DNA from: Pseudomonas phage vB_PaePAO1-KEN19
Sequence record: PP456878.1
Reading direction: 5' to 3' (one strand)
Length of the DNA: 64,000 nucleotides
Shown here: one piece after another, positions 1-64,000 of the stretch
How positions within the stretch are numbered: the stretch's first letter is position 1
How the letters are laid out: each line of letters begins with the position of its first letter
The notes under the pieces: generated by a model
Databases searched by the model: none
The model's input: only the letters and a program-made list of their open reading frames with translations
Told to the model about the DNA's origin: nothing
Made by a program: the position numbers and the translations under genes

Positions 1-717
<717 letters not shown>

Positions 718-720
718 GGT

Positions 721-753
721 CATAAGCCCTCCCCTAGGGGAGGGCATTATGTT
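721..753. terminator. bidirectional terminator palindrome cataaGCCCTCCCCTAGGGGAGGGCattatg
   Basis: Lies between convergent genes. Member of the CTAG-loop family. Confidence 0.6.
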
Positions 754-758
754 GTATT

Positions 759-2048
759 TTACATTGCATAACCACGTTTAAAGTCATCGATGACTTTATC
801 AAATCGACGCTGCCATTCGCGAATAGCATCATTGAAGCCATGGATCTTATAATCTTCACTAACTACTTGTGCACACTTACCATAATAGTTAAGTACGCAA
901 CTAGCTGCTAGATATTGTGCTTGAGAATATTCAAACATCGTATCAGTAATACGACGCATACCTTCAAGGGAAGTGTTGATTAATTGAACAGACTCACCAA
1001 TAGCATCAATAGTTTCTTGACTATAATTACGTGATAGTTGCTTTAACTTACGTAGAGTATCACTGCTATTGCGATATGCTTTTAACAAATCATCAAGTGG
1101 TGCGACAAAACGATCTTTTAACAGATGTGAGTTTTTCCAGAAATTCTTATCAGGGAAATCTGGAATGCTTGAACGATCAGGATACACTGTAGATAGTTCA
1201 TTGCACCGGGTAGCTAGTTTACCAATCTCACGGATATTAGCGATAGGCATAAGTGCACGATAATCATCACCATTGTAATTAACATATTCAATGATAGTGC
1301 CAACTAGCTTTTCCATTGTACCTAGTTCAGTACGTGCTTCATTATTAATATTAATGATTTCTTTCTGGTAGTATACACTACCAAATGCAGCAGCATATAC
1401 ACGACTAGCTAGGATTTTAGGATCATCAATGATTGATTGTGCAATTGCATCAAACTTTTCTAGTAATGCATCCTTTCGATTACCTAATCGATTTTTAACT
1501 AGTAACTCTTGAAAGAGAGTACGTGCTTGATCAACTGCCCGGACAATCTTTCCATAACGAGTTGCTACAACAACATCACGCTTCTTAAAATCACTAATCC
1601 AACGCATCAGCTTAGCAAATAGTTCCATTAGTTTCTCAAACCAAGTCTTAAGAGTATTAATGATGGTAGCCATCACTGCCTCTTGAGAAATAGTCACATT
1701 AAGAGTACTACGGGTTGGTGTAAACATAGAAGCATATTGCTCAAGTGAAGCTACTGCTTTCTTAGGAGCTTCAAACCCTTCAGTGCTCATGCGCTTAACT
1801 AATGCTCGAATACCATCAACATCTGGTTTTGATACGCCTTCAAGTTTAGTGATTGCATAAATATCAGATAGCTGATGAATCGCTTCGACAGCTACACACA
1901 TCTTAGCTAAAATTTCAGGAGCCGAGGCACTTGAAACAGTCTCTTCTTCGCCTTCAACCATCTCTGGTTGGTTCTCATCAAAGAAAAGTTTTTCCTCTTC
2001 GACATCTACTTCTTTAACATGAGACATGGGTTTAACCTCACTCATCAA
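759..2048 (-). CDS. hypothetical protein (429 aa)
   Basis: Long ORF on the dominant minus strand. Its start is tightly packed against the downstream neighbour. No motif recognised. Confidence 0.5.
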   Translation of the reverse strand: MMSEVKPMSHVKEVDVEEEKLFFDENQPEMVEGEEETVSSASAPEILAKMCVAVEAIHQLSDIYAITKLEGVSKPDVDGIRALVKRMSTEGFEAPKKAVASLEQYASMFTPTRSTLNVTISQEAVMATIINTLKTWFEKLMELFAKLMRWISDFKKRDVVVATRYGKIVRAVDQARTLFQELLVKNRLGNRKDALLEKFDAIAQSIIDDPKILASRVYAAAFGSVYYQKEIININNEARTELGTMEKLVGTIIEYVNYNGDDYRALMPIANIREIGKLATRCNELSTVYPDRSSIPDFPDKNFWKNSHLLKDRFVAPLDDLLKAYRNSSDTLRKLKQLSRNYSQETIDAIGESVQLINTSLEGMRRITDTMFEYSQAQYLAASCVLNYYGKCAQVVSEDYKIHGFNDAIREWQRRFDKVIDDFKRGYAM

Positions 2049-2487
2049 TACTACCGATTAATTGATTTAATGCATTACCCATGTCTGCTTGGATACGGTT
2101 ATAATCTGGGCCATTAACAACGGCAGAGACAATATTGATATCATCGACAGTTAGATAATCATTAGCGGTATCAGATGTCAGTACAGCTTTGACAAGACAT
2201 GGATCAGTAATACCGTTGATAAGACTTTGGCGAATGCGAAGAATATTGTTAAAATATGTTACGGCTAGTTTAGTATCAACTGCAATATTCTCATTAACTT
2301 TACTTAAGATTTTCTTAAATTTAGCAACAGCTTTATCCTGTTGTTCATTGAAATCAAGTAAAATCTCAAATGGAATCTGTAATGCCACCGCATTAGCTAG
2401 GAGCATTGCGCGGGTTTTACGATCAGAACCACCTAAGTTAGGCAGTTGCTTTAGAATACGGGAAAGTTCAAAACCTAATTGTTGCAT
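2038..2487 (-). CDS. hypothetical protein (149 aa)
   Basis: ORF overlapping the next gene by 11 nt, which is typical phage packing. Confidence 0.45.
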   Translation of the reverse strand: MQQLGFELSRILKQLPNLGGSDRKTRAMLLANAVALQIPFEILLDFNEQQDKAVAKFKKILSKVNENIAVDTKLAVTYFNNILRIRQSLINGITDPCLVKAVLTSDTANDYLTVDDINIVSAVVNGPDYNRIQADMGNALNQLIGSIDE

Positions 2488-2498
2488 GATTTTTCTCT

Positions 2499-3740
2499 CT
2501 ATTTAGTTAAGCGGTAGGCTCTTACAAATAAGTCATTATTTAATAGACTTTCTAAAGTATCTTCTAATTCAGTAGCCCGTTTATCTTTACGACGCTGGGG
2601 ACTAAGGAAATCTAAAATTTTATCAAAAATGGTCCACTCATTAGCTAAATCATTTATCAATGAATCAATTACTTTAATGTCATCATCAATTCCTGGTTTT
2701 AGTGATGAGTCCTTTACCCATTTAAGTTGTGCTACTAGATCTTGTTTAATTTTCATTAAACGTTGTCGTTGTTTGTCATAACGTGAACTAATTGGATCAT
2801 ATCCAACTTTTAAATTACCGGCAATGATACCTAGTGTAACAGGTAAACCAATGATCATAAATAGACCTTTGAATACCTCAGCAGTAATATGGCTAGAAAC
2901 AGATTTATATTCACGGTCATTATAATACCGACCTGATTTAGTTAATGCCGTTGCCAGTGGCCTTCCATAACCTAATCGAGTGGCGAATAAATCAGCTAAT
3001 TGTTCATCGCGTTTACGTGATTGAACATCACCAGTTAAATGCGGACGTTGCGCTTTCTTAAATGATGATAGAATGACTTTACGAATATTTCCTTCAGTCC
3101 TATCATTAGCAAACTTCTCATAATCGGCTGGATCAACGTTTTTCTTTAACCATGTTTCATCCAATAATTGAATCTTATACTTATTAGCTTTCCTACCCTG
3201 TAAGATAAGTATACCTTCAGTAAGTGCATAGTTAAGATAGACGTAGTCACCCATTGTAGCCAGTGTTTCCCAACAATGCCCAATTTCATGTAATGTAATG
3301 GCAGTAGCTTCTGCTATACTAACACGGTTAATAGCCGATAATAAACCAATAGATAAACCGACCTTGTATTTAAAAGTTGAAACAGCCTCACCCGTAACTT
3401 TTAAATTTGTTAAATCAATATTAATGAATGTATTGACACCTTGCTCAGTTGCTAAAGTAACTCGATTAATATTGTCAAATTTACTACCAGTATGTCCAAC
3501 TGTAAAGGATGTGTATGCACCACCCATTATACCCTGATCATCCAGGTGTGTAAACTCTATATTCATATTGAGGATCTTAGAAACATCATCACTCAGTGAC
3601 CTAAAATCATTAATATCTATTCTCTGTTGATTATCTAATTTATCACGAATCTTGGTTAGATGTTCTTCGATCAATGGACCTAAGTCACGCTTAACATTCA
3701 CATCTAACACTTCATTAGAGATTTCTATCGTATGTAGCAT
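2499..3740 (-). CDS. putative Zn metallopeptidase, M48/Ste24-like
   Basis: HEIGHCWE (HExxH with a following Glu) resembles the HELGHW motif of M48 peptidases. There is a hydrophobic segment GLFMIIGLPVTLGIIAGNL. Confidence 0.4.
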   Translation of the reverse strand: MLHTIEISNEVLDVNVKRDLGPLIEEHLTKIRDKLDNQQRIDINDFRSLSDDVSKILNMNIEFTHLDDQGIMGGAYTSFTVGHTGSKFDNINRVTLATEQGVNTFINIDLTNLKVTGEAVSTFKYKVGLSIGLLSAINRVSIAEATAITLHEIGHCWETLATMGDYVYLNYALTEGILILQGRKANKYKIQLLDETWLKKNVDPADYEKFANDRTEGNIRKVILSSFKKAQRPHLTGDVQSRKRDEQLADLFATRLGYGRPLATALTKSGRYYNDREYKSVSSHITAEVFKGLFMIIGLPVTLGIIAGNLKVGYDPISSRYDKQRQRLMKIKQDLVAQLKWVKDSSLKPGIDDDIKVIDSLINDLANEWTIFDKILDFLSPQRRKDKRATELEDTLESLLNNDLFVRAYRLTK

Positions 3741-3841
3741 TTTATATCTCTACCAGTATTAATTTATAATCATAAAGATAAGGCTGCGTTGTATAGAATT
3801 CAATCTTATGCACTACGTATTATAAAAGAGGCGCACACAAA

Positions 3842-5356
3842 ATGTTTGAGTTATTGTTGTCTTCTGGACTAACAAATACGCCTATATATTCCGATCCTTA
3901 TCCAGGTCCTAAAACACTGATAGCTGGGACAAGGGAATTAGGTTTGTATGGTGAAACAACATCTTCAGAATTATTTGGTTATGATGATGCAGCTAAATTA
4001 GTTAATATGACATTTGGAACAGTAATCAATGATGGACAACCATGGTTAAAGTTCTCTAATAAAAATGTTACTTGTTACATACCAAAGAAACCAGCTCGTA
4101 AATCAATACAAAAATCACGGCTTAATAATGCCGGACTCCGTAATGGTGACTATGAAGTTAGATTTATGGGGAACATTTATAAATTTGGTTTATTAACAAT
4201 GGCTGGTGCCACATCAGAATGGCAAAGGTTACTTTATAATGTTCACGTATCTAATTTAAATGGTGCTAACTGGCCTTATAAATTTACAGATAATGACTTA
4301 GGTATTAACCAAGCGGTCGCTGGTGGTATTAGCACTGATGGTACTACTAACTGGGGAAGAGACCCAGGTAGTGATCCAGTTAATGACCAGCTCTATCGTG
4401 GCTACTATGCGATTGATATAACTAGCTCGTCAAGTAGTGAAACGGGTGCTGCAACCCAAGGTTGGCGTCCAGTGGTTTATGCTAGTGGTACATATCCATT
4501 CGTTAAAGATAATGTTATTAAACTTACTGATTTTGAAACTGATAACGAAATGGCAGCAGGTGCCCAAATAGGTAACTTAGTCTATTATTACGGTGGTAAG
4601 AATAATGCTAATACTGCTCTACGTACACTGAATTTAGTCACGGGTAAGTTAACAACATTACAACCAACTGGTACGCCTATAGCAGTTAAACAATGCTCGG
4701 CTGTTGCATTTAATGGTAAAGTATATTTCTATGGTGGTGAAAGTGCCACAGATGGTGTACTTACTAAAGATATGCAGTGTTATGATCCTGCAACTAATAC
4801 ATGGGAAATAAAATCACCAGGCACGATAGCTTGCCGGTATGCACGTGGAACTAGTCTTAATGGGTTAATCTACATATTAGGTGCAGCTGATACAACTGCG
4901 ACAAATAATCGTGGATTTACATTAATGTACAATCCAACTACAGATACATATACCAGTGGTGCAGCATTTAATGATACTGGGGAATATACCCAAGATTATT
5001 CAGTGAGTATTTATAATAATAGCGTATGCGTTATTGGTGGTACGGTTGGTGCTGGTGTTAATACTGGAATCATATCGTACAATCAAACCAACAATAATTG
5101 GTCCAAACCAATAACTACAGGTATACCTCTTGGTGCAGCTATTAATATACGCCCATCTGGTGAACTTTATGTAATCGCTGGTGAAAATCAAAATAACGCA
5201 CCAATTAAGTATTATGAACCACGATTAGCACGATGGATAAATTTAGGTAATTTAGAAACTGGTTTAGTGGATGCAGGTTTTGCCAATACGTTTAATAATG
5301 ACGGTAAGATTTATGTTCTAAACGGTAATCAGAATTTAAAATACCAAATTAGTTAA
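3842..5356 (+). CDS. Kelch-type beta-propeller repeat protein (possible receptor-binding / tail fibre protein)
   Basis: Six periodic blades with hydrophobic strands followed by GG or AG, for example VYYYGG, VYFYGGE and LIYILGA. RBS aaaagagg precedes the ATG. It is an isolated plus-strand gene ended by a hairpin plus U-run. Confidence 0.5.
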   Translation: MFELLLSSGLTNTPIYSDPYPGPKTLIAGTRELGLYGETTSSELFGYDDAAKLVNMTFGTVINDGQPWLKFSNKNVTCYIPKKPARKSIQKSRLNNAGLRNGDYEVRFMGNIYKFGLLTMAGATSEWQRLLYNVHVSNLNGANWPYKFTDNDLGINQAVAGGISTDGTTNWGRDPGSDPVNDQLYRGYYAIDITSSSSSETGAATQGWRPVVYASGTYPFVKDNVIKLTDFETDNEMAAGAQIGNLVYYYGGKNNANTALRTLNLVTGKLTTLQPTGTPIAVKQCSAVAFNGKVYFYGGESATDGVLTKDMQCYDPATNTWEIKSPGTIACRYARGTSLNGLIYILGAADTTATNNRGFTLMYNPTTDTYTSGAAFNDTGEYTQDYSVSIYNNSVCVIGGTVGAGVNTGIISYNQTNNNWSKPITTGIPLGAAINIRPSGELYVIAGENQNNAPIKYYEPRLARWINLGNLETGLVDAGFANTFNNDGKIYVLNGNQNLKYQIS

Positions 5357-5362
5357 CGAAAT

Positions 5363-5390
5363 AAACCCTCCCGTAATGGGAGGGTTTTAT
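5363..5390 (+). terminator. intrinsic terminator (hairpin plus U-run)
   Basis: aaaccctcccgtaatgggagggtttt followed by T residues, immediately after the stop at 5356. Confidence 0.6.
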
Positions 5391-5459
5391 GATGTGTCGA
5401 AGTTTATGTTAGCAGTAATGATCAATTGATAATATTTAATTAGGAATACCTTCCATTTT

Positions 5460-5840
5460 TTAATATCCTTCATTAAGTAGTTCTGCTAGAGCACGTGCCT
5501 GTGAAATATCAGTAGAAGCAAAAACATCAGAAAGATAGTTATCATGTTCTTTTGCATTCTGACGCAATTCATCCATTAGATGTTTATTAGATACCGCCCA
5601 TACTTTCCACAGATTTTTATAATCATCATATTTGGGATTATACCCGTCTAGTGGTGGTTTTCCTTTACCAGCTTTCCAATGGTTGGAGTATATGCGATAT
5701 CCTTTACAATCTAACTGCCAAGCTTCCTCAATTGTTCTGCCATCAGGAAGCCTTGCGTAAAGAGCCGAGAATCTTTTGTCACCAACAGATGAACATTCAT
5801 ATCCTCCTCGGCGCTTCCACTGATATATTACTTTGGGTTC
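5460..5840 (-). other. 126-codon open frame without a canonical start codon, overlapping the DNA polymerase stop
   Basis: Minus-strand frame open from the TAA at 5841-5843 to the TAA at 5460-5462. It encodes the protein-like sequence EPKVIYQWKRRGGYECSSVGDKRFSALYARLPDGRTIEEAWQLDCKGYRIY.... There is no ATG/GTG/TTG until about codon 85. It is -1 relative to the polymerase frame. Confidence 0.3.
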
Positions 5841-7744
5841 TTATAGGTATTAATAAACTTCTCTAGCAGGGTGTCCATTTTAGGAGCACCCATGATCTTC
5901 TGTGTGATTTCAATAGCATTAACCCTACCACCTGTTAAGTTTACGCCAACTTCACGGCGATGGTGTTCACTAATTCCTTCCATCATTGAGAATTCCATCA
6001 CACATGTTTCACGTGCAATATTTAGAATCTGACTAACGTTAGGATATGTCGACACGATGTCAAGGTCGGCGATATGACAGAAGATTAAGGTTTTATAATT
6101 CGGTAAATCTTTAACACACTGCAATCCATTTGGACCTGCCATGTATGATGGTAGTGTAACAATCCAATCATTATGGCCAATAACATATTGATCAAGTTCA
6201 TGCACCATCTGATCTGAACTTGAACCAATGACACATGGCTCTGGTCTATTCAAATACCAGAAGTGCATATCGTCACATAGTCGTTTTGGGTTAGAACTAA
6301 AGTTCTTATAGTCAGATGCCTTAGAGAATAGACTTATAGAGCGACCAAGGTCATTTACTTGTTCATCAAGTTGTTCTAGTCGAATGGAGTCGATGATGTT
6401 ATAAAGACCATATTTGATTTTATGCTTAGTCTGCATCTCACGGTGCCAATCGATACCACCAAGATGTGCAGTTTCTTTAAAGGTTAACTTACCAAATTCC
6501 ATTACATATCTAATAGAATCACCATAGGTAAAGTTATCATTTAATATAAAATCATCCACCGGTACCCATTCATTACTACCTACATTTTTAATATATTTAG
6601 TAATAACGCCGCCTGGTCGGTCAACTAGTTGTTTATTAAAACCTTCAATAAAATCTTCTAAGTCCTTATCATTTTTAATGGTCGTGGATTTATCGATGTT
6701 TAGTTCTTTTCTAAGAATAGACTCTAACCGATAGTTAGGATCACGTCCTTTAGCTAATCGAGTTACTCGATAAGTTGACATAGAATCGATACATTGAAAA
6801 CTAGAGGGTGCTGTAATCCAATGCCATTGATCCTCCGGTCCTTTAGATTTAGTGACCCCAGATGCAGTGGTGGTCATAGGTTCATCAATCTTAAAATGGA
6901 AATACCTATAATTCTTAGGTACCGATGGATCAGAAAAAACATCAGCTGGATTAACACCATAGTGTTCTAATGTTTTTAAGATTCTACCAATGTCGAAGCT
7001 AATATTCCAGAATGCGAAGAAATCTGGTTTCCAGGTATGTAGTCGTTTAAAACATTCAATAATAATATCTACTGGTGTTTCAACAACCATTACTTCAATA
7101 TCTAGACCACGTTCTTTAATTAGATGCGATAGCACCTCTTCTTTTTGTGCTTGTTCTAATGTCTCTTTCACTGGATCTTCAATATCACTAACCCATCGTT
7201 TTAAATAGGCTAAGAAAGCTTTGTTCTTATGTGTAACTGACATACAGATAATCTGACCATCGTTCTCAGCTTCATAAACGTTGGTTTCGATGTCACCGCC
7301 AGCAACAGTGTTTAGAGAGATTAGACCAGGATAACGTTCTTGATAATCATGCTTCAGATAACAGGTTGAACTAACATCACTGCCATATAGGTAAGGACTA
7401 CGCGCTAGTTGACGAAGAGATCTAGCCGAATAGTCACCTAGGATTTTACTAATCTTACGTTTCATGTCAATTTGAGTTGACATGTATTTAACTAAGTTAC
7501 GCTCATATTCGTAATCTTTCTTTTCTTTATGGTTACGCATTCCTTTTGAGGTAATCCAAAAAGGACGCTGGTAGTTTTCCCACATCCTTAAATTATTTGC
7601 AGTTGTACCATCTTCAAAATGAATTCGTTCTTTAACGAAATGCGCATCTGTAAACTTACCAAATTGATCAGTACAATAAGTAATATGTTTGGCTTCAATG
7701 CCCTTAATCTTTTTCTTATTTGTAACCTGTTGTTCATTAGACAT
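5828..7744 (-). CDS. family B DNA polymerase, N-terminal part (3'-5' exonuclease domain plus polymerase motif A)
   Basis: Exo I GGDIETNV (DxE). Exo II FWNISFDIGRIL (NxxxFD). Exo III YGLYNIIDSI (YxxxD). Motif A ADLDIVSTYPNV matches DxxSLYPS. Motifs B and C are absent from this ORF. Confidence 0.7.
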   Translation of the reverse strand: MSNEQQVTNKKKIKGIEAKHITYCTDQFGKFTDAHFVKERIHFEDGTTANNLRMWENYQRPFWITSKGMRNHKEKKDYEYERNLVKYMSTQIDMKRKISKILGDYSARSLRQLARSPYLYGSDVSSTCYLKHDYQERYPGLISLNTVAGGDIETNVYEAENDGQIICMSVTHKNKAFLAYLKRWVSDIEDPVKETLEQAQKEEVLSHLIKERGLDIEVMVVETPVDIIIECFKRLHTWKPDFFAFWNISFDIGRILKTLEHYGVNPADVFSDPSVPKNYRYFHFKIDEPMTTTASGVTKSKGPEDQWHWITAPSSFQCIDSMSTYRVTRLAKGRDPNYRLESILRKELNIDKSTTIKNDKDLEDFIEGFNKQLVDRPGGVITKYIKNVGSNEWVPVDDFILNDNFTYGDSIRYVMEFGKLTFKETAHLGGIDWHREMQTKHKIKYGLYNIIDSIRLEQLDEQVNDLGRSISLFSKASDYKNFSSNPKRLCDDMHFWYLNRPEPCVIGSSSDQMVHELDQYVIGHNDWIVTLPSYMAGPNGLQCVKDLPNYKTLIFCHIADLDIVSTYPNVSQILNIARETCVMEFSMMEGISEHHRREVGVNLTGGRVNAIEITQKIMGAPKMDTLLEKFINTYKNPK

Positions 7745-7814
7745 TGCTATAACCTCAGCACATATTGATATTTATCTACGTACTATATTAGTGTCTAGTA
7801 AAAGTAATAATCAG

Positions 7815-7845
7815 CATAAAGCCTCCCCTAGGGGAGGCAATATGT
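7815..7845 (-). terminator. terminator palindrome cataaaGCCTCCCCTAGGGGAGGCaatatg
   Basis: Perfect 8-bp GC stem with a CTAG loop, and CATAA/TTATG flanks that extend the stem. Lies between two minus-strand genes. Confidence 0.55.
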
Positions 7846-9372
7846 TTACATACCAGCTTTCTGCCGGAAGAAGTGTAGAACGAGTTGCCGTTTACCTTCA
7901 GGGATGAAACGTGCAAGATAGTTGATATCTACCTGATAAAGCGCATCTGATACATCACTAGTAAATAGGCAGAATAGAGTAAGAAGATTAATGTGTGCTT
8001 CTTGACGGTTATTCTGAGTAGGTAGAGTAGCAACAAAGCGAAGTGCGTTAGATTCACTAAATAGAGTATTACGATTTTTCTTAACGAAATCAAAGATAAT
8101 ATCCATGCCTGATTTAAAGCCTTCAATATCTTCGATTGTCATTACGTAGTTGAATACATCATCTAGTTTCTTTTGTGCATCGCCACCACGTTCGATAGTG
8201 ATATAGTCACCAGGTTTAGCACCAGTGGCAAACTGCTCTAGACGAGATTCGATAAATACTTGGTTCATTTTGGTCATACCTTTACGAAGTACAGGTTCAT
8301 TAGATGTTGATTCACTATTCAAGATTTTAACTTCCCCGGTTGGTTTAATATCATCTTTACCAGAGAATACTTTCCATTGTTCAACAATAGTTTCAATATC
8401 TTGACTAGTGGTAGGTAAGAATAAGCGATCGCGTAACTCAATAGCAATTTTAAAATCTTTTATCAGATTACTATTTTTAATAAGTCCTTCAGCCCAGTCT
8501 TCAAGCTCTGCTGTCGTCCAATCGGTAGGTGGAGCATTATCACGAATAACACTATTAACCCAACTACCACGTAGTGTTTTTGGTGGAGTAATACCTTGTT
8601 TAACAAAATCAACCACTTCTTGGGTAGACCAATCTAGTGGAATATCACTAGTGTGAATACGCAGTTGCTTGACTAATTCTTCAAGCTTGATACTGTCTTC
8701 AGTATTGCGAATATCTTGTTTCAGTGTATCTTCATTAACTACCGGTACAATTACTTCCTCAGTAGTCTCATTCTCTTTAGCCCGTTTAGTTAAAATATCA
8801 TCAGCAATATCGGCGATATCATTAACTACACCAGTTAGACGATGGTTAGCAGCATCGATTAGTTCATCATCTGACCATTCATCATAAGGACGATATTTAC
8901 GGGTTGGGTCAAATACAAAGTTGCCGAGTTCAGTTTTACCTTTAGCAGGACCACCTACAGATTCCCAAGCAGCAATGTCTTCATTGGTCCAGGATTCTGG
9001 GATATTGTAAGTAGTACGAATGCCTTCCCAATTAGGTTCGCCGTAAACAGCGCCTTCTGCAAGAGGAGTAGGTTCAGTTACTGACACATCGTCTTCCTGC
9101 CGAACAACATATTCTTTCTGGCCGTCTGTATTAGTGGCAAAGACGAAATTGCCGATGCTGGAGAGCCGTGGATCAAAAGCTGGTGCCGACAGACTTACGG
9201 TAGTCTTTTGGATGTCAGTTTGGGATACGTTACCATGCACCACTTCTTCTTTCTCAGTGGTCTCTACAACGGGTTCTTCTTTCGGAAGGTAGCCCACTTC
9301 GTCATATACTGCGATTTGCGGAGTCATACCACGTTCAGCACGACGGTTCAGATCAAAACGTTTCTTAGCCAT
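7846..9372 (-). CDS. hypothetical protein (508 aa)
   Basis: Long minus-strand ORF with an acidic central region. No motif recognised. Confidence 0.5.
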   Translation of the reverse strand: MAKKRFDLNRRAERGMTPQIAVYDEVGYLPKEEPVVETTEKEEVVHGNVSQTDIQKTTVSLSAPAFDPRLSSIGNFVFATNTDGQKEYVVRQEDDVSVTEPTPLAEGAVYGEPNWEGIRTTYNIPESWTNEDIAAWESVGGPAKGKTELGNFVFDPTRKYRPYDEWSDDELIDAANHRLTGVVNDIADIADDILTKRAKENETTEEVIVPVVNEDTLKQDIRNTEDSIKLEELVKQLRIHTSDIPLDWSTQEVVDFVKQGITPPKTLRGSWVNSVIRDNAPPTDWTTAELEDWAEGLIKNSNLIKDFKIAIELRDRLFLPTTSQDIETIVEQWKVFSGKDDIKPTGEVKILNSESTSNEPVLRKGMTKMNQVFIESRLEQFATGAKPGDYITIERGGDAQKKLDDVFNYVMTIEDIEGFKSGMDIIFDFVKKNRNTLFSESNALRFVATLPTQNNRQEAHINLLTLFCLFTSDVSDALYQVDINYLARFIPEGKRQLVLHFFRQKAGM

Positions 9373-9437
9373 TTAATAGTTCCTTCGATTGATTATAACC
9401 TAAATAATGGAGAAGCTGAGTAACTTCTCCATCTATT

Positions 9438-10796
9438 TTAACTGATGCGATCGCGATAAGACCATTTAACAGTCTTAAGAACAGCACTGTGCATTTTAGA
9501 CATGAAGATGGATAGGAATCGACCACCTACACCTGCTGCCGCTGCCGGTATGCCATTGGGGTTCTCTGACATTTGTTTACCCATACAGACAGCGCATACG
9601 TTCTTACCTCTACCTATTACACCATTAGCTGGATCACCACCGGCCTTACATGTCATTGGACCACGTAGTTCAATCTCAGTGCCAACTAGTTCATCAATAT
9701 TAGTTTCTTCAATAAGGATAGATTTCCCATTCTTAACATAAGACAAGCCAATGAAATCTTTCTTATTAAATTGATGAACAGTGGTTGGAATACCTATCCA
9801 TGTGTTGCAGTCTTCCATAATAATCCTGACTGTACCAACCATTCGATAAATCGTTTTAGTTGACTCACCGCCAAGGGCTGTTTGTGCACCACGGTTATAT
9901 GAGCCATAACGTAATGAGTTATTCATTACTGGCATATGGTCAGTGTCAATGCCTTCTTCCAATGATTTACCGATATATTCAACCGATGTACCATCTTGGA
10001 ATGGTGCTTCCCCACCAAACATACCAAATACTTTCTTACGCACGCCACCAAATAATTTACTATGTTTAGTGTCATAGAACTCATAAGAAGGATCGTCTTT
10101 TAGATAGTCCTCATCTAGCTTGATTAACGCATTACCCATTTCTGCAATAACAGCCGGATCATCTAACCGATCTTTATATTTCTCTTCTAGTTCTTTACGT
10201 AACTTATCTCTGTCTGGTGCAGAGGTCATTGATTTCTCAGTAATGGATGTTACCAAGGTACTAGCATATGCTGGCAATGCTAAACAATGATCTGCAAACA
10301 TCCGATATTGCCATACATATAGCTTACCATCAGTTGCACGCGGTGGATTATCATCATCAATTGGATCATCGATCATGCGGTTAAGAATTTCTTTCTCAAC
10401 TTTACCAATATCGAAATAACCAGATTGGAATGGGAACAGATCACCGAAAGGTAAACATAATACTAAATGGTTAACAAAAACGTTACCATAAGTTGTTCTT
10501 AATGCACCTGGTCCTTTATAGTTTTCAATTTCACCAGGTTGTAAAATGAATTCATCTCGAAATGCTAATGGTTGTTTACCTTCAATATAATCGTCGATAT
10601 AAACAACTTCATCATTAGAATCGCCTTCTTTATAGAAGAACATTTTACCATCTTTGAAATATGGCTTGTATAGATATTCACCACCATCATTTGGGTTATA
10701 AACGATATTAAATAAAACGTTAACCCATGCTCGTTTCTTATCTAATCCAGCATTGATACCCATTAGAAAATAATCACGTAATTTCATTAGTATCAC
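9438..10796 (-). CDS. multisubunit RNAP beta-prime-like fragment (second RNAP set, probably virion RNAP)
   Basis: EDCNTW...TCKAGG...VCAVCMGKQ...GIPAAAAGVGGR aligns with E. coli beta-prime EDDCGT...SCDT...VCAHCYGRD...GVIAAQSIGEPG (G region / trigger-loop start). It is distinct from the beta-prime C-terminal gene at 17150-19183. Confidence 0.55.
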   Translation of the reverse strand: MILMKLRDYFLMGINAGLDKKRAWVNVLFNIVYNPNDGGEYLYKPYFKDGKMFFYKEGDSNDEVVYIDDYIEGKQPLAFRDEFILQPGEIENYKGPGALRTTYGNVFVNHLVLCLPFGDLFPFQSGYFDIGKVEKEILNRMIDDPIDDDNPPRATDGKLYVWQYRMFADHCLALPAYASTLVTSITEKSMTSAPDRDKLRKELEEKYKDRLDDPAVIAEMGNALIKLDEDYLKDDPSYEFYDTKHSKLFGGVRKKVFGMFGGEAPFQDGTSVEYIGKSLEEGIDTDHMPVMNNSLRYGSYNRGAQTALGGESTKTIYRMVGTVRIIMEDCNTWIGIPTTVHQFNKKDFIGLSYVKNGKSILIEETNIDELVGTEIELRGPMTCKAGGDPANGVIGRGKNVCAVCMGKQMSENPNGIPAAAAGVGGRFLSIFMSKMHSAVLKTVKWSYRDRIS

Positions 10797-11664
10797 CTAT
10801 GCTATTTAAAATCTTTTTAGCTTCATTTTCCATAATAGATCGTTCAATATTGTTAGATGTGAAATCATCTATAATACTCATTACCGTTCTACTAATTTCA
10901 TTCTGTTCAGTATTTGAAATTAATACCAATCCGACAATTTCTTTAGCAACTTCAATAGGTGTCATAGCATCTAATGGGCCAAATGAAATTTGTAATAGGT
11001 CATCAATATTCCTTTTACCAACACGTAATCCCGCATTAACTAGTTCCATAGCTAACTTAAATGATGCGCGCGTATGAATACGAATAAGGCGATTAATTAA
11101 ATTAATCCGTTCGACATTACTTACATTTCCATATGCTTGACCACGGGTAGTAAGTACTGACTGAATAAATGATGTAATATTACTAATAAGTGTTGGTGAT
11201 ACACTTTCAATTAAGTCAATGATATTTAAGAAATCTACACTTGTATCGATAAGTTCTACCAGATGTGCTAACGTCTCTTCGGGTGAATATTCGGCTAACA
11301 GAATATCATTCACTTCATCTGGAATAATGTAATCTTCTAAACTAAGGAGTGTATTAACAACAGCTTGCCGTTCAGCCTGAGTTGCTTCATCACTAATTTT
11401 AATAAGATGTTCATTTAGAATTTCATCTTGTGCAATGCGAATGATATCATCAATGCGAGAAAGAAGCATTGCATTATCTGAGATACCTGATTGAATCTGA
11501 CATACTGTATTTAGTTCATCTAGAGCTGCAACATAATTGATCTTTTCAAAAGATGCTACACAGTCTAGGATAACTTCTTTACGCTCTTCATGTATAAGAG
11601 GCGTAAGATAACTATCAATGAAATCTTTCATGACGATATCCTTTTTATACGGAATTATTAACAT
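10774..11664 (-). CDS. hypothetical protein (296 aa)
   Basis: Minus-strand ORF. Upstream is a divergent intergenic region at 11665-11801. Confidence 0.45.
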   Translation of the reverse strand: MLIIPYKKDIVMKDFIDSYLTPLIHEERKEVILDCVASFEKINYVAALDELNTVCQIQSGISDNAMLLSRIDDIIRIAQDEILNEHLIKISDEATQAERQAVVNTLLSLEDYIIPDEVNDILLAEYSPEETLAHLVELIDTSVDFLNIIDLIESVSPTLISNITSFIQSVLTTRGQAYGNVSNVERINLINRLIRIHTRASFKLAMELVNAGLRVGKRNIDDLLQISFGPLDAMTPIEVAKEIVGLVLISNTEQNEISRTVMSIIDDFTSNNIERSIMENEAKKILNSIGDTNEIT

Positions 11665-11801
11665 AGGGTTGGACAGATAGTTATTCTTTAATATAGTGTA
11701 AAATTACCAAATGTGTTAAATATATGTTGAACTAATCATTTTTTCATTTGTCAATTTATATTGGCAAATATTAAATTAAGCCTCTATCGGAGTATAACAA
11801 G

Positions 11802-12296
11802 ATGTCAAATAAAGCTAAAGAACCAACTCTAACTAAAGAACAGGAAAAGACTCTACGTCTATTTGAACGTGCAGTTGGAGCATCAGCTGCCGCAGCTGAT
11901 CATATTCTTAACCGCGATGGTTGGGATGTTGTCAATGTACTAGCAGGTTCTGTAGGTAAGCGTATTCTACAAACTGAAGTATTCATTAATCCAGTTATTA
12001 ATAAGATCAATGAAATCATTCCGACGTTATCTGATCCTACTGGATTCCAAAAGAACCTACAAACAGTTATTGCTGACCTTAATCGACTAACTAAAATTAT
12101 CAGTGTCCTATATGCACAACATCAAGGTAAGGCTGGTCCAGCAAATAATGAAGATGAACTAAAACTCATCAGTGAACTTGTTACTAAATACACTGGTATT
12201 GAAGGTGCTATTGAACGCGGTATTGATGGTGTAATCCTAGCGATGATCGGCACTCTTCGAGAAGCTGGTTGGGACGAAAAACTAATTCAACAATAA
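11802..12296 (+). CDS. hypothetical protein (164 aa)
   Basis: Plus-strand ORF after a divergent promoter region. A second plus-strand gene follows 12 nt later. Confidence 0.5.
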   Translation: MSNKAKEPTLTKEQEKTLRLFERAVGASAAAADHILNRDGWDVVNVLAGSVGKRILQTEVFINPVINKINEIIPTLSDPTGFQKNLQTVIADLNRLTKIISVLYAQHQGKAGPANNEDELKLISELVTKYTGIEGAIERGIDGVILAMIGTLREAGWDEKLIQQ

Positions 12297-12307
12297 TGGA
12301 GTTTTAA

Positions 12308-14370
12308 ATGGCTACTGCTGACTTCGATAATGAGTACGATGATACTCCAGAAGAGAATTTACTAGATCAAATTGATGAGATCAATGCGCAACACGATCCT
12401 GACTCTAGTATTGAAAATAATGACGAGGTGGAAACTCCACCTTTCGTTCCTGATCAAAAAGAAATTAAACTACGTATTCCACGTAATGCTAAAACTGGAA
12501 ATATCCGGGATGCTTCTGAACCGGCTATTAAAGATAGTGCTAGCATTCTTACTTTACTACGTGAGAATCCCCAGACTGTTTATAATTTCCTGGATCACAA
12601 TAAAGAACTATTTAAAGCATTTGCTGATAATAAAGTAGATGACACTAGTGACGGTGTAAAGTGGACAGCTGCTATTCTGGAAGGCTTAGCTCACTCTATT
12701 GTTGAAGATGCACCAATCGGTGCAACTGCCCGAGAAGGTTCTGAATGGTCTAGTGAAATTCCTTATGGTGAAAAGATCATTCGACCTGGCCGACCTGTAT
12801 TTAATACCAGTGGTCGTAAAATGACCGATGATGAAACTCTAGTTTTCCTAACACGTAAAGCTAACATCGGTACGCCATATGATACTTTCCTACCTCATTC
12901 AGGTATTTGGGTAAAACTACGTGCACCTACTGGTACTGAAGTAGCTGCCCTACAAGCACGTCTAGCACAATTAAAGATCCGGCTAGGCGCTGAATCAAAA
13001 GGTATGCTGTTCTCAAACATGGCAGCTGTGTTACTTAACATGGTTAGTAATTTAGCACTTGCATGTGTTATTCAATCCAACTATAAGTTCAACACTCCAA
13101 CTGACCTAGAGCATGTTATCTCAGTAGCTGATGAACCATTCTTACATCATGCACTAGCGGCGACTATGTATCCAGATGGATTTAATTATAGTTATCCATG
13201 CATTGCAGATGCCAATACATGTAACCATATTGAAACAGCGAAACTTAATATGTCAACGCTTGTTCAATATGATCTACTGGCATTCTCAGAAGAACAAAAG
13301 AAATATATTGCACGTAAGTTTAATGCATGTACTGAATCTGATCTTAAGACTTATAAAGAAGGATTCCGTATTGAAACTCAAGTAACTGAAATGTTTGGTG
13401 ACGTTGGTGTTGTTCTTGAGATGTGTACAATTGCTGATCGCCGAGAGTCTGGTGATAGTTGGATTAACTCAATTATCGATATGACTCAAGGTAGTTTTAA
13501 TGAACCAGTCGATGGTCCGCAACGTTCTCAGTATATTGCACGTTTACAAAAGATCTCTATTGCCCGTCAGTTCTCACATTTTGTTAAAGAAATTAAAGTA
13601 CGTGAAGATGACGATGGTGAAAGTTCTGAAGACAATATTCGTACTGCAACCACTAATCGTGAAACTATTGAAAAGTTCTTAACTAATATTCTATCCACAC
13701 CGGAATATAATGACCGCTTTATTAATGCGGTGAGTAACTTCATTGATTCACAACTAATTGGAATGATTGCAATTACAAGTTGGAATTGTCCAGTATGTGA
13801 GTCACCTGCTGCTACTAAATTTAAAGAACGTTTCCCACACTTAATCCCTATTGACATGCTGTCAACTTTTTTTACTTTGGCGGCCTCGAAGTCAAACCGG
13901 ATGGTGTAGTTAATGATCTGAGATATAGTCGTCTTGAGGCCACTTTCAAGGAAGATAGTGGTCACATCCTACATCCAAACTTTGGTTATGATAAGTTAAC
14001 TGAAGATGATACACACTTAGATAGACTATTATCGACAGTAGGGGCAGTAAGACCGTCTACAGCAGCACGTTTAACAAGAGAAGCATATCTACTTGATTAC
14101 GATATCGGTTCACCAGAAAACGGACCCATGTGGTTAAATAAGGTAAATCCTAAAGAGGACTTTATCGAAGGTGGGTTGAGAAGGAGACTGACTAGAGATT
14201 TCTTCAAGTATAAAGTAGGTAGCTTATCTAATATGTCATTAACTGAATTCTTTGAATTAGCTTATTCTGAGGTAGAATACATAATTGAATTATGTAGAAA
14301 TATTACCCATAATGAAGCTGTTAATAACAATAACCAGTTAAATGAATTAAACAAGCCGTTAACTAAATAA
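12308..14370 (+). CDS. hypothetical protein, about 688 aa if two frames are joined by a -1 shift at the T7 run 13867-13873
   Basis: The annotated frame ends at 13909. The -1 frame is open and protein-like from 13855 to 14370 with no start codon until 14128. The junction coincides with T TTT TTT, a perfect X XXY YYZ heptamer. Terminator hairpin at 14385-14410. Confidence 0.45.
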
Positions 14371-14384
14371 AAAAAATAAAGACA

Positions 14385-14412
14385 GGCCCCTCTCCATGTG
14401 GAGAGGGGTTTA
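14385..14412. terminator. bidirectional hairpin terminator
   Basis: ggcccctctccatgtggagaggggttt lies between the plus-strand gene end (14370) and the small minus-strand ORF end (14418). Confidence 0.55.
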
Positions 14413-14417
14413 TGTCG

Positions 14418-14573
14418 CCTTACTTACGTGCAAAGCTAGCTACAAGACCTTTGATAGCTAGAGCGACCATCCAGGCCGTTAACCCCTTCATTGGGCGGAT
14501 ATCAACCCGTTCTTCGATATCCAGATTGCCCTCACTATTGATTACCTCAATTCGTACTTGCATGGTCTACTCC
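14418..14573 (-). CDS. small protein (51 aa), hydrophobic C-terminal half
   Basis: ATG is preceded by ggag 7 nt upstream. Translation: MQVRIEVINSEGNLDIEERVDIRPMKGLTAWMVALAIKGLVASFARK. Hairpin lies just downstream. Below the 60-aa cutoff of the ORF track. Confidence 0.3.
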
Positions 14574-14658
14574 TTATCAGGGTGGGATATGATATTCAAA
14601 AGTCTTTTGATATAAAGATGGCATATTACCCCACCAATAAAAGGCGGGGTAATATTTA

Positions 14659-14853
14659 TTAAACCATCAGATATCCTAATGGGAATAAAGCAAAGAAGCC
14701 ATATAAAACAACAAGCAGTGTCTTTTGGCGAACATACCGGGATTTAATACTATCTTTATCTAAGTCAAACTTGACATAAAGATAAATCTGATAACTTTTA
14801 TATCCCATACTAGCCACAAGGGCTATTACTATAAGTTGACACAAAAAGACCAT
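14659..14853 (-). CDS. small membrane protein (64 aa, 2 predicted TM)
   Basis: Hydrophobic stretches LIVIALVASMGY and LLVVLYGFFALFPLGYLMV. Confidence 0.4.
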   Translation of the reverse strand: MVFLCQLIVIALVASMGYKSYQIYLYVKFDLDKDSIKSRYVRQKTLLVVLYGFFALFPLGYLMV

Positions 14854-14908
14854 AGTGGGATGCTCTTATTATTAGAGAACAATGATCAATTGTTCTTACA
14901 TAGCATGT

Positions 14909-15100
14909 CTATTTAATATGCATGATTATCATATTAAATAACCACAACCCTAACATAAGGGTAAACATACTGCAAATCAAGCCACTTACAATCATTGCTT
15001 TTTGTTTGATTGTTTTAGCAGCAGCAAGAAATATAATTGAAGTTATTAATCCACTAAATGCAATTAATAGTGGTACTAAAAATAACAATACCCGAGCCAT
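14909..15100 (-). CDS. small membrane protein (63 aa, 2 predicted TM)
   Basis: LLFLVPLLIAFSGLITSIIFLAAA and LICSMFTLMLGLWLFNMIIM. Confidence 0.4.
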   Translation of the reverse strand: MARVLLFLVPLLIAFSGLITSIIFLAAAKTIKQKAMIVSGLICSMFTLMLGLWLFNMIIMHIK

Positions 15101-15112
15101 ATAGACACCTCA

Positions 15113-15385
15113 TCAAAATAGATAAGTTGTACATGTCAGTGAATAGTTAGTCCAGCAACTAACAATAGTACTTACCCATATGGTAACTAATACAATGCTT
15201 ACGGAGAGAAAAAGCATAGCGTACTGGCATGCACTTTTATTAAAGATATCTTTAAACTCAAGATATGTTTTAATAATAAATATCAGCATGCATGTTAGAA
15301 GAATATCAACTAAGATCAAAGTACTGACTAGAAGCCATGTTGCACCAAAGATCTGATCAACTGTATACATTATTTCCACTCCCAT
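15113..15385 (-). CDS. small membrane protein (90 aa, about 3 TM)
   Basis: Three hydrophobic segments. Last of a cluster of small TM proteins. Confidence 0.4.
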   Translation of the reverse strand: MGVEIMYTVDQIFGATWLLVSTLILVDILLTCMLIFIIKTYLEFKDIFNKSACQYAMLFLSVSIVLVTIWVSTIVSCWTNYSLTCTTYLF

Positions 15386-15508
15386 AGTTTATAAGCTATA
15401 ACTACAATTGTAATCATAATCAATTTTTTCTTCATTGTAAATACCCTATAGTTTTATCACATTTGTGATATACTGTTTAAAATGCTTTAAATACAAAAAA
15501 TAAAAAAA

Positions 15509-15545
15509 GCATAATCCCTCCCAACTAAGGGAGGGATCATTTATG
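15509..15545 (-). terminator. intrinsic terminator for the helicase gene
   Basis: Minus-strand reading gives ATCCCTCCCttagttGGGAGGGAT followed by ttatgctttttttatttttt. Confidence 0.65.
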
Positions 15546-15552
15546 CCATTTA

Positions 15553-17091
15553 CTATAAACGCATCATGCGCATACTTTTAGTTTTACCCATGAAATGATT
15601 TTCTTTATTTCTAGCGTATCTGCAATGATGAGGTATGTTATTACAAACCATGAATGTTAACCTTGGTATTACATCAGGCCAGTTCTTCAATGGTCTTAGT
15701 CGTCCAAGAATTTGGATGCTGTCCTTTTTAGAGTCAGTTGCTTGTAATAGAATAACTTCCCTTAAATTCCTAATATCAACACCAGTACCAGATGATTTAA
15801 TAGTTGATACAGTGATATCATTAGTCATTAATCTATCATACGGACTACCCGAAACATGTCTATTAATCTGAAGATCTGGATATTGTTTCTTAAGATAAGC
15901 TGTCAGTACATCGATAAAGTTTACAGTCGCGCATAATAGCAAACATTTCTGACCTTCAATACGATCCTTTATATAAACGCCATCTACAATACGTTTAACC
16001 ATCTTTAAATAGAAGTCTAGTCGCCTAGGATTCTTCATCATTACTGTTTCATAACGAGCATGGTTATATGTATTTTTAAATGGAGTTAAATAGTCCTTAG
16101 GTTTAATAGTTGGTTCACTATATAACAAGCCAATAACATTGATGTATGAGTCATATGCAGGTAACCTACACTTTGTAGTGGCAGGTAGCATGACATCAAT
16201 CATTTTAGTAACAAACTGATTACCAGTGTATGGAGTAGCTGATAAATAGATTTGTTTATTGACATTGGTATATAGATCAGTACGAAATACTAATCCTGGA
16301 TCTTCTTGAATCTCATCATTGATCTGCCAACCTGCTCCAATAACCTCATGGAATCTAGGTGGTGGTACATTAAATCCAACTACATCGATTTTTTCACCTA
16401 ATCGTTCAAAAGTATCGATATATGCACGGTATGTTGTAGAACTAATGAGAATAATTTCAACACCCTCTAAATCATTCTCTAGTCCGCGATTAATTAGATT
16501 CTGTAACTCAGCAGATCCAGATACTTTTAAATATTTTATACCTAGCTGATCTTCATAACCAACAAATGTTTCTTTTAATGCTTTCTCCCAAATACCGAAA
16601 TATTTAGGTGGAATCATAACAACACCACGTTCTTTCATTACTGCAACTGAAGCTAAACTAGTTAAGGTTTTACCTTTACCAGTCTGTAAATCAACACGTG
16701 CTGAATGTAAATGTGGTCTTAGAATATCTTCGCGGATGGTTTCCTGATAATCCCTTAGAACATAATGTTCAAATAAAGTATAGTCTACTTTAACAGCTGT
16801 TGGTACAGGAATATCTACAATTTCAATTCTAGTAGATGGTATATTCTTATCGGCTAGATAATTAATAAGTTCTTGAAGACATTCACGATGGATGAATACA
16901 GATTTACCATCTTCTGTTTCACCATAATATTTTTTCTTTATTTCCATTATGGTGCGTTGACCAGGTATCTTCTTAGGTTCTTTTAAAACCAGTTTATTAA
17001 GATATCCAGTCATCTTTAAGTATGTTTCCCGATCGTAACCGGATAAACGAACACCATGGGTGTATCGTTCTGCTGTAAGAATCGGTTTCAT
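15553..17091 (-). CDS. SF2 helicase (DExx-box)
   Basis: Motif I LQTGKGKTLT. Motif II INDEIQED. Motif III YLSATP (SAT). Motif VI QILGRLRP (QxxGRxxR). The true start is likely ATG MKPILT, with ggag upstream. The listed GTG start would overlap the upstream gene. Confidence 0.7.
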   Translation of the reverse strand: MKPILTAERYTHGVRLSGYDRETYLKMTGYLNKLVLKEPKKIPGQRTIMEIKKKYYGETEDGKSVFIHRECLQELINYLADKNIPSTRIEIVDIPVPTAVKVDYTLFEHYVLRDYQETIREDILRPHLHSARVDLQTGKGKTLTSLASVAVMKERGVVMIPPKYFGIWEKALKETFVGYEDQLGIKYLKVSGSAELQNLINRGLENDLEGVEIILISSTTYRAYIDTFERLGEKIDVVGFNVPPPRFHEVIGAGWQINDEIQEDPGLVFRTDLYTNVNKQIYLSATPYTGNQFVTKMIDVMLPATTKCRLPAYDSYINVIGLLYSEPTIKPKDYLTPFKNTYNHARYETVMMKNPRRLDFYLKMVKRIVDGVYIKDRIEGQKCLLLCATVNFIDVLTAYLKKQYPDLQINRHVSGSPYDRLMTNDITVSTIKSSGTGVDIRNLREVILLQATDSKKDSIQILGRLRPLKNWPDVIPRLTFMVCNNIPHHCRYARNKENHFMGKTKSMRMMRL

Positions 17092-17130
17092 AAAAAAATC
17101 AACGATCGGTAAGGGGAGCAGTGCTCCCCA
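17092..17130 (-). terminator. hairpin plus T7 run between the beta-prime C gene and the helicase gene (attenuator/terminator)
   Basis: Minus-strand reading gives ggggagcactgctcccc, then ttaccgatcgttgattttttt, immediately before the helicase ATG. Confidence 0.4.
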
Positions 17131-17149
17131 AACCTCACGTCCTCCACGT

Positions 17150-19183
17150 CTATCGCAGTTTACCACCTTTAACTAGTAAGTCATATGGATGGTCATTCCT
17201 CATCTTGTTAAGGAAACTGCCTGGGTTATTTAGTGGCTCATGCTGCTTTTCGAAAGCCATCGCACCACCTAAACTACGACATTGCATTAGCCTATTATAT
17301 TTTTCAAATTGGCCATTAATACCGGGTTTAGGTAAGCGATAGTCTCGATATTGAGCTGAACGGATCATCATAGCGTATATCAAGATCTCACAATGGGAAA
17401 TATTAAGGCTAATCTTTTCATTAGCCATTGTTGCAAATACAGGTAGTGCTTCAATTGGTGACTTGTAGTTTTTAAGATACGTTTTAGACGTATATCCAAC
17501 TTTCTCAGTGCTTAGTTTACCTGCCTCGGCTGAGTCACTACCGGAATGTAAGAAACTTTGGAATCGTTTCATTACTTCATACATGTTTACGTGCTTATTT
17601 GGTAGCGTTAAGAATGGTAGGTTAAAATCAAAACCACGAAGACTAATGACGATATTGTCTCGCTGATCTAGTTCCCAACGGACCATCTTAATATGCTTTA
17701 GCATTTCAATAGATAGACTAGCCCTACGGTTATACAGCGACACAGTCAGAACATCACCACATTCACCATTCACCTCATCATCATAGACTAGGGCCAGGCT
17801 GGTTAGTTCAGTAGCTGAAGTAGCTGGATATGCAGTAAGGTCATCAATCATTAAAATGTCAGCAAGGTTTTCTGCCTCTGACCGTGCGATTACTAAACGA
17901 TAATCCTTCTGAGTAAGTTCTTTCTTTAGATATAGTGTCTCTGGGATTTCACCTGTTCTTAAATAATTACTTTCAATTTTGCCAAGTTTATATTGTTCTA
18001 CAGCAGAAGACGCATCGGTGTGTTTAGTAGACAATACTGCTGAAGTAATTTTGTCACCCATCGATACGGCAGCAACCTGACCGATATTAGTTCCTTTTGG
18101 AATATTGATACCTAGTCGGCCATAACAAGTCATACAGATACCCTGACTATCTGGATGATTACATCCAAATACAGACCTGAATTTCTGTTTAGTTCCAATT
18201 AGGTGTGTTTCATTTCCACGGATCCAGTCTAGTTTACCATCTTCTTTTTGATAATATTTTCCTTTGAATGCTTTTAAAGTTAACTTAGTTACAGGATACT
18301 CAGCTAAGATTGTGGTCTTACAATCACCAGGATGTAGCCTTTGGACATATTGTGCAATAAGCTGAGATTTCCGGTTAAAGTATTCAGTTACTCGCAGTAG
18401 TTCTTTGTTATATAGTAGCGCTTTAGTACCTGAACGAGATTCAATCATATTCTCATACAGATTCCAAATACCATCAATATAACCAGTTGTTACCGGATAT
18501 TTAAAGATATCTGAGTTAATGTCAGTTGGAAAGCCCCGCCAAGCAAATGCTTGTAGAAGCTGTTCAGTTTTCTGAGTACCAGAACGAAGACCTTCAATGA
18601 TGCTGTTACCAATGAATTGGGTAGGATCATTAAATACTTCTTTGACTTTACCATAACTAATTTTTTCGATACCATAAGTAGTTGGTTCGATATTATGGTT
18701 AGCCTCACGTACCTTGGGATGATTATATACTTCAGCAATATCAAACATCGACAAGGTTGCTAGATATTCAGACAGTTTCACAGTGGTCTGATTATACAGC
18801 CAGTTCTTACCTTCAATAGCCAGTTTAGATAGTACTTCAGGATCTACTGTTTCACCTGACCAATCATAGATGTTCCAAATAGCCTTATTTAAATGCTTAA
18901 CCATGGCCTTAGATGTTACTCGGCCACCTTCAACATTTAGATAATCTTTAGGGTTATCAGTTAAGATGCGATTGAAATCGATATGGTGATCAGATGGAAT
19001 TGGGCAATCTTTATAATGTTTAAGAGGATACCAACACAGAACGGATAATTTGGTAATACGGTCAACTGACACAACCGTTTTACCATCATCAAATTCGATT
19101 AGATGCCATTCTGAAGGGAGTGACCATAAATCATCATAACTTAGATTTAGAAGATCACGCGCTTTATAACGATTAAGATTCAT
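17150..19183 (-). CDS. non-virion RNAP beta-prime subunit, C-terminal piece
   Basis: CNHPDSQGICMTCYGRLGINIPKGTNIGQVAAVSMGDKITSAVLSTKHTD aligns with E. coli [49 protein letters not shown] (trigger loop). A bridge-helix-like segment ESRSGTKALLYNKELLRVTEYF lies upstream. RBS aagagg. Confidence 0.8.
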   Translation of the reverse strand: MNLNRYKARDLLNLSYDDLWSLPSEWHLIEFDDGKTVVSVDRITKLSVLCWYPLKHYKDCPIPSDHHIDFNRILTDNPKDYLNVEGGRVTSKAMVKHLNKAIWNIYDWSGETVDPEVLSKLAIEGKNWLYNQTTVKLSEYLATLSMFDIAEVYNHPKVREANHNIEPTTYGIEKISYGKVKEVFNDPTQFIGNSIIEGLRSGTQKTEQLLQAFAWRGFPTDINSDIFKYPVTTGYIDGIWNLYENMIESRSGTKALLYNKELLRVTEYFNRKSQLIAQYVQRLHPGDCKTTILAEYPVTKLTLKAFKGKYYQKEDGKLDWIRGNETHLIGTKQKFRSVFGCNHPDSQGICMTCYGRLGINIPKGTNIGQVAAVSMGDKITSAVLSTKHTDASSAVEQYKLGKIESNYLRTGEIPETLYLKKELTQKDYRLVIARSEAENLADILMIDDLTAYPATSATELTSLALVYDDEVNGECGDVLTVSLYNRRASLSIEMLKHIKMVRWELDQRDNIVISLRGFDFNLPFLTLPNKHVNMYEVMKRFQSFLHSGSDSAEAGKLSTEKVGYTSKTYLKNYKSPIEALPVFATMANEKISLNISHCEILIYAMMIRSAQYRDYRLPKPGINGQFEKYNRLMQCRSLGGAMAFEKQHEPLNNPGSFLNKMRNDHPYDLLVKGGKLR

Positions 19184-19206
19184 TATTTACCTCTTGTATT
19201 ATTAAA

Positions 19207-19227
19207 CCCCTGATCAATGATCAGGGG
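19207..19227 (-). other. hairpin spanning the beta gene stop codon
   Basis: cccctgatcaTTGAtcagggg contains the TGA stop of the beta gene. It is followed by tttaataat and the RBS of the beta-prime C gene. Confidence 0.4.
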
Positions 19228-20137
19228 CATATTCTAATGCAATACCACTACATTCAAGCAGGTGATCAAACATAGCTACTGGGCGAGATCCACCAAATGG
19301 AATCTTTTCACGATCAACTGCAACTGGTACAGATGAAGGTTTTTCTGCTGTTAGCCAAGACTCGATAACCGCAGCATGCGCCAATGGGTTATTAGTTTGG
19401 TCTAAGATTTCAGCAGTCGGACCTGGACCAACTGTACAGTTATATGACCGAGTTTCAGATTCACCGAATGACCGGATAGCTGTTTCTCGACCAGGTGTGC
19501 TAGCCCTATCAGCATTGTTTAACTTAGAAGGTAGACCAAATGGTTGTGTTTTTACAGATGCTGCTGCTGACCAGTCTTCACCAATCTTTTCTAGTAGCAT
19601 CATGTAAAGTGGACCCATTAAGACATTATCTTTAGTTGTTACCCACTTACCAGCTTGATCTCGATAAGATACCTTCCCATAGTGTGGTCGATACTTATCG
19701 CTATTAATTAATTTGTTGACTGCTGCCATTAGATCCACTGGATCATCAACTGGTGCGTAGATATATGGGAATCCATCCATTAGTACTGTTTTAACATGTT
19801 CTGCTGGATTTGGGTGTTCCATCATTTTACTATGCATTGTTGGAGCAATGATCTCATAGAAACCTAATAGTTCTTTAAATGCATAATCAACCCATTGCGT
19901 ATTGCCCATTACACTATTTAGTTGTTGCTGGGTTGGTTTGGCATGTCGATCTAGTCCAGCTTCAACGCGTAGGCGTTGAGCTAGATCTCGTGCAGCTGCG
20001 CCAAAACCATGTTCATAAATTCGACCATAATTTGAACGACGCATGGTTGAACCACCAAAGATAATTAGATCTGCCCTATTACCATTTTCGTCAATAGGCA
20101 TATCTTCATCTTCCATTACCTTACAGATGACGCCCTT
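19214..20137 (-). CDS. non-virion RNAP beta subunit C-terminal piece, exon 2 (KGVICKVMEDEDMPIDENG...)
   Basis: The frame is open upstream of the listed Met. KGVICKV...EDMPIDENGNRADLIIFGG aligns with E. coli beta [31 protein letters not shown]. It joins exon 1 at GGN|KGV. Confidence 0.8.
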   Translation of the reverse strand, partial: KGVICKVMEDEDMPIDENGNRADLIIFGGSTMRRSNYGRIYEHGFGAAARDLAQRLRVEAGLDRHAKPTQQQLNSVMGNTQWVDYAFKELLGFYEIIAPTMHSKMMEHPNPAEHVKTVLMDGFPYIYAPVDDPVDLMAAVNKLINSDKYRPHYGKVSYRDQAGKWVTTKDNVLMGPLYMMLLEKIGEDWSAAASVKTQPFGLPSKLNNADRASTPGRETAIRSFGESETRSYNCTVGPGPTAEILDQTNNPLAHAAVIESWLTAEKPSSVPVAVDREKIPFGGSRPVAMFDHLLECSGIALEYAPDH

Positions 20138-20441
20138 CGTTATGTTCAGGTAAGTTCGCTACGCTTACCCCGCCTCTCGTATTGCAGGCAGCTGCATGTC
20201 ACCATGCAGACCAGACTATATCTTAACCTTCACCCTAGGTGGTCAGGTCCCTCCCATTTCCACTCGCTTGAGTGTACTCCGCGTAACCGGATAGTCGTTG
20301 AACGTTCAATCCATTTCTGGAAAGCTTCGCTGCTGATTGTCTCATTGAGATGTCCCAGCAATTAGAGAGGATTTACTTGACTCTTTCGAGATCAAGCAGG
20401 CAATTTGACAATATCCATTCCTGAGAGATGGATGGATATTA
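20138..20441 (-). mobile_element. group I intron (about 304 nt, no ORF) in the RNAP beta gene
   Basis: Read on the minus strand: P aattgctggga, Q aatcagcagc, R gttcaacgactatc (plus strand 20290-20303), S aagatatagtctgg (plus strand 20211-20224). P9 hairpin ctgcatg-GTGA-catgcag. The 3' end is ...ctgaacataacG. The intron begins TAA immediately after the exon AAT. Confidence 0.8.
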
Positions 20442-21638
20442 ATTACCACCATGAAAATCAGTCATCTTGAAAGCACCAGCAGGCATCTTTTGGGCTTTGT
20501 AAGTTACTTCGACTCGCCATTCATCTAGTGGGTCTAGTCGATAGAATCGAGATAGTTTACGGACATTATCAGGTTGAGGTAGGAACATCTGTGCAGTTAC
20601 AATAAGACGTTCAAATTCCTCAGTGATATGTAGATCATCTTTACGACGTGCTAATAGACCACGATAGATCTTTAATAGTTCTCGATAATAACTGCTAAGA
20701 TGAGTATGATATTTAACTAGTTGTGCATCCATTCCTGTTGGAGTAGGGGATGGATTTACACGCTCATCACGCCAAATATCAATATCAATAACCTTCGCAC
20801 CAGGTGTGCCAATAACAGCTCTATCGAAAGTTCTATCTAGTGTACGAAGTGCCCTAGGAGTCATCTCGGCAGGAGCTAGATCATCATCATGGTCACGGAT
20901 GGCGAAGATTACACCATCTGGTCGGATAACATCGCCAATGTCTGGGAATGGTTTATAGACCTTATCATCGCCATACATGTTTAAGAAGAAAGCTTTCCTA
21001 CCAGCATTAGCTACAGCCGTGCTATAACTAGTTGGCATCATCCTTTTAAGGAAATTCTTATTAGCTACGAATCCATCTTCAATGGTACCAGCGGCAGATA
21101 GGAATACAACATTAGCATTAACACCCATCCCTAAAGTACCGTCTTTCTTAACTGCACCAGACTGTGCAATCACTGTGTCTTTAGAGAACATTTCATTTGG
21201 GGCAATGGTTTCCCACACTTCTCGATTCTTTACAAGTTCATAACCAAAGTCTTGGTGATGACTCATGTACTCGGGAACATGTAAGACACCAATGGTTTTA
21301 TATTTGTCAAAATAGTTTTCGTAGATAATAGTTGTTACCGGGTTAGATCTAATACTGTCTTTACCAATACCCGTTGGATATTTTCTAAGAACATGTAGTA
21401 CACGACAATCCTCAGGAAAACGAACATCATGTGTATACTTGGCATACTCTAATTCAGCACCCGTTAGGAAATAACGCGATTCATTTCCATTTACTTCTGG
21501 TGCCTGGCCAATATGTGTTACAAACATAGCACCCCGTGCAGATGAGGTAGTGCCATACCAAGGATCTAAACCAGTATGCCCTAATAGGGTTAGATCAATT
21601 TCACGTTTACCTAGTTCAGCCATTTTGTTTATCACCAT
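20442..21638 (-). CDS. non-virion RNAP beta subunit C-terminal piece, exon 1
   Basis: ARGAMFVTHIGQAP resembles the beta NMQRQAVP region. It ends ...MTDFHGGN, directly before the intron. The alternative start MAELGK lies 15 nt downstream of the listed ATG. Confidence 0.75.
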
Positions 21639-21761
21639 TAATTAGACAAGATGCAGTACTACTATATTTCTTATTTGCGCTGTTTTTAGATATAGCCTTT
21701 TGTAAGACTTCAATGTCTGGTATCACCAATCTCATACCTCCTGTTTACTAATTACAAATCA

Positions 21762-21785
21762 ATGATATAGATCTTAAATAAAATT
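21762..21785 (-). promoter_or_regulatory. conserved promoter-like motif, minus-strand sense ...AAGATCTATATCA
   Basis: Member of the recurrent motif family (see findings). It lies about 130 nt upstream of the beta gene start. Confidence 0.4.
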
Positions 21786-21787
21786 TA

Positions 21788-22162
21788 TTGGAATTTATTA
21801 TGGCATTCACACTGTTAGCTAATCAGCCAGATTCAGGTGAATCTGTTTATTATGAACCAGGGTTCAGATTAATTATTGAGACTCATTTGAATATCTTACG
21901 TAATGTCAGATCCACACGTATTCAGATTCCACCTGAACTGTATTACCAGTTCGAAGGAAACTTTTATGGATACATGGCAGAACGCCGTGTCAATCCTGAT
22001 ATGTGGTGGATTCAAATGCGTGTTAATGGTTTAGTTAGCCCTTATGATTTTGGTAAAGTTCTAAGGGATCCTTCAGCTAATGATTACACCAGCTATTTAA
22101 TCATACCGAATAACGACATGATTCAACACCTCGTTAGCTTATATCAAACTAAAAAGTTTTAA
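21788..22162 (+). CDS. hypothetical protein (124 aa)
   Basis: Plus-strand ORF ended by a bidirectional hairpin at 22169-22196. Confidence 0.5.
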   Translation: MEFIMAFTLLANQPDSGESVYYEPGFRLIIETHLNILRNVRSTRIQIPPELYYQFEGNFYGYMAERRVNPDMWWIQMRVNGLVSPYDFGKVLRDPSANDYTSYLIIPNNDMIQHLVSLYQTKKF

Positions 22163-22168
22163 AGCAAG

Positions 22169-22196
22169 CCAGGGGACCCTTAGGCCCCCTGGTTTA
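22169..22196. terminator. bidirectional hairpin terminator
   Basis: CCAGGGGacccttaggCCCCCTGG followed by tttatg, between convergent genes. Confidence 0.6.
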
Positions 22197-22203
22197 TGCC
22201 GTG

Positions 22204-23595
22204 TTACAGTAGACGACCCATCATTTGGTTTCCACCTAGATTCATCATCGCGGTGTTACCATTACCAGCTAGAGCGGGGTTTAGTGCTTGTGCAAATCCA
22301 CCACCCATCGGCATTTGATTGCCCATGAGTTGCATCATTTGCGGATGCATATTAGCCATCATTGGTTGCTGTGGCTGCATCATCCCAGGCATTGCAAAGT
22401 TATTGTTCATCATAACAGGTTGTTGCATCATTCCGGGTTGAGCAAATTGGTTTTTCTGCCCAGCGTTTAGAAGATCTTGGATAGATGCTTTATTGCTAGT
22501 TTGAACTTGTTGTGCGGGACGTTGAGGTGCCTGAGTCATTGCTACAGCTTGACTCATAGATGGATTAACATTCACAGTTGTGCCTACTGGCACACGTGTA
22601 GAAGTAGTTTGTTCTTTAGCAGTATTACCCACTTTAACTACACTATCCTTTTTCTGGACAGGAATTTGGGCAACTGGGTTTACAGTTTCAGAAGCTTCTT
22701 CTTCTACTTCATTGCTGACTCCTTCATTACCATCAAGAGAGGGGATCTCACGTTGCATCTTTGCAAAATCAGCAATCACCTTCTCATCAACTTTTGAATA
22801 AGGTTGAATAGCATCATCGAAGATCAGGCGATACTTATCAATAACACTATTTAGTTGAGTAGTGATTTTGTTAAATGCCTGGATAAGACATACAAAATAA
22901 GGTGCTACCCGCTCAACTGTTCCTGCTGAATATTCAGTTGGTGAATCACCAAATGGTACAACTAGTTTAAATAGTTCGATTAGAACTGGCCGCTGTTTCT
23001 TAGGTACATTTACTCCAAGGATATCATCTTTAGAATAAAGATCCTCTACGATAGGGAACCGAATAACGCAGATACGGTTAACTGTCTTCCCATCAAATTT
23101 ACCATTTGCTTTTAGATACACGCTTACAAAACGTGAACGTTTTTCAGCAGCTTTGACAACCTTATTAAACCACTCAATGGTATCTGGCTTAGCACCGGAT
23201 AGTTTCTTTAGGAAGTCTGAACATTCTGGTGGAATGTCTTTATGCAGAGTGGAGTCGGCAGCTACTTCTAAAATACGTGAAGTAAGATACTTCACAGTAA
23301 ACATTAGATTAGCCTTAACTTGACGCTGCATATGCTGTAGTACTTGAGAAGTACCTAGCCGAGAGATCTTTTCAGATAGCGGGTGGAAGGCGATGTAATC
23401 ATCGCCTAGCCCTTTACGAAGCCAATCTTTAGTAGGTACCACTAGTCGCTTACCATCTACCTTTGCAGGTGCAGGTCGACCAAGTGGATCGAGAATACTG
23501 ATCATATCCTCTTCACCTACTTTGTATCGGAAAGCAGGTAATACTTGATCACTATAGAACTTGGAAAGAGAAATCGTAGGCATTGTTATCACCAA
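22204..23595 (-). CDS. hypothetical protein with C-terminal Gln/Met/Asn/Gly-rich low-complexity tail
   Basis: The last ~110 residues are PGMMQQPVMMNNNFAMPGMMQPQQPMMANMHPQMMQLMGNQMPMGGGF.... The N-terminal ~350 aa look globular. Confidence 0.5.
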   Translation of the reverse strand: MVITMPTISLSKFYSDQVLPAFRYKVGEEDMISILDPLGRPAPAKVDGKRLVVPTKDWLRKGLGDDYIAFHPLSEKISRLGTSQVLQHMQRQVKANLMFTVKYLTSRILEVAADSTLHKDIPPECSDFLKKLSGAKPDTIEWFNKVVKAAEKRSRFVSVYLKANGKFDGKTVNRICVIRFPIVEDLYSKDDILGVNVPKKQRPVLIELFKLVVPFGDSPTEYSAGTVERVAPYFVCLIQAFNKITTQLNSVIDKYRLIFDDAIQPYSKVDEKVIADFAKMQREIPSLDGNEGVSNEVEEEASETVNPVAQIPVQKKDSVVKVGNTAKEQTTSTRVPVGTTVNVNPSMSQAVAMTQAPQRPAQQVQTSNKASIQDLLNAGQKNQFAQPGMMQQPVMMNNNFAMPGMMQPQQPMMANMHPQMMQLMGNQMPMGGGFAQALNPALAGNGNTAMMNLGGNQMMGRLL

Positions 23596-25225
23596 ATTTA
23601 GGATTGATTTGAGCAGGTTGAGCTACAGGATGTTGATACGGTTGCATGTTAACCGGCTGACCACTACTGTTTAGAATGTTTTGTTGAGTCTTAGTTGGGA
23701 TAACATTCTTAACAAGATAGGTAAGGTCATTAGAGATCATAGCCGGTGCAGATGCATCCCGAGTAATGACTGGACTAAACAGACTATCAATGAAGGTCGG
23801 TGCGATGAATCGTTCTACCGATTCATGATTTAGACTGATATCAATAACAGTATCACCAGCTAAGTCAGAGTGCATGGAAATTTTAAACGGAATCTGGTTA
23901 CCATAAGAGATACTGTTAATCGCATCGGTAATAAGACGACGTTCAAAGTCATTAATCTGTGGAGTCATATCAATTCCATCCATGATACTCCTGGTACCAT
24001 TTGGATGCATTTCGAATAGATAGTTATTCGCTCCATGTCCATTTGTAATTGCAAAGGAGGTTACCCGGAAATAGTTATCCATCATGATTGCTGGAACTAC
24101 TTGTGCAAGTAGAGATGCTGCAACAGTGTGATGATCTGCACCACCCCAATGCATGGAATGCTCTGCTCGGTTAACGAAGCGTTGAGAATTACCATTATCC
24201 ATACCAGCTTTAACTACACCATCAACCAGTAGTTCAGGGAATACTCGTTGTAGGTCAGCCAGTGTAACAAAGCCACGTTCCATGTAATTGCAGCGTTCTT
24301 TTAGAATGCGCATGAACATATTGGAATGGATATCTTGATTTCGAAGTACAGCAGATGCATCGCCTAGCATCACTTCATCAGAGACACCTCCAAAGATATT
24401 ATCGTTATCATTATTAGCCATCTCAGCTTCTTTAACAGAATGCTGCCATGCATTAAGAGTACTAGATAGATAACGAGTAGGAGAAGTATCACGGCGATTT
24501 GAATATTGGAAAGTACCTGCTTCACCAACACTGGAACGTTGATCAATGATCCGGTCAAATACACCTTGATGTAGTCCAGTTGATTCAATGCGTTTAGCTA
24601 CTTGCATCGTTTGCTGAATCTGGAAAACATCTTCTGGCCGTTGGAGATATGATGAAGTTCCAGTATACATGCTAAACCCGTTCTGAGGGATAGTAATATC
24701 ACTCATGATATCGACGGGTGCAAGGATCTGGTTAGAACCTAGGATATGTGCTTGTTTAACCACACCAAACTCAGTTGGTCGTTGACGCTCTACAATAACA
24801 GTTTCACTATTAAAATAGATACGCATGTTAGGATCTAGACTATTGCTAAGCGGACTAATAGAGCAATGGTCAGAGCAACCAAATAGAATCCGGCAAGTAC
24901 GGGTATTACCAAAGAAACGGTTATTCTCCCATACTTTCATCATGAACCTAAACCGGCGTTCACCCCAACCATTGACGATAGGGACTTCGCCTTGAGTTTG
25001 AGCACGTGGTGCGATCACATCAGCTGCAATTTGCTGTACAGCTGCAACACCTAGATTACGACCATCATTAGTTGCTTCTTTTAAACGTTCAATAGAGTTC
25101 TCAGTGACCTCTACCGTAAATGGTCGAACATGCTCAGGTTGATAAGTACCAGTCTGTACTAGAATGAATGATTCAATCTGTACTTCAGTATTACCACCCA
25201 TTGCTGAATTATTAAAACCTAACAT
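23552..25225 (-). CDS. hypothetical protein (557 aa)
   Basis: Long minus-strand ORF. No motif recognised. Confidence 0.5.
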   Translation of the reverse strand: MLGFNNSAMGGNTEVQIESFILVQTGTYQPEHVRPFTVEVTENSIERLKEATNDGRNLGVAAVQQIAADVIAPRAQTQGEVPIVNGWGERRFRFMMKVWENNRFFGNTRTCRILFGCSDHCSISPLSNSLDPNMRIYFNSETVIVERQRPTEFGVVKQAHILGSNQILAPVDIMSDITIPQNGFSMYTGTSSYLQRPEDVFQIQQTMQVAKRIESTGLHQGVFDRIIDQRSSVGEAGTFQYSNRRDTSPTRYLSSTLNAWQHSVKEAEMANNDNDNIFGGVSDEVMLGDASAVLRNQDIHSNMFMRILKERCNYMERGFVTLADLQRVFPELLVDGVVKAGMDNGNSQRFVNRAEHSMHWGGADHHTVAASLLAQVVPAIMMDNYFRVTSFAITNGHGANNYLFEMHPNGTRSIMDGIDMTPQINDFERRLITDAINSISYGNQIPFKISMHSDLAGDTVIDISLNHESVERFIAPTFIDSLFSPVITRDASAPAMISNDLTYLVKNVIPTKTQQNILNSSGQPVNMQPYQHPVAQPAQINPKFGDNNAYDFSFQVL

Positions 25226-25241
25226 AGAACTACCTCAATTA

Positions 25242-26825
25242 TTACTGATTAAGTTTACCCAGATGAATTACCAGTTCGGTGATCACCGACTTAATTGTGG
25301 CCGGTACAACAAGGACTTTATTCTGAGTTACCTGTTCTGCTTCTTTGAATAAACGATCGGGTCCATGATAGATCCAGTTACTAGATCTAATGGATGCATG
25401 TGCAGATTGCACAGCAATGCCCGCAATATTTACAGGTGCTACTGGAACACCGTTAATAGCTCGTTGTTGTCGCTGATGTGGATAAAGTTCATCCATCACA
25501 TCCTTATATTTAATTTGAATACGTGTACTATTACGTGGTTGAATGGACATTGCATGATCACCACTATAATACAATTCTACTTGCATAAATACAGCAACTT
25601 GTTGGAAACCCCAATGCCACATTAGTGACTGAGCTGCTGCCAACAAATGGTTAACTGCATTTTTATTAATGTGGCTGAATGCTCTTGCAGGGAAAGCTTT
25701 GTGCATCACCCATTGTGCAAGTAATATCTGGTGTGGATAGATATCTTTAGTAGCTGTAACTGCAACGCAATCTAGACATTCCTGAATTAACTCTACTGGG
25801 ACAGTGTCATCGATTTTGTGAACCAGTTTAACTACATCAAGAGCATCTAAGTTATAAGCTACGATATCACCAGGAGTAACTCGCTGTTTAGTTTTATGCG
25901 ATTCGATAAATGATGTTTTATCATCATCATCAATACCACCTTTATCTGGCCGTTTATCATTAACCCGGTCAGCAGTTGATCGTTCAGCAGGGTTTAGATT
26001 TGACTTAACATATCTAAACATATTTGAAACGATGGAATGTGAGGTGGCATCGTTTAATGGTAGGATGGTTAATCGCCTAACCATAACTTTAGCCTGTAAG
26101 ATATCCGGCACTTCAGCTGAACTCATACCTCTATAAAGGTTGGCTAAGGTGGGTGCTTCATCTTCTACACAAAACTTAACATATGCACTTAGCTTATCAT
26201 AAGCTGTTTCTACTGGAGTTCCATCAATTGATATTTCATCAACAGGCCAATGGTTAACCTCACAATCCGAGATGAGACTAATTACTTCACACTCTTTATG
26301 CATTTCCTGAGAAGTGCCCTGATCAATAAACTCGCCCCAAATAGGTACTAAAGGACGAAGAGCTAGTGATACAGATGCAAGGTTAATATAGTCATGTTTC
26401 AGATATGTTTGATCTGGTCGATTATATCGTGAATCATCAGTGATAACTTCTTCAATATCTACTGGAATATAAAGTTTACCAATAGTTAGTAGCCATCGCC
26501 GAAAACTGTTCATCGGCATGGCTTTATACATCTCTTTGATGTAATAGGATAGACTCATTGCAATCCTCATCGGATCCATAGCCATATCCATGATCTTACG
26601 AATTTCTACATAACAATTCCAGATATGTTGTTGTGTCTCAGCACTTAGGCCACTCCAATAATCATTGATTTCTTGGAATACGCGTTGTTGATCTTGTACA
26701 CGGATTTTACTATAAGCCGTAGTTGTCCAAGTTAAACGTTTACCATTGTGTTCTGTAGCCACTTCAGTAAAACCAGTACCTTGAACTCCTGTAACGATGA
26801 TTTGCATTTTAACCTCTTTTACCAA
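25242..26825 (-). CDS. hypothetical protein (527 aa)
   Basis: Long minus-strand ORF. RBS aaaagagg. The promoter-like motif lies about 35 nt upstream. Confidence 0.5.
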   Translation of the reverse strand: MVKEVKMQIIVTGVQGTGFTEVATEHNGKRLTWTTTAYSKIRVQDQQRVFQEINDYWSGLSAETQQHIWNCYVEIRKIMDMAMDPMRIAMSLSYYIKEMYKAMPMNSFRRWLLTIGKLYIPVDIEEVITDDSRYNRPDQTYLKHDYINLASVSLALRPLVPIWGEFIDQGTSQEMHKECEVISLISDCEVNHWPVDEISIDGTPVETAYDKLSAYVKFCVEDEAPTLANLYRGMSSAEVPDILQAKVMVRRLTILPLNDATSHSIVSNMFRYVKSNLNPAERSTADRVNDKRPDKGGIDDDDKTSFIESHKTKQRVTPGDIVAYNLDALDVVKLVHKIDDTVPVELIQECLDCVAVTATKDIYPHQILLAQWVMHKAFPARAFSHINKNAVNHLLAAAQSLMWHWGFQQVAVFMQVELYYSGDHAMSIQPRNSTRIQIKYKDVMDELYPHQRQQRAINGVPVAPVNIAGIAVQSAHASIRSSNWIYHGPDRLFKEAEQVTQNKVLVVPATIKSVITELVIHLGKLNQ

Positions 26826-26840
26826 TGTAGATACATGTTA

Positions 26841-26867
26841 GTAATATAGATCTCAAATTTTTTTTAG
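26841..26867 (-). promoter_or_regulatory. conserved promoter-like motif, minus-strand sense ctaaaaaaaaTTTGAGATCTATATTAC
   Basis: Ends in TATATTAC. About 35 nt upstream of the ATG at 26825. Confidence 0.5.
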
Positions 26868-26932
26868 TATAACGGTATTTAGTGCTGAGGGCATATCGGT
26901 GCCTACTTCGAGAGTAAGCACCGAAATATGTT

Positions 26933-27673
26933 TTAGAAGGAAGGCATATCCTCATCAAAAGCTGAGTCATTATAACTATTATTAGCCGGCTTAGCATAAC
27001 TATTATTGCCACCTTTGTTATAGTTATTGCGCTGACCACCGTTATTGTAACCACCGCTATTACCATTACCCTGATTGAAATTAGCAGGGTTAGATACACC
27101 TTTAGCATCTGGATCGAATTCAGTTACTAGAAGATGCATTACTAGTTTATATGCGGGGTCTAGGAAACCGTATGCATAAGCATCAGACATTTCCTTAGGT
27201 GATAGCTGACTACCATCTGCTTTGCGGATATCATGGAATTGGGATGGGCCAAAGAAGAATTTGATCTTTGGACGATCAGGTTGAGTGCTTAGCACTGCGA
27301 TGTAAATTCGACCATCTTGTGCACGGCCAACATGTAGCTTAGAAAGCTCAATAAAATTATCACGCTTCTTACCAGCTACGAAGTTATTGCGGTAAACAAA
27401 GACGCGTTCAGTATCTTCAGTTTTACCTTCAATTAAGTCCATTGCAAACTTAATGAAACATGCAAAGGTTGCTAGGTCAGTATTGAACTCAATTTTACCA
27501 TGGTCTTTATCACCAGGTACATTAGTACGAACAGTAACCCGTGGTTGGTTTTTAAACAGACCAAATCGTAGCGTCGGTCGTTTTTGAGAACCCTCACATG
27601 GTTTGGCATGTAGCCAAGTATTCATTACGTTAAAAGGGTTAACTACGGGTGCATTAGGCTGCTGTTGTGACAT
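26933..27673 (-). CDS. putative ssDNA-binding protein (SSB-like)
   Basis: C-terminal Gly/Asn-rich flexible linker (NQGNGNSGGYNNGGQRNNYNKGGNNSY) ending in the acidic tip DEDMPSF. This resembles the SSB C-terminal DDDIPF. The N-terminal ~190 aa look globular. Confidence 0.45.
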   Translation of the reverse strand: MSQQQPNAPVVNPFNVMNTWLHAKPCEGSQKRPTLRFGLFKNQPRVTVRTNVPGDKDHGKIEFNTDLATFACFIKFAMDLIEGKTEDTERVFVYRNNFVAGKKRDNFIELSKLHVGRAQDGRIYIAVLSTQPDRPKIKFFFGPSQFHDIRKADGSQLSPKEMSDAYAYGFLDPAYKLVMHLLVTEFDPDAKGVSNPANFNQGNGNSGGYNNGGQRNNYNKGGNNSYAKPANNSYNDSAFDEDMPSF

Positions 27674-27759
27674 GATGTGATAACTCCAAATTAAAACTAG
27701 ATTCTTTTAACTAGATGGGAAATGATTTCTACGTAATATTATCGCAACAAGTATTTCTT

Positions 27760-28590
27760 CTATTTGAATTTCTTGTATGCTTCTTTTAACTCTTTAGAAC
27801 CATAAGCAGTAATGTCATGATGAACTTTATCTGGTGTTGTTAATCCTGTCCATTTTCTAGATTGTGCCAATTGTTTTAATTGCGCACGAATAGCTTTGTC
27901 TTGTGGTTCAAGTAATTGTTTATCGCCAAATATCTGTATAGCAAATGATGTAAAAGGAAATGGAGTATCTTCTTTTAAACCATTTAGTTTAGTATACCAC
28001 ATGTTGTATGTCTTTATTTTACCCGTATGGGATTCCAATAAAAGAAGTCTATTAAAATGGGGTTTCCATAATAGTTCATGTGGGAAATGGGTTAATAGTA
28101 AAACAGTACCTTCAACCTTTGGAGGTTTATTAGATATTTCCATTGTAGTTAAATCTGTATCTTTTAACTTCTGGTATAGTTCAATTGATACAAATCGTTC
28201 ATAAACATCATAAGCTAATTGTTGCGGTGTTCGTGATACTTTAAATGTAGCTTTAGGGAATAACCACTTCACTGCATCTCGACCAGTAATGTAATATTTT
28301 ACAGTTGCTTTTATCCCCGATTGCCGTAAAGCAACCGGGATTGTTTGTGCTTCTTGAAATAAAACATCGACTGCTGCAACCAAGTTAATATTAGTTTGTT
28401 GTTCAGACTTCATAGCCTGCCACATATTTCTTGCAAGAGTACGGACATTAATCCATATTTCTTTAATAGACTTAACATCAGTTGGTTGTCTAGGCTTTTG
28501 TGGATGTGTTCCTATAAGCCCTTCGAGAGCAAAAGAAGTTCCAATGCTAATCGGAATATTAGCACCTACATCTCTCTCGATAATATCCAT
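27760..28590 (-). CDS. hypothetical protein (276 aa)
   Basis: Minus-strand ORF between the SSB-like gene and the Mre11-like gene. Confidence 0.45.
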   Translation of the reverse strand: MDIIERDVGANIPISIGTSFALEGLIGTHPQKPRQPTDVKSIKEIWINVRTLARNMWQAMKSEQQTNINLVAAVDVLFQEAQTIPVALRQSGIKATVKYYITGRDAVKWLFPKATFKVSRTPQQLAYDVYERFVSIELYQKLKDTDLTTMEISNKPPKVEGTVLLLTHFPHELLWKPHFNRLLLLESHTGKIKTYNMWYTKLNGLKEDTPFPFTSFAIQIFGDKQLLEPQDKAIRAQLKQLAQSRKWTGLTTPDKVHHDITAYGSKELKEAYKKFK

Positions 28591-28602
28591 TATTATTGCC
28601 TT

Positions 28603-29769
28603 TTATTTGAACTCTGTCAATAATCCCAATACCCGCTGGATCTGAGCAGCGTCCGCTGTAAATTTTTCAATATCTGGAATAATTAAATCAGAAATACTTT
28701 CTGGAGTTATATCCAAAAATTCTGATAAATCAAAATTCTTTAGGCTATCTGACACAGTATTTTTCTTTGTAGTAACTTTTTCAATTAAGATACTCCATGA
28801 AAAATTAGGATATTCATTTTGAAATGTATCGAGATCACCAGTAGCTACATCACCTGGATTACATCTTAACCTAATTGCAGAGTTAGTTGGTAGTGTCTTG
28901 ATATGTTCTTTAACAGTGTAATTAAGTTGCTTAGTATCCATTCCATGGACATTCAAAGTATCATATCTACGCGCACCCTTATTCTCAAGGAATGTAGCAG
29001 TCCATTCGCCATTTTCTTTCACCACAACATCAAATAATCCTTTTGGAATTTCATCGTTGTGACTTAATCGGTCAAATCCACCGGCAGCTAAAATGCGTTC
29101 ATAGATAGACATCTCATGAACATGTCCACCATTGATCATATATTTAGTTAATGCTAAATATTCATCTGGATCATGTGTTGGCTCTTCAACAATGCTAGGT
29201 AGCTGGTGTTTAAATGCACCATGTAAAATAGTAAAGTCAACTTGAGATATACCTTTCTTATGCATTAAATCTTTTACTTGATTTAAAGTCTCTGATGTGG
29301 ATGGATTCCATTTATCAGGGACATAAAGGAAATATGCATCTAGTTTCTCAATATACTCGATATCGAGAATCTTTGAATAATGCAAATCAACTTTAATATT
29401 AGCATTATTCTTTTGTTCTACGAAAAACTGCATTTGCCCACGATCGTGTGATGGAGTCCCTTCAACAATACGGATCATTACATTATACATTTCACATTTG
29501 TAGAGAAGTATTGTAATAAATCTATCAATTGCGTATGCAGCTGGATCACCATTGTTTAATTGGCGATCAAATAAATCCCCTGTAATAATCAACATATCAA
29601 TATCTTTTAAAATTGTATCAGGGACAGTTTTCCAAAAGTTATTGATGATTAATTCAGTAGGGGTTTGGCGATGCCCCATATGGACATCGCCTACTGTTAA
29701 ATATCGAAATATGCCAGGTTTCTTTGTTTTATCAGTCTTCATATTCGTCACCGTAAACACATTCATCAT
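28603..29769 (-). CDS. Mre11/SbcD-like calcineurin-type phosphoesterase (T4 gp47-like recombination nuclease)
   Basis: Motif I LTVGDVHMGH. Motif II IITGDLFDRQ. Motif III VEGTPSHD (GNHD variant). Motif IV ILHGAF. Confidence 0.65.
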   Translation of the reverse strand: MMNVFTVTNMKTDKTKKPGIFRYLTVGDVHMGHRQTPTELIINNFWKTVPDTILKDIDMLIITGDLFDRQLNNGDPAAYAIDRFITILLYKCEMYNVMIRIVEGTPSHDRGQMQFFVEQKNNANIKVDLHYSKILDIEYIEKLDAYFLYVPDKWNPSTSETLNQVKDLMHKKGISQVDFTILHGAFKHQLPSIVEEPTHDPDEYLALTKYMINGGHVHEMSIYERILAAGGFDRLSHNDEIPKGLFDVVVKENGEWTATFLENKGARRYDTLNVHGMDTKQLNYTVKEHIKTLPTNSAIRLRCNPGDVATGDLDTFQNEYPNFSWSILIEKVTTKKNTVSDSLKNFDLSEFLDITPESISDLIIPDIEKFTADAAQIQRVLGLLTEFK

Positions 29770-30340
29770 TCTCAGGTGTATCTACTTGCACACCTCCAGA
29801 TTTAGATGAAGATGCATTCGGTAACTCATATAACGGAGTACCATCAGTATTTTTTAATACCCGACCATATGCTGCTAAGATTTGGATTAACACTTGTAGA
29901 AGTTGTTTTTCTAATGGTTCATTATAAATACACCGCTCTAGGAATTGAGCCGCTTCTTTAGCAAACCCACCACGTGGATTACGGTTATGTTCTTTATTAT
30001 AATAATCCATTACGTTAGAAATGCTAGCAACATTCTCACCAGATGAGATTGCAACACTTGGACGAGGATAGAGTGCTGGAACTGTAAAAAGCACAACTGC
30101 TTCTTTGGTATTTACACTTGCTACGCGTAACGGATTTGATAGCTCACGAACATATTTACGATATTCATCTAATGCACCAGGTGCCCATGGACATTCAAGT
30201 AACGGTAATATATTCTTTACAAAAACGTCCTCATGAACAATAGGTGTCTCTTTCTGATGAATGTTAACCATGGCTTGCATTGCATCCATGATCATGTTAT
30301 CGCTATCTGTAACTCTAGTGTTCGGTTCCGGAGTTGCCAT
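29732..30340 (-). CDS. hypothetical protein
   Basis: The listed ORF starts at 30364. Internal Met MATPEPNT (30340) reduces the overlap with the upstream gene. Confidence 0.4.
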   Translation of the reverse strand: MATPEPNTRVTDSDNMIMDAMQAMVNIHQKETPIVHEDVFVKNILPLLECPWAPGALDEYRKYVRELSNPLRVASVNTKEAVVLFTVPALYPRPSVAISSGENVASISNVMDYYNKEHNRNPRGGFAKEAAQFLERCIYNEPLEKQLLQVLIQILAAYGRVLKNTDGTPLYELPNASSSKSGGVQVDTPENDECVYGDEYED

Positions 30341-30872
30341 CTTCTTTACCCATAACTTGTTCAATCTGTTGTTTAGTCAGAGTAGTGATGATATTAAAAC
30401 GAGCTTCTTCTTTATTTTCCATTAGTTGAGGATTACTATTTAGGTAATCAATCAACGCATCGCAGTTTTCAGTAGTGAACTTATTAGGCGTTCCAACAGT
30501 AGCAAACATATAACCTTTATCACCGCCCTTACGAACAATGACTGATTCCATATGTTCTTTCTGATTAACCCCATCTACTTCAGCTAGTGAGAATACTGGT
30601 TTAGTATCACCATGGATAGCTCGCAATGCGTCATCAACTTCATGCCGAATACTTTCACCCATATTGCAAAGAATATCTGCAAGAACTCGACTAACGCGAA
30701 TATTAAATGTTGCAGTTTCTTCAGCTTTAGCTTTTACCAATTGTTGGAAAGCCTCATCTACAACATTAGCATGTTTTGTTAGATTCCTAACTGTTACTTC
30801 TAGCATATGAATTCGTTTTAATAGCATGGAGTTCATAGCTTCGCTTTCATTTTTCTCAACTTCACTAGTCAT
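30315..30872 (-). CDS. hypothetical protein (185 aa)
   Basis: Minus-strand ORF. Confidence 0.45.
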   Translation of the reverse strand: MTSEVEKNESEAMNSMLLKRIHMLEVTVRNLTKHANVVDEAFQQLVKAKAEETATFNIRVSRVLADILCNMGESIRHEVDDALRAIHGDTKPVFSLAEVDGVNQKEHMESVIVRKGGDKGYMFATVGTPNKFTTENCDALIDYLNSNPQLMENKEEARFNIITTLTKQQIEQVMGKEDGNSGTEH

Positions 30873-31310
<438 letters not shown>

Positions 31311-31323
31311 TTAAGTTAAGATG

Positions 31324-31341
31324 GGAGCCAAATGGCTCCCT
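31324..31341 (-). terminator. hairpin terminator
   Basis: gggagccaaatggctccc. The minus strand is then U-rich (ttaatttttttc). Confidence 0.45.
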
Positions 31342-31376
31342 TTATATTGCTTGATACATACAGTTAAATACTTACA

Positions 31377-31901
31377 TTAACTAGCATATAAATATTTACT
31401 TGCAATTAATTCAATGTGATATACGATAACAGCACCTTCTTTTTTCTTGAGTGTGCTTGTTAAAACGATATCGTGTTCAGTAACACATGCATGTACACTA
31501 ATGGGTTTGGTAGTAATTTCACTACTTGTCCCTGAAAAATGAGTTGTAGCTACATATAACTGGGTATCATCAACTAACCCATTTGGATCCCTACCAACAT
31601 GTACAAATGGTGGCCTGCTAGAAACATTAGGATGGTCGTCTTTAATAACAAGATGACCATCTTCAGATGGGTAAGCATAGTCATATCCAGTTACATAGAT
31701 ACGTAGAGCGCCATTCTTAAATGCTTCTTTAAGATAAGAATATTCTTCAAAATTAAAACGAATTGAATCAACCACAGCAGTAGTTAATTTAAGAATAGGG
31801 TGTAGTGGCCTTGATGAGTTATTATTCTTAATTAATAGCATCGGTATTTTCCTTAACGTAAAAAGCAATATGTGGATGGTTCCACAATGGACTCTCATCA
31901 C
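31377..31901 (-). CDS. hypothetical protein
   Basis: Minus-strand ORF. The N-terminus may begin at the internal MLLIKNN. Confidence 0.4.
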   Translation of the reverse strand: MMRVHCGTIHILLFTLRKIPMLLIKNNNSSRPLHPILKLTTAVVDSIRFNFEEYSYLKEAFKNGALRIYVTGYDYAYPSEDGHLVIKDDHPNVSSRPPFVHVGRDPNGLVDDTQLYVATTHFSGTSSEITTKPISVHACVTEHDIVLTSTLKKKEGAVIVYHIELIASKYLYAS

Positions 31902-32163
31902 AAAAACTATAACTATGTATTTCCTCGCCAGTATCTAATTTAATAGAGACCACTTCACCTTCAATGACTGTGAAAATAAATTTAGTATCAGGTGAAACAT
32001 AATCACCAGTTACATAGTCATTATCGGGAAGATACAATAGTCGTGTTTGATTATCGTATTTAAGTTCTATTCCATCTGTACTATTAAAGTACATATATCC
32101 CGTACCATCTGGACTTTTTTGAAACATCTTTAGTTTATTTGGTACGAGTAGATCAATTGACAT
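31828..32163 (-). CDS. hypothetical protein (111 aa)
   Basis: Minus-strand ORF. Confidence 0.4.
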   Translation of the reverse strand: MSIDLLVPNKLKMFQKSPDGTGYMYFNSTDGIELKYDNQTRLLYLPDNDYVTGDYVSPDTKFIFTVIEGEVVSIKLDTGEEIHSYSFCDESPLWNHPHIAFYVKENTDAIN

Positions 32164-32214
32164 AGATCTCTCCTAAACGATAGAAGAGAGCCCCATGTAG
32201 GGACTCTCATTTAT

Positions 32215-32826
32215 TTAACCTAGAAGATTACCTACGACTGAAGTTGGATCTTCTTCACCTGCGTCCAGATGTTCATCAATAGCATTCCACATACGGATGA
32301 TGTCAACTTTCTCGTGCAGACTAAGTTTACGATCGCTCTTGATATCTTCGTGATAGTTTTTATAACCGAATTCTTTCTTATCGGTATACATAACTCCATC
32401 CATCACGCGGCGATAATCAAACTGTCGTTCACCTACAGCATCACCTTGGATGTTATTATAAGAACCACCATATCCATCAACTTCATTATTAAGATACATA
32501 GTTCTTAGACGCTCATGCGCCATAACCCAACGTTGCATAATTGGACCAGCTGTTTGTAGTTCAGCTAATGTCTCAAGATACACAATGTTGTTCGACTGCC
32601 ATAAGTTATCTTTCTTTGTGGTCAGATTCCGCAGTGCTTGAACAGCAGCTGATTCACTAATCATACTGTACATATTTTGAGCAGTATTAAAAAAGCTAGC
32701 AGCAGCAGTTGACATAGTTGAACGAAGTGCCTGACTACGCTCACCCAACCATTGAGTTGTTTGCTGTGTAAGATGGCCACCTGCACAGATGTCCAAGAGG
32801 TCTACACCATGTGCATCTACAATCAT
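32215..32826 (-). CDS. hypothetical protein (203 aa)
   Basis: Minus-strand ORF. Confidence 0.45.
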   Translation of the reverse strand: MIVDAHGVDLLDICAGGHLTQQTTQWLGERSQALRSTMSTAAASFFNTAQNMYSMISESAAVQALRNLTTKKDNLWQSNNIVYLETLAELQTAGPIMQRWVMAHERLRTMYLNNEVDGYGGSYNNIQGDAVGERQFDYRRVMDGVMYTDKKEFGYKNYHEDIKSDRKLSLHEKVDIIRMWNAIDEHLDAGEEDPTSVVGNLLG

Positions 32827-32834
32827 TATACACC

Positions 32835-33260
32835 TCAGTTATTGGCCGTATATGACCAGCATAGATTAAACGGATGTTGCATAGGTAAATTAAATGTGTC
32901 TAGTTCCTGACCGCACCAATTGACAGCTTTTGTAACACCTTCAACAGTTACAGTTAATTCAACATAGATATCATGTTCAGGTGCAGTCACCACAATAGTG
33001 ATTGGATCATCATGTTTAATACGGAATCCAAACTTAGGATGATGGAATCCAGTATATTCACCTTTAGTATTTTCTAGAATACATTCAAATAGATTAGTTT
33101 CTTTATTAAGTTCAAATGTAACCAGTTTATCAGAATCTTTAAGTAAATCATTATCCCCAAATACATTGAACCGATAATGCTTATGGCAGACACCAAGTGT
33201 TTTTGGCATATCGTGGGAATTATCGATTTGCTTAGTGCATTCATTACATTTACTATTCAT
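32835..33260 (-). CDS. hypothetical protein with N-terminal Cys/His zinc-ribbon-like motif
   Basis: CNECTK...CHKHY. Confidence 0.45.
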   Translation of the reverse strand: MNSKCNECTKQIDNSHDMPKTLGVCHKHYRFNVFGDNDLLKDSDKLVTFELNKETNLFECILENTKGEYTGFHHPKFGFRIKHDDPITIVVTAPEHDIYVELTVTVEGVTKAVNWCGQELDTFNLPMQHPFNLCWSYTANN

Positions 33261-33272
33261 CCTTATTTACCT

Positions 33273-33656
33273 TTAATAAATTTGCTTATCAAAAGAGCAA
33301 TTAACTGGGATAGTGATAACTTCATTAGTAACTACATGTTTGCCTGTCTTTTTAAAGAATTGGGCAAATTTTGAAGTAACTGGAATTACAAACGTATCAT
33401 CCCGATCATTATTTGACATATTGTACAGAGTAAATTTACCGTCTAAATCAAACCTAATTTGCCATTCAATATCACGTACTTTGAAATCTATACCGAATCT
33501 TAAGTGGTCATCAATTAATTCAGAACCACCGTATACATACGCCCCAGTGAAATTCCAATTAATTTCTGCGAATTGGAAAGTTACAGGATGTTCGCCATAT
33601 TCATCTTGTATGTAGTAACCATCATGAGCTTTCCAATAGATAACTAAATCATGCAT
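33273..33656 (-). CDS. hypothetical protein (127 aa)
   Basis: Minus-strand ORF followed by the hairpin at 33679-33700. Confidence 0.45.
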   Translation of the reverse strand: MHDLVIYWKAHDGYYIQDEYGEHPVTFQFAEINWNFTGAYVYGGSELIDDHLRFGIDFKVRDIEWQIRFDLDGKFTLYNMSNNDRDDTFVIPVTSKFAQFFKKTGKHVVTNEVITIPVNCSFDKQIY

Positions 33657-33715
33657 ACTACTAGCCTCAAAGAATTAATAGGGGATTCAAACTCCCCTAT
33701 TAATTTATTTTGCTT

Positions 33716-33904
33716 TTAATCATTAAGCTTAGAGATCATTTCGACATATGCATCGACAAACCTTCTGTTTACCACTACATCACCATTCCCGCAAGTAATA
33801 TATCTCTTAGTGAATACGGCTACCGATCTGGCTTCACGTTCATCTCATTCGACTTGTGATAAACATTCCGGGTTACGTCGAATAATTTCACGAATATTAG
33901 ACAT
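33716..33904 (-). other. small gene (63 codons) with an in-frame UGA at codon 20
   Basis: RBS aagggg 8 nt before the ATG. The promoter-like motif lies 30 nt upstream and a hairpin lies downstream. Translation: MSNIREIIRRNPECLSQVE-UGA-DEREARSVAVFTKRYITCGNGDVVVNRRFVDAYVEMISKLND-UAA. Confidence 0.3.
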
Positions 33905-33936
33905 TGGGTATTCCCCTTATCACTATTGCATCTTAG

Positions 33937-33958
33937 TGATATAAATCTGAAATTAAAT
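33937..33958 (-). promoter_or_regulatory. conserved promoter-like motif, minus-strand sense ATTTAATTTCAGATTTATATCAC
   Basis: Family member directly upstream of the small UGA-containing gene. Confidence 0.4.
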
Positions 33959-34010
33959 CCAGTGGAACTTTACATCCATGGTTAGTCGCCGCCATAACAG
34001 GAAATAAAGC

Positions 34011-34034
34011 CCCCTACTACATAAATAGTAGGGG
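34011..34034 (-). terminator. terminator after the beta-prime N gene
   Basis: cccctactatttatgtagtagggg followed by ctttatttcc on the minus strand. Confidence 0.55.
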
Positions 34035-34045
34035 TAAGTTTATTA

Positions 34046-34264
34046 TTACGACTTCAACCATTCTTCTAATGGCGGTAAATACTTCTCATGCGCCCAGTTA
34101 ATAATTGTTTCTACAACAGGACCCTGTAATTCAAGGTTACCTGAGATTTCATGTGGTTCATCAATAGATAGAACCCATGTATGTGGAGCAATGCGTTCAG
34201 TTGCTTTGGTTAAATACACATCAGGCATTAACGTTAAATTCAATTGATCGCCGTCAAAATCCGC
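34046..34264 (-). CDS. non-virion RNAP beta-prime N-terminal piece, exon 3
   Basis: Begins GCG GAT TTT GAC GGC GAT CAA, encoding ADFDGDQ. This is the universal Mg-binding NADFDGD motif. The Asn codon is supplied by exon 2. Confidence 0.75.
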   Translation of the reverse strand, partial: ADFDGDQLNLTLMPDVYLTKATERIAPHTWVLSIDEPHEISGNLELQGPVVETIINWAHEKYLPPLEEWLKS

Positions 34265-34757
34265 CGTTATGTTCAGTATGGGTCGTTAATCCATACCCGG
34301 TAGTATAATTACCACATGATAATTACCACCTGCTGCATGTCACCATGCAGACCAGACTATATCTTCACCCTTCCTTTCGGAGTGGGGTGTCTCCCATTTC
34401 GAGTCACTTGACCCTACATCCTATTTCTAGGACCGGTGCACCTGATACCGTAATAGTCGTTGAACCTTCTCCTATTCCTAAATGGAATGTTACGGAGCTT
34501 GGCTGCTGATTGGCCCTACCTAATCTTTTTCAAACCTTGGCTTTGTCTTTCGACTCGCAGTGGTAGATTAGTTTAACAGGATATCCCAGCAATTAGAGAG
34601 AACTCACCCCAATGATTACTCACTGGGGGAACTAGACTTGATTAACTTAATAAGGTATTTATCAAGCACTTCATATTCAATTTTAAATGAAGCCGGATCA
34701 AAGACGGACACTACTCCGTTTTGTTCCATTGTTTTTACCTTATTTAGTTAGTTGTCC
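34265..34757 (-). mobile_element. group I intron (about 493 nt) splitting the NADFDGD codons
   Basis: Same P, Q, R, S core and P9 (ctgcatggtgacatgcag) as the other two introns. The 3' end is ...ctgaacataacG. It has an extra ~190 nt in the 5' part carrying a 37-codon ORF. The P5 region is enlarged. Confidence 0.7.
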
Positions 34758-34865
34758 ATTAGGCGCTTTAAGGCATAATACTGACATGCTGATTGAATTA
34801 TCATTAATGTCATCTTTTACTTTAGTAATAAAGAATTGTTGAGTAGATCCACGTTGAAGGGTCGG
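34758..34865 (-). CDS. non-virion RNAP beta-prime N-terminal piece, exon 2 (36 codons)
   Basis: PTLQRGSTQQFFITKVKDDINDNSISMSVLCLKAPN aligns with E. coli [33 protein letters not shown], which directly precedes ADFDGD. Confidence 0.7.
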
Positions 34866-35170
34866 CGTTGTGTTCAGATAAGTTCGTTAAGCTTATCCCG
34901 TCTATTAATAATAGACAGCTGCATGTCGCCATGCAGACCAGACTATATCTTCACCTTTGGCATTACCCAGTAAGGTGCTCCCCATTTCGAGTCACTTGAC
35001 TCTACTCTACTCGGTTCACTTTCGTGCCTTTCGATAGTCGTTGAACGTTCAATCCATTTCTGGAAAGCTTCGCTGCTGATTGTCTCATTGAGATGTCCCA
35101 GCAATTAAAGGAGTTTTGTCGAGTAATATTTCTATTACAAGGAAACCATTTAGTATTAATATACAAATTA
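34866..35170 (-). mobile_element. group I intron (about 305 nt, no ORF), near-identical core to the beta-gene intron
   Basis: aattgctgggacatctcaatgagacaatcagcagcgaagctttccagaaatggattgaacgttcaacgactatc is shared almost verbatim with 20138-20441. It ends ctgaacacaacG and starts TAA after the exon AAT. Confidence 0.75.
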
Positions 35171-36307
35171 ATTTCGGTGAAAAGTGCAACCCATTCCTTT
35201 ATATGGTGCGGCCTCTGCAATTAACTCTTTAAATAGATCAGCGATGATTTGGTTATATTGAAGTACATTCTCATATACAAATGAGAATGCTTCACGAGTT
35301 GTCATGTTAAACTTAGCTTTTAACTTGTTAGTTAGATGATACTTTAATAATTGACAACCTACCCCCCAAGGGATATGTAGTTCATCATAATCATGCGGGT
35401 CACTAATAGAAGTGATTACTGCACGTGCCGTAGCGTTGAGACGAGCACCAAACATGTGACGCCGAGCAAGACCAGGCTTTTGAGCAATTCGTGATTTTGC
35501 GTAGATCTCGTAGAACTGGCCATATAGTCTTAGTCCTCGCATAGTCCTATTCTGAGCTTTAATTGGACTAAGTGGTACAGATGATGCATCAATACTAGCG
35601 AAGGTTAAGGTAGCATCAATTGCTGCTTCAATTGGTTTATCTAAGTAAGTACCAGATGTGGTTGATTCTGCTACGAAACAGAGTTTAGAAGGAACTGGTA
35701 AATATTTAGGGAATAACTTATCTTTATTCTGAGCAACGAATTGAGCGAATTCGGATTTATTATTAGAGATAATATTTGCATCTAGTAGGAATTGGAAGAT
35801 CTCATTGAAATTATCAATGAAGTGATTTAATCCTCTTTCAAATCCTCGATGCAGTAGCCTATCTACTTTCCTGCGTGTTTCCTTAGAACCAATAGATTCT
35901 ACATCGTATCGATAAGAAGTATCAGTTAGATATGCTAAGAAATCGAATTCTTTAGTTACTAGATATCCGGTTAGCATAATGATTAAACGTGGGTTAATTA
36001 GGCTACGTACATGTTTTGGTGTACGAACCCACATTGATGGTTCGATAGGGCGGCTAGAAGTATTGACAACTGGAGTATTACAAATATCACAGATTACTCC
36101 GAGTTTATGTGCGTCTTCGATTGCTCGACAATCACAGCTTACACTACTTTCAATTGCTTCTGAATCTTGGAAATGAGAATAGAAATGTCTATCAAATTCT
36201 TCTTTCTCATCTGAGTTACTCGTATTGTAATCATTGGCATAAATTCGTTTACCCGTAAATTGATCATGAACTTCATTATGATCAACAACTTTGGCATAAA
36301 GACCCAT
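35171..36307 (-). CDS. non-virion RNAP beta-prime N-terminal piece, exon 1
   Basis: Zinc-binding CDCRAIEDAHKLGVICDICNTP. RRHMFGARLNATARAVITSISDP resembles beta-prime GKRVDYSGRSVITVGP. It ends ...FHRN. The probable start is ATG MGLYAK with caggag SD (36307), not the listed TTG at 36334. Confidence 0.75.
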
Positions 36308-36332
36308 ACCAAACTCCTGTTTATCGATTAAC

Positions 36333-36369
36333 AAAAAAAGGAGATATAAGCGGCCCCCGAAGGAGCCGC
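36333..36369 (-). terminator. strong intrinsic terminator (GC hairpin plus U7) just upstream of the beta-prime N start
   Basis: Minus strand reads gcggctccttcgggggccgc, then ttatatctccttttttt. Confidence 0.6.
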
Positions 36370-36372
36370 TAT

Positions 36373-36700
36373 ATCAGTTTTTACAATGGACCACCAACGG
36401 AGCCTGGCCCGAGCCTAGCGTCATCTACAAAGCTTAACCTCCGCTCTTCTTTGTAGCATACCGGCACTAGTCTCATTTACCATCCATTGTAGTTTTTGAT
36501 CACACGTTACCTTTTGAGTAACTCCTTTCGGTTAAGTGATCTATCATCCTCGTGTAGTGATAGGTCGACCTAGACTAAGTCCACTAGTCGATTACTTCAC
36601 GGAACCTACTCCTAACCGTTATCACCGAAGTGAACCAGGGTCGCAGTATTAGAATCGGGATGTTACTTATTTAACATCCCTATCTACCGAGGTATTTCCT
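36373..36700 (-). ncRNA. candidate structured non-coding RNA / structured leader
   Basis: A ~330-nt intergenic stretch with no ORF over 15 codons and clearly higher GC than its surroundings. It has multiple stable stems with UUCG and GNRA tetraloops (tcacTTCGgtga, ccGAAAgg, ctacaaag...ctttgtag). It is bounded by hairpins at 36658-36680 and 36350-36369. Confidence 0.25.
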
Positions 36701-36701
36701 A

Positions 36702-38582
36702 TTAGTACCAGGTACCCGGTGCATTATAGGAAGGAGCGCCGTAAGTTTGACCCATGCTGCCAGCCATGCCAACTTGTGCACTACCAGAAACAGCCATGTT
36801 ACCCATACCGGTGTAACCAGCGAAGCGCTGTTGACCGAAGTTGGTAATTAGGTTTTCCATGGTTACAGTTACACCAGCTGCTGCTGCTGCGGCATCCATT
36901 GCGGTGATGAATTTCGGGTTAAAGGTTAGACGACGAGCACGACCAGTATAGGTAACGTTACCTAGGTACATCTTGTCGAAGCCTTTACTGTTATTCATAC
37001 GACGCACAATGTGGTCATTACCTACTTGAGTAGCATACCAGGTCTTCCACTCTTGATCGTTACCTTCAGACATGTTCATGGCACCTAGAACGTCAAGATC
37101 ACGACGGTCACTTAGTTCGCCATGCTCATCAGTGTAGTGACCGAGGTCTACTTCATGATGGTTGTCAAAGATGATCGGACCAGCTTCAGCTAGGTTATAG
37201 AACTGACGGAAATCAGTGCCATATAGGTTAGTTAGAGCTTGGAAGATCAGGCTAACTGCACGAGCTTGGTTTACGCCACCAGCTGCATCTAGGACTACTT
37301 GCTCAAGAGCAGAGTTGTCACCCATCGGATCGATATCGATCTGGAATGCAGGGTTCTGGTTAACCATCTTGTTCATTAGCATTACGAAGTTGCTGTCGTC
37401 TGCCATGAATGCTTCGGTGCGAGTTTCAATCGCTTTACCTAGCTCTGAGTAATAACCAAGTGCACCAATATCACGCATCTTGCTAGTAGCGATCTTCGGC
37501 ATTAGGGTACGAGCCCATGCCTGGGATGCAGTTGCACGATACGCATTACCGAGTGCGAACAGCCACATTTCTAGAGTCCATGCTTGGATCCAGGATGCCT
37601 TACGAACGTCAGTGATAACGATGTAAGGAGTGAACTGCGGAGGTAGAGCTGCACCAGGTAGAGTTACGCCAAACATACCTTGTTGCTGGCCAGTGGTCGG
37701 AGTCCAATGTAGATCTACGAATAGACTAACTTGGTTTAGCTGGCTATCGGTATCATAGAACTCGTTCTCAGGTACGTTGGTTTTCTTACCACGGCTAGTG
37801 GAGATAACCAGGTCAGAACGAATCGGATTACCGCAGCTATCTTTAACCGGAATACCATTGTAGTCTAGGTTGCAGGTAAGCTGTTCGTTTTCTGCTTTGA
37901 TGTGGGTCGCAATAGAGAACGGAGTCTCATTGTTACGACGTGCGATAGCATCTTCACAGATATTAACAGATTCAACTAGTAGGTTCTTAACAGCTAGTTC
38001 ATCTTTGAAGTCGAAGTCAGCATACACTGCACGGGGACCGGCAGATAGTACTTCTAGACCAGGGATGTTGTAACGGTTCCGTAGGAATTCGCCGATCTTG
38101 CTCCAGTATTGAGCAGTGAATACATCACGCGGTAGTACCTTCTCTTCAATGATGTCGTCAGTTAGACCATTGTTGATCTTGTGGGTACGGGGACGGATGC
38201 GAGTACCAGGTAGGTTATCGAGTACTAGTGTACGAACGAATGCCTTCATGGAACCATTGATATCTTTAGCTAGTTTAACAATTAGTAGACCAGCCATACC
38301 AACTTGTTGCGCATCGCGATCGAAACGATGGATATCGAAATCATCAGGTAGGTCCTGATGGCGGATTGCTTCTTCTTTTACTTTAGTGAATACTTGTAGG
38401 GCATCTGCTGAACGAGCATCAGAACCATCTAGCCGCCCAGAGCGACGCATTAGATGGTTAATGCCAGTAGTTGACCCAGGTGCGCCAGCAGGACGTTGAG
38501 CTTGACGCTGTGCAGTGGGTTGCGGAGCCGGAGTGGTAGCTTGAGTTTGAACGGTGCCGATTTCGTTTTCGTTAACAGCCAT
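36702..38582 (-). CDS. candidate chimallin (phage nucleus shell protein); alternative: major virion protein
   Basis: 626 aa. GC content and codon usage are distinctly higher than neighbours, as expected for a highly expressed gene. Low-complexity N- and C-terminal tails. It sits directly upstream of the nvRNAP beta-prime N gene, as phiKZ gp54 sits next to gp55. A PhuZ tubulin is encoded in the same window. The promoter-like motif lies upstream. Confidence 0.5.
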
Positions 38583-38654
38583 TTTAAATACCTTTACGAT
38601 TATGGTTTCTTGATCAAGAAGAACCTAAGTACTTAGTATACTAGATTCAATTTA

Positions 38655-38678
38655 GTAATATAAATCTCAAATTTTTTT
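38655..38678 (-). promoter_or_regulatory. conserved promoter-like motif, minus-strand sense aaaaaaaTTTGAGATTTATATTAC
   Basis: Ends in TATATTAC. Upstream of the candidate chimallin gene. Confidence 0.5.
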
Positions 38679-38893
38679 CATTACAACATAGACGCTATAA
38701 TCTGCTATCAGCAGATCGTAACGAACACTATGTTCACTACATATTATTACAATCTGAGTATTATTTATTTTTCATCTTACAATTTCCATATCTTCTTTTT
38801 TGAGTTTATGGGTATAAAGTTTGAATCCAGAAACTAATTTACGTCAGTCCTGTATTAAATAATAACTATCAGTATTTTTATAAAATGCAGTTA

Positions 38894-39259
38894 TCATTTA
38901 CTTCGCATATACTTACGAACTGTTCCAAAAAGAGAATGATACAGTTTGTATAGTTTACTAACTGGATCAACTTTATTATTATCAGTTGTATCAAATTTAG
39001 CAATAAATGGTGAATGTGCCGAAGCAGATGTTTCATTTACTTTAACTACACTACCAAATCGATATGCGACTAATACCTTTATTAATTCCTCATGGAGTTT
39101 AGTAGCAGTTGCTAATGGATTGGGATCATTAGGATCTATCTTAATCCTACGCTCGACATTGAAAAAGTTTACTACAATTTCTTTGCTAGTCATGTATACA
39201 GTAAGATCTTTGTTATTACCTAAATATAGTGGCGGATCTTCAACATTATTTTTAGCCAT
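38894..39259 (-). CDS. hypothetical protein (121 aa)
   Basis: Minus-strand ORF with a promoter-like motif at 39302-39328 upstream. Confidence 0.45.
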   Translation of the reverse strand: MAKNNVEDPPLYLGNNKDLTVYMTSKEIVVNFFNVERRIKIDPNDPNPLATATKLHEELIKVLVAYRFGSVVKVNETSASAHSPFIAKFDTTDNNKVDPVSKLYKLYHSLFGTVRKYMRSK

Positions 39260-39301
39260 TGTATATTCCTATTTGTAATTACTACTGTTGTTACCAAACT
39301 A

Positions 39302-39328
39302 TGATATAGATCTCAATTAATTTTTAAT
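39302..39328 (-). promoter_or_regulatory. conserved promoter-like motif, minus-strand sense ATTAAAAATTAATTGAGATCTATATCA
   Basis: Family member. Confidence 0.45.
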
Positions 39329-39340
39329 CGGATAATAACC

Positions 39341-40432
39341 ATGTATAATTTATTTAAGAATGCTCCGTCACGTAAATTGGGGCAGGTGGTTGATCCTAAC
39401 ATCCATTATATCCGACGAATCTACGCTGAGCAAATTAGGGACGTTAAAAGTTATTATAGACGGGCACCGAAGTATGTTGAATCTAAAAACATATTAGCAC
39501 AAATGATTCGACATTTTAACGTAGAGTTACTAAGTGATGATGCTACTTTTATAAAGAACGTGGACGATCGTTCACGTGCTATTATTCGTTCATTTGGTAT
39601 TACATCATCTTTAAATAAAGGTAAGGTTCATGTAGGTGGTGTTACACTTGGCCCTCAGACTGAAGAAGTTTTAGTATCCACATCAGAGAGCTTTGATCTA
39701 AAAGATCTAAATAAAACATGGTATAAACTTTCCCCTGTTACGTATCTGTATCATACACGTACTGATACTAATTTACCTATCATGAACAATACCACGCAGG
39801 GTAGAGGCTATGGTGTAACTCTAGTAAATATACCAATGCTTCTTGTGATGTACCGTTACTGGTATCGATGGCAAGTTGAGAAGAATCCTGATGAAGTTGA
39901 AGATACATATAGGTTTATAGGATCATTTGTATTGCCAAATATGGTTGACTCTTATTTAGATATTTCTTTCTTTAACAGGTTAGCAAGGAATGCTTTAGAT
40001 ATTAAAAATCCAACATTCCCTATACCGCATCCATTTTACATCACTGATATGAATCCACGTATTGATAAACTATGTACAACTATCAATAGAGAATCCATAT
40101 TAAAAGGTGTAGACATGGAAGGTTTATCATGGATAACACCAGCTATCGTACAATCTAATTTGTTCGATATGATGCGGCTCCCACGAGAACCTATTAACAG
40201 GAATAATGAATGGGCTTATGTATTGGCTCGCACACCCTTCATTAAGTATCTTGTAGGGCAGCTTTTAAAGAATACTGGTTATGATCAATCTTCTGTTAAC
40301 ACTGTATTAATTGATCTTATAGAAGCATCTAATGATCAAGCATTTAAGCAACAAGCAAATAGTGAGTTTGTAAAAGCTCAACAGGCACAAGTTGATTGGA
40401 TGATAGATGCACTTAAAAGAAAAGAAATGTGA
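39341..40432 (+). CDS. hypothetical protein (363 aa)
   Basis: Plus-strand ORF ended by a bidirectional hairpin at 40438-40466. Confidence 0.5.
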   Translation: MYNLFKNAPSRKLGQVVDPNIHYIRRIYAEQIRDVKSYYRRAPKYVESKNILAQMIRHFNVELLSDDATFIKNVDDRSRAIIRSFGITSSLNKGKVHVGGVTLGPQTEEVLVSTSESFDLKDLNKTWYKLSPVTYLYHTRTDTNLPIMNNTTQGRGYGVTLVNIPMLLVMYRYWYRWQVEKNPDEVEDTYRFIGSFVLPNMVDSYLDISFFNRLARNALDIKNPTFPIPHPFYITDMNPRIDKLCTTINRESILKGVDMEGLSWITPAIVQSNLFDMMRLPREPINRNNEWAYVLARTPFIKYLVGQLLKNTGYDQSSVNTVLIDLIEASNDQAFKQQANSEFVKAQQAQVDWMIDALKRKEM

Positions 40433-40437
40433 CATAA

Positions 40438-40466
40438 ACCCCCTCCTAAATTGGAGGGGGTTATAT
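40438..40466. terminator. bidirectional hairpin terminator
   Basis: ACCCCCTCCtaaattGGAGGGGGT plus ttatatg. Confidence 0.6.
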
Positions 40467-40475
40467 GCCGTTTTA

Positions 40476-41198
40476 TTAGAAATTACCTTTCTTCATTTTA
40501 GAAAGTAATTTTCTACGTTCAGCTCGGTTAATTCCTGGGATAGCTGGTAATAGCATTTTATTACTAAACTTACCTGGCTTGCGGTCATGATTTAGTAATT
40601 GATCAACTACAGCTTGGTCACTGCTTTTAACTCCATTATCCATTTCATCTAATGGGTCCATAATAGCTTTAGCAGTCAATCTTAGATGAGTAACTAGTTC
40701 ATCAAATGAACTATCGGTATTAATAAGTTGTTTATCAACACCTTCTTTAAGAGCTTGTTTAATAGTTACGTCTTTTACCAGGATATTATCACATTCCCAA
40801 AGAGTTGTATGATGGGTATTTAACATTAATTCAAGTGAGACATTATTGTAATCGTTGTCAGCACTTGAGTGCCAATTGAATTCATCAATATAGTCATTTA
40901 GACTCATTAACTTTGGTGGTTCGTTACTAGAGGTAATTAAACCAATTGGTTGAACATCATCTAGTGAACTTTTATCACTAGTAATTGCAGTTGTTTCAGT
41001 AGTAACATCAACTTCTTTTAATTCGTTGGTATAAGTTACATATACTAATTCTTCACTACCGTCATCCAAAAGAACATAGGCTGTTGCTTTGGTGGAATCA
41101 TCAGGTGCTAATCCATGGATCCTAATACGATTATCATTTACTAATTTACTATAATCATTCCAGGTAATTACGCGGACTTCTTTATTCTCTTTCATCAT
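40476..41198 (-). CDS. hypothetical protein (240 aa)
   Basis: Minus-strand ORF. Confidence 0.45.
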   Translation of the reverse strand: MMKENKEVRVITWNDYSKLVNDNRIRIHGLAPDDSTKATAYVLLDDGSEELVYVTYTNELKEVDVTTETTAITSDKSSLDDVQPIGLITSSNEPPKLMSLNDYIDEFNWHSSADNDYNNVSLELMLNTHHTTLWECDNILVKDVTIKQALKEGVDKQLINTDSSFDELVTHLRLTAKAIMDPLDEMDNGVKSSDQAVVDQLLNHDRKPGKFSNKMLLPAIPGINRAERRKLLSKMKKGNF

Positions 41199-41391
41199 TA
41201 GTTACCTCTTTTAATTTGTCTTTAATATAACTTCGGATAAATGCTCGTTTTTCTTCACGAGTTAACCCAGGTGGAGCGGTTGGTAATGTGATAGTACCAC
41301 TGTTAATTGCCTTCTTCATCCGATCTAAGTCAAAATTAAATTCGGTATGATTTGTCATTATATTGAACCATATTAAGTTAGTAATTGGCAA
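41182..41391 (-). CDS. hypothetical protein (69 aa)
   Basis: Small ORF with a promoter-like motif directly upstream. Confidence 0.4.
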   Translation of the reverse strand: MPITNLIWFNIMTNHTEFNFDLDRMKKAINSGTITLPTAPPGLTREEKRAFIRSYIKDKLKEVTNDERE

Positions 41392-41397
41392 TCAGAC

Positions 41398-41423
41398 TAT
41401 ATAAATCTTAATTATTTTTTAGT
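41398..41423 (-). promoter_or_regulatory. conserved promoter-like motif (variant), minus-strand sense CTAAAAAATAATTAAGATTTATATAG
   Basis: Family member. Confidence 0.4.
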
Positions 41424-41453
41424 ATATAAGCCTCCCACTAGGGGAGGCTATAT
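41423..41453 (-). terminator. terminator palindrome tataaGCCTCCCACTAGGGGAGGCtatat
   Basis: CTAG-loop family hairpin after the DNA polymerase C-part gene. Confidence 0.5.
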
Positions 41454-41456
41454 TTC

Positions 41457-43652
41457 TTAATAGAAGTCAGAGATGAGTCGATCGTTATTTTTATCAATAA
41501 GGAAAATACCTAGGGACTCTAAGGTTAGATAGAATACACCCATAGTGTTTCCAATGATAGTTCTAACGTCAGCAACACGCGTAATAACTTCTGGAATACG
41601 ACCAGTTTCTACTACTGTACTCGGGATATGGAAATCACCAATACTGGTTTTATTTTCTTCAGTAACCCATGCTTGAATACGAGCAGCTAATTTCTTATCT
41701 TCGATACCATCAATCCATTCTTTGATCGCAGTTTTATTATTAAGAGTAACTGAGATCTTTACATGTGAATAAGGTGGATCACCAGCGTCACCAAATGATG
41801 GAGCAAATACAGTCTTCCACACTAATCCCTTTTTATGGGTTGAGTTATCTTCAGATTTATAAGACTCAGGTCGTTTAGTTTGACCACTTGTCAGATACTC
41901 AGCTTTACCACTTCTAACAGACTCAATAATTTCTCTTTCGATATCACCAACTTCTTTTAGAATTGAAGCCAAGTCGATTTTCTCTTCAGTCTTTACAGTT
42001 TTAATGATATCTTCCATGAGTGTTTTAGCACGACTATTAATCTTCTTAGGTACTTTACTATCCCTTAGTCCTACACCCTTGATCTCCATTCGTGACTCAT
42101 TAAACATTACCCCTTCTTGGGCATCCTGTGATGCAAAGTAATGTTTAGAACGAGTAGTTAAGGCCAGTACTGCGAAATAATATTCGTTCTTCATTGCAAA
42201 TAGACGAAGCTTATCTTTAGATACACCCATATTAGCGGATTGAATCGCCAAGATATGCATAACTACTTCAGACACTAGAAACACTAGTGCGAATACTAGT
42301 CGCTTAGCTTCATTGCTAAAAGTTACTTTACCAAAGAATTCCTCAACCCACCATTGTAATGTAAACATAGTGGAGTCAGTATCTGAAATAACAGCAGCTC
42401 GTCTATACACAGTTGGAAAAGCATGAATGCTTGATGGTACACATTTAGTCAAGAAGAAAGCTTCAATCAATAGACGATATTCATTAAGAGTTTCAGCGAT
42501 ATTTCGACCAGTGGCATAAACTTGGTTTAATGTATCTGGATCTGACTCTTTTAGTTTAGCTTTAGATCGACCTTTAACAGTATCAAAGCAAATAAAGCTA
42601 GCCAATAGATCCATATCACCATCATAAGTTGAATATTCTTCTTCAGTGATGATTTGTTCTTTTGTTCCAACCTGGCTTAATTTAATTAGAAAGCTCTTGA
42701 TTAATTCTTTATTGTATTTATATAAGTGATATAGATCACCTACGTACATAACTGCTGCTCGTTCGACTGGTGTCATCCCAGTAGCTAGTTTTAAAATCTG
42801 CGCCGTGTAGTACTTATTTTGCCAATAGTGTTTAGTTGAATAAAGAACCATATCAACTACTTCTTCTGGCGTTGGGCAATGTAGATTAAAATTAGTTACT
42901 GCTTTTTGAATTAACTCCATATCAGCTACATTAATAGTGTTTACTAAATTAGCTTTTGTGATTTCTGGAGTATAATAATGCCTATTACCCATAATGAATT
43001 TTTCATTATTTGAGTTAGCATAAGAGGTACCAGTTCTACAGGTAGATGTTAAACTAGAGTGTGTGGACTTATAATAAAGAATAGTGGCAGCAGATACAGT
43101 ACCGCCTGAATATGAGTTATTGTTAATTTTGAAGTTTTCTTGCTCGCCTTTACGTACTTGTGCAAGTTCTGTTTTAATTTGTGAATTCTCTTTATCGCCG
43201 GCCTGTAGGAAAGCAGCTGCTTCACGTTCAGCCTGCATCTGTTCACCTTTAACACGCTTACGGTTTTTCACACCTTCGGCAATATAGATGGAGTGCGTAG
43301 ACTGTCTAACAGACTCTGGTAAATATGCGGTCATTGATGGAGATAATAATAGATTCTGTTTCTTAACACGGTTAAGAAAAGCCATAAATGAAACCGTCTT
43401 TAATTCCCTATCACCAAACTTATTTTTATCTAGAATAGTTGCTAATGGATTACGAAGTGCATATTCGCCATTTTGACGTAATTGTTCTTTAACAAATTCT
43501 TTACATTCTTCTAAACTAATATTTAATTCATCTTTTGTCATTAATTGAAGATATTTGGCATTATCATCAAGACATGCATTAATGATATCAATATCACGAT
43601 GGTAATCATTGACATCTTTTAAAAACGGATTTGGTTGGGCAAATGCGGTCAT
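41457..43652 (-). CDS. family B DNA polymerase, C-terminal catalytic part (motifs B and C, thumb)
   Basis: Motif B FKINNNSYSGG matches KxxxNSxYG. Motif C AVISDTDSTMF matches YGDTDS. It has no exonuclease motifs and no motif A; these are in 5828-7744. Confidence 0.7.
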   Translation of the reverse strand: MTAFAQPNPFLKDVNDYHRDIDIINACLDDNAKYLQLMTKDELNISLEECKEFVKEQLRQNGEYALRNPLATILDKNKFGDRELKTVSFMAFLNRVKKQNLLLSPSMTAYLPESVRQSTHSIYIAEGVKNRKRVKGEQMQAEREAAAFLQAGDKENSQIKTELAQVRKGEQENFKINNNSYSGGTVSAATILYYKSTHSSLTSTCRTGTSYANSNNEKFIMGNRHYYTPEITKANLVNTINVADMELIQKAVTNFNLHCPTPEEVVDMVLYSTKHYWQNKYYTAQILKLATGMTPVERAAVMYVGDLYHLYKYNKELIKSFLIKLSQVGTKEQIITEEEYSTYDGDMDLLASFICFDTVKGRSKAKLKESDPDTLNQVYATGRNIAETLNEYRLLIEAFFLTKCVPSSIHAFPTVYRRAAVISDTDSTMFTLQWWVEEFFGKVTFSNEAKRLVFALVFLVSEVVMHILAIQSANMGVSKDKLRLFAMKNEYYFAVLALTTRSKHYFASQDAQEGVMFNESRMEIKGVGLRDSKVPKKINSRAKTLMEDIIKTVKTEEKIDLASILKEVGDIEREIIESVRSGKAEYLTSGQTKRPESYKSEDNSTHKKGLVWKTVFAPSFGDAGDPPYSHVKISVTLNNKTAIKEWIDGIEDKKLAARIQAWVTEENKTSIGDFHIPSTVVETGRIPEVITRVADVRTIIGNTMGVFYLTLESLGIFLIDKNNDRLISDFY

Positions 43653-43826
43653 TTCACATATCTCTCAGTATACTTATTTTTAATTATAGTGAATGATTTC
43701 TCTCTCTTTAACTAAAAAAGAAAAGGAAAGAATGGGTACCCTATACGGGCACCCTAAATTGAGAGGTAGCACATCAACTTACATTCACATTAGATGATGT
43801 AAGCAAGTAAAAATAATACAACATAA

Positions 43827-43847
43827 AAGGAGCCATAATGGCTCCTT
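43827..43847 (-). terminator. intrinsic terminator
   Basis: Minus strand reads aaggagccattatggctcctt, then ttatgttgtattattttt. Confidence 0.6.
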
Positions 43848-43852
43848 TATAG

Positions 43853-44278
<426 letters not shown>

Positions 44279-44303
44279 CTAAAATAGTTGGTTACATAGG
44301 GTA

Positions 44304-44687
44304 TTACTCATCTAGTAATACAACTACACCAAACAGACCTTTTGTATCCATTGGCACTGTAATTAATACATGTCCATTTGGATATTTTTCTTTAAAGCTA
44401 TTGATAAAGTCGGTACAATATTCAATAACATATCCTTTAGTAGAATAATTCTCTAACTCAATATCTTCGTCAGGATCATCAAATGAGTCATGTCCATACA
44501 TCAGCATATGGATATATATGTCATTATTAAGCGTATCCATATAACTTAACTTACGTGATTCTTCAAATAAATCAAGTGGTGTTGGACAATCTGGATATAT
44601 CATTCGTTTTGTATATTCACGAAGCAAATGTTGCGAATATATTTCTGACTCTTTAGATTTAAATACGATAAATACTCGTTTTTCCAT
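44304..44687 (-). CDS. hypothetical protein (127 aa)
   Basis: Minus-strand ORF. Confidence 0.45.
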   Translation of the reverse strand: MEKRVFIVFKSKESEIYSQHLLREYTKRMIYPDCPTPLDLFEESRKLSYMDTLNNDIYIHMLMYGHDSFDDPDEDIELENYSTKGYVIEYCTDFINSFKEKYPNGHVLITVPMDTKGLFGVVVLLDE

Positions 44688-44759
44688 ATCGGTTCCTAGT
44701 AGGAAGCCTATGTGAACCGATAGGCTTTCCTATTTACGTCAATTGTTAATATGTGTCAC

Positions 44760-45296
44760 TTAATCCACATCATTGTAGCAGTCCATACCAAAGTCTTCAC
44801 CTTCTAGAATATAACCTTGATTATGTTGATCAACTGCGATTGATTGGATTCTTTCTACACCATATCCATTCTGATAAAGATGTGCTATTTCAGATTGTAG
44901 TTTACTAGCCAGTGTTTTACACACAGCTGCAAACCACATATTAAGAATACTCAATGCATATTTATCTTGCATAATCACAGGCGCTACTGATGGAAAGTAT
45001 TCTTGTAAATAATAGTCAACCCCTATAATTGGTTGAGTAGGCTGTTGTGCTAGAAATTCAATATATGCATTAATCGCCTGATACCATAACTGTTCTATAG
45101 ATTGGTGTTCAGTATATGGGTAAGGAGTATTGTAAGACTTATTGACAACTACATCAGCCATTTTATTAACAATGGGCCAGATATCACTGATGTTAATAAC
45201 TACGAAACTCGTCATTCCTTGTTGGCCTGGAGTTATGTTATTAGCATCATTTATCCGCTGCATTTCTTGTTGTCTATAAAGAAGTGGATGCATCAT
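44760..45296 (-). CDS. hypothetical protein (178 aa)
   Basis: Minus-strand ORF. 4-nt overlap with the next gene. Confidence 0.45.
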   Translation of the reverse strand: MMHPLLYRQQEMQRINDANNITPGQQGMTSFVVINISDIWPIVNKMADVVVNKSYNTPYPYTEHQSIEQLWYQAINAYIEFLAQQPTQPIIGVDYYLQEYFPSVAPVIMQDKYALSILNMWFAAVCKTLASKLQSEIAHLYQNGYGVERIQSIAVDQHNQGYILEGEDFGMDCYNDVD

Positions 45297-45727
45297 GTTT
45301 GAGACCTCATAACTAATTTAGTTACCATCTTATATTTATCTACTTCTATACATTTAAGACTAGTAATAAGATTACCTGCTTGAATAACTTGTTTTTGGAT
45401 TATCTCTAAGAAATCAGTTCCAAATAAATCCAATACCCTTTCGATAATCTCAGCAGATCTTAAGTGCCAATTGATAGTATTAGGATTTCCCTGATGATCA
45501 AATACCATCATGCTCATCGGTCTATCTGGTTCTATATAGGTATCGCTTAAGTAATCTTCTAACCATTGCTCTAAAAAGGTAGGCCAATCTAATCTCTGCC
45601 AGTGGTTAAAGTATTCTACATATGCTGCTAGAAGTCTATTGATACACCACAGTACAAAGTCAGTCGGTTCATCTACACCTAGCTCTTCCGTAAAAGAACG
45701 CGGTTTCAAAATTAGCAACAATTGCAT
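45293..45727 (-). CDS. hypothetical protein (144 aa)
   Basis: Minus-strand ORF. Confidence 0.4.
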   Translation of the reverse strand: MQLLLILKPRSFTEELGVDEPTDFVLWCINRLLAAYVEYFNHWQRLDWPTFLEQWLEDYLSDTYIEPDRPMSMMVFDHQGNPNTINWHLRSAEIIERVLDLFGTDFLEIIQKQVIQAGNLITSLKCIEVDKYKMVTKLVMRSQT

Positions 45728-46184
45728 ATTGACTCCACTCTTTACCAGTGACTATAGTTAATAGAACAACTTTGTTATCTATTACACTAATGAACTTATA
45801 GTCTATTAAATTCTTCGGTGTTCTATGTAGTAATTGGATTCCAGTTGTATAGAACAAATTAATGAACTCATCCCAATCTGGACCATTTCCTAGTTGTATT
45901 GATATATCCACAAAAGGAATAACCGTATTATCCTGTTGTAATTTAGACATCATCTTAACAACCCATTGAGTTAATAAGACGATGACTGTAGCTTCATCTT
46001 TATTTGTTAGGTAAGTAAATTTCTTTATCAATGTGATTAATTGTGGGAATGCCACTTCGATTGGCAATACATATACCAGACGTTGTACTTCCTCCGATGT
46101 ACAATCCATCTCGTGCTTCTGTTTCATACCACAGTTCCTTAGTATTTGTTGGAATGAGGTGCATGATCTGCTCAGCACCCTCAT
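45669..46184 (-). CDS. hypothetical protein (start uncertain)
   Basis: Overlaps the upstream ORF by 185 nt. The true start is probably the internal MMSKLQQ near 45950. Confidence 0.35.
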   Translation of the reverse strand: MRVLSRSCTSFQQILRNCGMKQKHEMDCTSEEVQRLVYVLPIEVAFPQLITLIKKFTYLTNKDEATVIVLLTQWVVKMMSKLQQDNTVIPFVDISIQLGNGPDWDEFINLFYTTGIQLLHRTPKNLIDYKFISVIDNKVVLLTIVTGKEWSQYAIVANFETAFFYGRARCR

Positions 46185-46452
46185 CGAGAAGTTCTATTAG
46201 TTTATGCATGAAATGAATGTCTTTAGCATATTCATAGAACATTTCTTCTTTAACGACCATTTGCATAAGCTTCTGTTCTGCCAATGCAACAAGCAAATGC
46301 ATTGCTTCGATATAACTAATATCTAAAAAGTCCAATACAAATCTTAGATAGTTATCATCTTTAATAAGTTTACTTTTAGTCGCTCTTAGTAAAAAACGAG
46401 GTTGTGGTGTGGGTAATGGTGACGTATAGATCTTCTGGTTTCTCAGTATCAT
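46000..46452 (-). CDS. hypothetical protein (150 aa)
   Basis: Minus-strand ORF in a run of small overlapping genes. Confidence 0.4.
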   Translation of the reverse strand: MILRNQKIYTSPLPTPQPRFLLRATKSKLIKDDNYLRFVLDFLDISYIEAMHLLVALAEQKLMQMVVKEEMFYEYAKDIHFMHKLIELLDEGAEQIMHLIPTNTKELWYETEARDGLYIGGSTTSGICIANRSGIPTINHIDKEIYLPNK

Positions 46453-46765
46453 AAATAACCCTATTTAACTGGATGTTACCAGCTGATGGTAGAACTACCC
46501 GGTTAGAACAATTATACAGATAAGTTGTTAAATTAATATCACAAATATCCCTATAACCCAGCATCTGATTAATTAGTTCTATGACATCATTAGATGTGCT
46601 ACCCGATGCCCTCTCAGACGCTGCTGCCAATACAATTGTTAATGCATATTCTGCACCAATACTATTTTTTATAGATTTCCAAATATCAGAATGTTGATCT
46701 TGTACAAAAGATCTTACTTCCATTCTGATACACATTGATGTGTCTTTATCATTAGATATGTTCAT
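46376..46765 (-). CDS. hypothetical protein (129 aa)
   Basis: Minus-strand ORF. Confidence 0.4.
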   Translation of the reverse strand: MNISNDKDTSMCIRMEVRSFVQDQHSDIWKSIKNSIGAEYALTIVLAAASERASGSTSNDVIELINQMLGYRDICDINLTTYLYNCSNRVVLPSAGNIQLNRVIYDTEKPEDLYVTITHTTTSFFTKSD

Positions 46766-46789
46766 TATAAAAACCTTATAATCGGTATA

Positions 46790-46812
46790 AAGCCCCCCAT
46801 AAGGAGGGCTTT
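46790..46812 (-). terminator. hairpin terminator (imperfect)
   Basis: aagccccccataaggagggctt with one mismatch in the stem. Confidence 0.35.
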
Positions 46813-46814
46813 AT

Positions 46815-47888
46815 TTAGTATAGATTATTTTCTAAAATGTATCGCTCAGCTTGCGCTCGCTGATCATCAGGTAAATAATCACCACGTTGATATTCAAATA
46901 CTAATTTCTCAATAGGATAAGTTGCATTCTTATTCTTGTATACAGAAATTACATAGCTATGATACTCTAGTTCATACTTAACGTCATGCTCAATTCTGGT
47001 TGAAAAATATGCCATGTTAATAGAACTAACTAGAGGGCTAATATATTTCTCTTCAAATAGTAATAAATTATCAAGTCCTAAACTTGCAAAGAAATCATGG
47101 TTAACCTTAGGTATTAGATAAGATACTTTAATATTACTATATTGTTTAACAATTACACCAATAAGTAATGCAGTTAACTGTTCTTGAATATATTCTACTG
47201 CGATGTTATATGCATGGTTAGTGGTGATGTGGTCTTTATTTAAAGTATAGCTACCACCATTAGCAAGAGATAGCTGAGTTTTACGCCTAGATTCGTAGAT
47301 ACTATAACCTAATGTTTGTAAATTAATTCTGTCAAAGCCATGGAAGAATGTACGGAGAAATTCACTAAATAAATAGTTTAATGGGTTCAGTAGGTTAAGT
47401 GATACCACTGCATGATCATCACCATTATCAATCCCATGGACACGATCATATTCCGCGATACGATAATCTTTGCCACTGATTAAAGTTATAACTGAACCAG
47501 CTTTAACTACATCCCATTGGATCCATGTACCGCTATCGATATATTTAGCTACTTGTTTATAGATATCTAGATAGATAGTTTCTAGATAAGGTAGTTTCAT
47601 TAGATTTTCTACCCAAGCAACTTTATTACTATCTACGTCAGTTACAGCACAATTAAAAATAGCTGCTGCCATCTTAAGATTGGTGTACTGGTCTTTGGCT
47701 GTTTTATATGAAACTAAACTCTCTACTATATTTTCAACCATTAGATGTAAAAACTGTTGAGCCACATCTTTACTCAATTTCACCCCAATCGCTTCATCAA
47801 TTGAAGCTGAAGCTGTAAGCTGACCTAGTAAATCGTATATTGCTTTTTCTTGGTGGCGCGTATCAAGTACAATGAGCTTATTCGACAT
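46815..47888 (-). CDS. hypothetical protein (357 aa)
   Basis: Minus-strand ORF. Confidence 0.5.
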   Translation of the reverse strand: MSNKLIVLDTRHQEKAIYDLLGQLTASASIDEAIGVKLSKDVAQQFLHLMVENIVESLVSYKTAKDQYTNLKMAAAIFNCAVTDVDSNKVAWVENLMKLPYLETIYLDIYKQVAKYIDSGTWIQWDVVKAGSVITLISGKDYRIAEYDRVHGIDNGDDHAVVSLNLLNPLNYLFSEFLRTFFHGFDRINLQTLGYSIYESRRKTQLSLANGGSYTLNKDHITTNHAYNIAVEYIQEQLTALLIGVIVKQYSNIKVSYLIPKVNHDFFASLGLDNLLLFEEKYISPLVSSINMAYFSTRIEHDVKYELEYHSYVISVYKNKNATYPIEKLVFEYQRGDYLPDDQRAQAERYILENNLY

Positions 47889-47901
47889 TATATTTCTCCA
47901 A

Positions 47902-48330
47902 TTAATTTTTTGGAATAGCGATCCAAACTGTGTTCTTTAACCGATAAAATATTACAAACTTACCTGCATTTACTCTAGGTATAATTTTTAATATATCCCA
48001 AAGATCAGATGCGGCCTCATGATTATCATGAAACCATTGGATTTCTTGAGGGGTGTTATTTATTGGATTATATCCAGTAGTATACATGAATTCAAAAGAG
48101 TCAATAGAATATTTAAAGAAGTCATCAATTAAGCTGTCCTCTACTGATTTAAATATATGCTCTAATGTACCATAGTCATCTGGATGTATTCCAAAGCTTT
48201 GGCACCTAATTGCTAAACGAGCATTTATTAGCTCTTTTGGCGATCTTGGTACTAACTTGGCTATCACCCTCGTTACATCTATTACATACAGGTCAGCTAC
48301 TTGGGGAGTAGTCACAGTACAATCTCTCAT
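47902..48330 (-). CDS. hypothetical protein (142 aa)
   Basis: Minus-strand ORF. The promoter-like motif lies only ~13 nt upstream of the ATG. Confidence 0.45.
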   Translation of the reverse strand: MRDCTVTTPQVADLYVIDVTRVIAKLVPRSPKELINARLAIRCQSFGIHPDDYGTLEHIFKSVEDSLIDDFFKYSIDSFEFMYTTGYNPINNTPQEIQWFHDNHEAASDLWDILKIIPRVNAGKFVIFYRLKNTVWIAIPKN

Positions 48331-48346
48331 TAAATGTTCAGGAACA

Positions 48347-48372
48347 TGATATAGATCTAAAAATATTTTTAG
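48347..48372 (-). promoter_or_regulatory. conserved promoter-like motif, minus-strand sense CTAAAAATATTTTTAGATCTATATCA
   Basis: Family member. Confidence 0.45.
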
Positions 48373-48457
48373 TCAAATCTGTTCGTGGTAAGCCGATGTA
48401 TATTATACCTTAGTTGGGTATTATCTCCATCGAAAAAACGCGTACAGCGCATTATAG

Positions 48458-49267
<810 letters not shown>

Positions 49268-49286
49268 AAAAAAATAAAAAAAAGAC

Positions 49287-49317
49287 ATAATGCCCTCCCA
49301 TTGCGGGAGGGCTTATG
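49287..49317. terminator. bidirectional terminator palindrome cataatGCCCTCCCattgcgGGGAGGGCttatg
   Basis: On the minus strand it is followed by a long U-run (tttttttttatttttttttatt). It is the exact reverse complement of the element at 58988-59019. Confidence 0.65.
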
Positions 49318-49375
49318 CCATTAAGATAATATCTAAATAACACTATATTTAAAAACATACTGGTATAACCCATCA

Positions 49376-49681
49376 TCAATTAATACTGTTGAGAATCTTT
49401 TTGATGAGATCACCAGGTGCAATACCAATACCTGAACAATACCGTCTAAAGTTATTACACGGTTGACATGCTTTCTTTTCAACGATATTTAATTCAAAGC
49501 AAATATTGCCACGTGAATCTAGAATGGATATAAATGCTTTGTTACCTGTTACGCGATATGTCTTACCGAATACAACAGTTGTTTTATATGCAAGGCTATT
49601 CATGATTATTCCTTTAACATGGATTATTATCATGTTTGTAATATAGCCTTTAAATGTATTTAAATATTTATTAAACCCCAT
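49376..49681 (-). CDS. hypothetical Cys-rich small protein (101 aa)
   Basis: CQPCNNFRRYC. Confidence 0.4.
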   Translation of the reverse strand: MGFNKYLNTFKGYITNMIIIHVKGIIMNSLAYKTTVVFGKTYRVTGNKAFISILDSRGNICFELNIVEKKACQPCNNFRRYCSGIGIAPGDLIKKILNSIN

Positions 49682-49958
49682 AGCGATGAGCTATATATGT
49701 TTTTAATACCTCATATGCCTTATCAGTTGCCATGGAACTATTGACAAAATCAGAATGATCAATCTTAATAATCTTACCGAATGAATCATAATCGATAGTT
49801 GTAACTGCTATTCGATCACTATCACGGATCAATAGTTTATTTTTATTTAAAACAAAAATATTCCATTTCTCGCCATCGGCTAAAATAACATCCTCATCTT
49901 TAAGATTAAGACGAACAAACTGTTTTACATAAATACTTAACTGAGCAACTGTTGACAT
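49671..49958 (-). CDS. hypothetical protein (95 aa)
   Basis: Minus-strand ORF. Confidence 0.4.
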   Translation of the reverse strand: MSTVAQLSIYVKQFVRLNLKDEDVILADGEKWNIFVLNKNKLLIRDSDRIAVTTIDYDSFGKIIKIDHSDFVNSSMATDKAYEVLKTYIAHRYGV

Positions 49959-50269
49959 AATGATTTCTCGATATCTGTTAATGAAATAATCATATCTTGG
50001 ACATTGATGGTAATAACATTTTTATAAGTTAAATAAGTTGGATATGAACCCATAAATGTAATAGTCCCACAGATATGATTTTTATATCTAATATCAACAC
50101 ATCCGTCATATCTCCAGATAAAATCAAATGATCCTTTAGTGTGGTGTTCAAGTGAAAGAATAGAACCACTAACTAATTTAGGATATTGTTCAAATTCAGA
50201 CATTACATAATCTGCCAGTTCCTTAACCTCAGGATAATCAATCAATAATAGCATATACGTAAATCTCAA
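49937..50269 (-). CDS. hypothetical protein (110 aa)
   Basis: Minus-strand ORF. Confidence 0.4.
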   Translation of the reverse strand: MRFTYMLLLIDYPEVKELADYVMSEFEQYPKLVSGSILSLEHHTKGSFDFIWRYDGCVDIRYKNHICGTITFMGSYPTYLTYKNVITINVQDMIISLTDIEKSLCQQLLS

Positions 50270-50739
50270 TTAGTTAATATAACACCCCATCCAGGGTGGA
50301 CTCTTTCGAAAAATGGTAATGTATTATTTCGTATACTGTCTGCATCAATATTTGGAATGTGGATGGTACAACAGTGGGGGTTACTGTCAATCTTGAAATA
50401 GAAATTATCTTTTAAATCTTCAACCTTGGATGTTTGTAATGGATATAAAATACCATTCCCCCAAACATACCAACGTCTATACAGCTTATCGTTTAACCGC
50501 TTCTCAATAACCGAATGCGATTTGAAACGAGGAACTCGCAAACGCATCCCGTTTACTTCAGCCCATTTGTCTACCCGATCATAGCTAATAATTCCATCCT
50601 TAACCATTACAAAGATAAATCCCTCAACTATGTTGGGGAGACGAACTACGTGTTTCAGAACCATAGTAAACGGAGATAACGTCAGATCAAGTTCAGCTGC
50701 CATTTGCTCGTCGAGCTTTTTAGCAGTGTTCTTTGCCAT
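50266..50739 (-). CDS. hypothetical protein (157 aa)
   Basis: Minus-strand ORF. Confidence 0.45.
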   Translation of the reverse strand: MAKNTAKKLDEQMAAELDLTLSPFTMVLKHVVRLPNIVEGFIFVMVKDGIISYDRVDKWAEVNGMRLRVPRFKSHSVIEKRLNDKLYRRWYVWGNGILYPLQTSKVEDLKDNFYFKIDSNPHCCTIHIPNIDADSIRNNTLPFFERVHPGWGVILTN

Positions 50740-50778
50740 CGGTTATCTCCTAATATACAGATTATTAATTATCGCTAG

Positions 50779-51261
50779 TTATTTAATATCTGCAAAATTC
50801 TGATTTACTTTACCCATAAAAATACCATCGGCTCTATCGTCATAATAAAGCTTCCCTGCTTTAGCATTACATAGAACTCCATAAATGTGACCATTGTAAC
50901 CATCAAAATTAAATAAAGATGGATTATGCGGTACATGAATGAATCCCATTTTATCGCACAGAAACTTAGCTACAGCAGCCGATCGGCTAATACCTGCCTC
51001 ACAGTGTACGAATAGGTGTTGACCCTTACCAAGAGCTTCACAGAAGGAAATAATACGTTGTGCATGCCGATGATCAAATAGATCATAAGAAGAATCAACA
51101 TAATCCTCAATGTCATCAACATTGATACGTAAATAATTAAGATGTTTTGCTGAATAAAGTGGGACTCTACCTTTCTCCAGTAGACAGATCATATTTCTAG
51201 GGGAATAAAATGATTCAGCTACATGCAAAGGAATATAAGTAACTGTATTTACTGGTTTCAT
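50779..51261 (-). CDS. dual-specificity / protein tyrosine phosphatase-like protein
   Basis: VHCEAGISRSAAV matches the HCxxGxxRS (CX5R) P-loop signature of PTP/DSP enzymes. Confidence 0.6.
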   Translation of the reverse strand: MKPVNTVTYIPLHVAESFYSPRNMICLLEKGRVPLYSAKHLNYLRINVDDIEDYVDSSYDLFDHRHAQRIISFCEALGKGQHLFVHCEAGISRSAAVAKFLCDKMGFIHVPHNPSLFNFDGYNGHIYGVLCNAKAGKLYYDDRADGIFMGKVNQNFADIK

Positions 51262-51274
51262 ATTACACCTCGTT

Positions 51275-51307
51275 ACAAAAAAAATAAAAGGAGCCCCGAA
51301 GGGCTCC
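51275..51307 (-). terminator. intrinsic terminator after the PhuZ gene
   Basis: Minus strand reads ggagcccttcggggctcc, then ttttattttttttgtaacg. Confidence 0.6.
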
Positions 51308-51315
51308 AGTATAAG

Positions 51316-52299
51316 TTAATCGAATACAAGACCACTACTAGTTGCTTGGTCATCCACATCTAGAGTAGACTGACGCTTACGCATATTAGCTTTGGCTCGA
51401 TTCATCATTTCACGACGTTCTTCTAATCGCTTACGAATATCTTCAATAGATAGGCCATTGATCACAAAATGCATTTGATCGAAATCATATTTTTCAGGAT
51501 CAGCATAACCAGTAGTACGAGTTAGAACTGTACTAATTGATACATCGCGATCAGGATCAGTGTATAGTGAAGCAATAGAAATTGGATCCAGAATAGCCTG
51601 AGCTTCTTGACGATCGAAACACACGTGTAATTGGACAGTCTGTACAGGTACATCATGGTGCTTATGGAAGTGTGCCCAGTTAGTGATATCCATTAGATCA
51701 AGACTTTGGTGTTCTTGATTAAATAGAATTACTAGTGCATTTAGTACTTCAAGAATGTTTTGGTTCACCATTGATTGCGGTATACCTTCAACATTCTCAT
51801 GATAGTTAATAATCATCGGAACTTTACTAACAGAGGAAACCCCTTCAAAAGTCTTAAGGCTACCACTGCTATTACGAAGACTAATATCACTGTCGTAAGA
51901 TCCAATGACCACACTTACAACTACTTCACCTTGTTGTTGTAGATGACTAACAAGAGAAGGACCAATGGTTGAACCAGAAGCACCACCCATTGAGTATACC
52001 ACGATGTTAGTATCCCCTGCTGGGAAATGATGGGCAATGGCAGGAATATGTGCAGAGATTAGTTCTGCGGCTGCCTTACGATCTTTACCCATACCGATAG
52101 CACGTTTACGTGCAGTCTGGTCAGCTAGCTTAGTATCCGCTTCAATAATGATCGTATTATCGTCAGTATTGTGTTTGTGTTTATTCTGTACACTGGTATC
52201 AATGTAGCAAACATCCTCATGATAACCATGGAATAGTTCACCAATACGGAAACCAGCACCACCACAAAAGTAAATTCGAGTTTTTACTTTAGACATCAT
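51316..52299 (-). CDS. phuZ: PhuZ-like phage tubulin
   Basis: RIYFCGGAGFRIGELF matches the PhuZ N-terminal GGTG P-loop region. IVVYSMGGASGSTIGPSLV matches the tubulin/FtsZ GGGTGSG signature, as in PhuZ YSLGGGSGSVLGPLI. The acidic C-terminal tail DVDDQATSSGLVFD is typical of the PhuZ polymerisation tail. Confidence 0.85.
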   Translation of the reverse strand: MMSKVKTRIYFCGGAGFRIGELFHGYHEDVCYIDTSVQNKHKHNTDDNTIIIEADTKLADQTARKRAIGMGKDRKAAAELISAHIPAIAHHFPAGDTNIVVYSMGGASGSTIGPSLVSHLQQQGEVVVSVVIGSYDSDISLRNSSGSLKTFEGVSSVSKVPMIINYHENVEGIPQSMVNQNILEVLNALVILFNQEHQSLDLMDITNWAHFHKHHDVPVQTVQLHVCFDRQEAQAILDPISIASLYTDPDRDVSISTVLTRTTGYADPEKYDFDQMHFVINGLSIEDIRKRLEERREMMNRAKANMRKRQSTLDVDDQATSSGLVFD

Positions 52300-52349
52300 T
52301 ACACCTCATTGTGATTAATATAATTTCATATACCAACTTGTAAATGGCA

Positions 52350-52862
52350 TCAGTGCTTAAAAGTAACGATCTCTTCATGAGTTCGTTCTTGATGAACAGT
52401 TAATTCACTAATCACTTTACCAGTATCAGATTTAAATTCGATTACCATCTTATCTCGACACATGTATGTTTGCCAAGTACCACCAGACTTAACACAATCA
52501 ATAATCATGTTAAGTACATTCTTAACTTCAATCTTACTAACTTTATAACGATAAACGTTTAGAAGTTCAGTAAGCCATTTCGTTTTTGGGATTTTGGCAT
52601 TTTTACGTTCTTTTGAAATATCAAAAGGAATTAGTGCAATGATCTCACCATCTTTGTTGGTGAATTCAAATACCATTCCTTTTGAGTTAGCTAAAGGACG
52701 AATGTTGTAATTGCCTTTAGCACTACATACTTCTTCAGATAACTTAACTAACCTATCTAGTTGAACATCAGATGCATGAATGTTATCTTCTTTAAATGCT
52801 TTCTTTAGCTCATCATGAGTTAGTGGAGTACGTACTAGAGTGTAATCTTTCTGTTCAGACAT
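52350..52862 (-). CDS. hypothetical protein (170 aa)
   Basis: Minus-strand ORF. It is preceded by an unusually long (247-nt) intergenic region. Confidence 0.45.
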   Translation of the reverse strand: MSEQKDYTLVRTPLTHDELKKAFKEDNIHASDVQLDRLVKLSEEVCSAKGNYNIRPLANSKGMVFEFTNKDGEIIALIPFDISKERKNAKIPKTKWLTELLNVYRYKVSKIEVKNVLNMIIDCVKSGGTWQTYMCRDKMVIEFKSDTGKVISELTVHQERTHEEIVTFKH

Positions 52863-53109
52863 TTTTCATTTTTTCCAATTTTTCTATTTTCAAATTAAAC
52901 GGTATTGGCTCTTTATAGCCAATCCCTTATTACTAAAAGTATTAGATTCTCGAACTAAGGATAGGTTATACCCCATCTCTAATAATAAGGAATATTATAT
53001 GGGACCCCCCCAAAGGGTCCCCCCCACATAATATACTATTTATATAATTTTCTTTTTAGAAGAAAAGAGATAAATAAGAGAAATACAGTCTATTAAAGTA
53101 ATGAATTTC

Positions 53110-53931
53110 TCAAAAATTAAATAGTACACCGCCCACAAATTTCGCCGGAAGGTCCTGCCGGACAACTGTCCGGATGTGCGGGAGTAGTGGGTTTTTCAAA
53201 AATACCTGCATTGCAGTTGAATTGAGTGGTTGATTGTAACGTACGATCTTAATGGTAAATAGAACTTCCTCAACATCTGGATGACATCCTTCAAAACTAA
53301 AATATACTTCGGTTCGATCAATAAACTGATACATTTCTACAGCTGGTTCAGCTGGTTCTTTGAAGGCCAGCTTATTAGTGAAATAATCAGTATATGTTAG
53401 GATTAGGTTTTGTACATTTACTGCATTCTTTTTATCAACAAGAAATTCAAATTCTTCAAGATTATCCGTTTTGAAAATACCTTGATAAGATGATGACTTA
53501 ATTAACTCATCGCTAATATCATCAATGTGTACGCCTGGCATAAATTCAATTACTGGTAGAATAAGTTTATCATATCCCACACAGTCAGCAATATGAATTC
53601 CAATTACATTGCCATCTCTAATGTATTCGTCGTCACCGAAAATAACGACACCAGCCGCTAGATATAAATTATCAACATATTTCAGATTCTCTGCAATAAT
53701 ACGAGATAGCACATATTCACGCACCATGGCATTATCTGGACTTGATTGAGGTTTAAAAGTATGATAGGTGTCATAGTTACCCATTGCGGCACACCTAACA
53801 AAAACTGAATTATCCACTGGATCATAAACCCATTGAATAGTGATGTCCTCTAATTTATGTGGATGAAATGAACCATCCAGCTTAGATAGTGATTGGCGTT
53901 GTTCTTCCCAGGTGATGTTAAATTGAGTCAT
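53110..53931 (-). CDS. hypothetical protein (273 aa)
   Basis: Minus-strand ORF. Confidence 0.45.
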   Translation of the reverse strand: MTQFNITWEEQRQSLSKLDGSFHPHKLEDITIQWVYDPVDNSVFVRCAAMGNYDTYHTFKPQSSPDNAMVREYVLSRIIAENLKYVDNLYLAAGVVIFGDDEYIRDGNVIGIHIADCVGYDKLILPVIEFMPGVHIDDISDELIKSSSYQGIFKTDNLEEFEFLVDKKNAVNVQNLILTYTDYFTNKLAFKEPAEPAVEMYQFIDRTEVYFSFEGCHPDVEEVLFTIKIVRYNQPLNSTAMQVFLKNPLLPHIRTVVRQDLPAKFVGGVLFNF

Positions 53932-53966
53932 TTTTCTAACCTCTTCATTTATTAAAAGTAATACGC

Positions 53967-54782
53967 TTATTTTACTTTAGCAGTTGATACTTCACATACA
54001 CTAACTAATTGCTCAAATAACGGTTCGTTATCTGGATCATTAACTAATTTTGATGTATTAATAATAATACCAGAATACAGCATATCAGCTACATCTCGAT
54101 CACTTGTTTTAATTCTGGTTACACCTTCCCACTTCCATCCATAGTAAATTAAATCAAATGATGAACCAATGTTAAAGGTTGATTGAATAAATTTGCATGT
54201 ACCATTTTCTTTTAACCAATCAGGCCTATATGGTTCATTTTTATAAAATTCATGCATGAGTACTTTAAAATCAGTTTTAATGTTTTCATGAATAATGCAA
54301 TCAATAGAATTAAGAGCTTCATCAAGAGCTGATTTAGACTCAATAATGATTTCTGATACATTGGCAGATTTTAGTGTAATCATACCTAGTTCATCTGAGT
54401 GTGCTCTTCCGATTTGAAATACATTGAGCTTACCAATTGGTAAGGTGGCTTTTAATGGCAGATTAGTATAGTGAGATACATCGCTTTTATAACTGTCTTC
54501 ATATGACTCAATTAAATTAAGCCATGCTCTTTCAATACGTGTATTCTCAAAATGTTGTTCTTCTTCTAGTAGTCTAGAAATTAGATGATTAATGTATTGA
54601 ACATTATGGCCAGTACCGGTAATTGAATTATATTTCGTATTACCGGTAATTCCCCATTTATTATTTTCTTTATTTATCCAACCGTAGATTACACTGTTTT
54701 TAGGATATTTATTTTTAAAATTATCGTATATTTCTTTTAGATGTGGATTAGGGGTAAAACTAAAAGTAGTTGATTCAGTCAT
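53967..54782 (-). CDS. hypothetical protein (271 aa)
   Basis: Minus-strand ORF with a promoter-like motif upstream. Confidence 0.45.
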   Translation of the reverse strand: MTESTTFSFTPNPHLKEIYDNFKNKYPKNSVIYGWINKENNKWGITGNTKYNSITGTGHNVQYINHLISRLLEEEQHFENTRIERAWLNLIESYEDSYKSDVSHYTNLPLKATLPIGKLNVFQIGRAHSDELGMITLKSANVSEIIIESKSALDEALNSIDCIIHENIKTDFKVLMHEFYKNEPYRPDWLKENGTCKFIQSTFNIGSSFDLIYYGWKWEGVTRIKTSDRDVADMLYSGIIINTSKLVNDPDNEPLFEQLVSVCEVSTAKVK

Positions 54783-54822
54783 TATAGATACCTATTTGAA
54801 TATTGTTTATTATTGCAAATTA

Positions 54823-54850
54823 GTAATATAGATCTTAAACTTTTTTTAAC
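54823..54850 (-). promoter_or_regulatory. conserved promoter-like motif, minus-strand sense gttaaaaaaaGTTTAAGATCTATATTAC
   Basis: Ends in TATATTAC. Confidence 0.5.
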
Positions 54851-54854
54851 TCAG

Positions 54855-54884
54855 CATAAAGCCTCCCCTAGGGGAGGCGATATG
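54855..54884 (-). terminator. terminator palindrome cataaaGCCTCCCCTAGGGGAGGCgatatg
   Basis: Identical stem-loop to 7821-7838. Confidence 0.55.
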
Positions 54885-54885
54885 T

Positions 54886-55701
54886 TCATTTATCTATTTC
54901 AGCGTTTGGATCATACCAAGGTAATAAACTTAGTAGTGCCGGTTGTTGTTTCTTCATATCCTCTAAGATTGTTGCTTCACTTGCACCTTCTAACATAGTG
55001 GTGAAAGTAATCATGTTCTTAGAGTTATATATCGGACGTAGACCATTACCAAAGAATTTCACTTGTTGAACCATTATTTTGAAATCAGGGTTATCGACTA
55101 CATCTGGGATATAGATACCAGGTGGCGCACTGAAATAACGTTTAATTAACTCAATAGCCCAATACGTTGGTAAATCACCAAACTGTGATTTCACTGTAGC
55201 TAGGTTTAATTGGAATGCTTTAGGTTCTTCAGGCGGCGGTTCCACCGGATCAATTGGATCAGTGGGTTCTTCAGGGCCAGTAGGTTCAGTAGGCTCTTCA
55301 GGATCCTCTGGATCGCCTTCTGTTGGCTTTTCTTCAGATGTGCCACCATCAGGGTCACTTGAACCATCATCATCTTCAACGGGCTCCTCAGGCGTTTCTA
55401 TAGGCTCCTTCGGATCTTCCTGATTCTCCGATAGATCGGGCTCTTCTGATTCCCCATCTCCATTTGCTTCAGTAGAAGACGTGTCTTCTGATTCTTCATC
55501 TGTTGTCGAGTCAGTTGTGGCTGTGTTTTCTGAATCGGCAGTGGTATTTTCATTTTCACTTGATTCAGTAGAAACAATTTCAGTAGGAGTGGTTTCAAGT
55601 TCACTGACACTATCCTCTGCATTAGTTACTTCATTAGGGATTTCACTAATTTCTGATAATGTTACCGGTGCACTTACTGCGCGAGCTTTTCGTTTAGCCA
55701 T
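54886..55701 (-). CDS. hypothetical protein with ~150-aa highly acidic Glu/Asp/Thr/Pro-rich N-terminal disordered region
   Basis: Repeats of the form PEEPTEPTGPEEPTDPIDPVEPPPEEP, and a Ser/Thr/Glu-rich stretch. The C-terminal ~110 aa look globular. Confidence 0.5.
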   Translation of the reverse strand: MAKRKARAVSAPVTLSEISEIPNEVTNAEDSVSELETTPTEIVSTESSENENTTADSENTATTDSTTDEESEDTSSTEANGDGESEEPDLSENQEDPKEPIETPEEPVEDDDGSSDPDGGTSEEKPTEGDPEDPEEPTEPTGPEEPTDPIDPVEPPPEEPKAFQLNLATVKSQFGDLPTYWAIELIKRYFSAPPGIYIPDVVDNPDFKIMVQQVKFFGNGLRPIYNSKNMITFTTMLEGASEATILEDMKKQQPALLSLLPWYDPNAEIDK

Positions 55702-55710
55702 GGTTGTACC

Positions 55711-56490
<780 letters not shown>

Positions 56491-56543
56491 CTACAATTAT
56501 ATTTGAGTTATTGTACTACAGATGATAAAAGAGAAAATACATC

Positions 56544-56576
56544 ATAAGCCCTCTCCTTATGGAGAGGGCATTATAT
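56544..56576 (-). terminator. terminator palindrome cataaGCCCTCTCCttatGGAGAGGGCattat
   Basis: Same architecture (CATAA ... TTATG flanks) as the CTAG-loop family. Confidence 0.5.
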
Positions 56577-56780
56577 TTACATAGTGTTAAAACACGCATT
56601 AAATTTAGATAATGAGCAGCCAGTATAAATTAATGATTGCTCTAGTTGTATGATGACATCGCCATTACTATCAAAATCAGCAGCAATAAAAATAGATTCA
56701 GTTATCTTAAAAGTAGATGGCAGCATTTCTAAATAATTAAATATTGCTTGATTATCGATGTCATGAGGATTTAAATCCAT
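56577..56780 (-). CDS. hypothetical protein (67 aa)
   Basis: Small minus-strand ORF. Confidence 0.35.
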   Translation of the reverse strand: MDLNPHDIDNQAIFNYLEMLPSTFKITESIFIAADFDSNGDVIIQLEQSLIYTGCSLSKFNACFNTM

Positions 56781-56787
56781 ATGTTAC

Positions 56788-57657
56788 CTATACATGGATA
56801 GTTATGGACCAAATATTAACAGGACTGCATAAGACAATTGTGATTAAATCTCTATGAGTTCTTTGATAATGATTGGAACACATAACTTTGATTAACTTTA
56901 ATTTTTTAGTTTCTTTATTTTGAATTTCTTTGATAAGCGATTCAATAAGCTCATTAGTAATAAGTGAATGTCCATCAATAAATGGTTTTATACTTACTAG
57001 CGAATCTTTGTTAAATAGAATTGCATCATCATATTCGCATGTAGCTGCGGTCTTGTATATGGATGCAACTTTATTAACTTTGTCATTAGTGACTATAGAA
57101 AAATTAAATTCACTCTTAGTTTTACTTAACGATGTTTCAAATAATTTATATTTATCAATAATAGTTTTATTATCAATAAATGATTTCATCCCAATATTTA
57201 AATCTATGTCCAGTGTGTAAGAATCATGTATTAAACCAATTGATAGTTGAGTCTCATTACCACTATTGTTAAACTTAATATTATTAACTGAACATATCTG
57301 ATTATTAATAAACGATAATAATAGTTTAGAAATAGTTTTAATAACATTAACTTCATAATCATTATTAGTACAAGCAAGTGCAGTTGTCATGTATCGACTA
57401 ACTTGACTAACATCTAGTTTCTGATAGTTACTACCACTATCTACCCATGGGTCAATATTTAAAAAAATCCTTAGACTAGCTAGAATATCAGAAGATGTTT
57501 CAGAATAAATGAAAAACACATTATTATTAAGATCATCTTTTAGCCAACCACTAGTTCTAAGATTTTCTAGATCTTTTTCATTAGATACCGATTGACTTAA
57601 TTGCTGAATTAAACTAGGGTTAGCTAGGTTTAATAAACTAATCATTTTATAAACCAT
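56788..57657 (-). CDS. hypothetical Asn/Ile/Ser-rich protein (289 aa)
   Basis: Minus-strand ORF. Divergent from the following plus-strand gene. Confidence 0.45.
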   Translation of the reverse strand: MVYKMISLLNLANPSLIQQLSQSVSNEKDLENLRTSGWLKDDLNNNVFFIYSETSSDILASLRIFLNIDPWVDSGSNYQKLDVSQVSRYMTTALACTNNDYEVNVIKTISKLLLSFINNQICSVNNIKFNNSGNETQLSIGLIHDSYTLDIDLNIGMKSFIDNKTIIDKYKLFETSLSKTKSEFNFSIVTNDKVNKVASIYKTAATCEYDDAILFNKDSLVSIKPFIDGHSLITNELIESLIKEIQNKETKKLKLIKVMCSNHYQRTHRDLITIVLCSPVNIWSITIHV

Positions 57658-57747
57658 TTTATTATCCTCTAATTTATGTAATTACATGGAATAAATAACA
57701 TAAGTACTTTTATGACTTATGATTTGATTCTCCAGGAGGTTTTCCCA

Positions 57748-58986
57748 ATGGCAACTATTAAAGAAGTCCTTGATAGAAATTTTAAGGATGTTCAATTTGA
57801 TCGCGATTTATGTAAAAGAATTATTGACTTTACTATCAGTTTTATGAATAGGAATGCTGATCACTCTGCTTTCTTTGGTGGTGTATTACTAGGTGTACAA
57901 CAAGTTAAATTCTTCGATACGGATCGTGAGATTTGGTATGATGATGTTTTACGAATTGATGAAGCGCTGTTAGTCCAAGATTTTAAGTCAGTTGAATTCA
58001 TTGACCCTAACCATCGTGTAATGTCAGATGTATTCAATCATCTTCCTGCCTATATTTGTTCTAGGCTTTTAAAAACAACTAATGTTCCTTTGAATATTAG
58101 ACATGAAGCAATGGTTAGTTGTTTCATGGTGTTGCATTTTAAATATCTAACATCTTTACTTGTACCACGCTTTAAATATCCTGCACGTAAAGAAGTAGCC
58201 GAAGCTGCATTCGCCGCACTCAATTATCGATTTGACATTAAGACAATTGGGTCATGGGAGAAACTATTTAGGCAACGGGCTGAAGGTATCATTGCACCTG
58301 ATTCTATTTATGCACCTTTCTTAACTGGTAAAACACAAGAACTGGATTATTGGTCTGGTCGTGTGGTATCTGATACTCAAACACGTCTACGTGAATTAAT
58401 CAACAAGTACTATGATGTTTATATCAGAACACTGCAATCAGGTGGTAAATTAGTTATTTCATCGGATATGGCTGTTAATTCTGATGGTGAGCAGATTCTA
58501 CGCGATAAGTCTACTGGGTATCGCTCATATCTTACTTATATCCATCAAGTTGCGCAACAAGAACAAAATTTCATTAGACCTGAGCTAGTCGGTATTATTG
58601 AAAAGATAATGCCCACAATGCCTCCAGAAATGTTCATGGCAACGCTTAGACACCTTTCCCGTAACATCGGTCAACCTAGAGCACAAAAGCTTGAGAAACT
58701 CGTAGATGAGTGCTTATTGTATGCTTTCGATTATATGCAATCACTCCGTACAATGGTTGCTAGAAATAATGATCTACAAACATTGCTTGTAAAAATACGA
58801 GCAAAGATAATGGCATCTAAAACAGAAAATGCTCAAGTTATTTTCATGCGTGAAGAAGGTGAGAAGTTAGTTAGGGATGCGACTAATTCTAGGGTACCTG
58901 CATATATCGCAGCAACTAGGACTGGGTTGATGTTGTATTTAATTCTACGTGCTATGACTAAGAATTACTATACAAAAACAAAATAA
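57748..58986 (+). CDS. hypothetical protein (about 412 aa)
   Basis: Consensus SD ccAGGAGGtt 8 nt upstream of ATG MATIKEV. The listed start at 57712 lacks an RBS. Ended by the palindrome terminator. Confidence 0.5.
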   Translation: MATIKEVLDRNFKDVQFDRDLCKRIIDFTISFMNRNADHSAFFGGVLLGVQQVKFFDTDREIWYDDVLRIDEALLVQDFKSVEFIDPNHRVMSDVFNHLPAYICSRLLKTTNVPLNIRHEAMVSCFMVLHFKYLTSLLVPRFKYPARKEVAEAAFAALNYRFDIKTIGSWEKLFRQRAEGIIAPDSIYAPFLTGKTQELDYWSGRVVSDTQTRLRELINKYYDVYIRTLQSGGKLVISSDMAVNSDGEQILRDKSTGYRSYLTYIHQVAQQEQNFIRPELVGIIEKIMPTMPPEMFMATLRHLSRNIGQPRAQKLEKLVDECLLYAFDYMQSLRTMVARNNDLQTLLVKIRAKIMASKTENAQVIFMREEGEKLVRDATNSRVPAYIAATRTGLMLYLILRAMTKNYYTKTK

Positions 58987-58987
58987 A

Positions 58988-59019
58988 CATAATGCCCTCC
59001 CGCAATGGGAGGGCTTATG
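58988..59019. terminator. bidirectional terminator palindrome cataatGCCCTCCCgcaatgGGGAGGGCttatg
   Basis: Reverse complement of 49287-49317. Lies between convergent genes. Confidence 0.6.
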
Positions 59020-59032
59020 CTGTTAAGTAACA

Positions 59033-59395
59033 TTAGCTAGATTGATCATTACATAAATTTTTCAGAGCATCGTAAATAGCCACATAAGTAAAAATAGTTA
59101 AACTATCTTTAATTTCCTTACGTGGGGTGCCACTGAATCCACCCCATGATACATTTGTATTACTAACACATACAGTGCTAATAGCTGGCTCATGATAGCC
59201 ACCATCTACTTTACGCTTTGCATAAACCTTAGCCGTAATTTCTCCACGTAACTTTTTGAAGAAAACTAGAGCACCCGGAACGACTATACGTTTATTACCA
59301 ATCTTCGTAATAAATTCTTTACGATTAGTAAAGTGCTCTTTTAATAAATCATTAATAATTTTAGTTAAACTATCAATTTCATTCTTCATCGACAC
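59033..59395 (-). CDS. hypothetical protein (120 aa)
   Basis: Minus-strand ORF. Confidence 0.45.
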   Translation of the reverse strand: MSMKNEIDSLTKIINDLLKEHFTNRKEFITKIGNKRIVVPGALVFFKKLRGEITAKVYAKRKVDGGYHEPAISTVCVSNTNVSWGGFSGTPRKEIKDSLTIFTYVAIYDALKNLCNDQSS

Positions 59396-60582
59396 GTTGT
59401 TAGTTCCTTACAAATAAACTTGATAACGTGATCACTTACAAATTTCAATGGACCAGAACAATTAGATTTCTCAATAGCGGTTTCAGTGTATGAAATTATT
59501 TGATTTCCACTTAAGGATAATGAATCAAATAATTCATAAGAGTTATTATTTTTATTCTTAAAGGATACTGCATATTGACTATTTTCACTATTGATGCAAA
59601 ATAGGTTAATAGCTGGGATAGATACAGAGTTATCTGAAGTATGGCTATTTTCCGTAATATTCCAATTACTGTATACAGTGAAAATATTTGCAGCTAGTAA
59701 AAGGTTGGCATTAACCGTTTCTAAACTAACATACTCCACAGAAGTACCTTTATGCCAATATAGTTCAATTGGATTAACCCAAGTATACCCAATGGTTTTA
59801 TAGAAGGCATGCATTACATATTCTCGCCAACGTGTGGGTTTCTTATTATCAGTTAAAACACACGTAATATTGCCTGACGGATAAATGTGGTGGATACTAC
59901 ATGCATTAATTTCATCTCTAACATTAGTTGTTTCAGTAATATTAGAATGATCCTGTTTGAATAGCCATTTTAAATGACTATTAGTTGTGTCATCACCTTC
60001 CCCATTTGCAATGTCATTTTCTAACCACTTTTCAAATGTAGCTTGTCTATCAGGTGTTGGCATTCCCCAATAGGTAGCTAAAATGAAACGATAATAGTAT
60101 CGAATAATATCATCATCGTTAAGAATATTTTTATCCAGTTTCCAGTGATGTTGATACTCGTATACTTCGCTTGGAATATTATTTACTTGATACCATGTAT
60201 TAATTAATACTTGAATTGTTAATTGCCGAATACTCTCACTTGTTAGAGTGTAATATTCCCTGCTATGCGGCTCTTCAATTGTCACTTCTTGATCAGTATA
60301 ACCAATGTATTTAGGTTTACCATCGATGAGTGCAAAATTAACATTCCATGATGTATCATTACTAAAAGTGATATTAATAAAACCTTGTTCAAAGCTAGGC
60401 TTCACTACGAAACTGACATCATCCTTCTGATATGTCATTTGCGTTAGAATACCAAAATTAATTTTAGATGTAAATTCTTTATCGAAGTTATGTTTATAAA
60501 GTAATCCTAGTAAACAATCAATTTTATTAATAGTGTGGTTTTCTAATAATAAATCAGTATTTGTAAGTTCATTAATTTTCAT
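59386..60582 (-). CDS. hypothetical protein (398 aa)
   Basis: Minus-strand ORF. RBS gagagg. Promoter-like motif upstream. Confidence 0.5.
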   Translation of the reverse strand: MKINELTNTDLLLENHTINKIDCLLGLLYKHNFDKEFTSKINFGILTQMTYQKDDVSFVVKPSFEQGFINITFSNDTSWNVNFALIDGKPKYIGYTDQEVTIEEPHSREYYTLTSESIRQLTIQVLINTWYQVNNIPSEVYEYQHHWKLDKNILNDDDIIRYYYRFILATYWGMPTPDRQATFEKWLENDIANGEGDDTTNSHLKWLFKQDHSNITETTNVRDEINACSIHHIYPSGNITCVLTDNKKPTRWREYVMHAFYKTIGYTWVNPIELYWHKGTSVEYVSLETVNANLLLAANIFTVYSNWNITENSHTSDNSVSIPAINLFCINSENSQYAVSFKNKNNNSYELFDSLSLSGNQIISYTETAIEKSNCSGPLKFVSDHVIKFICKELTTCR

Positions 60583-60635
60583 TTTAACCTCTCTAAAATT
60601 TACAATCTAGTTTTACTTATTGAATAAGCAAACAT

Positions 60636-60662
60636 GTAATATATATCTTAATTATTTTTTAG
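60636..60662 (-). promoter_or_regulatory. conserved promoter-like motif, minus-strand sense CTAAAAAATAATTAAGATATATATTAC
   Basis: Ends in TATATTAC. Confidence 0.45.
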
Positions 60663-60677
60663 CATAGTTTTTAACAA

Positions 60678-60707
60678 CATAAAGCCTCCCCGAAGGGAGG
60701 CGATATG
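60678..60707 (-). terminator. terminator palindrome cataaaGCCTCCCCgaagGGGAGGCgatatg
   Basis: Family member with a GAAG loop. Confidence 0.5.
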
Positions 60708-60709
60708 CT

Positions 60710-60891
60710 TTAGCTTTTTTGGTTAGTACCGACAGTCTGCTCATTCTTTTCAGTTTGAGCATTTCGCCGAAGTTGACTAACCAGACCATTGCCAGCCGCA
60801 ACTACATCGGGAGAAAAGAATGCATTGATATCAAAGTTCTGATCTTGGTTGCGAGTCTTCCCAGGTGGGACCATCGGATATACTTTTGCCA

Positions 60892-60892
<1 letters not shown>
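60710..60892 (-). CDS. hypothetical small protein (60 aa)
   Basis: Small ORF immediately after the tube-like gene. Confidence 0.3.
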
Positions 60893-61776
<884 letters not shown>

Positions 61777-61804
61777 ACTTTTCCTCATTCTGAAAGCCAC
61801 CCAC

Positions 61805-63943
<2,139 letters not shown>

Positions 63944-63955
63944 CTAACAGTCAAT

Positions 63956-63973
63956 CATAGATATTAATCATAG
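63956..63973 (-). promoter_or_regulatory. variant of the promoter-like motif (ATAGATATTAAT)
   Basis: Weak match about 70 nt upstream of the sheath-like gene start. Confidence 0.25.
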
Positions 63974-64000
63974 TTGACCATACTAGTTATTTTTTACTAT

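Follow-up and report, generated by a model that had tools for sequence, protein, structure and literature searches.

An interrupted gene for an RNA polymerase subunit

The locus described here raises the question of how a single RNA polymerase subunit is made from two separate open reading frames, and at which nucleotides the two are joined. The window (64,000 nucleotides of Pseudomonas phage vB_PaePAO1-KEN19, PP456878.1) is DNA of a phiKZ-type Pseudomonas jumbo phage. When its minus strand from 19200 to 21700 was used as a megablast query, 46 Pseudomonas phiKZ-like genomes covered the query, and PA_ZH1 and KTN4 were 100% identical to it. The minus strand of the window corresponds to the plus strand of phiKZ. 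On this strand, the list of open reading frames contains the gp71 ORF (20439 to 21638), whose C-terminal end reads AFKMTDFHGGN followed by a stop codon, and the gp73 ORF (19214 to 20116), which extends in frame upstream to 20137 as KGVICKVMEDEDMPIDENG...; homologues of phiKZ gp74 and gp75 lie downstream of the gp73 ORF. An earlier note on this DNA, made by a model from the sequence alone, had read both flanks as in-frame beta-subunit sequence, with MTDFHGGN on the upstream side, and this reading is borne out on both sides. The two exons were delimited as follows:

20445 to 21623, minus strand: exon 1 of the nvRNAP beta C-terminal subunit gene (phiKZ gp71 part), with its ATG at 21623-21621 and its last codon, GGU (Gly393), at 20447-20445
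19214 to 20137, minus strand: exon 2 (phiKZ gp73 part), with first codons AAG GGC GUC (Lys394-Gly-Val) and its stop codon at 19216-19214

The ATG of exon 1 is the start annotated in KTN4, PA7 and phiKZ, and the exon aligns to residues 1-393 of PDB 7OGP_C. Exon 2 aligns to residues 394-700 of the same chain and matches the Pfam family RNA_pol_Rpb2_6 (E = 1.6e-6). Once joined, the exons encode a protein of 700 aa, collinear both with PDB 7OGP_C and with homologues whose genes are uninterrupted, and phmmer matched residues 1061-1129 of bacterial beta as well as the nvRNAP chains of phiKZ and other jumbo phages.

In the literature, gp71-73 is one subunit of a five-subunit non-virion RNA polymerase (PMC4666361, PMC8287921). 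A stoichiometric 74-kDa gp71-73 polypeptide was purified from phiKZ-infected cells in 2015 and identified by mass spectrometry (PMC4666361), its cryo-EM structure was solved later (PMC8287921; PDB 7OGP chain C), and the recombinant fused protein is active. Within its beta C-terminal domain, K386 and K394 are the conserved double-psi beta-barrel lysines (PMC8287921). As the ribozyme of the window and that of phiKZ are only one nucleotide and a loop ORF apart (see below), the evidence for the 74-kDa polypeptide (PMC4666361) applies here too. We conclude that positions 20138 to 20444 on the minus strand are a group I intron within the catalytic HGxKGV motif of an nvRNAP beta-like gene.

The intervening sequence has the architecture of a group I ribozyme

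A cmscan search placed a match to Rfam RF00028 at 20192 to 20420 on the minus strand, scoring 84.2 bits against a gathering score of 50 (E = 5.9e-20) and covering the whole model (positions 1-253 of 253). The covariance-model check proposed in the earlier note therefore returned a match far beyond chance and, together with the continuity of the exons, upholds its central claim that a group I intron splits the nvRNAP beta gene in the active-site motif. The elements of the intron and their sources are:

20138 to 20444, minus strand: group I intron of 307 nt, ORF-less allele, starting AAUUAAUAUCC and ending CUGAACAUAACG (Rfam RF00028)
20442 to 20447, minus strand: 5' strand of P1, GGU/AAU, with the 5' splice site after U20445 (MFE and ensemble folds)
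20439 to 20441, minus strand: in-frame UAA, codon 2 of the intron; the unspliced product ends in HGGN and stop (sequence and ORF end)
20410 to 20440, minus strand: P1 extension hairpin, AAUAUCCAU / AUGGAUAUU, with a loop of only ~13 nt (fold and phiKZ comparison)
20399 to 20404, minus strand: internal guide sequence AUUGCC (3' strand of P1), directly upstream of P2 (folds)
20376 to 20396, minus strand: P2 hairpin, CUUGAUCUC-GAAA-GAGUCAAG, with a GNRA loop (fold)
20310 to 20371, minus strand: P3 5' strand (20371-20365), P4-P5-P4' (20360-20331) and the P6/P6a hairpin (20321-20310) (Rfam alignment, fold)
20248 to 20303, minus strand: 'R' element, P7 5' strand GACUA (20296-20292) and P3 3' strand (20255-20248) (Rfam, fold)
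20278 to 20291, minus strand: P7.1, UCCG-GUUACG-CGGA (MFE fold)
20261 to 20274, minus strand: P7.2, CACUC-AAGC-GAGUG (MFE fold; compensatory changes in RNAalifold of four introns)
20211 to 20247, minus strand: P8 hairpin (20247-20227) and 'S' element with the P7 3' strand UAGUC (20218-20214) (Rfam, RNAalifold)
20149 to 20209, minus strand: P9 (20209-20192, GUGA loop), P9.1 (20191-20170) and P9.2 (20169-20149) (fold)
20138, minus strand: terminal guanosine (omega-G), with the 3' splice site directly after it

The unconstrained MFE fold recovered P1, P2, P3-P6a, P7.1, P7.2, P8, P9, P9.1 and P9.2 (z = -2.9), so that the folding into P1-P9 called for in the earlier note was obtained, and through P9.2. 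The core strings that the note had named are likewise present, namely aattgctggga (20363-20353) and aatcagcagc (20338-20329) as the 'P' and 'Q' elements, both of which fall within 20310 to 20371 on the minus strand, gttcaacgactatc (20303-20290) as 'R' and aagatatagtctgg (20224-20211) as 'S'; so are its P9 hairpin with a GNRA loop (CUGCAUG-GUGA-CAUGCAG, 20209-20192) and its terminal G, the last base of the intron being G20138.

An RNAalifold analysis of four related introns, taken from P7 to the 3' end, kept P7, P7.2, P8, P9, P9.1 and P9.2, and in 19 of 45 pairs both sides had changed with pairing kept; P9.1 and P9.2 are among the helices with compensatory changes between related introns. These covariation counts refer to the 3' half of the four-intron alignment, with P1 treated separately, and a whole-intron MAFFT alignment was not used for them because the 5' halves of the PhiPA3 intron and of the second gp55 intron (both described below) aligned poorly owing to insertions. 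Pairing of P10 with the 3' exon appears weak by eye (~2 bp).

In the same RNAalifold output, the four bases that open the 'R' element (GUUC) are paired, in each of the four introns, to GAAC of the conserved 3' tail CUGAACAUAACG (columns 1-4 with 194-197 of alignment A3; 20303-20300 with 20147-20144 in the window). The pairing is invariant except for one change from U-A to U-G, and is thus neither supported nor refuted by these data; it might represent a P9.0-like contact or one that docks the 3' splice site.

Over its last ~84 nt (P7', P9 to the 3' end) the intron shares ~80% nucleotide identity with the T4 td intron (IA2), whereas the 5' halves of the two could not be aligned by BLAST. The td intron has the same P7.1/P7.2 architecture; its endonuclease, I-TevI (GIY-YIG), is encoded in the P6a loop and not in the P1 loop. 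Both introns are inserted in an enzyme gene at a conserved position, the td gene being that for thymidylate synthase. On the strength of P7.1/P7.2 and the td-like 3' domain, the sequence places the intron among the phage IA type (td/nrdB-like subgroup), an assignment made by these features rather than by a formal subgroup classifier.

The exons are joined between GGU and AAG

Four independent lines, namely the PDB sequence, the homologues, P1 and the PhiPA3 intron, agree on the junction GGU/AAG, which yields HGG/KGV. PDB 7OGP_C (phiKZ gp71-73, 700 aa) reads MTDFHGG-KGVICKV, and its sole gap against the product proposed in the earlier note falls at an Asn. This chain comes from a recombinant construct and so reflects the join chosen by its depositors; the join is independently corroborated by the homologues and by P1. 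Only a GGU/AAG join is compatible with K386 and K394 as numbered in the literature (PMC8287921). The motif [HF]GGKGV is found in five of seven uninterrupted homologues (201phi2-1, Phabio, PA1C, Psa21 and RAY), the other two having HGDKGV (LucasX) and AGDKFV (Goslar), and an extra residue at the junction is present in none of the seven.

In both the MFE and the ensemble folds, P1 is formed by GGU/AAU (20447-20442) and AUUGCC (20404-20399), with a U20445.G20401 wobble (pair probability 0.85) of the kind characteristic of 5' splice sites in group I introns. At the other end, all three introns of the window terminate in CUGAACAYAACG, the PhiPA3 intron terminates in the related CUGGACAAAAAG, also on G, and the join after G20138 is the only in-frame one that retains Lys394. 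At the GGU/AAG join the spliced sequence, read as DNA, is expected to be CATGGTGGT followed directly by AAGGGCGTC, so that a split read would run from ...GATTTTCATGGTGGT to AAGGGCGTCATCTG....

The non-virion RNA polymerase beta gene of PhiPA3, which is orthologous, carries an intron (HQ630627 55005-55454; Rfam, 79.2 bits) at the identical codon boundary, GGU/AAA, again giving HGG/KGV. Its junction reads cac ggt ggt before the intron, which ends in g, and aaa gga gta after it; its P1 consists of GGU/UC paired with GAGCC (p = 0.88), with a U.G pair at the splice site. Between the window and PhiPA3 the exon side of P1 is conserved and the intron side covaries (AAU/AUU versus UC/GA). The PhiPA3 boundaries computed here, 55004/55455, are the same as those published by proteomics-guided curation (Fossati et al. 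2023, PMC10449902). The PhiPA3 intron has P2 and the guide-sequence layout in common with that of the window, but it is 450 nt long, its core has diverged and its P5 has an additional insertion.

The earlier note had instead placed the intron at 20138 to 20441 (304 nt), with an AAU/AAG junction and the product HGGNKGV. This join is also in frame and also leaves U at the end of the 5' exon, and its Asn can be likened to the N in cellular HGNKGV. However, U20442 forms a Watson-Crick pair with A20404 inside P1 rather than a splice-site wobble, the product would exceed PDB 7OGP_C and all seven uninterrupted homologues by one residue, the published K386/K394 numbering does not accommodate it, and the orthologous PhiPA3 junction is without any Asn codon. 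We therefore regard the AAU/AAG join as very improbable. With the junction at GGU/AAG, the 5' end given in the earlier note was wrong by 3 nt (the intron being 20138 to 20444, 307 nt), and the motif that it took to be restored, HGNKGV, is in fact HGGNKGV under its own join, one residue too long, the phage-family motif being HGGKGV. Its expectation of an exon-terminal U in a G-U pair of P1 is right for U20445 (with G20401), but not for the U20442 that it named, which pairs with A. Similarly, an in-frame UAA does lie at the start of the intron, as it had said, although as the second codon (AAU UAA) and not the first.

Three other splice sites were considered and rejected. U20441 forms a U.G pair with G20409 in the MFE fold, at the base of the P1 extension; splicing after it gives an out-of-frame join that runs into UAA, and it was also rejected because phiKZ has U in place of G20409 and the U.G pair is thus not conserved. 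By inspection, a 3' site at ACG/AAG is preceded by A rather than G, and one at AAG/GGC would delete K394.

The window carries an endonuclease-free allele of a known intron

The phiKZ gp71/gp72/gp73 locus (NC_004629 63275-66595) has the same gene, insertion site and exon junction as the window intron, and outside the loop its ribozyme differs from that of the window by one nucleotide (G20409 in the window, U in phiKZ). What distinguishes the two is an insertion of ~925 nt in the terminal loop of the phiKZ P1 extension, absent from the window, which contains the 316-aa gp72 with matches to Pfam HNH_3 and NUMOD4. The allele with this ORF was found only in phiKZ, OMKO1 and fMGyn-Pae01, and with a diverged, 81%-identical ORF in FBPa36, while the ORF-less allele occurs in ~45 records (coverage of at least 80%); 201phi2-1, Phabio, PA1C, Psa21 and other distant relatives are intronless at the site.

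The window intron contains no homing endonuclease gene; its sole ORFs, of 43 and 53 aa, overlap with the core of the ribozyme and lack any Pfam match. These small ORFs were rejected as genes on the lack of Pfam signal and because the same 'ORF' recurs in a gp55 intron, as it does only because the ribozyme core is conserved. The absence of a homing endonuclease gene from the window allele makes it a fixed, non-autonomous intron, and the pattern overall is the classical one in which an intron has become fixed in a lineage while its endonuclease gene decays or disappears. The isolation of viable phiKZ orf72 deletion mutants (PMC12676376) agrees with such loss, and the occurrence of the ORF-less allele in ~45 natural isolates is independent evidence that the gp72 endonuclease is dispensable. 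This is the textbook life cycle of homing endonucleases, with the intron fixed genus-wide and its endonuclease gene largely lost, and opens no new question.

The RefSeq record of phiKZ annotates a 36-aa CDS, PHIKZ072.1, in the ribozyme core (2965 to 3075 of phiKZ locus L004, equivalent to ~20235 to 20345 on the minus strand of the window). Similar small window ORFs lie at 20230 to 20361 and at 34943 to 35104, both on the minus strand, and all of these are probably spurious gene calls. By eye, the sequence 'aatggatggatattc' in the 5' part of the PhiPA3 intron (~466 to 600 of locus L009) resembles the 3' end of phiKZ gp72, 'ctggatggatggatatttt', which suggests that a gp72-like endonuclease gene once lay in the PhiPA3 intron and survives there in degraded form.

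Putative introns are also present in virion RNA polymerase genes. PhiPA3 gp210, in the virion RNAP beta gene, has a putative group I intron beside the catalytic residues (Birkholz et al. 2024, PMC11620839), and the virion-RNAP operon of phiKZ has an intron-encoded endonuclease, gp179, which like the PhiPA3 gp210 case is HNH-associated. Introns of the gp210 type lie in the virion polymerase at a conserved Asp pair and carry an active nicking endonuclease with a role in phage-phage competition, whereas that of the window lies in the non-virion polymerase at the HGxKGV motif and carries none.

The window intron is thus the already-known gp71-73 intron of phiKZ minus its endonuclease gene, real and ordinary. 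According to PMC10914365, the phiKZ intron had been predicted when the genome of phiKZ was published in 2002; gp72 has been termed an intron-encoded homing endonuclease (PMC12676376), and KTN4 and phiKZ have been described as differing in their HNH content (PMC4908380); the name gp71-73 itself embodies the intron. What is new here are the exact boundaries of the ORF-less allele, the comparative argument from P1 and the allele census. Nearly all public records of phiKZ-like phages, RefSeq included, show two separate RNA polymerase CDSs at gp71/gp73, and the correct annotation is one 700-aa subunit joined at GGU/AAG. Primers, antisense oligomers, CRISPR guides and transposon screens directed at gp71-73 or gp55 all need these boundaries.

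Two further introns interrupt gp55

Two more group I introns, scoring 86.3 and 78.2 bits with Rfam, were found in gp55, the gene for the N-terminal beta' subunit (34265 to 35170, minus strand):

35171 to 36307, 34758 to 34865 and 34046 to 34264, minus strand: gp55 exons 1 to 3; exon 1 ends in TFHRN at 35171
34866 to 35170, minus strand: first gp55 intron, 305 nt, with its guide retargeted (GAAAU/UA with UGGUUUC)
34265 to 34757, minus strand: second gp55 intron, 493 nt, with no long ORF

Exon 2 comprises 36 codons (34865-34758), and exon 3 starts with ADFDGDQLN from 34264. In the joined gp55, DFDGD occupies residues 417-421, as in the published numbering (PMC8287921); by this numbering and the exon ends, the introns split R-N/P-T-L and N/ADFDGD, the latter being the Mg2+-binding motif. 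PDB 7OGP_A is named PHIKZ055 plus PHIKZ056.1. The gp55 introns (34866-35170 and 34265-34757) are paralogous to that of gp71-73, ~88% identical to it over aligned positions, and each of the three splits a catalytic motif of the same enzyme, in two of its subunits. With three such introns in the nvRNAP genes of the window alone, and with RNAP introns of phiKZ and PhiPA3 published, the description of introns of this kind as rare in the earlier note is unjustified, because both this intron and others in jumbo-phage RNAP genes were already known.

The 74-nt P3-P7 core of the first gp55 intron is 100% identical to that of the gp71-73 intron, and this identity, combined with a retargeted guide, suggests that the gp71-73 intron, or one closely related to it, has recently spread to the new site. 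The first intron is present in only ~7-9 of ~47 phiKZ-like records; phiKZ lacks it, since PHIKZ055 runs through the site. For the second intron, no convincing P1 was found by eye beyond a pairing of ~4 bp (UAAU/GUUA). Its phiKZ counterpart carries gp56, a 334-aa HNH endonuclease, and ~100 nt at the 5' end of the window copy may be a remnant of such an ORF.

Probable production of the joined subunit by self-splicing

Given these boundaries, production of the subunit would begin with an early transcript spanning exon 1, the intron and exon 2, in which the intron RNA would fold into P1-P9.2. An exogenous guanosine would attack after U20445, held in a wobble with G20401 of the guide AUUGCC, and the freed 3'-OH would then attack after the terminal G20138. 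The ligated message (CAU GGU GGU/AAG GGC GUC) would be translated into one 700-aa polypeptide with HGG-K394-GV, in which K394 is the counterpart of E. coli beta K1073. Without splicing, the UAA two codons into the intron would leave a 394-aa fragment minus K394 and everything beyond it, and the truncation that the earlier note had predicted for an unspliced message is indeed what the sequence encodes (HGGN and stop). We consider it very probable that the subunit arises in this manner, by guanosine-initiated self-splicing of the 307-nt group I intron, with GGU joined to AAG and the 700-aa reading frame restored. For the window allele we infer that splicing in vivo is autocatalytic, and production of the nvRNAP can reasonably be taken to depend on ribozyme activity.

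In the literature searched, we found no direct RNA-level demonstration of splicing at the gp71-73 locus. The words 'intron' and 'splice' are absent from the papers on the structure and biochemistry of the RNAP (including PMC4666361 and PMC8287921), and given this silence, an explicit mention in print that splicing gives rise to gp71-73 was found only indirectly (PMC10914365, PMC12676376, PMC10449902). An ONT-cappable-seq study reports that, under the conditions used, evidence for the predicted phiKZ introns was absent; its sensitivity was low, since the known LUZ24 intron appeared in just 0.03-0.9% of reads (PMC10914365).

This negative result bears on two other accounts of the locus. In one, there is no productive splicing, and gp71 (394 aa) and gp73 (~300 aa, from the AUG at 20116) are translated separately and then assemble. 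The GenBank and RefSeq records do annotate two CDSs, the RNAP subunits of jumbo phages are already split in several places, and spliced phiKZ reads were missing from the ONT-cappable-seq data (PMC10914365). Against separate translation stands the single 74-kDa species that mass spectrometry identified as gp71-73 after purification from infected cells (PMC4666361). Moreover, a gp73 starting at Met401 would lose K394-GVICKV, part of the conserved motif, the ribozyme has been kept intact with compensatory changes, and the homologues encode one continuous protein. We hold assembly from two separately made polypeptides to be highly unlikely.

The other account accepts splicing but makes it inefficient or conditional, so that the intron would serve as a throttle or timer on nvRNAP production instead of being a neutral selfish insertion. 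Here the absence of spliced long reads (PMC10914365) and the fusion seen at the protein level (PMC4666361) would both be accommodated, as together they suggest that spliced RNA is scarce at steady state or that its capture was biased. The phage has three introns in two nvRNAP subunit genes, and an ASO directed at the gp72 RBS in the P1 loop had a strong phenotype even though orf72 can be deleted (PMC12571901, PMC12676376). Yet the insensitivity of the ONT study, with the LUZ24 intron in 0.03-0.9% of its reads, weakens the first of these points, related phages without the intron do well, and the first gp55 intron is confined to a minority of isolates, as expected for a neutral parasite. We allow conditional splicing a small chance. 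A broader form of the idea, in which splicing of gp71-73 and of the two gp55 introns together would be a rate-limiting, condition-dependent gate between early transcription by the virion RNAP and middle and late transcription by the nvRNAP, seems slightly less likely still; if true, such a gate would act in a phage that uncouples transcription from translation. Conventional self-splicing at GGU/AAG remains the reading that we favor.

The position of the gp72 RBS is a separate observation. In phiKZ it lies within the loop of the P1 extension, ~25 nt past the 5' splice site (RBS and start at ~1975 to 1990 of phiKZ locus L004; the loop corresponds to ~20419 to 20431 of the window). As an idea only, the strong phenotype of the gp72 ASO knock-down (PMC12571901) may result from the oligomer blocking P1 folding or splicing of the essential gp71-73 mRNA, and not from loss of the nuclease.

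Follow-up and report, generated by a model that had tools for sequence, protein, structure and literature searches.

Two group I introns divide the gene for the beta-prime N-terminal RNA polymerase subunit in a phiKZ-like Pseudomonas phage

Results

In the 64,000 nucleotides of Pseudomonas phage vB_PaePAO1-KEN19 analyzed here (record PP456878.1; this whole stretch is the window), the gene for the N-terminal beta-prime-like subunit of the non-virion RNA polymerase (nvRNAP) is interrupted by two group I introns. It is highly probable that the gene gives rise to one pre-mRNA, from which both ribozymes are spliced to yield a 487-aa subunit. This arrangement had been proposed in a preliminary description of the DNA; its observation was confirmed and its interpretation supported, with qualifications concerning the novelty of the introns, their mobility, and the AAU of a third intron in the beta gene.

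The interrupted gene and its exons

Nucleotide comparison of the 2.5 kb around the locus gave 99.4% identity with Pseudomonas phage PA_ZH1 and 96 to 99% with approximately 40 further Phikzvirus genomes, which places the window in Phikzvirus, among the phiKZ-like giant phages. The corresponding region of phiKZ is annotated with gp54 (nuclear shell protein), PHIKZ055 ("RNA polymerase beta subunit"), PHIKZ056 (HNH endonuclease), and PHIKZ056.1. The interrupted gene is the homolog of phiKZ gp55, the N-terminal beta-prime-like subunit of the nvRNAP (PMC4666361; PMC8287921), and is organized as follows:

35171-36307, minus strand: exon 1, an open reading frame of 379 codons that ends FHRN; its stop codon TAA begins at 35170
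34866-35170, minus strand: intron 1 (site 1), an ORF-less, td-like group I intron of 305 nt that begins with an in-frame UAA
34758-34865, minus strand: exon 2, a 36-codon micro-exon of 108 nt, PTLQRGS...LCLKAPN
34265-34757, minus strand: intron 2 (site 2), a group I intron of 493 nt between an Asn codon and ADFDGD
34046-34264, minus strand: exon 3, the equivalent of phiKZ PHIKZ056.1, ADFDGDQLNL...EEWLKS and a stop codon
34011-34034, minus strand: a terminator-like hairpin directly 3′ of the exon 3 stop codon

The coordinates first proposed for this three-exon gene hold on the minus strand, and the exon ends read as had been claimed, from FHRN through the 36-codon micro-exon to ADFDGDQ. Exon 1 is 98.8% identical to PHIKZ055, and its residues 1-379 are identical to chain A of PDB entry 7OGP. 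The earlier match of the exon 2/3 region to Escherichia coli beta-prime was reproduced with BLASTP, which aligned the exons to NRAPTLHR...AAYNADFDGDQ. On inspection, exon 2 had neither a start codon nor a ribosome-binding site of its own. All exon differences between isolates, those in exon 2 included, are synonymous.

Both insertions are group I introns

A covariance-model search had been suggested as a check. When the whole window was scanned with Rfam at the gathering threshold (50 bits for RF00028), there were exactly three matches, all of them to RF00028, on the minus strand and over the full model positions 1-253. Two are the beta-prime insertions, at 34919-35168 for intron 1 (86.3 bits, E 1.3e-20) and at 34333-34653 for intron 2 (78.2 bits, E 3.6e-18); the third, at 20192-20420 (84.2 bits), lies in the nvRNAP beta gene. 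These matches lie far outside what chance would give, and both beta-prime insertions are group I introns.

Seven cores were aligned, comprising the three window introns, phiKZ intron 2, intron 1 of phages GUMS and ANB1, and the intron of phage phiLBG22. RNAalifold recovered P3, P4, P5, P6, a P7.x hairpin, P8, P9, and two 3′ stems from these cores; P7 was added as a pseudoknot with P3. Controls were structures with pairing partners slid by 1-3 columns, and 500 shuffles. Across the seven cores, 94.6% of paired cells could pair, against 35 to 42% in the slid controls, and double compensatory changes were present in 30 of 56 pairs, against 4 to 9 in the slid controls; none of the 500 shuffles reached the observed values. 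Double compensatory changes occur in P3, P5, P6, P8, and P9; P4 and P7 do not vary and pair completely. The pattern of substitution shows that the intron folds are still under selection. An alignment of the three window introns bears out two earlier statements, that the beta intron and both beta-prime introns have core segments in common and that all three introns end CTGAACA(C/T)AACG.

Relative to the Rfam consensus, 33 to 55 nt are inserted between the 5′ strand of P7 and the 3′ strand of P3, and one inserted hairpin (alignment columns 224-239) is backed by covariation. The extra P7.1/P7.2 hairpins, together with nucleotide similarity to td, place the introns as td-like members of an IA-type subgroup. 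Intron 1 resembles T4 td and other IA2 phage introns in its UAAU start, in having two extra hairpins ahead of the P3 3′ strand and after P7, and in a host gene that functions in nucleic-acid metabolism, and its 3′ half is approximately 76% identical to T4-type td introns. The td ORF, encoding the GIY-YIG endonuclease I-TevI, is looped out of P6a, whereas the HNH ORFs of the Phikzvirus introns are found in the loop of an extended P1.

Boundaries and internal guide of intron 1

Phages phiKZ, T2P, and Wadjak-1 are contiguous across 35171|34865 and lack intron 1 exactly there, so that its boundaries are fixed without sliding ambiguity. An internal guide accounts for the 5′ splice site:

35142-35146, minus strand: internal guide sequence of intron 1, GUUUC, pairing with exon GAAAU

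The resulting P1 is canonical, with a U.G wobble at the splice site, and the intron ends in a terminal G. GUMS and ANB1 retain the guide as GGUUUCC, and a P2 hairpin, GUAAUA-GAAA-UAUUAC, follows it. Intron 1 corresponds to the GUMS intron, except that a 12-nt mini-hairpin stands in place of the ORF and the stem around it; it also has a 77-nt run identical to the beta-gene intron. An ORF search of intron 1 found no ORF.

Boundaries and candidate guides of intron 2

The position of intron 2 between Asn and ADFDGD was confirmed by PhiPA3 and phiLBG22, which are intron-less at this site and whose DNA reads CCTAAT|GCGGAT unbroken. A one-base (G) sliding ambiguity of the boundary is settled by the rule of a U at -1 and a terminal G. 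An alternative 5′ site three nucleotides upstream was rejected, as it would delete the Asn of NADFDGD and disagrees with the intron-less DNA. Both beta-prime 5′ splice sites follow an AAU (AAT) Asn codon, as first described, although this cannot be extended to the beta intron.

Two candidate guides could form P1 of intron 2, which also contains the remnant of an endonuclease gene:

34616-34729, minus strand: remnant ORF of 37 aa, an in-frame 297-codon deletion of the gp56 HNH endonuclease
34643-34646, minus strand: candidate guide (a), GUUA, pairing with exon UAAU, 4 bp with a U.G
34607-34628, minus strand: P2-like hairpin, CCCCAGUGA-GUAA-UCAUUGGGG
34608-34613, minus strand: candidate guide (b), AUUGGG, on the 3′ strand of the P2-like hairpin, pairing with exon CCUAAU

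The GUUA of guide (a) is invariant. It lies 2 nt downstream of P1a, an 8-bp stem between 34737-34744 and 34649-34656 with the ORF remnant inside it, which is the layout of the beta intron as well. Guide (b) offers a longer pairing of 6 to 7 bp (exon CCUAAUG with CAUUGGG), in which the splice-site pair is U-A in the window and five other isolates and U.G in phiKZ and fMGyn, which have a G at this position (intron position 145, window 34613). A U-A at the cleavage site would be unusual for a group I intron. P10 does not discriminate between the two guides, since it amounts to only 1 to 2 bp in all three introns. Intron 2 probably uses one or the other, and both are retained as candidates.

The choice of guide bears on how well intron 2 splices. 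Both introns could splice, but intron 2 poorly or conditionally through guide (b) with its U-A pair, so that the polymerase is throttled or exon 2 is skipped. The 7-bp complementarity and the presence of G in phiKZ and fMGyn agree with this, and the phiLBG22 intron, in which a guide lies directly before P3 without a P2, argues for guide (b). Furthermore, gp55 runs as two bands in phiKZ infections (PMC10612078), and exon skipping has been documented for a three-intron gene of phage Twort (Landthaler & Shub 1999, as related in a citing paper). Against this, complementarity of 6 to 7 bp within approximately 150 nt can arise by chance, and guide (a) is invariant, has the U.G, and stands beside the P1a stem. 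Most viable isolates have the A variant, and the P2-like hairpin remains paired across variants; both facts argue for guide (a). Impaired splicing of intron 2 is accordingly a minority reading to which we give some weight, and removal of both introns in the ordinary way is preferred.

The intron of the nvRNAP beta gene

The third Rfam match lies in the homolog of phiKZ gp71/gp73:

20138-20444, minus strand: beta-gene intron, ORF-less, 307 nt, starting AAUUAAU

A 5′ splice site after the AAU of this intron was considered and rejected, as no guide gives a U.G there and the protein in PDB 7OGP_C lacks the corresponding Asn. Across this site, 7OGP_C reads DFHGG|KGV, and the intron-less phages KEN49, phiHQ, and Phabio read GGxGGx|AAGGG, which encodes the same DFHGG|KGV. 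The guide AAUUGCC gives a U.G three nucleotides upstream of the rejected site, with a canonical P1 and a terminal G. From the intron-less alleles, the structure, and the position of the guide, the beta intron starts 3 nt earlier than the after-AAU reading, and its AAU is intronic.

The spliced product

Joining the three exons gives a 1464-nt ORF that encodes 487 aa with a mass of 55.6 kDa. Residues 1-486 of this protein are identical to chain A of PDB 7OGP, which was deposited as a "PHIKZ055 ... PHIKZ056.1" fusion; as the sequence comes from a recombinant construct, it is not independent proof of the junction in vivo. Native phiKZ gp55 was found to be 56 kDa by mass spectrometry (PMC4666361), and the cryo-EM structure located 417-DFDGD-421 in phiKZ gp55 (PMC8287921). 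The measured 56 kDa fits the spliced 55.6 kDa, and neither this mass nor the DFDGD fits the 420-aa annotated ORF. The predicted junction peptides of the spliced product are NPTLQR for junction 1 and APNADFDGDQLNLTLMPDVYLTK for junction 2.

In the proposed mechanism, the pre-mRNA would be transcribed from 36307 down to 34046 as a single unit. Each intron would fold its P3-P9 core and bind guanosine, as expected from the known chemistry of the family; cleavage would take place after the U of the AAU codon held in P1 by the internal guide, and the exons would be ligated after the terminal G. Removal of both introns would restore the NRxPTLxR segment and the Mg-binding NADFDGD motif, whereas the unspliced RNA meets an in-frame stop after zero codons in intron 1 or five codons in intron 2.

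The insertions could instead be dead relics that are not spliced, leaving the gene split (379, 36, and 72 aa) or a pseudogene. The endonuclease ORFs have been lost from both introns, the guide (b) pair of intron 2 is U-A rather than U.G, and GenBank annotates the pieces as separate "hypothetical proteins". In addition, the long-read transcriptome of phiKZ, obtained by ONT-cappable-seq, yielded no evidence of splicing at gp56, gp72, and gp179 under the conditions used (PMC10914365). An absence of splicing is contradicted by the protein-level phiKZ data, in which gp55 has the full 56 kDa and carries DFDGD. It is likewise at odds with ribozyme cores that are intact and rich in compensatory changes, with strict purifying selection on exons that differ only synonymously, and with an exon 2 that lacks a start codon and a ribosome-binding site. 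An unspliced break between N and ADFDGD would disrupt the catalytic loop of an essential enzyme, and the identical twin arrangement is present in at least six independent, viable isolates. We consider it very unlikely that the introns are dead, and infer that splicing takes place in vivo in the window phage.

Removal after translation, as inteins or other protein-level elements, is ruled out by the covariance-model matches (E of the order of 1e-18 or better), the in-frame stops at, or five codons after, the 5′ boundaries, and the lack of any ORF reading through either insertion, even though the catalytic motifs of polymerases are targets of inteins as well and a related jumbo phage has been reported to carry an intein-like insertion with an HNH gene (PMC6892783). 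No homolog carries the insertions as coding sequence, a finding that would have counted against introns in the preliminary description.

Intron alleles and endonuclease genes in Phikzvirus

Intron 2 is the counterpart of the phiKZ gp55/gp56/gp56.1 intron, which occupies the same site (AAT|GCx GAT) between the same exons and gives the same mature protein. The two ribozymes are 98.7% identical over intron positions 89-409, and P9 and the adjoining stem differ by fully compensatory replacements. The phiKZ intron is 1372 nt long and contains the full gp56 gene (334 aa; NUMOD4, HNH_3, and NUMOD1 domains), whereas the window intron has 493 nt and the 37-aa ORF; site 1 of phiKZ is empty. The N-terminal approximately 19 aa and the C-terminal 17 aa of the remnant match gp56 residues 1-19 and 318-334, and a Pfam search of the 37 aa found no domain left. 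The same 297-codon deletion is present in T2P, Wadjak-1, PA_ZH1, and GUMS. In the annotation, the 37-aa remnant is labelled a homing endonuclease.

Site 1 retains endonuclease genes in other phages. GUMS encodes a 277-aa HNH_3 protein there (QGK90068), and ANB1 and fMGyn-Pae01 encode a 273-aa NUMOD4/HNH_3 protein. The GUMS protein shares 73% identity with that of ANB1, 35% with gp56, and 29% with gp72. In all three introns the ORF is positioned in the loop of an extended P1. A junction-specific search of a phage collection found the window-type intron 1 in 9 records and the divergent ANB1-type intron at site 1 in at least five more (KTN4, fnug, OMKO1, ANB1, and fMGyn-Pae01), so that introns at site 1 are fairly common, with at least 14 Phikzvirus records having one and at least 24 having none. 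One of the occupied genomes, OMKO1, is a therapy candidate. PA_ZH1, AttikonH10, Bobae, PhiPizzaParty, and kmuB match the window over the whole 2.5 kb in a single piece and therefore share the identical ORF-less twin arrangement. The synonymous exon haplotypes are mosaic and track the intron type, as expected from co-conversion. In the PA_ZH1, GUMS, ANB1, and fMGyn-Pae01 records, the polymerase gene is annotated as separate pieces, mostly as unrelated "hypothetical proteins".

The comparison with intron-less homologs proposed in the preliminary description revealed empty alleles at both sites. In PhiPA3, 201phi2-1, and Psa21 the protein is encoded without interruption, with both sites empty. 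A scan of IMG/VR for occupied sites outside Phikzvirus gave 80 loci, nearly all of them uninterrupted, and an Rfam scan of 19 loci with truncated matches found no intron. Outside Phikzvirus only phiLBG22 is interrupted, by an intron at a third site after DFDGD; it had been considered as an allele occupied at site 2, but this was wrong, as its intron lies 18 nt downstream. Within approximately 130 nt there are three insertion sites, one 5′ of PTLQR, one separating N from ADFDGD, and one 3′ of DFDGD.

The view of these insertions as homing introns stands in part. It is supported by the HNH_3/NUMOD ORFs that relatives encode and by the presence/absence polymorphism; it does not hold for the window introns themselves, both of which are ORF-less. 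They are targets or relics of homing and not autonomous homing elements. Both probably descend from mobile introns with an I-HmuI-like HNH gene in the loop of the extended P1 stem. With the endonuclease genes deleted from both, they would be unable to home by themselves, and by occupying the target sites of endonucleases still encoded by relatives they would destroy those sites and could confer immunity.

Discussion

The site 2 intron was already known as the phiKZ gp55/gp56 intron. According to later papers that cite the work (PMC10914365; PMC11512511), introns associated with gp56, gp72, and gp179 of phiKZ were predicted in 2002 (Mesyanzhinov) and revisited in 2014 (Ceyssens). Neither the site 1 intron, nor the twin introns around a 36-codon exon, nor the phiLBG22 insertion at a third site was found described in the literature that we searched. 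At the level of sequence comparison, what appears to be new is a second polymorphic insertion site in a well-studied gene, together with corrected gene models and a corrected boundary of the beta intron. The mechanism is ordinary group I self-splicing, and knowledge of how such introns work is unchanged.

That td-like group I introns with HNH genes are inserted at catalytic motifs of jumbo-phage RNA polymerases is established (Birkholz et al. 2024, PMC11620839). Elements of the kind described here, but in another gene and at another site, are the phiKZ gp71/gp72/gp73 beta intron and, in the vRNAP beta gene of PhiPA3, the gp210 intron. The gp210 endonuclease nicks DNA and acts in phage-phage competition (PMC11620839), and the gp210 intron keeps its endonuclease gene, whereas the window twins are devoid of one.

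Closely spaced introns have a parallel in phage Twort, in which orf142 and nrdE contain three and two introns, respectively (Landthaler & Shub 1999, 2002). These are likewise related group I introns close together with short internal exons. They differ in host, gene, and intron lineage, and exon skipping has been shown for Twort.

Every stage of a homing cycle coexists among the Phikzvirus isolates: site 1 is empty, occupied by an ORF-less intron, or occupied by an intron with its ORF, and site 2 holds a full, a partial, or a remnant endonuclease gene. Tentatively, intron-borne HNH endonucleases of co-infecting Phikzviruses could be contesting the active-site region of the polymerase gene, with the ORF-less twins persisting because they confer immunity and gene conversion with the beta intron keeping the intron 1 ribozyme functional. 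This scenario is possible but less likely than not. If it is true, immunity by occupied sites would be a defense that mirrors the "weaponised intron" demonstrated for PhiPA3 gp210.

The three-exon gene model restores a protein identical to that in the phiKZ polymerase structures. The isolate series provides a natural system for the study of homing, co-conversion, endonuclease decay, and interference between nucleus-forming phages. These phages are reported to transcribe their genes inside a phage nucleus, apart from translation; if two neighboring introns of an early, essential gene are spliced efficiently there, this would bear on how group I introns fold without translating ribosomes.

The AAU codon at the beta-gene boundary belongs to the intron

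The third group I intron, in the gene for the beta subunit of the nvRNAP, begins 3 nt upstream of the position given by a reading that starts after the AAU codon:

20138-20444, minus strand: beta-gene intron, ORF-less, 307 nt

The intron-less alleles of KEN49, phiHQ and Phabio, as well as the phiKZ polymerase structure (PDB 7OGP_C), have DFHGG followed directly by KGVICK without the Asn, and AAU is therefore the first codon of the intron. With this boundary, GGU/AAUU (slash at the intron start) pairs with AAUUGCC to form a P1 with the canonical U.G. The phiKZ counterpart, 1215 nt when counted after AAU and 1218 nt with the corrected start, carries the HNH endonuclease gp72, unlike the ORF-less intron of the window.

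Intron 1 occurs in two lineages and resembles the beta intron locally

The core of intron 1 (34866-35170) of the beta-prime-N gene, the phiKZ gp55 homolog, differs from that of the related phage GUMS at approximately 11 positions, which are clustered in P4-P6:

about 35045-35085 (intron 1 positions ~86-125), minus strand: tract differing from GUMS intron 1

At all of these positions intron 1 agrees with the window's own beta intron, with an identical run of 77 nt. The pattern suggests gene conversion over roughly 60 nt, involving two introns of the same genome that are separated by about 14.5 kb.

A divergent lineage occupies the same site in two other phages:

ANB1 sequence, 1531-2774: divergent site 1 intron
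fMGyn-Pae01 sequence, 1531-2780: divergent site 1 intron

Its core is only 84-91% identical to the window type, in patches, and it has a P5 extension and the 3' end CTGAAGATATTG. The HNH ORF that it carries shares 73% identity with that of GUMS and shows linkage to the synonymous exon 2 haplotype that resembles phiKZ. Neither a contiguous exon 1/exon 2 junction nor the window-type junction is present in KTN4, fnug and OMKO1, and from the junctions we infer that these phages also belong to the divergent lineage.

Intron 2 retains an endonuclease remnant

Two features of intron 2 (34265-34757) involve its P2-like hairpin:

34616-34729, minus strand: 37-aa ORF, an in-frame fusion of the ends of gp56
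34613 (intron 2 position 145), minus strand: polymorphic site (A or G, depending on the isolate) within the 3' strand of the P2-like hairpin

In the ORF, the ~19 N-terminal residues of the HNH endonuclease gp56 are joined to the 17 C-terminal ones, and the stop codon of the ORF sits inside the GUAA loop of the hairpin. The ORF is labeled "HNH homing endonuclease" in PA_ZH1, T2P and GUMS, with none of the domain left. The 3' strand of the hairpin is one of two candidate guides for the exon sequence CCUAAU; in this candidate pairing, the G at position 145 of phiKZ and fMGyn-Pae01 would place a U.G wobble at the splice site, and the A of the window and five others would form a U-A pair.

A third insertion site, and the region downstream

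The PhiPA3-like phage vB_PaeM_phiLBG22 has an intron in the same gene as introns 1 and 2, in a record without annotation:

OU343167, 1561-1922 of the extracted sequence: ORF-less group I intron, 362 nt, Rfam 75.7 bits

Its insertion point, after NADFDGD and before QLNLTL, is a third site, 18 nt downstream of window site 2. It has a canonical P1 (GGAGAU paired with GUCUCC) and lacks P2.

Just downstream of the gene's terminator, window positions 33900-33973 match the phiKZ sequence that follows gp58 (5356-5429 of the phiKZ sequence used), and the gp57 and gp58 homologs (33273-33656 and 32835-33260) come after this segment. Compared with the phiKZ arrangement, this is either a rearrangement or a repeat, small and local in extent.

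Gp55 in infected cells

A study that probed phiKZ-infected cells by Western blot notes in its Figure 1 legend that "Gp55 migrates as two bands", and the paper leaves this unexplained (PMC10612078). One possibility is that a truncated product of unspliced mRNA (420-aa ORF) accompanies the spliced 487-aa protein.
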